DNA of 30,111 nucleotides from an uncultured Acetobacteraceae bacterium (GCA_964563665.1 CAZLYV010000003.1:9996-40106), one strand, 5' to 3'. Shown: positions 1 through 30,111, counted from the stretch's first letter. A program made the numbers and translations. The notes: generated by a model from the letters alone, not told the origin.

Positions 1-23
1 CCGGCCCGGCGGGTTCGGTCTGA
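1..23 (+). CDS. 3' end of an upstream gene, probably the TRAP small permease (DctQ)
   Basis: TGA at 21-23 overlaps the dctM ATG at 23-25 (TGATG coupling). Identity is inferred only from the usual dctPQM order. Confidence 0.3.
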
Positions 24-1306
24 TGTCGCTCGTCATCCTCTTCGGTGGCCTGTTCTTTCTTATCGCGATCGGTGTCCCGGTCGCCTTCTCGCTTGGCCTC
101 GCCGCGCTGTTCACACTGCTTTATGACGGTTTGCCGGCGATGGTCGCGTTCCAGCGCATGGCGGCAGGGATGAACATTTTTGCCCTGCTGGCGATCCCAT
201 TCTTCATTTACGCCGGCGAGCTGATGCTCTATGGCGGCATCGCCGAGCGGCTCGTGCGTTTGGCCAACGCCCTCGTCGGCCACATCCGCGGCGGGCTCGG
301 GCTGGTGAACGTACTGGCGAGCATGTTCTTCGGTGGTATCTCGGGCTCCGCCGTAGCCGACACCTCGGCGTTGGGGTCGATCCTCATTCCGCTCATGCGC
401 AAACGCGGGTACGACGTCGATTACGCGGTCAACGTCACGATCACGGCGTCGACCACCGGGATTCTCATCCCGCCGAGCCACAACATGATCATCTACTCGC
501 TCGCGGCGGGCGGCGGCGTATCGGTGGCGGCGCTGTTCCTCGCCGGGTTCGTGCCGGGCATTTTGATCGGGCTGTGCCTGATGGTCGCCGCCTACGTGGT
601 GGCGGTTCGCCGCGGTTACCCGCGCGAGGCGTTCCCGGGCCTGCTGCCCCTCATCCTGTCCTTTGTCGGCGCCGCGCCCGGGCTTCTGCTGGCGGTGATC
701 ATCATGGGCGGCGTGCTGACCGGGGTCTTCACGGTCACCGAGTCTGCCGCGATCGGAACCATCTACGCGCTTTTCGTCACGCTCCTCGTCTACCGCTCGC
801 TGTCGTGGGCCGATTTCGTGCGGGCAACCATGAATGCAGTACGCACGACGGCGATGGTGATGCTGGTGATCGGCACCGCGAACGCCTTTGGATACCTGCT
901 GGCGCTCCATCAAGTACCGGCGGCGATGATAGAGCTGCTGTCCGGCATTTCGGACAACCCTTATGTCATTCTGATGATCATCAATGTGGCGATGCTGGCG
1001 CTCGGCTGCATCATGGACATGGCGCCGCTGATTCTGATCTGCACGCCGATTTTCCTGCCGGTGGTAATGCTCATCGGTATGGATCCGATCCAGTTCGGCA
1101 TGGTGATGATGATCAATCTCGGGCTCGGGCTGTGCACGCCGCCGGTGGGCTCGGTGCTATTCGTCGGCTGCGCAATTGCCAAGTGCCGGATCGAGGATAC
1201 CGTGCGCACCGTATGGCCGTTCTATCTGGCGATGCTCGTGGCGCTCATGCTCACCACGTACATTCCGGCGATTTCGCTCACGCTTCCCAAGATGTTCCTG
1301 CAGTGA
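23..1306 (+). CDS. dctM: TRAP transporter large permease (DctM)
   Basis: 427 aa, highly hydrophobic. Motifs LLAIPFFIYAGELM, FFGGISGSAVAD, LIPPS and LGLCTPPVG are typical of DctM. Confidence 0.95.
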   Translation: MSLVILFGGLFFLIAIGVPVAFSLGLAALFTLLYDGLPAMVAFQRMAAGMNIFALLAIPFFIYAGELMLYGGIAERLVRLANALVGHIRGGLGLVNVLASMFFGGISGSAVADTSALGSILIPLMRKRGYDVDYAVNVTITASTTGILIPPSHNMIIYSLAAGGGVSVAALFLAGFVPGILIGLCLMVAAYVVAVRRGYPREAFPGLLPLILSFVGAAPGLLLAVIIMGGVLTGVFTVTESAAIGTIYALFVTLLVYRSLSWADFVRATMNAVRTTAMVMLVIGTANAFGYLLALHQVPAAMIELLSGISDNPYVILMIINVAMLALGCIMDMAPLILICTPIFLPVVMLIGMDPIQFGMVMMINLGLGLCTPPVGSVLFVGCAIAKCRIEDTVRTVWPFYLAMLVALMLTTYIPAISLTLPKMFLQ

Positions 1307-2772
1307 GCCGTCTCGGTCTATCGGCCCTCGCGCGGCTCCCGGTGGCGATCGGACGACCGGTATTCGACCCGGCGACGCTCGAATGCGGCATCGTCCACCT
1401 TGGTTGCGGCGCGTTCCACCGCGCCCACCAGGCGGTCTACACGCAAACCGTTCTCGGGCGCACGCCCGAGCCATGGGGCATCATCGGCGTGAGCCTGAAA
1501 AGCCCGGCCGTGCGCGACCGGCTCGCCCGGCAGGATTTCCTCTACACGGTGATCGAACGGGGACCCGACGGTCCGCGCTTCGAGGTCGTGGGCACGATCC
1601 GCGACGTGCTGTTCGCACCAGCCGATCCGGCACGGGTGATCGCCCGTATCGCCGACCCGGCGACCAGGATTCTTTCGCTGACCGTAACCGAGAAAGGCTA
1701 CTGCCACGACCCGGCGAGCGGTCAGCTCGACATTCTGCATCCTGACATCGCCCACGATATTCAGCTGCCGACACAGCCCGTATCGGCGCTCGGCTTCATC
1801 GTCGCCGGGCTCGAACGGCGGATGCACGACGGCGCCGGGCCGCTCACCGTGCTCTCCTGCGACAACCTGCCGCGCAACGGCAAAACGGTGAGCGGCCTCA
1901 CGCGGACCATGGCCAGCATTCGCAACGATAATCTTGCCCGTTGGGTCGTCGAGAACGTGACCTTTCCCTCGACGATGGTCGATCGCATCGTACCGGCGAC
2001 GATGCCGGGCGACATCGCCGAAGCCGGCGCCGCGCTTGGCGTGAGCGACGAAGCGCCGGTGATCGCCGAGCCGTTCCGGCAGTGGGTGATCGAAAATCGA
2101 TTCGTCGCCGGCCGTCCGCCGTGGGAGGCGGCCGGCGCCGAGCTGGTGCCCGATGTCGCGCCCTACGAGGAGATCAAGCTGCGCCTGCTCAATGGCAGCC
2201 ATTCGGCGCTGGCCTATCTCGGCTATCTCGCCGGCTATAGCTACATTTACGAGGTGATGCGCGAACCGGCCTTCCGGATTTTCATGCAGCGGCTGATGGA
2301 CGAGGAGGTGAGCACCACGCTGCACGTGCCCGCCGGCGTCGATCTTGCGGCATACAAGCGCACCCTTCTCGAACGCTTCGCCAATCCGGCGCTGGCGCAT
2401 CGCACCTGGCAGATCGCCATGGATGGCTCGCAGAAACTTCCGCAGCGACTGCTGGGCAGCGTCAGCGCCAGGCTCGATGCCGGGCAGCCGGTGCGGCTGC
2501 TGGCGCTCGCCGTCGCCGCGTGGATGCGCTACGCGACCGGGATCGACGAGCATGGAGCGCCGATCGAGGTGAAGGACCCGCTGGCCGATCGCCTGCGCGC
2601 GATTGCGCAAAACAACGCCGGCGATGCGCGCGCGCTCGCGCGTGCCTACCTTGGGGTGGGCGAGGTATTTGGCGACGATCTTCCGCGCCGGCCGGAATTC
2701 GTCGACGCGGTCGCCCAGGCGCTCGCCCAGCTCTATGCCAAGGGCGCCACGGCCGCGGTCGCAAGCTGCTAG
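1303..2772 (+). CDS. Mannitol dehydrogenase family oxidoreductase (UxuB / D-mannonate oxidoreductase type)
   Basis: True start is probably GTG 1303, overlapping the dctM stop (GTGA), giving 489 aa; the 574 start in the ORF track is an artefact. Motifs GIVHLGCGAFHRAHQA, SLTVTEKGY, VLSCDNL, FPSTMVDRIVP, EPFRQWVIE and KLRLLNGSH. Confidence 0.9.
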   Translation: MSRLGLSALARLPVAIGRPVFDPATLECGIVHLGCGAFHRAHQAVYTQTVLGRTPEPWGIIGVSLKSPAVRDRLARQDFLYTVIERGPDGPRFEVVGTIRDVLFAPADPARVIARIADPATRILSLTVTEKGYCHDPASGQLDILHPDIAHDIQLPTQPVSALGFIVAGLERRMHDGAGPLTVLSCDNLPRNGKTVSGLTRTMASIRNDNLARWVVENVTFPSTMVDRIVPATMPGDIAEAGAALGVSDEAPVIAEPFRQWVIENRFVAGRPPWEAAGAELVPDVAPYEEIKLRLLNGSHSALAYLGYLAGYSYIYEVMREPAFRIFMQRLMDEEVSTTLHVPAGVDLAAYKRTLLERFANPALAHRTWQIAMDGSQKLPQRLLGSVSARLDAGQPVRLLALAVAAWMRYATGIDEHGAPIEVKDPLADRLRAIAQNNAGDARALARAYLGVGEVFGDDLPRRPEFVDAVAQALAQLYAKGATAAVASC

Positions 2773-2780
2773 ACCGCTCC

Positions 2781-3422
2781 ATGCCGCATCAGAATCGCAT
2801 CGACCCGTTCGGCCGACTGATCGAAACGCGAGCACGCGGCCTCCTGATGGGCAATCGCGGTTGCCTTCACGATGCCGAAGGTCGTCTGACGCGCCGGCGC
2901 TGGACCACCAAGGCGTGGATTGCCTGCCGCCTCGACTTCAAGGGCCGCTGGCGGCCGATCATGCCGCCGGGCCGATATACGACGCTCTTTTTCCTCGATG
3001 AGGCGACGGCGCTTGCCGCTGGGCATCGGCCATGCGGCGAATGCCGACGCGCCGATCTCACGGTGTTCAAACTGGCCTGGCGTCGCGGCAATCCGGCGCG
3101 CGCTGAAGGCGATCGTATTTTGGTCGAACCGATCGACGCGGTGATCCACCGTGAACGGATCCAGCGTGCGCCGTGGATGGATACGCCTCTACCGGCAGTC
3201 GACCTTGCCGATCTGCCGGATGGAGCAATGGTAACGGGCCTCGGCGACCCGGCGGTGCAGCTTATCTGGGGCGATCGGCTGTGGCGGTGGTCGCTATCTG
3301 GCTACACCGACCCGCGCTCGCGCCCAACGGCGGCCCGCGTGCGACTGGTGACCCCGCCGTCGGTCGTCCGCGCGCTTGCCGCCGGCTATCGCCCCTCGCT
3401 GCACCCGACTCAAGCCGGATAA
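2781..3422 (+). CDS. Conserved hypothetical protein with an Ada-like FFLDEATALAAGHRPCxECRR motif
   Basis: ATG 2781, 8 nt after the upstream stop, giving 213 aa (MPHQNRIDPFG...LMGNRGCLH...WIACRLDFKG...). I recall this as a widespread uncharacterised family but could not verify it. Confidence 0.75.
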   Translation: MPHQNRIDPFGRLIETRARGLLMGNRGCLHDAEGRLTRRRWTTKAWIACRLDFKGRWRPIMPPGRYTTLFFLDEATALAAGHRPCGECRRADLTVFKLAWRRGNPARAEGDRILVEPIDAVIHRERIQRAPWMDTPLPAVDLADLPDGAMVTGLGDPAVQLIWGDRLWRWSLSGYTDPRSRPTAARVRLVTPPSVVRALAAGYRPSLHPTQAG

Positions 3423-4105
3423 CCCTTCGCCTTGCCGGCGAGCCCGTCGTACAGGCCAAGCATCCGGCCACGCCAGGTATGGATCGAATCGTCGTCGGCA
3501 AGCAGCGTGAACGGGCTCGTGCAGCGCGCCCACTGGAAGCCGCCGAAGACGGCGTAATCGGCGTAGAGCGGCCGCACACCGCCGACGAAGGGCTGCACCT
3601 CGAGCGTTGCGCGGAGCGGTTGCAGGCTCTGGCGGAAGGCGGCGACCCGCTGCTCGCGATCCGCCTGGACGGCTTCGAGCGCGGCGCCGAAGCGCTCTTC
3701 GCGCGACTTGCGGAAATACTCGCGGTCGTCGGGGTGAGCGTGGGCGAATACGTCGGCGATGATAAGCCGTGCGATGCCCGCGTGCACCGTTGCGTCGCTC
3801 CAGTTGCCGAGAAAGCGCGCCATTGCGCGCCCGCCGGGACCGCCAAACAGCGACGGGCGATCGGGATAAGTCTCCTCGAGGTAATTGGCGATCGTCCAGG
3901 AGTCGAAAATGCGATGTTCGCCATCGACCAGCACCGGCACGCGACCCTGCCCGGTGAAGGCGATCGCCGCTTTGTCGGTGAAGTGCCAGGGTATCGATTC
4001 GTAGGCGAGCCCCTTGTGGGCGAGCGCCATCTTGATGCGCCAACAATTGGGGCTGTAGCGCCGGTCGTCTTCCGCACCGGCAAGGTCGTAAAGCTTGATC
4101 GCCAT
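3410..4105 (-). CDS. Glutathione S-transferase, LigE / beta-aryl-ether-cleaving-like subfamily
   Basis: Start ATG 4105 with a GAGGAGG RBS, 231 aa. IKLYDL, SPNCWRIKMALAHKG, RVPVLVDG, DSWTIANYLEETYPDRPSLF, DREYFRKSRE and ADY closely parallel Sphingobium LigE as I remember it. Overlaps the convergent upstream gene by 13 bp. Confidence 0.85.
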   Translation of the reverse strand: MAIKLYDLAGAEDDRRYSPNCWRIKMALAHKGLAYESIPWHFTDKAAIAFTGQGRVPVLVDGEHRIFDSWTIANYLEETYPDRPSLFGGPGGRAMARFLGNWSDATVHAGIARLIIADVFAHAHPDDREYFRKSREERFGAALEAVQADREQRVAAFRQSLQPLRATLEVQPFVGGVRPLYADYAVFGGFQWARCTSPFTLLADDDSIHTWRGRMLGLYDGLAGKAKGYPA

Positions 4106-4238
4106 CGCGCGTCGTCCTCCTCCTCGTATTGTGGAGCGGGAGATAGCGCGACCACCCGGTACAGGTCCAGCATTCGACGCAGGGCGGGCGATCAAATTTT
4201 CGCGCGCGACTTTCCGGGATGACCGACGGATACGCCGC

Positions 4239-5783
4239 CTACATCACCGCGCCGAGCTGCCAGGGCGCGAACTCGTCTTCACCGAAGCCGAGCGCCTCGC
4301 TCTTGGTCGCTTGGCCCGAGGCGGTCTTCAAGATCAACTCGAAGATGCGCTTGCCGCATTCCTCCACCGTCTCGACGCCGTCGACGATGCCGCCGCAATT
4401 CAAGTCCATGTCGTCGGTCATCCGCTGGTAAAGCGCCGTATTGGTCGCCAGCTTGAGCGAGGGGGCCGGCTTGCAGCCGAACACCGAGCCGCGCCCGGTG
4501 GTGAAGCATATGAGATTGGCGCCGCCCGCCACCTGGCCGGTCGCCGAGACGGGGTCGTAGCCCGGCGTATCCATGAAAACGAAGCCTTTCGCGGTCACCG
4601 GTTCGGCATAACCGACCACGTCCACAAGATTGGTCGAACCGGCCTTGGCGGCGGCGCCAAGCGACTTCTCGAGAATGGTCGTGATCCCGCCCGCCTTGTT
4701 GCCCGGCGAGGGGTTGTTGTCCATCGTGCCGCCGTTCCTGGCGGTGTAGTCCTCCCACCAATTCATCACCTTGACCAGCTTTTCGCCGACCTCGCGACTG
4801 ACCGCGCGGCGCGTCAGCAGGTGCTCGGCGCCGTACGTCTCGGGTGATTCCGACAGAACCACCGTGCCGCCGTGGCGCACCAGCAGGTCGGACGCGAAGC
4901 CCAGCGCCGGATTGGCCGAGATACCCGAATAACCGTCCGATCCGCCGCATTGCAGCCCGACCGTTATATGCGAGGCCGGAACCGTCTCGCGCGCCGCCTT
5001 GTTGACCTCCGGCAGAAGCTCCTTGATGCGCGCGATACCCGAGCGCACCGTCTTGGCGGTGCCGCCGGTTTCCTGAATGGTCATGGTTTGAAGTCGATCG
5101 CTCGCGGCGAGCCGCTCGGCCCGCATCAGGCCGCCGATCTGCGCCGCCTCGCAACCGAGACCGACGATCAGCACCGCGGCGAAATTCGGATGGCGGGCGT
5201 AGCCGGCGATGGTGCGGCGGAGCAGGTCCATCGCGTCGCCTTCGCTTGCCATTCCGCAGCCGGTTTTATGGGTGAGGGCCACGACGCCATCGACGTTGGG
5301 AAATTCGACGAGCGGGCCGCCTTCGCCGAACGGATTGCGGCGGAACGATTCGGCGATGTAGCGCGCAACCGTCGCCGAGCAATTGACCGACGTCAGCACG
5401 CCGATGTAATTGCGCGTCGCCACGCGGCCGTCGGCGCGCACGTACGCTTCGATCGTCGCTGGTTCGTTGGAATACGCGGTCGCCTTGGCATTTTCCCCAT
5501 AAGCGTAATCGCGCGCGAAGTTGCGGATCTCGCAGTTGTGGGTGTGTACGTGCTCGCCCGGCGCGATGTCGGCGGTGGCAAAGCCGATGATCTGGCCATA
5601 GCGCCGCACCGGCTCGTCCCTGGCGATCGGCCGGGTCGCCACCTTATGGCCCGATGGAATGTGGCGCCCCGCGGCGATGCCTTCGCCGGGGATGGCGGTT
5701 CCCGGAAGGATGTCCGTCCGCGCGACGACGACGTTATCGTCGGGATTCAAACGGATCGTCAGCTTGCTGGCCATGCTGGACAT
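4239..5783 (-). CDS. UxaA family hydrolase (altronate/galactarate dehydratase type; SAF + GD/AH domains fused)
   Basis: N-terminal SAF domain (DNVVVAR...IPSGHKVA...VRRYGQIIG...VHTHN), TSVNCSATVA, HKTGCG, GLQCGGSDGYSGISANPALG, NPSPGNKAGGITTILEKSLG and FTTGRGS. Start is 5783 or 5774; 5900 is unlikely. Confidence 0.92.
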   Translation of the reverse strand: MSSMASKLTIRLNPDDNVVVARTDILPGTAIPGEGIAAGRHIPSGHKVATRPIARDEPVRRYGQIIGFATADIAPGEHVHTHNCEIRNFARDYAYGENAKATAYSNEPATIEAYVRADGRVATRNYIGVLTSVNCSATVARYIAESFRRNPFGEGGPLVEFPNVDGVVALTHKTGCGMASEGDAMDLLRRTIAGYARHPNFAAVLIVGLGCEAAQIGGLMRAERLAASDRLQTMTIQETGGTAKTVRSGIARIKELLPEVNKAARETVPASHITVGLQCGGSDGYSGISANPALGFASDLLVRHGGTVVLSESPETYGAEHLLTRRAVSREVGEKLVKVMNWWEDYTARNGGTMDNNPSPGNKAGGITTILEKSLGAAAKAGSTNLVDVVGYAEPVTAKGFVFMDTPGYDPVSATGQVAGGANLICFTTGRGSVFGCKPAPSLKLATNTALYQRMTDDMDLNCGGIVDGVETVEECGKRIFELILKTASGQATKSEALGFGEDEFAPWQLGAVM

Positions 5784-5830
5784 CGGATCATGCGCTCCCG
5801 CGCCCGAATATGCTTCCCGCGGACAAGCCC

Positions 5831-6717
<887 letters not shown>

Positions 6718-6851
6718 TGCGCGCTCTGATCGCGACCTGGCGAAATCGTTCTTGATCGTCGAGCGCTCTTTGGACAAGCTTTCCGGCGATGACGAATGAT
6801 TGGGCCGGGGACACGCAATAAATTCAACGCATTCAAACGGGGAGACACTTC

Positions 6852-7835
6852 ATGTATGTACGTTACGTCGTCGCGGCGGCGGCAATTCTGGCGCTCGGCC
6901 TTGGCGCGCCGGCGCAAGCGCAAACCAAGCTCAAATTTGCCCACGTCTATGAGGTGAACGAGCCCTACCATACCGAGGCGGTGTGGGCGGCGGGCGAGGT
7001 CGCCAAGCGCACCAACAACAAATATGCGATGGAAGTATTCCCGGCGTCCTCGCTCGGCAACGAGCCGACGATCAACCAGTCGCTGCCATTGGGCACGCTC
7101 GATATCATTTATACCGGCGTGGCATTTGCCGGCTCGACCTTCAAGCCGCTCGCGATCAGCAACGCGCCCTATATGTTCAAGAACTTCGAGCATTGGCAGG
7201 CTTACGCGGCAAGCCCGCTGTTCCAGGAGCTCGCCGCTGGCTACGACAAAGCCGCCGGCAACAAGATCGTCGCCCTCACCTATTACGGCGCCCGGCACAC
7301 CACCGCCAACAAGGCGATCAACACGCCCGCCGACATGAAGGGCATGAAGCTGCGCGTGCCGCAGGCGCCGCTCTACCTGATGTACGCCAAGGCGGTTGGC
7401 GCGAACGCCACCCCGATCGCGTTCGCCGAAGTTTATCTGGCGCTACAGCAGGGAACGGTGGACGGGCAGGAAAATCCGCTGCCGACGATCCAGGCGAAGA
7501 AGTTCTACGAGGTCCAGAGCCACATCAACCTGACGAGCCACATATTCGAGAGCCTGGTGAGCGTGATCGGCGGCCCGTTGTGGAACAAGCTCAATGAACA
7601 GGAGCGCACGACCTTTACCAACATCTTCCGCGAGGCGGCGGCGAAAGCGACGGCGCAGATCCGCGATTCCGAGCAGAAGCTTCCCGAGTGGTTCGCAAGT
7701 CAGGGCAAGACGGTCGTGCGACCCAACATCGCCGCGTTCATCGAGGCGGCGAAGCCGTTGCAGAACGACCCCTCGGCGGGCGCAGGCTGGAGCAAGGAAC
7801 AGTACGACCGCCTGCAGGCGCTGGCGAAGAACTGA
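6852..7835 (+). CDS. dctP: TRAP substrate-binding protein (DctP, SiaP-like clade)
   Basis: Signal peptide (AAAAILALGLGAPAQA). KFAHVYE, VFPASSLG, KLRVP (carboxylate-binding Arg), FAEVYLALQQGTVDGQENP. GGAG RBS. Confidence 0.95.
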   Translation: MYVRYVVAAAAILALGLGAPAQAQTKLKFAHVYEVNEPYHTEAVWAAGEVAKRTNNKYAMEVFPASSLGNEPTINQSLPLGTLDIIYTGVAFAGSTFKPLAISNAPYMFKNFEHWQAYAASPLFQELAAGYDKAAGNKIVALTYYGARHTTANKAINTPADMKGMKLRVPQAPLYLMYAKAVGANATPIAFAEVYLALQQGTVDGQENPLPTIQAKKFYEVQSHINLTSHIFESLVSVIGGPLWNKLNEQERTTFTNIFREAAAKATAQIRDSEQKLPEWFASQGKTVVRPNIAAFIEAAKPLQNDPSAGAGWSKEQYDRLQALAKN

Positions 7836-7865
7836 CCGACCCAGGCTCGAACGCGTCGCAAGACA

Positions 7866-7902
7866 GGGGGCAGGCCGGGGATCGGGCCTGCTCCTTCTTC
7901 TT
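7866..7902 (+). terminator. Intrinsic-terminator-like hairpin after dctP
   Basis: GCAGGCC (7870-7876) pairs with GGCCTGC (7885-7891) and is extendable with G:C/G:U pairs. Followed by TTCTTCTT. Lies between convergent genes. Confidence 0.55.
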
Positions 7903-7917
7903 GGGTGGCCGCCGGCG

Positions 7918-9027
7918 TCAGCTTACGATTGCGACTGTCCCGCCGACGCGCCGGCGCTCGATCGCCCGCCAATCCCACGCGATTCCGAGCCCCGGTGCGC
8001 TCGACGGGATCGCGAAGCCGTCGGATATCGCGATTCGGCTCGTCGTTACGTCATCGAGCTGGGGAATGTATTCGACCCATGCCGCGTTGGGCACCGCGGC
8101 ACACAAGCCGACGTGAAGCTCCATGAGGAAATGGGGACAGATCGCGACGTTGAAGGTCTCGGCCAGGTGCGCGACCTTCAGCCACGGGGTGATGCCGCCG
8201 ACCCGCGCCACGTCCGCCTGAACGATCGAGCAAGCCCGGCGCTGCAGGTATTCCCGGAAATGACTGGGATGGTAGAGCGACTCGCCGACCGCCACGGGGA
8301 GCGTGGTCGCGTTCGACAGACGGACATGGCCGTCGATATCCTCGGCCGGCAGCGGTTCCTCGAACCAGGCAAGATCGAGCGTTTCGTAATGGCGCGCGCG
8401 CCGGATCGCCTCGGCGACGGTGAATGCCTGGTTCGCATCGACCATGATCTCGAAATCGGCGCCGACCGCGTCGCGCGCCGCCGACAGGCGCGCCATATCC
8501 TCAACGACGTGAGGTCGCCCGACCTTGATCTTGGCGCCGCGAAACCCGGCCGCGCGAGCTGCAAGCGTTTCATCGACCAGCGCCTTGGGCTCGAGATGGA
8601 GCCAGCCGCCCTCGGTCGAATAGATCGGCACTTTCCGTTGCGCGCCGCCGGCCATCAGATGTAACGGCAGGCCGGCGCGCCGGCAGCGCATGTCCCACAG
8701 CGCCGTGTCGATCGTCGCCAGCGCCAGGCTGGTGATCGCGCCGACCGAGGTGGCGTGGGTGAGGAAGAACAATCCCTTCCAGATCTCCTCGACCATCGCC
8801 GGGTCGCGGCCCAATAGCCACGGCGCCATATGGTCGCGGATGAATGCGACCACTGACGAACCGGCGTTGCCTATCGTATAGGCATAGCCGGCGCCCTCCG
8901 CCCCGTCATCGGCGAAAATACGCACGATCGGCGTTTCCTGCTTCACGAACGCCTGAATGGCGTCGGTACGCTTGACCTTGGGCTCGAGGTCGACCTGGCA
9001 GATCTCGATGCGCGTGATCTTCGGCAT
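7918..9027 (-). CDS. Mandelate racemase / muconate lactonizing enzyme family protein (probable acid-sugar dehydratase or cycloisomerase)
   Basis: Start ATG 9027 (MPKITRIE), 369 aa. IDTALWD, KIK (KxK), DANQ, WFEEP, AVGES, GGITPWLK and CPHFLMELH give the three metal ligands plus the His acid/base residue. Confidence 0.92.
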   Translation of the reverse strand: MPKITRIEICQVDLEPKVKRTDAIQAFVKQETPIVRIFADDGAEGAGYAYTIGNAGSSVVAFIRDHMAPWLLGRDPAMVEEIWKGLFFLTHATSVGAITSLALATIDTALWDMRCRRAGLPLHLMAGGAQRKVPIYSTEGGWLHLEPKALVDETLAARAAGFRGAKIKVGRPHVVEDMARLSAARDAVGADFEIMVDANQAFTVAEAIRRARHYETLDLAWFEEPLPAEDIDGHVRLSNATTLPVAVGESLYHPSHFREYLQRRACSIVQADVARVGGITPWLKVAHLAETFNVAICPHFLMELHVGLCAAVPNAAWVEYIPQLDDVTTSRIAISDGFAIPSSAPGLGIAWDWRAIERRRVGGTVAIVS

Positions 9028-9164
9028 TGCGGAAATGGTCCCCTTCATTTCCAAGCTTGGGCCCGGATTTATGCTTGCTTTCATCGGATGGGTCACGCGA
9101 AATTGTCGGACGCGCCGCGGTGGGGCCGCGTCGAAGGGCAAATTAGCGCACAGGGAGAGAAGCT

Positions 9165-9731
9165 TTGAGCGAACTCGCGCCGCACCAGGCCGAAGTGGGG
9201 CCGTCGATCACCGACACGCCCGACGATGCGGACGTGCGTCTGGCGGACTATGCGATCGAGGATTGGATCGCTTTCGGCTTCTTCTGGATCCTCGCCTTCG
9301 TCGTTTTCCTGCAGTTCTTCACCCGCTACGTACTCAACGACTCGCTCGCCTGGACCGAGGAGATCGCGCGATATCTTCTCATTTGCGTCACCTTCGTCGG
9401 CGCGGCGATGGCGACGCGGCGGAACACCAACATCCATGTCGAGTTCATGTACGTCTATTTCGGCCCGCGTCTCGGCTTCGCGCTCTCGACTCTGGTCGAC
9501 GTGCTTCGCATCGTCTTCTTCGCCGTCGCCACTTACCTCACTTACAACGTCACGATGGTGATGCGCTTCCAGTACATGGTGGTGATCGACTGGCCGCTTA
9601 GCTACGTTTTCGCGGTGGCGCTCGCCGGATTCGCCGCGATGACGCTTCGCGCGATCCAGGTGGCGGTCCGGCACTGGCGTGCCGGATCGAGCGATCTCAC
9701 CCGCGTCGCCGCGGAGGGTCGCCACCAATGA
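9165..9731 (+). CDS. dctQ: TRAP small permease (DctQ)
   Basis: TTG start with a GGGAG RBS. VFLQFFTRYVLNDSLAWTEEIARY and HVEF motifs, four TM segments. ATGA overlap with the following dctM. Confidence 0.92.
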   Translation: MSELAPHQAEVGPSITDTPDDADVRLADYAIEDWIAFGFFWILAFVVFLQFFTRYVLNDSLAWTEEIARYLLICVTFVGAAMATRRNTNIHVEFMYVYFGPRLGFALSTLVDVLRIVFFAVATYLTYNVTMVMRFQYMVVIDWPLSYVFAVALAGFAAMTLRAIQVAVRHWRAGSSDLTRVAAEGRHQ

Positions 9732-11005
9732 CGGCCTTTCTGTTCGTGTCGTTCATGGGGCTTCTGGTCCTCGGCGTCCCGGTGGCGATCGCGCTGGGCG
9801 GCGCCTCGCTGCTTTTCGTTCTGGTGCAAGGGGAGATGCCGGCGCTGGTCGTCGTGCACCGCATGGTGATGGGCGTCGACTCGTTTCCGCTGCTCGCCAT
9901 TCCCTTCTTCATCATGGCCGGAAGCCTGATGAACTCAGGGGGTATCACGCAGCGCATCTACGATTTCGCGTTGGCGCTCGTCGGCTGGCTCAAGGGCGGT
10001 CTTGGCCACGTCAATGTCATTGGCTCGGTGATCTTCGCCGGGATGTCGGGAACGGCGGTGGCCGACGCCGGCGGGCTCGGCAACATCGAGATCCGCGCCA
10101 TGCGCGATCACGGCTATAGCGTCGATTTCGCGGTGGGAATCACCGGCGCGTCCTCGACCATCGGGCCGATCATTCCGCCCTCGCTGCCGCTCGTGATCTA
10201 CGGCGTGATGGCCAACACCTCGATCGGCCAACTCTTCGCGGCGGGGTTCCTGCCCGGGTTGCTGATGGCGGCGACGATGATGGTCATGGTCGCGTGGTAT
10301 GCCCATACCAAGGGCTATCAGCGCGACGCGGTGTTTGCCTGGGTGCGGCTCGTGGAAACCTCGAAGCGCGCCTTCCTGCCGCTGATGACGCCGGTGCTGC
10401 TCATCGGCGGCATGACGACCGGCGTCTTCACCCCGACCGAAGCGGCGATCGCCGCCACCGCCTACGCCCTCGTCCTCGGCCTGTTCGTCTACCGCACGCT
10501 CAGCTGGAAGGGCCTGGTCAAGGTCAGCATGGAGACCGTCGAGACGACCGCCATCATCCTCCTGATCGTTGCCGGCGCGTCGATCTTCGGCTGGATCATC
10601 ACCACGACACGGATCACCGACAACGTCGCCGACCTCGTGCTGGCGATCACCACCGAGCCGTGGCTGATCCTGCTTCTGGTCAACGTCTTCCTGCTGATCG
10701 TCGGCTGCTTCATGGAGACGATCGCGGCGATCACCATCCTGGTGCCCGTATTGTTGCCGCTGATGGACAAGATCGGCGTCGATCCGGTGCATTTCGGAAT
10801 CATCATGGTGCTCAATCTGATGATCGGCCTGCTGACTCCACCGGTGGGGATGGTGCTCTACATCCTGGCGCGGGTCGCCAACATCTCGTTCGAACGGACG
10901 ACGAAGGCCTGTGCGCCGTTCCTGGTCCCGCTCTTGGTGACGCTCGCCATCGTCACCTACTGGCCCGCCATGGTGCTCTGGCTGCCGACCATCTTTTATC
11001 GTTGA
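9728..11005 (+). CDS. dctM: TRAP large permease (DctM, SiaM-like clade)
   Basis: 425 aa. SFPLLAIPFFIMAG, GGLGHVNVIGSVIFAGMSGTAVADAGGLG, IGPIIPPS and IGLLTPPVG. Confidence 0.95.
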   Translation: MTAFLFVSFMGLLVLGVPVAIALGGASLLFVLVQGEMPALVVVHRMVMGVDSFPLLAIPFFIMAGSLMNSGGITQRIYDFALALVGWLKGGLGHVNVIGSVIFAGMSGTAVADAGGLGNIEIRAMRDHGYSVDFAVGITGASSTIGPIIPPSLPLVIYGVMANTSIGQLFAAGFLPGLLMAATMMVMVAWYAHTKGYQRDAVFAWVRLVETSKRAFLPLMTPVLLIGGMTTGVFTPTEAAIAATAYALVLGLFVYRTLSWKGLVKVSMETVETTAIILLIVAGASIFGWIITTTRITDNVADLVLAITTEPWLILLLVNVFLLIVGCFMETIAAITILVPVLLPLMDKIGVDPVHFGIIMVLNLMIGLLTPPVGMVLYILARVANISFERTTKACAPFLVPLLVTLAIVTYWPAMVLWLPTIFYR

Positions 11006-11016
11006 GCCGTAATACG

Positions 11017-11040
11017 GCGCCCGCGTGGGCGGGCGCTGTT
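11017..11040. terminator. GC-rich hairpin between convergent dctM and rraA-like genes
   Basis: GCGCCCGC-GTGG-GCGGGCGC, an 8-bp stem at 11017-11036. Only a short TGTT follows, so this is a weak terminator candidate. Confidence 0.4.
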
Positions 11041-11708
11041 CAGAGAATGCCGTGCCGCGCAAAAACGTCGCGAAGCTTGGCGCCGCGGCGGAGCTCGGCC
11101 CGGGTCCGGTTTTCGCCCGTGACCTTGGCCAGCGCCCGGGTCAACGTCTCGGTCTCGATCTTGCGCGGGATCACCACGACACCGTCGGCGTCGCCAAACA
11201 CCAGATCGCCCGGTTCGACACGGACGCCCCCGCATTCGACCGGAATGTCGATCGCGGCCACTTCACCACGCCCTTTCGAGTCGAGCGGCCCGATTCCGCC
11301 ATGGAAAACCGGAAACCGCATTTTGCGGATGGCGCGGATGTCGCGGGTGAGCCCGTCGGTGACGCACCCCGCCGCGCGTCGCGCCCGAGACGCGGTCGTC
11401 AGCAGCTCGCCCCATGGCGCGATCCGCTTCGATCCGCCGCAGGCAAGCACCGGCACCTCGCCGGGTTTCAAATCGTCGATCAGCGCGATTTCGAGCTCGT
11501 AGGGGTTCTCGCCCTCGGCCTCGTGATAGACCTCGCGGTAGAGCCCGGTGCGCGCGCGGCCCAGCAAGACGAGCGATTCGTCGAGCGGCCGTATCGACGC
11601 CGCCATCGCCTGGCTGCGAAACCCAAGGGCGTCGAGCGTGTCGGAGACGACCGACACGAACAGTTTGCGGCGGGCGGTGGCGAGAAAATCGCGTCGTCGA
11701 GATTGCAT
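11040..11708 (-). CDS. RraA family / HMG-CHA aldolase-like protein
   Basis: 222 aa. VSVVSDTLD, APWGELL, GCVTDGLTRDI, GPLDS and VEPGDLVFGDADGVVVIP match the RraA/HMG aldolase fold. Confidence 0.88.
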   Translation of the reverse strand: MQSRRRDFLATARRKLFVSVVSDTLDALGFRSQAMAASIRPLDESLVLLGRARTGLYREVYHEAEGENPYELEIALIDDLKPGEVPVLACGGSKRIAPWGELLTTASRARRAAGCVTDGLTRDIRAIRKMRFPVFHGGIGPLDSKGRGEVAAIDIPVECGGVRVEPGDLVFGDADGVVVIPRKIETETLTRALAKVTGENRTRAELRRGAKLRDVFARHGIL

Positions 11709-11712
11709 GATT

Positions 11713-12465
11713 TCAGTACGTCGCGCGACCGCCCGAGATATCGAACACCGCGCCGGTCGAGAAGCTGCATTCCTCCGAGGCGAGCCAGGCGACCAGAGCG
11801 GCGATCTCCTCGGCCTTGCCGAAGCGGCCCATCGGGATCTTGGCGAGCATGTACTGAATATGCTCCTTGGTCATCTCCTTGAAGATGTCGGTTTCGACCG
11901 CGGCCGGTGTCACGCAGTTGACGATGACGCCGCTATCCGCGAGCTCCTTGCCGAGCGACTTGGTGAGGCCGATCAGACCAGCCTTGGCCGCGCTATAGGC
12001 GGGGGCATTTGGGTTGCCTTCCTTGCCGGCGACCGAGGCGATATTGACGATTCGTCCGTATTTCTGGGAGATCATGCGCGGCACGATCTCGCGGCAGCAC
12101 ATAAAGGGTCCGGTCAGATCGACCTCCAGCACGCGACGCCAGTTTTCCGGCGAATATTCCCAGGTCTTTTGATTGGGGCCGGTGATGCCGGCATTATTGA
12201 CCAGAATGTCGACGCGGCCCATTTGACCGATCGCCGATTGCGTCGCCGCCGTTACCGACACAACGTCGGTCACATCGACGACGGTCGAATGCACGGCGCC
12301 CTTTCCGGCGAGACGCTTCGTCGCCGCGTCGAGCGCGTGCGGGTCGATATCCCACAGACTCACCTCGGCCTTCGAGGCGAGAAATCGTTCGGCGATGGCG
12401 AGCCCGATGCCGCGGCCGCCGCCCGTGATCACGGCCTTGCGTCCAACGAAATCGATCTGGTTCAT
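11713..12465 (-). CDS. SDR oxidoreductase, 2-dehydro-3-deoxy-L-rhamnonate 4-dehydrogenase (LRA5)-like
   Basis: 250 aa. ITGGGRGIG, NNAGITG, YGRIVNIASVAGKEGNPNAPAYSAAKAG, LGKELA, KIPMGRFG and ASEECSFSTGAVFDISGGRATY match the Sphingomonas LRA5-type sequence as recalled. Confidence 0.85.
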   Translation of the reverse strand: MNQIDFVGRKAVITGGGRGIGLAIAERFLASKAEVSLWDIDPHALDAATKRLAGKGAVHSTVVDVTDVVSVTAATQSAIGQMGRVDILVNNAGITGPNQKTWEYSPENWRRVLEVDLTGPFMCCREIVPRMISQKYGRIVNIASVAGKEGNPNAPAYSAAKAGLIGLTKSLGKELADSGVIVNCVTPAAVETDIFKEMTKEHIQYMLAKIPMGRFGKAEEIAALVAWLASEECSFSTGAVFDISGGRATY

Positions 12466-12576
12466 GGACCAATGCCTCTTGTCGTTCGTTCGTCGAACCG
12501 CGCAACTCTAAGGACAATCCGTGCCTGGCGCCAGCCTCGCGGCCGACGGCGGCTAGCCCCGGGAGGCGTGCCCATT

Positions 12577-12604
12577 TTGCGATCAACCGGCCGTCGGTTA
12601 AGAT
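12577..12604 (+). promoter_or_regulatory. Candidate sigma70 promoter with an overlapping inverted repeat upstream of the ABC operon
   Basis: TTGCGA (12577-82), 16-bp spacer, TAAGAT (12599-604). AACCG-N5-CGGTT inverted repeat at 12585-12599 within the spacer. Confidence 0.35.
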
Positions 12605-12635
12605 CACGATAAGTGCCCGAGGGAGGCGCCCAACC

Positions 12636-13712
12636 ATGCCGTCAGCGGCGCTCGATATCGAACGGCTGCAAGCCAATTACGGAACGCTTCGCGTCTTGAA
12701 GGGCGTGTCGCTGACGATCCGCGGCGGCGAGTTCGTCGCGCTCTTGGGCTCGTCGGGATGCGGCAAGACCACCCTGCTGCGGGCGATTTCCGGCTTCGTT
12801 CCGGTCACGAGCGGCAGCATCCGCGTCGACGGCCGCGACATCACCCAGGCGCCGCCCGATCGTCGCGATATGGCGATGGTGTTCCAATCCTATGCGTTAT
12901 GGCCGCACATGACGGTCGCCCAGAACATCGGCTATGGCCTGCGGCTGCGCCGCCAATCCAAGGCGGAGATCGCCAAACGGGTGGACGAGGTGCTGGCGAT
13001 GCTGAAGCTCGATGGGCTCGGTGCCCGCATGGTGACGCAGCTCTCGGGCGGCCAGCGCCAGCGCGTGGCGCTGGGCCGCGCGCTCGCGGTCAATCCCAAG
13101 ATCCTGTTGCTCGATGAGCCGTTGTCGAACCTGGATGCGCGAATCCGCGAGGACGTCCGGCACGAGATCAAGGCGCTCCAGCAATCCTTGGGTATCACCG
13201 CGATCCACGTCACCCATGACCGCGAAGAGGCGATGGTGATGGCGGATCGGATCGTGATCCTGGACGCCGGGGAAATCGCCCAGGCGGGAACGCCCGAGGA
13301 CGTCTATAACCGACCGGTTTCGCCGTTCGTCGCCGCGTTCATGGGGGCGGCGAATTCGATCCGCCTCAAGGCGCGAACGCAAGCGGACGGATTGGTGATC
13401 GAGGCGGGGCCGCACAACGCCGCGGCGCGGCTTCAGCGCCGCGAGAGTGCGCTCGACGGGCCGGTGGTGCTGCATTTTCGCAGCGAGGCGGCGCATCTCA
13501 CCGAACCGTCGGCCGCCAACGGCGAGGGCGACCTTGTCTTGCACGGGCAGATCGCGCAATCCTCGTATCCGGGTGGGTTCTGGCGTTACGCTGTCCGCGT
13601 CGGCGATCGGCAGTTCATGGTCGACGACGAGCGGCGCCTGTCCGTCGGCGCAGATGTCGGAATCCGGCTGCGGACCGATTCGGTCCACGTTTATCCCGCC
13701 ACAGGAGACTAA
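12636..13712 (+). CDS. ABC transporter ATP-binding protein (PotA/FbpC-like, C-terminal TOBE)
   Basis: Walker A GSSGCGKT, Q-loop MVFQSYALWPHM, signature LSGGQRQR, Walker B LLLDEP, H-loop VTHD. GGGAGG RBS. Confidence 0.95.
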   Translation: MPSAALDIERLQANYGTLRVLKGVSLTIRGGEFVALLGSSGCGKTTLLRAISGFVPVTSGSIRVDGRDITQAPPDRRDMAMVFQSYALWPHMTVAQNIGYGLRLRRQSKAEIAKRVDEVLAMLKLDGLGARMVTQLSGGQRQRVALGRALAVNPKILLLDEPLSNLDARIREDVRHEIKALQQSLGITAIHVTHDREEAMVMADRIVILDAGEIAQAGTPEDVYNRPVSPFVAAFMGAANSIRLKARTQADGLVIEAGPHNAAARLQRRESALDGPVVLHFRSEAAHLTEPSAANGEGDLVLHGQIAQSSYPGGFWRYAVRVGDRQFMVDDERRLSVGADVGIRLRTDSVHVYPATGD

Positions 13713-13792
13713 AAACACGCAAATCGCCTCAAATCCGTAACGCGCGACGGCCATGATGCATCGCCGTTCGCAAACCTGGGAGGACTCGAGCC

Positions 13793-14956
13793 ATGCTAGC
13801 TATCACGCGTCGATCCACGTTCCTCGTCGTCGCATCGGCGGCGGGGCTCGCGTTTGCCTATCCCGCCGCGGCACAGCAGCGCACGACGATCAACGTCATG
13901 ACCGCGGGCGACCAGAACATGGTCGACTACATTACCGACTTCCTCGCGCCGCAATTCGAGAAGGAGAATCCGACGGTCAAGGTTCGCGCCGTCGGCAGCG
14001 GCCCGGGCGACGCCGGCTCGCAGAAGATCTGGGAGCGCATCGACGCCCAGAAAAAAGCGAACACCGCGCAATGGGACGTCGACGTCGCCGTCGTCCACCA
14101 ACGGATGGCCGGTCAGATGGTGCAGGAAGGATTGCTCGACAAGTATCGCCCGAACATCAGCACCGGAAAGCTGGTCTCGCGCGACACGGCGAAAAAAGCG
14201 CTCGGCGCCGACGTCGATGGCTATGTGATTCCGATGTTCCACAGCCAGACGGCGATCGCCTACAACCCGGCGCTGGTCAAAAGCCCGCCCAAGAACTACG
14301 ACGAACTGACCTCCTGGGTGCAGGCGAACCCGAAGAAATTCGGATACAACGGCATCAAGGGCGGCATGTCCGGCGTCGCCTTCGTATTCGGCTGGGTCTA
14401 CGCCAACTCGTCCAACCCGCAGCAGTTGATGGAGGGGCCGTACGACCCCAAGGTCAAGGACGGTTGGGCGCCGGCGCTCGCCAAGCTCAAGGAGTTCAAC
14501 AAGAACGTCGTCATCACGCCGGGTAACGCAGGGACCCTCGACATGTTGAACCGCGGCGAGATCGTCATGGGACCGGTGTGGGTCGACATGTTCTATACCT
14601 GGCAAGCGGAAGGCCGCCTGCCGCCGACAATGAGGCTCGAGATTCTAGCGCCGGGCCTGCCGGGTCAGCCGATGTACTACGTGATCCCGGCGAAGGCGGC
14701 GAACATGGATGCGGCGCGCAAGTTCGTCGAGTTCGCCACCAGCCCGTTGATTCAGGCCGAGGGAATCGTCAAGCGTTTCAACTGGTACCCCGGCATCGAC
14801 GCGCAGTACGTCCAGGCGCATCTCGACAAGGCGGTGTGGGACAAGCTGTTCAAAGACGTCTCGCCGCAGGATCTCCAGACCAAGGGCAAGCCGATGCCGA
14901 TCGGCGAATACTTCAAGGAGATCACGGAAGCCTACGAGCGCTCGGTCGCCAATTGA
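13793..14956 (+). CDS. ABC substrate-binding protein (PotD/FbpA-like cluster D, substrate unknown)
   Basis: Signal peptide ending YPAAA, GGAGG RBS, 387 aa. Located between the ATPase and the permeases. Confidence 0.88.
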   Translation: MLAITRRSTFLVVASAAGLAFAYPAAAQQRTTINVMTAGDQNMVDYITDFLAPQFEKENPTVKVRAVGSGPGDAGSQKIWERIDAQKKANTAQWDVDVAVVHQRMAGQMVQEGLLDKYRPNISTGKLVSRDTAKKALGADVDGYVIPMFHSQTAIAYNPALVKSPPKNYDELTSWVQANPKKFGYNGIKGGMSGVAFVFGWVYANSSNPQQLMEGPYDPKVKDGWAPALAKLKEFNKNVVITPGNAGTLDMLNRGEIVMGPVWVDMFYTWQAEGRLPPTMRLEILAPGLPGQPMYYVIPAKAANMDAARKFVEFATSPLIQAEGIVKRFNWYPGIDAQYVQAHLDKAVWDKLFKDVSPQDLQTKGKPMPIGEYFKEITEAYERSVAN

Positions 14957-14974
14957 CCAGCGCGCGCCGTCTTA

Positions 14975-15061
14975 CCCTCACCCTCCCGCCGCTTCGCCGC
15001 GGGTCCCTCCCTCTCCCCGGCGGGGAGAGGCGGCAACGCGAATGCGTTGCCGGGGTGAGGG
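14975..15061. repeat. REP-like multi-hairpin palindromic element
   Basis: Outer stem CCCTCACCC (14975-83) / GGGTGAGGG (15053-61). It encloses an imperfect hairpin CCCGC...GCGGG (14985-15003), CCTCTCCCCG-G-CGGGGAGAGG (15010-30) and CGGCAACGC-GAAT-GCGTTGCCG (15031-52). Confidence 0.8.
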
Positions 15062-15107
15062 GGACGCCGCAAGATATGCCGGTCACCGCGGCCAACGTCC
15101 GTCTGGC

Positions 15108-15941
15108 ATGAACCACTCGCGTGGATTGTCGGTCCTCCTGGTGGCGCCGGCCCTCCTGGTGATGCTGGCGCTGTTTGTCTACCCGCTCAGCTTCTCGCTG
15201 GTGAGCGCATTCGCCGAAAAGAGCGGTGCGCTCACGCTCGCCAATTTCGACAAGGCGTTCGAGCTTTACTCGCGCGATGTCGTCTTCACGATGGTCATCA
15301 TCGCCGTCTCGACGCTGCTTATCGGGGCGTGCTCGATCGCCATCGGCGGGTACCTCACGCTGGGCGAAAATCCGACGGCGATCGCCGTGCTCGCCTGGCT
15401 CTATCGCTGGCCGCTGTTCGTGCCGTTCATCGTCGCCGCGCAATGCATGCGCACCTTCCTCGCCAAGAACGGCATGATGAACAACACGCTGGTGTCGCTC
15501 GATATTCTCGACGTGTCGACGACCCAGAGCTTCCTCGACTGGCGCGGCATCATCATTACCTTCGTATGGAAGCAGCTACCCTTCGTAACCCTGATGGTCG
15601 CCGGCGCGATGGCGACGCTCGACCGCGCGACCATCGATGCTGCGCGCAATCTCGGCGCCTCGCGGCTCCGCATCCTGATCGAGATCGTCGTGCCGCAGGT
15701 GCGTCCGACGCTGGTGGTCGGGCTCATCTTGTCGTTCGTCACCATGATGTCGGTGCTCTCGGTGCCGATCATGATCAGCGGCGGCACGCCGACCATGCTG
15801 ACGGTGGACATGGCCTATCGCATCAATGCCTTTGGCGACTATGGCGTCGCCAACGCGCTCGGCTTCATTTCCTACCTTATGACGGGCTTCGTCGCCTGGA
15901 TCTATCTGCGCCAAGGGGTGCGCGAGCGGAGCGCGTCATGA
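15108..15941 (+). CDS. ABC transporter permease 1 (PotB-like)
   Basis: Start ATG 15108 (MNHSRG). EAA-loop-like IDAARNLGASRLRILIEIVVP. ATGA overlap with the next permease. Confidence 0.9.
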   Translation: MNHSRGLSVLLVAPALLVMLALFVYPLSFSLVSAFAEKSGALTLANFDKAFELYSRDVVFTMVIIAVSTLLIGACSIAIGGYLTLGENPTAIAVLAWLYRWPLFVPFIVAAQCMRTFLAKNGMMNNTLVSLDILDVSTTQSFLDWRGIIITFVWKQLPFVTLMVAGAMATLDRATIDAARNLGASRLRILIEIVVPQVRPTLVVGLILSFVTMMSVLSVPIMISGGTPTMLTVDMAYRINAFGDYGVANALGFISYLMTGFVAWIYLRQGVRERSAS

Positions 15942-16750
15942 ACCGCAGCGCAGCGTGGCACTGGCTGCCGCGCGGAATCGTACTTGGTCTGCTTGCCATC
16001 GCGATTTTCGGACCGCTGGCCAATCTCGTCGTGTGGTCGTTCGCCGAGGCGTGGTTCTTTCCCTACAAGCTGCCCTCGCAATGGGGGTTCCGCTACTGGG
16101 AGCATGTGTTCCGTCCGACCGGCGGGGCGATGGAAGCGCTGTGGATCAGCATCTGGATCGCCTTGCTCACGGTCGCTACCTGCCTCGCCATCGCCATCCC
16201 GGCGGGCCTGGCGCTTGCCCGCGGCCGGCTGCCGTGGCGGGCGCTCATTATGCTTGCATTCCTGCTGCCGCAAGCGTTTCCGAGCTTGCCGGTCTACATC
16301 AACGTGGCCCGCATCTTCTATCAGTTCGGATTGAACGGCACGGTGGGCGGTGTTGTCCTGGTGCATACGCTGCACGGGCTTGTCTATGCGGTGTGGATCG
16401 CCACCGCCGCCTTCGCCGCGATCGATCGCGAACTCGAGGAGGCGGCGCGCAACATGGGCGCCTCCACTCTCCATACGTTCCTCACGGTGACCCTGCCGTT
16501 GGCGGCGCCGGGCATCATGGCGAGCGCGATCTTCGTTTTTCTGGAATCGCTCGACGAATTCACCGGCTCGTATTTCGTCGGCGCACCCGAGGTGACGACG
16601 TTGCCGCTGTTGATGTTCAACGCCAGCATGGGCGGCAACTATCAGATTTCGTCGATCACCGCGCTCATTCTTCTGCTCCCTTCGATCGGGTTCATGCTGG
16701 TGGTCGAGCGCTTCCTCAAGGCCGACGTGCTCGCCAAGGTGGGCAATTGA
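15938..16750 (+). CDS. ABC transporter permease 2 (PotC-like)
   Basis: Start ATG 15938 (MNRSAAW), 270 aa. EAA loop LEEAARNMGAS...VTLPLAAPG and FLESLDEF. Confidence 0.92.
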   Translation: MNRSAAWHWLPRGIVLGLLAIAIFGPLANLVVWSFAEAWFFPYKLPSQWGFRYWEHVFRPTGGAMEALWISIWIALLTVATCLAIAIPAGLALARGRLPWRALIMLAFLLPQAFPSLPVYINVARIFYQFGLNGTVGGVVLVHTLHGLVYAVWIATAAFAAIDRELEEAARNMGASTLHTFLTVTLPLAAPGIMASAIFVFLESLDEFTGSYFVGAPEVTTLPLLMFNASMGGNYQISSITALILLLPSIGFMLVVERFLKADVLAKVGN

Positions 16751-16763
16751 CGGTTGGCACGGT

Positions 16764-17390
16764 TTACGTGGCGGCGATGAGCTTGTCCGGCGGGGCCCAG
16801 CCCGGCAGCGCCTCGATGGTTTGCCGCCAAACGACGATCTTCGGCCGCTCGGCGAGCGAGAATCCGGCCTCCTCGGCCAGCCGCGCATAGGCATAGATCG
16901 AAATGTCGGCCACCGTCGGCGCCGGGCCGACGACGAAACGGTCTTTGGCCAGCTGGTTCTCGAGCTGGCTGAGGCCGCGCTCGCCCGTCTTGCGGAAGAA
17001 CGTCACCACGGCGGGCTCGCCTTCGATCACCTTGGTGAAAAACCGCGTGCGACCGATGCCCGGAAAGAGCGTCTCCTGCTCCCAGAACAGCCACTCGAGG
17101 ACGGCGATGCGCTGGCTGGGATCGCTCGGCCAGAACTTGCCGCTCCGTTCGCCGAGATAGATGAGGATGGCGTTCGATTGGGTGATGATCCGCTCGCCGT
17201 GCCGCAAGGTCGGCACCTGGCCGAAGGGATTGATTGCTCGGTAAGCGGGGGTGCGCTGCTGGCCGGCATTGAGATCGACCGTCTCGAGGCGGTAGGTGGT
17301 TGCCGTCAGGGCCAGCATGAGGGCCGCTTTGTAGGCATTGCCCGAGCGGATGTGGGCATAAAGCACGTAGCCATCGCTCGACGAATTCAT
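16764..17390 (-). CDS. Glutathione S-transferase family protein
   Basis: Start ATG 17390 with a GGAGA RBS. SGNAYK, INPFGQVPTL, QSNAILIYL and PTVADISIY. Confidence 0.92.
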   Translation of the reverse strand: MNSSSDGYVLYAHIRSGNAYKAALMLALTATTYRLETVDLNAGQQRTPAYRAINPFGQVPTLRHGERIITQSNAILIYLGERSGKFWPSDPSQRIAVLEWLFWEQETLFPGIGRTRFFTKVIEGEPAVVTFFRKTGERGLSQLENQLAKDRFVVGPAPTVADISIYAYARLAEEAGFSLAERPKIVVWRQTIEALPGWAPPDKLIAAT

Positions 17391-17851
17391 GGACGTCTCC
17401 CCGATGCAGTGCGCGACTGGACGAACCAACGGTCGATGGTCGACTTGTAGCCCGCCGGCATAGCGAGGTCGGCGACTTCGGACCAAGTGAACAGGTCGTG
17501 CGCCTTGTGCTCGCTGCTGCGGCGAATGAGCGGCGGGCCGCTCAGCGTACAGCCATAGGAAACGATAACGACCTCGACGCCCGGCGCAATGCGATAGACC
17601 CAGCTATCGAGGATGGAGTCGACGGTGACGCTGAGGCCGAGTTCCTCGGCGATTTCGCGCACCAGGCATGTCGCGGGCGACTCGCCGCGTTCGAGCTTGC
17701 CGCCGGGCAGCTCCCATTCGTCGCGTTCGTTGCGAAGCAGCACGACGCGGCCGGCGATGACGACGACGCCCTTGATCGACACCGGAAAGCGTTGGGCGTT
17801 CGTATCCCCGGACTCGCGATGGGCAGCGCCGGGCGGCGCGGGCGGGCTCAT
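17387..17851 (-). CDS. NUDIX hydrolase
   Basis: Nudix box GGKLERGESPATCLVREIAEELGL and FPVSIKGVV. Stop overlaps the GST start (ATGA). Start is 17851, with 17893 as an alternative. Confidence 0.88.
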   Translation of the reverse strand: MSPPAPPGAAHRESGDTNAQRFPVSIKGVVVIAGRVVLLRNERDEWELPGGKLERGESPATCLVREIAEELGLSVTVDSILDSWVYRIAPGVEVVIVSYGCTLSGPPLIRRSSEHKAHDLFTWSEVADLAMPAGYKSTIDRWFVQSRTASGRRP

Positions 17852-17995
17852 GTCTCGGTCAGGCAAGTTTACGCGCGATGAGAGAGCCGGCATTCTACGG
17901 CTTGTCGATCGTGCGCCACCAGCGATAAGCTTCCGGCTGGTTCGTTCCCGGATCGCGAAATCACGCCACCCGATCTACCTTTGGCCATCGATTCC

Positions 17996-18223
17996 ATGAA
18001 CACCGTCATCCTCGACGCCAAGGGGCTCAAATGCCCGCTCCCGGTCTTGCGCGCCAAGAAGGCTTTGCGCGACGTACCGGCCGGGGCGACGCTGCGGGTA
18101 CTGGCGACCGATCCCGGCGCGCTCGCGGACTTCATGTCGTTCTGTCAGACGACGGGGAACGTGCTGGTCGACTGGACGGAAGAGGACGGCGTGGTCACCC
18201 TCGATATTCGTAAAGCCGGCTGA
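17996..18223 (+). CDS. TusA/SirA family sulfur carrier protein
   Basis: LDAKGLKCPLPVL (CPxP motif) and LATDPGA, 75 aa. Alternative TTG start at 17981. Confidence 0.9.
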   Translation: MNTVILDAKGLKCPLPVLRAKKALRDVPAGATLRVLATDPGALADFMSFCQTTGNVLVDWTEEDGVVTLDIRKAG

Positions 18224-18254
18224 ACGCCGATCGATCTCCGATCGGAGCTCGAAC

Positions 18255-18884
18255 TCACACCGGCGGCACCCCGCCATCGCTGGCGGCGAGCGCCGCGCGG
18301 CGGGCCTGATCGATCGCGTGGCGCCGCGCCCGGCGCTTGTGTGCGTAGACCACCCCGCCGATTGAAATTGAAAACAGGCTAAGCAAGACGAGCCCGAAGA
18401 CCTGCGCCACCTCCCCCAGCACCGCCTCGAGCGCGCTGCCGAAGACGTAGCCGAAGCCGGCAAAGCTCATCGCCCAGCCGGCGGCGGCGAGCAAGTTGAG
18501 CGTGACGAAGCGGAGCGGATCGACGCCGCTCATCCCGATCGCGAACGAGGCGAAGTTGCGTACCCCGTAGATGAAGCGGAAGCTCACGATGAACCATGTG
18601 TCGTAGCGGCGCAGCGCGTCGAGCGCCAGCTCGACGCCCGGGCGCCAGCGCGGGAACCGGACAAGAAGCGTCTGGCCGTATTTTCGCCCGACCCAGAAAT
18701 AGAGCTGGTCGCCGGCAAAGCTGCCCCACCAGGCGCACATGAAAACGCCGAACCAGTCGAGCAGTCCCTGATGCGCGGCGAAGCCGGCGAAAATGACAAA
18801 CGTCTCGCCCTCGAAGAAGGTCCAGAGGAAGATCAGGGCGTAAAGGAAGGCGCCGTAATCGGCGACGAGCTGGTCGAAATTCAC
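18255..18884 (-). CDS. DedA family membrane protein
   Basis: FFEGETFVIFAG, GSFAGDQLYFWVGR, SFRFIYGVRNFASFAIG and F...NLLAAAGWA (DedA RFxxxxR motif). GTG start. Confidence 0.92.
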   Translation of the reverse strand: MNFDQLVADYGAFLYALIFLWTFFEGETFVIFAGFAAHQGLLDWFGVFMCAWWGSFAGDQLYFWVGRKYGQTLLVRFPRWRPGVELALDALRRYDTWFIVSFRFIYGVRNFASFAIGMSGVDPLRFVTLNLLAAAGWAMSFAGFGYVFGSALEAVLGEVAQVFGLVLLSLFSISIGGVVYAHKRRARRHAIDQARRAALAASDGGVPPV

Positions 18885-19024
18885 GGGGAGGGGCGCATCG
18901 CCAGTTTTGCGGTTCGAGGGCGTCGATTTTCCGTGGCAATCACATGCTCATGCGACAATATCATGGGGCGTTTCCCGCAAACAACCTCGGGTGTCGCGGC
19001 CGAATCCAGCCGTGGCGGCGGCGA

Positions 19025-19074
19025 TGGTGCCGGATGAGGGATTCGAACCCCCGACAAATGGTTTTCGAAACGGC
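19025..19074 (-). repeat. Duplicated 3' half of tRNA-Thr (att-like direct repeat)
   Basis: 19025-19055 is identical over 31 bp to 19970-20000 (TGGTGCCGGATGAGGGATTCGAACCCCCGAC). The next 19 nt match 20001-20019 at 14 of 19 positions, reaching through the anticodon arm. Confidence 0.92.
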
Positions 19075-19094
19075 CGCTGAGGAATTCGATCCCC
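19073..19094 (-). repeat. Second, degenerate copy of the tRNA-Thr T-arm
   Basis: TGAGGAATTCGATCCCC (19078-94) versus TGAGGGATTCGAACCCC (19035-51 and 19980-96) is 15/17 identical. It is preceded by GCCGC versus GCCGGA. Confidence 0.55.
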
Positions 19095-19121
19095 TTGCCC
19101 GGTGCCGCCGTAAAGTGTAAC

Positions 19122-19151
19122 TTGACAGGCATCAACGCTGCCAGATACCAT
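19122..19151 (+). promoter_or_regulatory. higBA promoter (probably leaderless) with a possible operator inverted repeat
   Basis: TTGACA (19122-27), 18-bp spacer, TACCAT (19146-51). The ATG at 19157 is 5 nt after the -10 element with no SD sequence. GGCA-N7-TGCC lies at 19128-19142. Confidence 0.6.
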
Positions 19152-19156
19152 TTTTC

Positions 19157-19447
19157 ATGAAGATTCGAAACGTGATCCATAAGGGGTTGAAGCGCTTTAT
19201 CGAGAAAGACGACGTGTTGGGCATTCAGGCTGCCTTTGTCGAGAAAATCCGCAACATCGTCTCGTTTCTCCAGGAGATGGAGGCTGTCGATGAGCTGCAC
19301 GAAATCCCGGGTTGGAAAGCCCATCGACTCACCGGCGCGCGCAGGGGAACCTGGAGCCTGACTGTCACCCGCAACTGGCGGATCACGTTCCGGATCGATG
19401 AGATGGAAGACGAGGTCGTCGATCTCGACTATGAGGATTATCACTAG
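19157..19447 (+). CDS. higB: HigB family mRNA interferase toxin (RelE superfamily, plasmid maintenance killer type)
   Basis: 96 aa. MKIRNVIHKGLKRF...WKAHRLTGARRGTWSLTVTRNWRITFR...LDYEDYH is the classic signature. Toxin-first gene order. Confidence 0.95.
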   Translation: MKIRNVIHKGLKRFIEKDDVLGIQAAFVEKIRNIVSFLQEMEAVDELHEIPGWKAHRLTGARRGTWSLTVTRNWRITFRIDEMEDEVVDLDYEDYH

Positions 19448-19458
19448 GAGCCACCAAC

Positions 19459-19806
19459 ATGATGCGCATGGCCCATCCCAGCCATCCGGGGCGGTTTATC
19501 AGGATGGAAGTCATCGAGCCCCTGGGACTTTCCGTAACGGACGCCGCAAAGGCCCTCGGCGTGACTCGCCCCGCGCTCTCGGCGCTCTTGAACGGTCGCG
19601 CCGCGCTGTCGCCAGAGATGGCGCTACGTATCGAAAAGGCTTTCGGTCCGAAGATGGATACGCTTCTTCGCATGCAGACCGCGTTCGAGATATTCGAAGC
19701 GCGCAAGCGTGAAGGGGATATCAATACCAAGCGCTACATCGCGAAGGAGCGCAAGCCGCACGCGGGCCCAAAGGCTGCGCGCGAAGCTCGACCCGAATAT
19801 GATTAA
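19459..19806 (+). CDS. higA: HigA family antitoxin (XRE HTH)
   Basis: HPSHPGRFIR...LGLSVTDAAKALGVTRPALSALLNG...LSPEMALRIEKAFG...LLRMQ. AGGAG RBS. Confidence 0.95.
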   Translation: MMRMAHPSHPGRFIRMEVIEPLGLSVTDAAKALGVTRPALSALLNGRAALSPEMALRIEKAFGPKMDTLLRMQTAFEIFEARKREGDINTKRYIAKERKPHAGPKAAREARPEYD

Positions 19807-19969
19807 GATGCGGATGGACCGGCTTCTCCGCGTCTCGTTCCGGATGGAACAACATGCATCTGGACGCGAATCCGACGCGGCATAGTAACGATGAGCCGAT
19901 CGAGAGGTACTCCCAGAAAGCGCCCGAATCGTTCCGGCAGTTAAAATCATGCGTACAGGGCGACCAAGC

Positions 19970-20044
19970 TGGTGCCGGATGAGGGATTCGAACCCCCGAC
20001 CAACGGTTTACAAAACCGCTGCTCTACCCCTGAGCTAATCCGGC
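19970..20044 (-). tRNA. tRNA-Thr (anticodon UGU), 75 nt, CCA encoded
   Basis: Reverse complement GCCGGATTAGCTCAGGGGTAGAGCAGCGGTTTTGTAAACCGTTGGTCGGGGGTTCGAATCCCTCATCCGGCACCA folds into a cloverleaf. Anticodon loop TTTGTAA, T-loop TTCGAAT. Confidence 0.97.
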
Positions 20045-20132
20045 GCCGGGAGCGCTTGAATATCGAGCTTGGGAATACCCGAAAACGCCCCTGCCGTCCA
20101 ATCGAGGCCCGTCGGCCCCGCGGCGGCGCGCC

Positions 20133-22547
20133 TCAGCCCAGGATCTGCTTGCGCTCGGGATCGTAGGGCGCCTTGTCGATTCGGGCGGCCGGGACGCGCT
20201 CGCCAAACGCCTCGATCTCGTAGTCGCCGTGCCCGGCCTCTTCGCTCGGGACATAGCCGAAGACAATGCTGCGGCCGATCGTGTGGCCATAGCCGCCGCT
20301 GGTCGTCATGCCCAGCACCTTGCCCGCCCGCCAGATCGCCTCGCCGCCATAGACCGACACCGGACGCTCGAGCACGAACATGCAAAGCTTGCGCCGCACA
20401 CCCTGCTCCTTGGCCCGCACGAGTGCGTCGCGGCCGATGAAATCGCCCTTCTTGAGCGCGACGCAGAACCCGAGACCGGCTTCGTAGGGCGTGTAGTCGG
20501 GGGTGATGTCGGCGCCCCAATAGAGATAACGCTTCTCGAGCCGGCAGGTCTCGATCGCCCGATAGCCGGCATCGGCGATGCCGAACTCCACGCCGGCGCG
20601 CCACAGAAGCTCGTAGACATGTGCCGCATATTCGGTTGGCGTGTGCAGCTCCCAGCCGAGCTCGCCCACATAGGTGATGCGGATCGCCAGCACGGGGGCA
20701 TAACCGATCCGGATCTCGCGCGCGCCCATGAACGGAAAGCCTTGGTTGCTGACGTCGCCGTCGGCGACCTTCTCCAACACCTTGCGCGAGAGCGGTCCGC
20801 CGATATTGATCACCGCGCGGGCCGAGGTGACGTCGCGCATGACGATCGCGCCGTCGCGCGGCAGGTGCGATTCGATCCAGTGGCCGTCGCGCACGCCAAA
20901 GCCGCTGCCGGTGACGACGTAGAAGCTGTTTTCGCCCGTGCGCGAAATCGTCAGATCGGCCTCGATTCCGCCGCGCTCGTTGCAGAGCTGGGTGTAAATG
21001 GCCGTCCCCAGCGGCCTGTCGAGGTTGTTGGCGGCGATGCGCTGCAACGCCTTGAACGCGCCCGGCCCGCCGATCTCGAACTTGGAAAACGAGCTCTGAT
21101 CGAACAGGGCCACGCGCTCGCGCACCGCCTGGTGCTCGCGCGCCACGTGGGCAAACCAGTTCGGCCGCCCCTCGAACGACGGCGCGTCCTCGGGCGCGAC
21201 GCTGGCCGGCGCGAACCAGTTGGGTCGCTCCCAGCCGAAGCGCGAGCCGAACACCGCGCCCTTTCCGGCGAGAATCGGATAAAGCGGGCTACGCCGGCCG
21301 CCGCGGCCCGAGTGCATCTCCTCGACCGGCCAATGGATGCAGTAATAGCGGTAATAGCTCTCGACCGCGCGTTCGTAGCGGTAGCGCCGGCTCATGTGGT
21401 GGTGGCCGAAGCGGCGGACATCGAAGGCCCACAGATCGAGCTCCGGCTCGCCGTGAACGATCCATTGCGCGAGCGCGCGCCCGGCGCCGCCGCTCGCCGC
21501 GATGCCGGAGGTGAACCCGCATGCGAGGTAAAAATTATCGAGCTCGGGCGCCTTGCCCATGATCGGTTCGCCATCGGGCGAGATCGGGATCGGGCCGTTG
21601 ATCAGGTTGCGGATGCCGAGCCGCTCGAGGATCGGCAGGCGCGCCGCCGCCGGCACGACGATCTGCTCGAAGCGCTCGAAGTTGGACGCCAGCAGCTCGC
21701 GCCCGAAATCGAACGACACGCCGGTGCGCCCGAACGGCACCGTGTTCGGCTCCCAGCCGCCCACCGCGAGCGCGCCGACGTCGGGCTTGAGATAGAAGCC
21801 TTTGTCGGGGTCGCGCAGGGTCGGCAGATCGCGCGGGATCTCGGGCGATTTCTCGGTCACCATGTACTGGTGCTCGACGGCGACCGCTGGCACCCGCACG
21901 CCCGCCATTTCGCCGATGCGATCGGCCCACATGCCGGCCGCGTTGACGACGATTTCGCAGGCGATTGCGCCCTGGTCGGTCAGCACGCGTGTCGCCCGGC
22001 GGTCCTTGACCTCGATGCCGATGACGCGCACGCCCTCGAGCATTTTTACGCCGCCGCCGCGCGCGCCCTTGGCGAGCGCCATGGTGAGGCTCGTCGGATC
22101 GATGTAGCCGTCGCCCGGCACGAACACCGCGCCCACGACACCGTCCGCCGACATCAGCGGGAAGATCTTCTTGGCTTCCTCGGGCGACATCGGATGGATG
22201 TCGAAGCCGAAGCTGCGCGCCGTGGTGACCGACCGCTTGAGCTCACTCCAGCGCGCCTCCGAGGAAGCGAGCCGCAAGCTTCCCACCGGGCGCCAGTCGG
22301 TCTGTTGCCCGGTTTCGTCGGCGAGCCGGCCATAGAGCTCGGCGCTGTACTGCATCAGGCGCGTCAAGTTGCGCTTGCTGCGAAGTTGGCCGACGAGACC
22401 CGCGGCGTGCCACGTCGCGCCATGGGTAAGGCCGCTTTTTTCGACCAGCACGACGTCCCGCTCGCCCTCCTTGGCGAGATGGTAGGCGATCGAACAGCCG
22501 ATTGCCCCGCCGCCGATGATGACAATTCGAGCCCGCTCAGGAATCAC
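20133..22547 (-). CDS. GcvT-family FAD-dependent oxidoreductase (dimethylglycine/sarcosine dehydrogenase-like, with folate-binding C-terminal domains)
   Basis: 804 aa. IIGGGAIGCSIAYHL Rossmann fold, TWHAAG (covalent-flavin His motif), EHQYMVTE, FGWERPNWF, DQSSFSKF, TYVGELGWELH and RLEKRY. GTG start with a GGGAG RBS. Confidence 0.93.
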   Translation of the reverse strand: MIPERARIVIIGGGAIGCSIAYHLAKEGERDVVLVEKSGLTHGATWHAAGLVGQLRSKRNLTRLMQYSAELYGRLADETGQQTDWRPVGSLRLASSEARWSELKRSVTTARSFGFDIHPMSPEEAKKIFPLMSADGVVGAVFVPGDGYIDPTSLTMALAKGARGGGVKMLEGVRVIGIEVKDRRATRVLTDQGAIACEIVVNAAGMWADRIGEMAGVRVPAVAVEHQYMVTEKSPEIPRDLPTLRDPDKGFYLKPDVGALAVGGWEPNTVPFGRTGVSFDFGRELLASNFERFEQIVVPAAARLPILERLGIRNLINGPIPISPDGEPIMGKAPELDNFYLACGFTSGIAASGGAGRALAQWIVHGEPELDLWAFDVRRFGHHHMSRRYRYERAVESYYRYYCIHWPVEEMHSGRGGRRSPLYPILAGKGAVFGSRFGWERPNWFAPASVAPEDAPSFEGRPNWFAHVAREHQAVRERVALFDQSSFSKFEIGGPGAFKALQRIAANNLDRPLGTAIYTQLCNERGGIEADLTISRTGENSFYVVTGSGFGVRDGHWIESHLPRDGAIVMRDVTSARAVINIGGPLSRKVLEKVADGDVSNQGFPFMGAREIRIGYAPVLAIRITYVGELGWELHTPTEYAAHVYELLWRAGVEFGIADAGYRAIETCRLEKRYLYWGADITPDYTPYEAGLGFCVALKKGDFIGRDALVRAKEQGVRRKLCMFVLERPVSVYGGEAIWRAGKVLGMTTSGGYGHTIGRSIVFGYVPSEEAGHGDYEIEAFGERVPAARIDKAPYDPERKQILG

Positions 22548-22586
22548 GATCCCGCTCCCGTCGTCGCCGGTTGTTGATTTTGGCGG

Positions 22587-23858
22587 TTACTCTGCGGCGT
22601 GCGCGACCGGGCTCCAGCCCCCCGCCTCGTGCAGGTACCACTCGACGAAGTGGGCGACGTTGCGCTCCTTGGTAAGCGAGTAGGGACCAGGCCGGAAGCG
22701 CGGCGAGCTGACGCCGGCCTGCTGGTTCTTGCAGATCTGCCAGTCCTGCTCCGAAGTGAGCCGCCACACCGGCAACAGGCGGTCGAGCGTGTAGTCCTTG
22801 CCCTCGACCGCGTCCTGGTGGACGAACCACATCACGCGGATATGGCACATCGCCGGGCCGACCGGCGTGATGCGCGTCGCCACCGCGTGGTCGTCGTTGG
22901 CGTGCTGCCAGAAATTGGGGAAGATCGTGATGCGGAGCGTGCCGGCGTCGCGCTCCTTGAAATCGCCCATCAGCGGCGCCACCGGCTTGCCATCGAGGCT
23001 CTGGGTGGTGAAACCCTTCATCAGCGGCGTACGGTGACAACGATAAAACGCCCCGGTCATCGCCGACGACGCGTCGCCCTCGTCGAGGCCGAGCGCGCGG
23101 AAGCGGGCGTTACTCTCGGCGATCAGCGCCTCCAATTCCGCCTGGAGCCTGGGGTTGCCATGCGCCTCGTCGCGCAGCACGTCGTAGGTCGCCTTGTTGT
23201 ATTCGGGGTGATTGGGCGGGCAGTGGTAGCACTCGCGATTGTTCTCGAAGACGAGCTTCCAGTTCGCCGGCACCTCGTAATCGATCTGGTGGGCAAGCTT
23301 GGCGCGCTCCATCCCGTGCGGCTTGAGGCGTCGCGCGATATCGCGCGCGGCGGATTCGAAATCGGGCGGGTTGTCGGCGAGCGAGAAGAAGATCAGGCCT
23401 GCAACGTTGCTGACCGGCACCGGTTGGAGCGAGAGTTCGGCGCGATCGACGCCGAACTCGGGCTTGGTGTTCATCATCAGCCGGCCATCGAGGTCATAGG
23501 TCCAGCGGTGATAGGGGCAGGCGAGGTGCGTCGAGTGGCCCTTCTCGGTATTGCAGATGCGCGAGCCGCGGTGCCGGCAGGTGTTGTGGAACGCCTTGAT
23601 ATCGCCCTTGTGGTCGCGCACGACGATGATCGAGAAGCCGCCGATCTGATAGGTGAACCAATCGCCGGGCCGGGGAATGGTGCAGGCGTGACCGGCGTAG
23701 AGCCACGCGCGTCCGAAGACGCGTTCCATGTCGATCGCGAACACGTCGGGACTGACGTAGAACGGTCCCGGTAGCGGCCGGTTCGCGTGATAGCCGCGCA
23801 CTAGAGCGGAAAAGTACTCCGAACGGGCCTTGTCGGCGGGAGCAATCGGGCTGGTCAT
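22587..23858 (-). CDS. Rieske non-heme iron oxygenase alpha subunit, quaternary-amine N-demethylase type (GbcA/Stc2-like)
   Basis: Rieske motif CRH-x17-CPYH. Mononuclear-iron region NWKLVFENNRECYHC...HPE and QDWQIC, plus the C-terminal GPYS...ERNVAHFVEWY, are characteristic of the glycine betaine/stachydrine demethylase group. Confidence 0.9.
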   Translation of the reverse strand: MTSPIAPADKARSEYFSALVRGYHANRPLPGPFYVSPDVFAIDMERVFGRAWLYAGHACTIPRPGDWFTYQIGGFSIIVVRDHKGDIKAFHNTCRHRGSRICNTEKGHSTHLACPYHRWTYDLDGRLMMNTKPEFGVDRAELSLQPVPVSNVAGLIFFSLADNPPDFESAARDIARRLKPHGMERAKLAHQIDYEVPANWKLVFENNRECYHCPPNHPEYNKATYDVLRDEAHGNPRLQAELEALIAESNARFRALGLDEGDASSAMTGAFYRCHRTPLMKGFTTQSLDGKPVAPLMGDFKERDAGTLRITIFPNFWQHANDDHAVATRITPVGPAMCHIRVMWFVHQDAVEGKDYTLDRLLPVWRLTSEQDWQICKNQQAGVSSPRFRPGPYSLTKERNVAHFVEWYLHEAGGWSPVAHAAE

Positions 23859-24046
23859 CTCTGTCGTCTCCTGGACTTCGGGAAGCGTCGCGTCGGGACG
23901 TACGATGGCGTCCGGCGCGTGCCGGGTTTATGTTTGTTTTCCGACCCTTGCGGATCGCAAGCTTTCGCCCCCGGACGGTGCTTGAGCGGGATCAATTATC
24001 ACATCGCCGGGTGCTATGGTACGCGCCGAAAACTTGGTCTTTGGCC

Positions 24047-24059
24047 TAGGGAAGACTTA
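24047..24059. promoter_or_regulatory. Possible LysR T-N11-A recognition site at the lysR start codon
   Basis: TAGGGAAGACTTA overlaps the ATG A, a typical position for LysR autoregulation. The motif has low information content. Confidence 0.3.
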
Positions 24060-24955
24060 TGGCGATTTTGCCCCGCCGTCGCCGCCTGCCGCCGCTCAAC
24101 TGGCTGCGCGCCTTCGAGAGCGCGGCCCGCCACTTGAGCTTCACCGACGCCGGCGAGGAGCTTGGCGTCACGCAGGCGGCGGTGAGCCAGCAGGTGCGGC
24201 AGCTCGAGGACTGGCTCGGCGCCCAACTGTTCAAGCGGTTGTCGCGTGGGCTGGCGTTGACCGACGCCGGGATCGCCTATCTGCCGACCGTGCGCGAAGG
24301 CATCGACCGGCTCGATATCGGAACCGAGCAAATTTTCGGCCGGCTGGGCCGCCGGCCGGTGACGCTGCGCGCAAGCGCGAGCGTGGCGGCGCTGTGGCTT
24401 GGTCCACGGCTGGTCGAGCTTCGCCGTGCGCATCCGGAGATCACGCTCCGCGTGACGACGCTGTACGCCCCGGTCGATTTCGGTCAGGACGGGGTCGATA
24501 TCGAGATTCGCTACGGCGCCGGGGCGTGGCCGGGCGTGCGCGCCTACAAGCTGTTCGATGAATCGTACTTCCCGGTGGCAAGCCAAAAATATCTGAAGAA
24601 GGGGCCGCCGCTCGCTCGGCCGGCCGATCTGCCTCGTCACCGGCTGATCCATGTGCTCGGCGAGCGCGAGGGATGGGGAAACTACTTCCAGCATGTCGGC
24701 GTCAGCGGATTGCCGCTGTCCGAGGGGCTGCAATGCGACAGCCTGATCGTGGCGCTCCAGAGCTGCATCGCCGGGGGCGGCGTGGCGCTGGCGACAGCGC
24801 CGCTCGCCGAGCCGATGCTGGGCCAAAACATGCTGATCGATGTATTCAAGACCCGCGTGAAGGCGCGGCTCGCCCACCATCTCATCGTGCCCGATGCCGG
24901 CGAACCGCCGCGCGAAATCGCCAGCGTCGTCGCATGGCTCGTCGGAAATCCTTAA
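24059..24955 (+). CDS. LysR family transcriptional regulator, GcvA/AmpR subfamily
   Basis: RLPPLNWLRAFESAARHLSFTDAGEELGVTQAAVSQQVRQLE HTH, WLGPRL and DIEIRYGAG. Divergent from the Rieske-GcvT pair. Confidence 0.93.
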   Translation: MAILPRRRRLPPLNWLRAFESAARHLSFTDAGEELGVTQAAVSQQVRQLEDWLGAQLFKRLSRGLALTDAGIAYLPTVREGIDRLDIGTEQIFGRLGRRPVTLRASASVAALWLGPRLVELRRAHPEITLRVTTLYAPVDFGQDGVDIEIRYGAGAWPGVRAYKLFDESYFPVASQKYLKKGPPLARPADLPRHRLIHVLGEREGWGNYFQHVGVSGLPLSEGLQCDSLIVALQSCIAGGGVALATAPLAEPMLGQNMLIDVFKTRVKARLAHHLIVPDAGEPPREIASVVAWLVGNP

Positions 24956-25164
24956 GCCGGGCGGAGTCGTAGCAATGGCCAGGCGCTTGACAGGAATATG
25001 CAATACGCGCTGACTCATACCTACCGCGCCGGCCGTCCGACGCGAGGAAGGCGTGGCTTAAATTTGCCGGGGATATCCGCCGCTCCTGTGGCGGAGAGTT
25101 TCAGCCGAACGCATAATGGACATCCGGCACGGATCGAGACATATCGAGGAAGGGGAGACCGTCA

Positions 25165-26217
25165 ATGACTAAACGATCGATCACATGGGTGCTCGGCGGG
25201 ATATTCGCCGCCACGAGCATGCTTGCCTTGGCCGCCGGCCTGAGCGGCGAGGCGGCGGCGCAGGGCAAGACGCGGCTTTCCGTCTACACCGCGCTCGAGA
25301 ACGACCAGCTTGGTCCATACAAGCAGGCGTTCGAGGCCGACAATCCGGATGTCGAGATCGGCTGGGTACGCGATTCGACCGGCATCATCACCGCCCGTTT
25401 TTTGGCCGAGAAGGACAATCCGCGCGCGGACATCATCTGGGGCCTCGGCGCCTCGAGCATCGCGCTGTTCGATTCGATGGGCCTTCTGCATCCCTATAGT
25501 CCGAAGGGCTCCGCCGCGCTGAAACCGGCCTTCCGCGACAGCAAGGTCCCGGCGGCATGGACGGGCATGGACGCGTGGTTGTCGGTCATCTGCTACAACA
25601 CCGTCGAGGGGCCGAAGAAGAATATCTCCAAACCGGCGGCGTGGGCCGATCTCGTGAAGTCCGAATACAAGGACCAGATCGTGATGCCCAATCCGGCCTC
25701 GTCGGGCACCGGGTATCTCACGGTCTTCGCCTGGATCCAGATCATGGGCGAGAAGGCGGCTTGGGATTACATGGACAAGCTGCACCAGAACATCGCCGTC
25801 TATACGCATTCCGGCTCCGCGCCGTGCGTGCAGTCGGCGCGCGGCGAGCGGGTGATCGGCATCGCCTTCGACATGCGGGGCGCCAGCGAGAAGAGCAAGG
25901 GCGCGCCGATCGACATCGTCGTGCCGAAGGAAGGTGCGGGCTGGGACATGGAAGCGACCGCGATCGTCAAGGGCACCAAGAACCTGGCGGCGGCGCAAAA
26001 GCTCGCCGATTTTGCGGTAAGCCTGAAAGCCTACGAAATGTACGGCAAGTACTACGCGATCGTCGGCTATCCGGGGCTCAGCCCGGCGCCGCCGAACTAC
26101 CCGCCCAATGTCGAGCCGGCGATGGTGAAGATCGACCTCGCCCAGATGGGCAAGGAGCGCGAGCGCATCCTCGCCGAGTGGTCGAAGCGCTACGACGCCA
26201 AGTCGGCGCCGAAGTGA
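25165..26217 (+). CDS. Putative 2-aminoethylphosphonate ABC transporter substrate-binding protein (PhnS2/AepX-like)
   Basis: Signal peptide followed by LSVYTALENDQL, WVRDSTGIITAR...AEKDNPRADIIWG, WTGMDAW, MPNPASSGTG, YTHSGSAPC and GWDMEATAI, which I recognise as this family. Confidence 0.82.
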   Translation: MTKRSITWVLGGIFAATSMLALAAGLSGEAAAQGKTRLSVYTALENDQLGPYKQAFEADNPDVEIGWVRDSTGIITARFLAEKDNPRADIIWGLGASSIALFDSMGLLHPYSPKGSAALKPAFRDSKVPAAWTGMDAWLSVICYNTVEGPKKNISKPAAWADLVKSEYKDQIVMPNPASSGTGYLTVFAWIQIMGEKAAWDYMDKLHQNIAVYTHSGSAPCVQSARGERVIGIAFDMRGASEKSKGAPIDIVVPKEGAGWDMEATAIVKGTKNLAAAQKLADFAVSLKAYEMYGKYYAIVGYPGLSPAPPNYPPNVEPAMVKIDLAQMGKERERILAEWSKRYDAKSAPK

Positions 26218-26246
26218 TTGGCACGAACGCGTAATGCCTGAAGGAA

Positions 26247-26282
26247 CCCGGCGTCCGTCCCCAAGCAGGGACGGGCGCTGGG
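26247..26282 (+). other. Stable intercistronic hairpin between the SBP and ATPase genes
   Basis: CCCGGCGTCCGTCCC-CAAGCA-GGGACGGGCGCTGGG forms a 15-bp stem with 2 G:U pairs and has no U-tract. Confidence 0.6.
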
Positions 26283-26292
26283 CCCGTCATTC

Positions 26293-27405
26293 ATGACCTC
26301 GGACCACAACGGCCGCGCCGTCGCCGACAATCGCGCGCCCTATCTCAAGATCCAGCATCTCACGAAGCTGTTCGGCGCGTTCGCGGCGCTCAAGGACGTC
26401 TCGTTCGAAGTCTATCTCGGCGAGTTCGTCTGCTTCCTTGGCCCTTCCGGCTGCGGAAAGACGACGCTTCTGCGGGCGATCGCCGGGCTCGACATCCAGT
26501 CGAACGGGCGGATCGAACAGGGCGGGCGCGATATTTCCGGGCTGCCGCCCTCCGAGCGCGATTTTGGCATCGTCTTCCAGTCCTACGCGCTGTTCCCGAA
26601 TCTGACCGTGTTCGCCAATGTGGCCTATGGGCTTCGTTCGCGTGGGCTGAGGGGCACGGCGATGGAGGCGCGCGTCGCCGAATTGCTGGCGCTCGTCGGC
26701 CTGCCGGAGGAGAGGAGAAAATATCCCTCCCAGCTTTCTGGTGGGCAGCAGCAGCGCGTGGCGCTTGCCCGCGCGCTCGCCACCTCGCCGGGCCTGCTTT
26801 TGCTGGATGAACCGCTGTCGGCCCTCGATGCGCGCGTGCGCATGCGGCTGCGCCACGAGGTCAAGGCGTTGCAACGCCGGCTGGGCGTGACCACGGCCAT
26901 GGTCACCCACGACCAGGAAGAGGCGCTTACCATGGCCGATCGCATCGTGGTGATGAATCACGGCGTGATCGAACAGATCGGCACGCCGTTGGAGATCTAT
27001 CGCCATCCGGCGACCCCGTTCGTCGCCGACTTCGTCGGCACGATGAATTTTCTCGAGGGCGTACTCGCGGGGCCCGGACGCGTCGGACTCGGAACGATCG
27101 AGATCGCCTGCCCGCCCTCGGATGGCCTGGCGGTCGGAACGCCGGTGCAGATCTGCTTCCGGCCGGAAGACGTCAGCGTTCGCGGCGTCGAGGCGACGAC
27201 GCCAAACGTCGTGCCGGTCGAGATCACCAGCCTCGATTTTCTCGGCTCGTTCTGCCGGGCGACCCTCAAGCCGCAGAACGACGACCGGGCGGAGTTCATC
27301 GCCGATTTCTCGATCAACCTGATGCGCGACCTCGATCTCGCCGCCGGAAAAAGGCTCCCGGTGGCGCTGCCGCCCGGGCGCATCAAGGTGTTCGCGAGGC
27401 CCTAG
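26293..27405 (+). CDS. Putative 2-aminoethylphosphonate ABC transporter ATP-binding protein (PhnT2/AepV-like)
   Basis: FVCFLGPSGCGKTTLLRAIAGLD, RDFGIVFQSYALFPNL, LSGGQQQR, LLLDEP and VTHDQEEA. Confidence 0.88.
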   Translation: MTSDHNGRAVADNRAPYLKIQHLTKLFGAFAALKDVSFEVYLGEFVCFLGPSGCGKTTLLRAIAGLDIQSNGRIEQGGRDISGLPPSERDFGIVFQSYALFPNLTVFANVAYGLRSRGLRGTAMEARVAELLALVGLPEERRKYPSQLSGGQQQRVALARALATSPGLLLLDEPLSALDARVRMRLRHEVKALQRRLGVTTAMVTHDQEEALTMADRIVVMNHGVIEQIGTPLEIYRHPATPFVADFVGTMNFLEGVLAGPGRVGLGTIEIACPPSDGLAVGTPVQICFRPEDVSVRGVEATTPNVVPVEITSLDFLGSFCRATLKPQNDDRAEFIADFSINLMRDLDLAAGKRLPVALPPGRIKVFARP

Positions 27406-27412
27406 GGCAAGC

Positions 27413-29113
27413 ATGGCGACGATCGTTGCCGAAGCTCCGATCCCGGTGCGTCGCACGCTCGACCGCGACGACTGGATCATGCGGACGTGCCTGGTGGTGC
27501 TTGCCGCCTGGCTGGTCATCGGCGTCGCGCTGCCGCTCTACACCCTGCTTTCGAAAAGTTTCGCCGATCATGGCGGGCGATTCGTCTGGTTCGCCAACTA
27601 CGTCACCTACTTCTCGAACCCGGCGCTGTTCCAGTCGGTGTGGAACAGTTTCAGCGTGTCGCTGATCGCAACCGCGATCACCATTCCGCTCGCCTTCGTC
27701 TACGCCTATGCGCTCACCCGGAGCTGCATGCCGGCGAAGGGACTGTTCCGCACGCTGGCATTGATCCCGATCCTGGCGCCTTCGCTCCTGCCGGCGATTT
27801 CATTCATCTACCTGTTCGGCAACCAGGGTCTATTGCGGGGCATCATGTTCGGCCAGCCGATTTATGGCCCGCTCGGCATCATCATGGCCGAGGTGTTCTA
27901 TTGCTTTCCGCACGCGCTGATGATCCTGGTGACCGCCCTCTCGCTCGCCGATGCGCGGCTCTACGAGGCGGCGGTTTCGCTGCGCGCCTCGCGTTTGCGG
28001 ATCTTCTTTACCGTCACCCTGCCGGGGGCGAAATACGGCCTGATTAGCGCGTCTTTCGTCATCTTCACGCTGGTGCTCACCGATTTTGGAATTCCGAAAG
28101 TGATCGGCGGAAAATTCAACGTGTTGGCGACCGACGTCTACAAACAGGTGATCGGCCAGCAAAACTTCGAGATGGGCGCGGTCGTCGGCATGGTGCTGCT
28201 GGCGCCCGCGGCGCTCGCCTTCCTCGCCGACCGTCTGGTGCAGAGGAAACAAGTGGCGCTTCTTTCGGCCCGCGCGGTGCCGCTCGAACCCCAGCCCAGC
28301 GCCCGCTTCGACTGGCTGATGTTCGCCTTCTCAGGGATCGTCGCGGCGATGATCTTCAGCGTACTTGCCGTCGCCGGTTGGGCCTCGCTGATAAAATTCT
28401 GGCCCTATGACCTGTCGTACACTTGGGCGAACTACAATTTCAACAACTTCGATTCGGCGGGCTGGTCGTCGTACTGGAACTCGATCCGGATGGCGGCGTG
28501 GACCGCGGTCGTTGGCACGGCGATCATCTTCTCGGGCGCCTACCTGGTCGAGAAATGCAAGGGCTTCGCGCTTGGCCGCGGTTTCGTGCAGCTGCTCGCC
28601 ATGCTGCCGCTGGCGGTGCCGGGGCTGGTGCTGGGGCTGGCCTACATCTTCTTCTTCAATCACCCGGCGAACCCGCTTGGATTCCTCTATGGAACGATGG
28701 CGATCCTGGTGATCAACACGGTCTCGCATTTCTACACCGTGAGCCACCTGACGTCGGTCACCGCGCTAAAGCAGCTCGATGCCGAGTTCGAGGCCGTCTC
28801 CGCCTCGCTCAAGGTGCCGTTCTACGTCACGTTCTGGAAGGTCACCGTGCCGGTGTGCCTGCCGGCGATCCTCGATATCAGCATCTACATGTTCGTCAAT
28901 GCGATGACGACAGTGTCGGCGGTGATCTTCCTCTATTCGACCGACACCAAGCTCGCCTCGGTCGCGGTGGTGAACATGGACGACGCCGGCGCGACGGCGG
29001 CCGCCGCGGCGATGGCGATGATGATCGTCTATACCTCGGCCGGCGTGCGCGCGGTCAACGCGCTGCTGACCGCCGGGCTCCGGCGCCGCACCCAGGCATG
29101 GCGCCGCCGTTAA
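27413..29113 (+). CDS. Putative 2-aminoethylphosphonate ABC transporter fused permease (PhnU2/AepW-like)
   Basis: 566 aa with two EAA loops (LYEAAVSLRAS; EFEAVSASLKV). APSLLPAISFIYLFGNQG, DFGIPKVIGG and FVNAMTTVSAVIFLY. Confidence 0.88.
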   Translation: MATIVAEAPIPVRRTLDRDDWIMRTCLVVLAAWLVIGVALPLYTLLSKSFADHGGRFVWFANYVTYFSNPALFQSVWNSFSVSLIATAITIPLAFVYAYALTRSCMPAKGLFRTLALIPILAPSLLPAISFIYLFGNQGLLRGIMFGQPIYGPLGIIMAEVFYCFPHALMILVTALSLADARLYEAAVSLRASRLRIFFTVTLPGAKYGLISASFVIFTLVLTDFGIPKVIGGKFNVLATDVYKQVIGQQNFEMGAVVGMVLLAPAALAFLADRLVQRKQVALLSARAVPLEPQPSARFDWLMFAFSGIVAAMIFSVLAVAGWASLIKFWPYDLSYTWANYNFNNFDSAGWSSYWNSIRMAAWTAVVGTAIIFSGAYLVEKCKGFALGRGFVQLLAMLPLAVPGLVLGLAYIFFFNHPANPLGFLYGTMAILVINTVSHFYTVSHLTSVTALKQLDAEFEAVSASLKVPFYVTFWKVTVPVCLPAILDISIYMFVNAMTTVSAVIFLYSTDTKLASVAVVNMDDAGATAAAAAMAMMIVYTSAGVRAVNALLTAGLRRRTQAWRRR

Positions 29114-30030
29114 CTCGCCGATTTCGCCATCCCGCGCTCAGCGTCGATGAGGCCGCTTCCCGCGCGGCGGCGTTGCCGTGCTGGTCGCGCGCGGTCGAGC
29201 CGCGGCCGCTGCCGGGCGGGATCACCAACCGAAATTTCGTCGTCGAGGACGGAGGAGCACGTTACGTCGTTCGCGTCGGCGGCGACATCCTCGTCCACGG
29301 GGTGATGCGCTTCAACGATCTCGCCGCGGCGCGGGCGGCGCACGCCGCCGGGCTGTCGCCCGCCGTGATCCACGCCGAACCCGACGCCGTGGTGTTCGCG
29401 TTCATCGAGGGCCGAACGCTGGCGCCCGCCGACGTGCGGGAGCCGGCGATGCTCGGGCGAATCCTGCCGATGGTTCGCGCCTGCCATCACGAGGTGCCGA
29501 AGCACCTGCGCGGACCGGTGCTGGCCTTCTCCGTCTTCCATGTCATCCGCGACTATGCGGCGACGCTCAAGGAGGGCGGCAGCCGCCATGCGGCCGATCT
29601 CAGCCGATGGGTGGACATCTCCGCTAGACTTTGCCGCGCGGTGGGGCCGATCGATCTCGTCTTCGGCCACAACGATCTGCTCGCCGCCAACTTCATCGAC
29701 GATGGCACACGGCTATGGTTGATCGATTGGGATTATGCCGGCTTCAACTCGCCGCTGTTCGATCTGGGCGGCCTTGCCGGGAACAACCAGCTCCCGGCCG
29801 CCCAGGAAGAATGGCTGCTCGAAAACTATTTCGCGCGGCCGGCGGACGACCGCCTGCGGCGAAGCTATGCGGCAATGAAGTGCGCGACGCTGCTGCGCGA
29901 GGCGATGTGGAGCCTCGCGGCCGAGCTCTATTCGAACATCGAGCACGACTATGTCGGCTACACCGACGGATGCCTGGGGCGCTTCGAAGCGACGTGGTCG
30001 GCCTTCGCGCGCGATTGGAGCGCACCGTGA
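29098..30030 (+). CDS. Choline/ethanolamine kinase-like phosphotransferase (APH superfamily)
   Basis: GGITNRNF, Brenner motif GHNDLLAANF, and LIDWDYAG. The last in-frame ATG before the conserved core is 29098, overlapping the permease stop by 16 nt (310 aa). The start position is uncertain. Confidence 0.85.
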   Translation: MAPPLTRRFRHPALSVDEAASRAAALPCWSRAVEPRPLPGGITNRNFVVEDGGARYVVRVGGDILVHGVMRFNDLAAARAAHAAGLSPAVIHAEPDAVVFAFIEGRTLAPADVREPAMLGRILPMVRACHHEVPKHLRGPVLAFSVFHVIRDYAATLKEGGSRHAADLSRWVDISARLCRAVGPIDLVFGHNDLLAANFIDDGTRLWLIDWDYAGFNSPLFDLGGLAGNNQLPAAQEEWLLENYFARPADDRLRRSYAAMKCATLLREAMWSLAAELYSNIEHDYVGYTDGCLGRFEATWSAFARDWSAP

Positions 30031-30054
30031 TTCAAATGTGGCACTCTCATCGTT

Positions 30055-30111
30055 CCACCCCCTCCCCGGCGACGCATGCGTCGCCGCCTCCCCCGTCGAA
30101 AAGGGGGAGGC
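30055..30111. repeat. REP-like palindromic element, possibly truncated by the window end
   Basis: C-rich leader, a perfect 18-bp palindrome GGCGACGCATGCGTCGCC (30068-85), then GCCTCCCCC-N8-GGGGGAGGC (30086-30111). Architecture parallels the element at 14975-15061. Confidence 0.7.

Follow-up and report, generated by a model that had tools for sequence, protein, structure and literature searches.

On balance, we favour the reading that the locus described here is one catabolic unit, which would import N-methylated 2-aminoethyl-phosph(on)ates and strip them of their methyl groups by stepwise oxidative N-demethylation. The locus lies in the window, i.e. the whole stretch of 30,111 nucleotides from an uncultured Acetobacteraceae bacterium that was analysed, and it joins a Rieske oxygenase and a GcvT flavoprotein to a transporter of the 2-aminoethylphosphonate (AEP) type and a kinase. 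Trimethyl-AEP and phosphocholine-type esters are both possible substrates. The argument draws on gene identities, intact catalytic motifs, conserved genetic linkage and co-occurrence with phnW at the genome level.

Genes and motifs of the locus

All seven genes that had been named in a sequence-only reading of the window were recovered, at the same positions, by Pfam and NCBIfam profile scans, which also provided the gene identities used throughout. The catalytic motifs of the Rieske, GcvT and kinase proteins are intact. The Rieske protein (22587..23858, minus strand; 423 aa) is the alpha subunit of a non-haem-iron oxygenase of the GbcA/Stc2 family. It matches both the Rieske and the Ring_hydroxyl_A domain (PF00355 and PF00848) and contains the cluster motif CxH-x17-CxxH (C94-H96, C114-H117) as well as the mononuclear-iron motif ExxHxxxxH (E209-x2-H212-x4-H217). 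GbcA (NF058607) is its top NCBIfam match, at 387 bits versus an equivalog cut-off of 670 bits, and the protein is therefore not considered to be GbcA; around 315 bits were obtained to Stc2 (3vca) and to 3n0q.

In all homologous loci inspected, the GcvT gene directly follows the Rieske gene. The encoded GcvT flavoprotein (20133..22547, minus strand; 804 aa), a DMGDH-like FAD/THF N-demethylase referred to as type 2, has the DAO, FAO_M, GCV_T and GCV_T_C architecture of the dimethylglycine dehydrogenase (DMGDH)/sarcosine dehydrogenase family, with a GxGxxG motif and the flavinylation histidine (His47) in TWHAAG. Its score to rat and human DMGDH is 587 bits and that of a paralogue on contig C163 is 660 bits. 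In the trees it falls in a clade of Rieske-linked and kinase-2-linked GcvTs, apart from the C163 paralogue.

A reductase gene was found beside the Rieske gene neither in the window nor in some 30 homologous loci, which counts against our reading, and GbcB was not found in the genome, whose sole Fer2-FNR protein (BenC-type, contig C26) reaches 84 bits to GbcB versus a cut-off of 500. Because a reductase gene never adjoins the Rieske gene, we considered whether the flavoprotein could donate the electrons, which is pure speculation; a complex prediction of the Rieske protein with GcvT residues 1-430 returned a score of 0.00, which carries weight in neither direction.

The gene pair resembles the GbcAB/Stc2 and DMGDH systems of glycine betaine and proline betaine catabolism, where an alpha-only Rieske enzyme of the same family is likewise followed by a folate-linked DAO and GcvT flavoprotein, and where the quaternary amine is left to the oxygenase and the tertiary or secondary amine to the flavoprotein. 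Unlike those systems, the Rieske protein here stays under the GbcA cut-off without an adjoining reductase gene, the flavoprotein belongs to another clade than the DMGDH-like paralogue of the genome, and the two genes form one operon that is accompanied by phn genes and an importer of the aminophosphonate type. Ordinary glycine betaine catabolism, with a divergent GbcA that converts betaine to dimethylglycine, the GcvT protein as DMGDH and the transporter and kinase as mere neighbours, would agree with the best NCBIfam match, with the score to mammalian DMGDH and with the regulator, as GcvA-type regulators often govern C1 and glycine genes. We nevertheless judge it quite improbable, given the low GbcA score, the missing GbcB reductase, the more DMGDH-like paralogue on C163 and a GcvT clade that is common to kinase-linked enzymes.

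A divergent promoter region, identified by sequence inspection (23859..24058), separates the Rieske gene from the gene of the GcvA-type LysR regulator (24059..24955, plus strand; 298 aa; Pfam/NCBIfam), which is conserved beside the Rieske gene at 65-75% identity in G016, G020, G012, L011-13 and L159. No convincing T-N11-A LysR box common to both intergenic regions was detected. A putative promoter element, TTGACA-N7-TGCAAT-N2-3-GCGCTGA (24985..25020, plus strand), precedes the gene of the periplasmic binding protein (SBP); G016 and G020 have the same element ahead of their SBP genes.

The transporter genes are all on the plus strand and each product exceeds its NCBIfam cut-off: the PhnS2/AepX-type SBP, with a signal peptide (25165..26217; 350 aa; TIGR03261, 456.8 versus 392.75 bits), the PhnT2 ABC ATPase (26293..27405; 370 aa; TIGR03265, 509.2 versus 457.7 bits) and the PhnU2 fused double permease (27413..29113; 566 aa; TIGR03262, 812.3 versus 593.25 bits). 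The nearest solved relatives of the SBP, AfuA and P5PA, bind phosphorylated ligands; a literature search on the closest solved structure, 8X1A, yielded nothing relevant.

Linkage to aminophosphonate genes

Orthologues of the SBP (60-85% identity) are encoded beside phnWAY, phnWX and pbfA, and beside Rieske-GcvT pairs. The transporter orthologues adjoin phnW/A/Y/X and pbfA in G016, G015, G012, G049, five g2 genomes, L086, L159 and G282; those of the five g2 genomes and G049 are 67-75% identical and situated 3-8 kb from phnW, which in G049 is accompanied by confirmed phnA and phnY genes. In close relatives, phnW/A/Y/X and pbfA lie 3 kb from the kinase gene. The gene order in G016 is pbfA-phnX-phnY-phnA-phnW, LysR, peptidase, kinase-permease-ATPase-SBP, LysR, Rieske, with 5/5 phn/pbf genes above NCBIfam cut-offs. 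The metagenome contig L159 carries permease-ATPase-PhnS2-PbfA-LysR divergent from Rieske-GcvT-kinase-GcvT, with PhnY-PhnA-PhnW adjoining; Rieske-GcvT-kinase-GcvT thereby form one operon within an island of phosphonate genes. The aminophosphonate connection drawn in the sequence-only reading is thus strengthened by the occurrence of transporter orthologues within phnWAY, phnWX and pbfA clusters.

The same reading had noted that phnW and phnX are missing. This holds for the window, in which no phn catabolic gene was found, but not for the genome, where pbfA-phnX-phnW-LysR are present on the 4.5-kb contig C208. Since the right end of the window is the end of contig C3, which stops 80 bp past the kinase gene, the lack of phn genes in the window is uninformative. 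Synteny with G016, the sole basis for such a placement, suggests that C3 and C208 are adjacent; the end of C3 has no k-mers in common with C208 and bears a short interspersed repeat that is found near other contig ends too.

At least 18 genomes from 8 genera of the window's family (G000, G012, G016, G020-G023, G028, G030, G031, G038-G040, G043-G047) carry the Rieske-GcvT pair and a window-type SBP-ATPase-permease set on the same contig, with 0.3-14 kb between them. Their layout is of four kinds: divergent through the LysR gene, directly divergent, convergent or spaced. The pairing recurs in another family (G215) and in metagenome contigs (L014, the P0052 locus, L159 and L160). A conserved linkage between the demethylase and transporter halves, on which the earlier reading had made itself depend, is therefore found across genera and arrangements. 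The kinase is absent from most family members that carry the module. No transporter gene lies within 10 kb of the Rieske-GcvT pairs closest to that of the window (L011-13, G282 and G408), which counts against our main reading.

Co-occurrence at the genome level was determined in a class-level sample of 401 genomes. The window-type Rieske gene was found in ten of these, from 6 families, and phnW in 75/401; all ten Rieske-positive genomes were also phnW-positive (hypergeometric P = 3e-8), an association that may partly be a lifestyle effect. Against our reading, phnW was not found in G022, a genome rated 100% complete in which the module is present. Both the 10/10 association and a linkage to the AepXVW-type transporter that survives rearrangements speak further against plain glycine betaine catabolism. 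The phosphonate genes could also be connected indirectly to a betaine-type demethylase, if the Rieske-GcvT pair acted on glycine betaine that is made from trimethyl-AEP by TmpA/TmpB encoded elsewhere. Such a link would account for the neighbourhood, yet it seems highly improbable, because no TauD-type or HD-domain gene was present in the approximately 30 loci inspected and because the arguments against a GbcA and DMGDH identity apply here too.

The kinase and possible phosphate-ester substrates

The last gene of the window encodes a kinase of the choline-kinase/APH fold, family K1 (29098..30030, plus strand; 310 aa; PF01633, score 54.7 versus a cut-off of 29), with the Brenner motif HxDxxxxN as HNDLLAAN at 191 and D-x-[DE]-Y as DWDY at 213. 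With its true start, the ATG at 29098, the gene has a 16-nt overlap with the permease stop, and judging by the sequence it is translationally coupled to that of the permease. An operon that runs on beyond the kinase gene is unlikely, as the next gene in G015 and G016 is a convergent peptidase S9.

Orthologues of the kinase (55-71% identity) were confirmed in at least 542 stretches. Among the 80 best kinase loci, 55 or more have a GcvT flavoprotein gene directly 3' of the kinase gene, an adjacency that is also observed in the relatives G020, G012 and L159. Unlike these usual pairs of a kinase and a DMGDH-like protein, the orthologous kinase gene of the window has no adjoining GcvT partner; it is preceded by a phosphonate-type permease gene and followed by the contig end. 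Two further observations count against our main reading: the kinase family resides mainly in ProU/DeoR-type clusters, and phn genes occur within 10 kb in just 3 of the 80 best loci. Moreover, phosphonates carry no hydroxyl usable by a choline-kinase-type enzyme, and the kinase therefore misfits a pure AEP route. The window GcvT and the GcvTs that are paired with a second kinase in the ProU/DeoR-type clusters belong to one orthologous type, and the simplest reading of that orthology, again against the main one, is a phosphate-ester substrate. The kinase family and the GcvT clade together point to phosphorylated amino alcohols as predicted substrates.

If the locus were devoted to phosphate esters only, the transporter would import phosphocholine and phospho-N-methylethanolamines from phospholipid head groups, the Rieske enzyme would convert phosphocholine to phospho-dimethylethanolamine, the GcvTs would proceed to phosphoethanolamine, and the kinase would admit free choline and methylethanolamines; the proximity of phn genes would then reflect a common transporter and regulon instead of a common substrate. 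In addition to the shared GcvT clade, this fits the intact choline-kinase motifs, the normal position of the kinase ahead of a GcvT flavoprotein and behind a betaine/choline-type importer, the single Rieske-GcvT-kinase-GcvT operon of L159 and the phosphate esters bound by solved SBP relatives. Phosphorylation of choline before its demethylation also has a precedent in MthK/MthB of Eubacterium limosum (PMC12155760). We still regard an ester-only function as unlikely. The SBP is a PhnS2 equivalog with orthologues beside phnW (and phnA-phnY, as confirmed in G049), the AepX that has been characterised reportedly shows high specificity for AEP, in a ligand set without esters (PMC8316502), and the Rieske type is confined to phnW-positive genomes in the class sample (10/10). 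The cluster is moreover without a phosphatase or phosphoethanolamine lyase gene, and most family members with the module do without the kinase.

A proposed route and its relation to known systems

For the favoured catabolic unit acting on N-methylated 2-aminoethyl-phosph(on)ates, we propose the following scheme, from the substrates and the sequence of reactions to the source of electrons and the part played by the kinase. The AepXVW-type ABC importer (PhnS2T2U2) would take up an N-methylated AEP as its likeliest cargo, plus AEP itself. The Rieske monooxygenase would then act on the trimethylated, quaternary form and hydroxylate a single methyl, which would yield formaldehyde and the dimethyl form, with a reductase that is presumably encoded elsewhere and for which the BenC-type Fer2-FNR protein on C26 is a candidate. 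For the second methyl, the DMGDH-like flavoprotein encoded in the same operon, which has a probable covalent FAD and a folate-binding GcvT domain, would oxidise the tertiary amine and transfer the C1 unit to tetrahydrofolate. The last methyl would be taken by a second GcvT type, encoded after the kinase in relatives, for which the C180 paralogue may serve in the window's genome. The earlier proposal of a single GcvT protein that removes further methyls is unlikely for both later steps, since the relatives have two distinct GcvT types. The AEP thus formed would be passed to PhnW, PhnX and PbfA, whose genes are present on C208. Choline or N-methylated ethanolamines are the probable substrates of the kinase, whose products, as phosphate-ester look-alikes, could enter the same demethylases. 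Both divergent operons are probably under the control of the GcvA-like LysR.

A wider reading, which we put forward tentatively and consider rather unlikely, is that the Rieske enzyme, two DMGDH-type flavoproteins and the K1 kinase make up one pathway that would recognise 2-(methylamino)ethyl-P groups irrespective of a C-P or C-O-P bond. Phosphonolipid head groups (N-methyl-AEPs) and phospholipid head groups (phosphocholine, phospho-mono- and dimethylethanolamine) would in that case be broken down by one set of bacterial enzymes, with the kinase as the entry point for free amino alcohols. Our literature searches retrieved no description of AEP clusters that include a Rieske, GcvT or kinase gene, nor of phosphocholine demethylation by DMGDH-type enzymes.

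AepXVW (PhnS2T2U2) is an importer of 2-aminoethylphosphonate (Murphy et al. 2021; PMC8316502). The locus transporter is like it in all three subunits and in the phnWAY, phnWX and pbfA neighbourhood of its orthologues, and unlike it in an operon that ends in a kinase gene and is tied to N-demethylases. The ligand specificity is predicted, and these two features imply an N-methylated cargo. The sources describe TmpAB as converting trimethyl-AEP to glycine betaine and phosphate with cleavage of the C-P bond (PMC8316502, PMC10590968), and PbfC/PbfD as oxidising the ethyl side to phosphonoacetaldehyde and methylamine (PMC10590968). The locus would share the mono-, di- and trimethyl-AEP substrates and the AEP-cluster neighbourhood with PbfB/C/D and TmpAB, but would strip the methyls singly as formaldehyde or methylene-THF and leave AEP. 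In the kinase-coupled choline demethylation by MthK and MthB/C/A of E. limosum (PMC12155760), as in the locus, an enzyme of the choline-kinase type has a genetic tie to N-demethylases; the Mth enzymes work anaerobically and depend on a corrinoid, whereas the locus adds a Rieske oxygenase.

If the proposed route is true, the Rieske and folate-linked enzymes would represent a third, stepwise pathway, which delivers C1 units to folate and AEP to PhnW; the sole routes for methylated AEPs described to our knowledge are TmpAB for the trimethyl and PbfB/C/D for the monomethyl form. Soils and waters commonly offer phosphorus, nitrogen and one-carbon units in the form of methylated aminophosphonates and phospholipid head groups. 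The cargo range to be expected of AepXVW, a transporter used to mark phosphorus cycling in the sea, would be widened as well. The locus also connects the widespread and unexplained pairs of a kinase and a DMGDH-like protein with phosphonate islands, and thereby suggests concrete substrates for several large families of enzymes without an assigned function.

No stand-alone PF01266 enzyme of approximately 380-430 aa (PbfB/C/D-type) is encoded in the window; in the P0052 locus a 382-aa DAO gene follows the permease gene. Contig L014 contains a 215-aa ORF between the GcvT and permease genes that was found in no other contig.

Gene content and linkage of the two halves

The locus lies in a window with a GC content of about 64%, which stems from a fragmented metagenome-assembled genome (G000; 404 contigs, 2.77 Mb, 92% completeness). 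Pfam and NCBIfam scans recovered all genes that the sequence-only reading had named: on the minus strand a GcvT flavoprotein (20133-22547; DAO, FAO_M, GCV_T and GCV_T_C domains) and a Rieske oxygenase alpha subunit (22587-23858), and on the plus strand a divergent GcvA-like LysR regulator (24059-24955), the transporter proteins PhnS2 (SBP), PhnT2 (ATPase) and PhnU2 (permease) (25165-29113), each above its NCBIfam equivalog cut-off, and a choline-kinase/APH-fold protein (29098-30030), the ATG of which gives a 16-nt overlap with the permease stop. The catalytic motifs of the Rieske protein, the flavoprotein and the kinase are all intact, and the SBP carries a signal peptide. Several homologues bear the names Reyranella or Reyranellaceae. 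The remaining genes of the window encode TRAP transporters, sugar-acid enzymes and a second ABC system, and are unrelated to the locus. A promoter-like element, TTGACA-N7-TGCAAT-N2-3-GCGCTGA (24985-25020), is found 5' of the SBP gene and is kept in three genera (window, G016 = L039 and G020 = L145). A tRNA-Thr(TGT) gene (19970-20044, minus strand) lies directly downstream of the GcvT gene and adjoins a lower-GC stretch (0.58), noted earlier as a higBA mini-island.

Linkage was evaluated in 50 genomes of the window's family, using orthologues (≥57% identity) of the Rieske protein and of the window-type SBP. The two are encoded on one contig, 0.3-14 kb apart, in 18 genomes from eight genera (G000, G012, G016, G020, G021, G022, G023, G028, G030, G031, G038, G039, G040, G043, G044, G045, G046 and G047); the remaining genomes are mostly fragmented assemblies with the Rieske and SBP genes on separate contigs. 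The recovered layouts were: i) divergent through the LysR gene (window, G016, G020 and G012); ii) directly divergent (G022); iii) SBP-ATPase-permease convergent with GcvT-Rieske (G021, G023 and ten genomes of genus g14, the latter from match spacing and strands, with three checked gene by gene); and iv) 13-14 kb apart (G031, G038 and G044). Beyond the family, the five-gene module was found in G215 (another family), on the metagenome contig L014, at a further metagenome locus (P0052), and at loci L159 and L160. The link that had been drawn between the demethylase and transporter halves is therefore kept across genera and rearranged layouts, and because it survives so much rearrangement it constitutes good evidence for a function that both halves would share. 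The link does not hold everywhere: no transporter was found within 10 kb of the Rieske-GcvT pairs most similar to that of the window (L011-13, G282 and G408); in G282 a window-type SBP gene lies 3 kb from phnW, on the same contig as the Rieske-GcvT pair and about 215 kb away from it.

Two loci deviate in detail. At L143 (G023:C13, 4809-7622) the permease gene is directly 3' of the SBP gene, with no ATPase gene between, and at L040/L069 (G012:C1) the matches to the transporter genes, and to the GcvT gene that follows the kinase, come only as several pieces, which suggests frameshifts/pseudogenes or long-read assembly errors. No reductase gene lies next to the Rieske gene in any locus read; the window's genome encodes one BenC-type Fer2-FNR protein, on contig C26, and no GbcB equivalog was found in it.

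Phosphonate genes outside the window

The absence of phn genes such as phnW and phnX, noted in the sequence-only reading, stands for the window itself but not for the genome: phnW (501 bits) and phnX (338 bits), both above cut-off, are found on contig C208 (4.5 kb), in the order pbfA-phnX-phnW and divergent from a LysR gene that is truncated at the contig end. The window's contig (C3) stops 80 bp past the kinase stop codon, at the right end of the window, with a short repeat that recurs near other contig ends. G015 and G016 are the closest relatives that share the window's layout (kinase 71% identical), and their gene order runs pbfA-phnX-phnY-phnA-phnW, LysR, peptidase S9, and then, convergently, kinase-permease-ATPase-SBP, LysR, Rieske; each of the five phn/pbf genes is above its NCBIfam cut-off. 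The kinase is therefore the last gene of the operon, and a full aminophosphonate cluster follows 3 kb further on. The missing phn genes at the window are an assembly effect. We attempted to join C208 to C3 and found no join; phnA and phnY were not found in the window's genome. The GC-rich palindromic repeat that closes the contig (CCCCCTCCCCGGCGACGCATGCGTCGCCGCCTCCCCC..., 30045-30111) has similar copies at or near the ends of C38, C237 and C54, and probably represents an interspersed, REP-like element at which the assembly breaks.

Co-occurrence with phnW was counted in 401 genomes drawn evenly from the class, 75 of which contain phnW. The window-type Rieske protein (E <= 1e-100) was recovered in 10 genomes from 6 families, all 10 with phnW (hypergeometric P = 3e-8; ~5e-5 with each family counted once), and the kinase family in 37, of which 26 contain phnW (P = 4e-13); these figures are inflated by relatedness and lifestyle, yet the direction is clear. 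In G022 the module is present and phnW was not found.

The window's family has two PhnS2 paralogues. The window-type is found near phnW in five genomes of genus g2 (G001, G003, G004, G007 and G009) and in G049, G012, G015 and G016, whereas the second (53% identical, above the TIGR03261 cut-off; contig C193 of G000, L010 16-4057) is on no phnW contig within the family, and therefore the window's transporter is of the phn-associated AepXVW type. On C193 the paralogue follows an aldehyde dehydrogenase gene, which was ruled out as phnY (183 bits with the PhnY model vs 636). AepX showed high specificity for 2-aminoethylphosphonate (AEP) among four phosphonates, a set that does not include N-methyl forms or phosphate esters, and its genomic neighbours suggested some promiscuity to related aminophosphonates (Murphy et al., PMC8316502). 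The closest solved relatives of the SBP take phosphorylated ligands: AfuA (sugar phosphates) and P5PA (pyridoxal phosphate).

The kinase family and its flavoproteins

The kinase belongs to a large and well conserved family, for which a scan of genome contigs confirmed at least 542 related stretches. The best 80 of these encode proteins 55-70% identical, from several phyla. In at least 55 of the best 80 loci the kinase gene is directly followed by a gene for a flavoprotein resembling dimethylglycine dehydrogenase (DMGDH), GcvT1 (~50% identical to the window's GcvT), and often a second type, GcvT2 (~60% identical to the window's), is then also present, with a second kinase (~30% identical). The usual upstream genes, as annotated for the Kiloniella locus L134, encode a DeoR regulator, an OpuAC-type binding protein, a ProV-type ATPase and a ChoW-type permease; phn genes occur within 10 kb in only 3 of the best 80 loci. 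In two of the ProU-type kinase-GcvT clusters, L062 and L064, a distant Rieske oxygenase that shares 27-28% identity with the window's is encoded (~3700-4720) some 5-6 kb upstream of the kinase gene; it could provide their quaternary-amine step.

Trees of 88 (FastTree) and then 48 flavoproteins (IQ-TREE quick search) placed Rieske-linked GcvTs and kinase-2-linked GcvT2s, interleaved, in one clade (SH-like 97, SH-aLRT 95), and the kinase-1-linked GcvT1s in a separate clade (100). As placed by these trees, the window's flavoprotein is the enzyme type that is paired with a kinase elsewhere. The C180 paralogue of the same genome sits at the base of the GcvT1 clade on a long branch. The C163 paralogue falls outside both clades and is closest to mammalian DMGDH (660 bits, vs 587 for the window's GcvT and 468 for C180); the genome therefore has a better candidate for dimethylglycine dehydrogenase than the window's flavoprotein, which argues against ordinary glycine betaine catabolism, a reading that we consider very improbable.

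The window's kinase lacks its usual GcvT1 neighbour. Judged from gene order, aminophosphonate islands have acquired the kinase-GcvT1 pair on several occasions: in G020 and G012 (SBP-ATPase-permease-kinase-GcvT1), at L086 (SBP-ATPase-permease-PhnW-PhnX, with kinase-GcvT1 2.8 kb away), in G367 (kinase next to phnW-pbfA, with a GcvT gene lying in a permease-phnX operon) and at L159, where permease-ATPase-PhnS2-PbfA-LysR is divergent from Rieske-GcvT-kinase-GcvT, followed by PhnY-PhnA-PhnW. The stops and starts of the L159 Rieske-GcvT-kinase-GcvT genes overlap; this locus shows that a single transcription unit in a phosphonate island can combine the Rieske protein, the kinase and GcvTs of both types. 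The placing of the kinase gene at the end of the transporter operon, together with L159, G020 and G012, connects the Rieske-GcvT and kinase-GcvT themes. A ParE/ParD toxin-antitoxin pair (L159, 17070-17638) is located between the Rieske-GcvT-kinase-GcvT operon and phnY-phnA-phnW.

Proposed pathway and its cargo

GbcA/Stc2-type Rieske oxygenases remove one methyl group from quaternary ammonium compounds. Oxidation of tertiary and secondary N-methyl amines, with transfer of the C1 unit onto tetrahydrofolate, is the chemistry of DMGDH-type flavoproteins; a single Rieske protein with two GcvT types thus matches a series from trimethyl via dimethyl and monomethyl to the primary amine. Two such series, on the one hand the N-methyl-AEPs and on the other phosphocholine, phospho-dimethylethanolamine (phospho-DMEA) and phospho-monomethylethanolamine (phospho-MMEA), are distinguished only by the link, C-P in the first and C-O-P in the second. 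N-methylated AEPs are the series to which the transporter, its phn neighbours and the phnW co-occurrence point. Phosphate esters of N-methylated ethanolamines are instead suggested by the kinase and by the window's GcvT being orthologous to kinase-linked GcvTs; a pathway for these esters only is the main rival, which we regard as unlikely. We consider it somewhat probable that the locus serves the import and demethylation of N-methylated 2-aminoethyl-phosph(on)ates, with phosphonates as the main cargo: the importer would bring these in, the Rieske protein and the GcvT types would strip the methyl groups, AEP would pass on to PhnW, PhnX and PbfA, and the kinase would supply free amino alcohols to the pathway.

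Phosphorylation of choline before demethylation has been described for MthK and MthB of Eubacterium limosum (PMC12155760), and methylated AEP is known to be handled by PbfB/C/D and TmpAB (PMC10590968). In the literature searched we found no mention of AEP clusters that contain a Rieske, GcvT-type or kinase gene, nor of DMGDH-type demethylation of phospho-bases. The genomic support for the proposed pathway is good; what the window adds is the tie of Rieske-GcvT to an AepXVW-type importer, kept family-wide. At the P0052 locus the transporter genes are followed, in the same operon, by a 382-aa DAO-family gene (PbfC/D size), a class-III aminotransferase gene and an arginase-family gene, and FMO-like and PEP-mutase-family genes are nearby.
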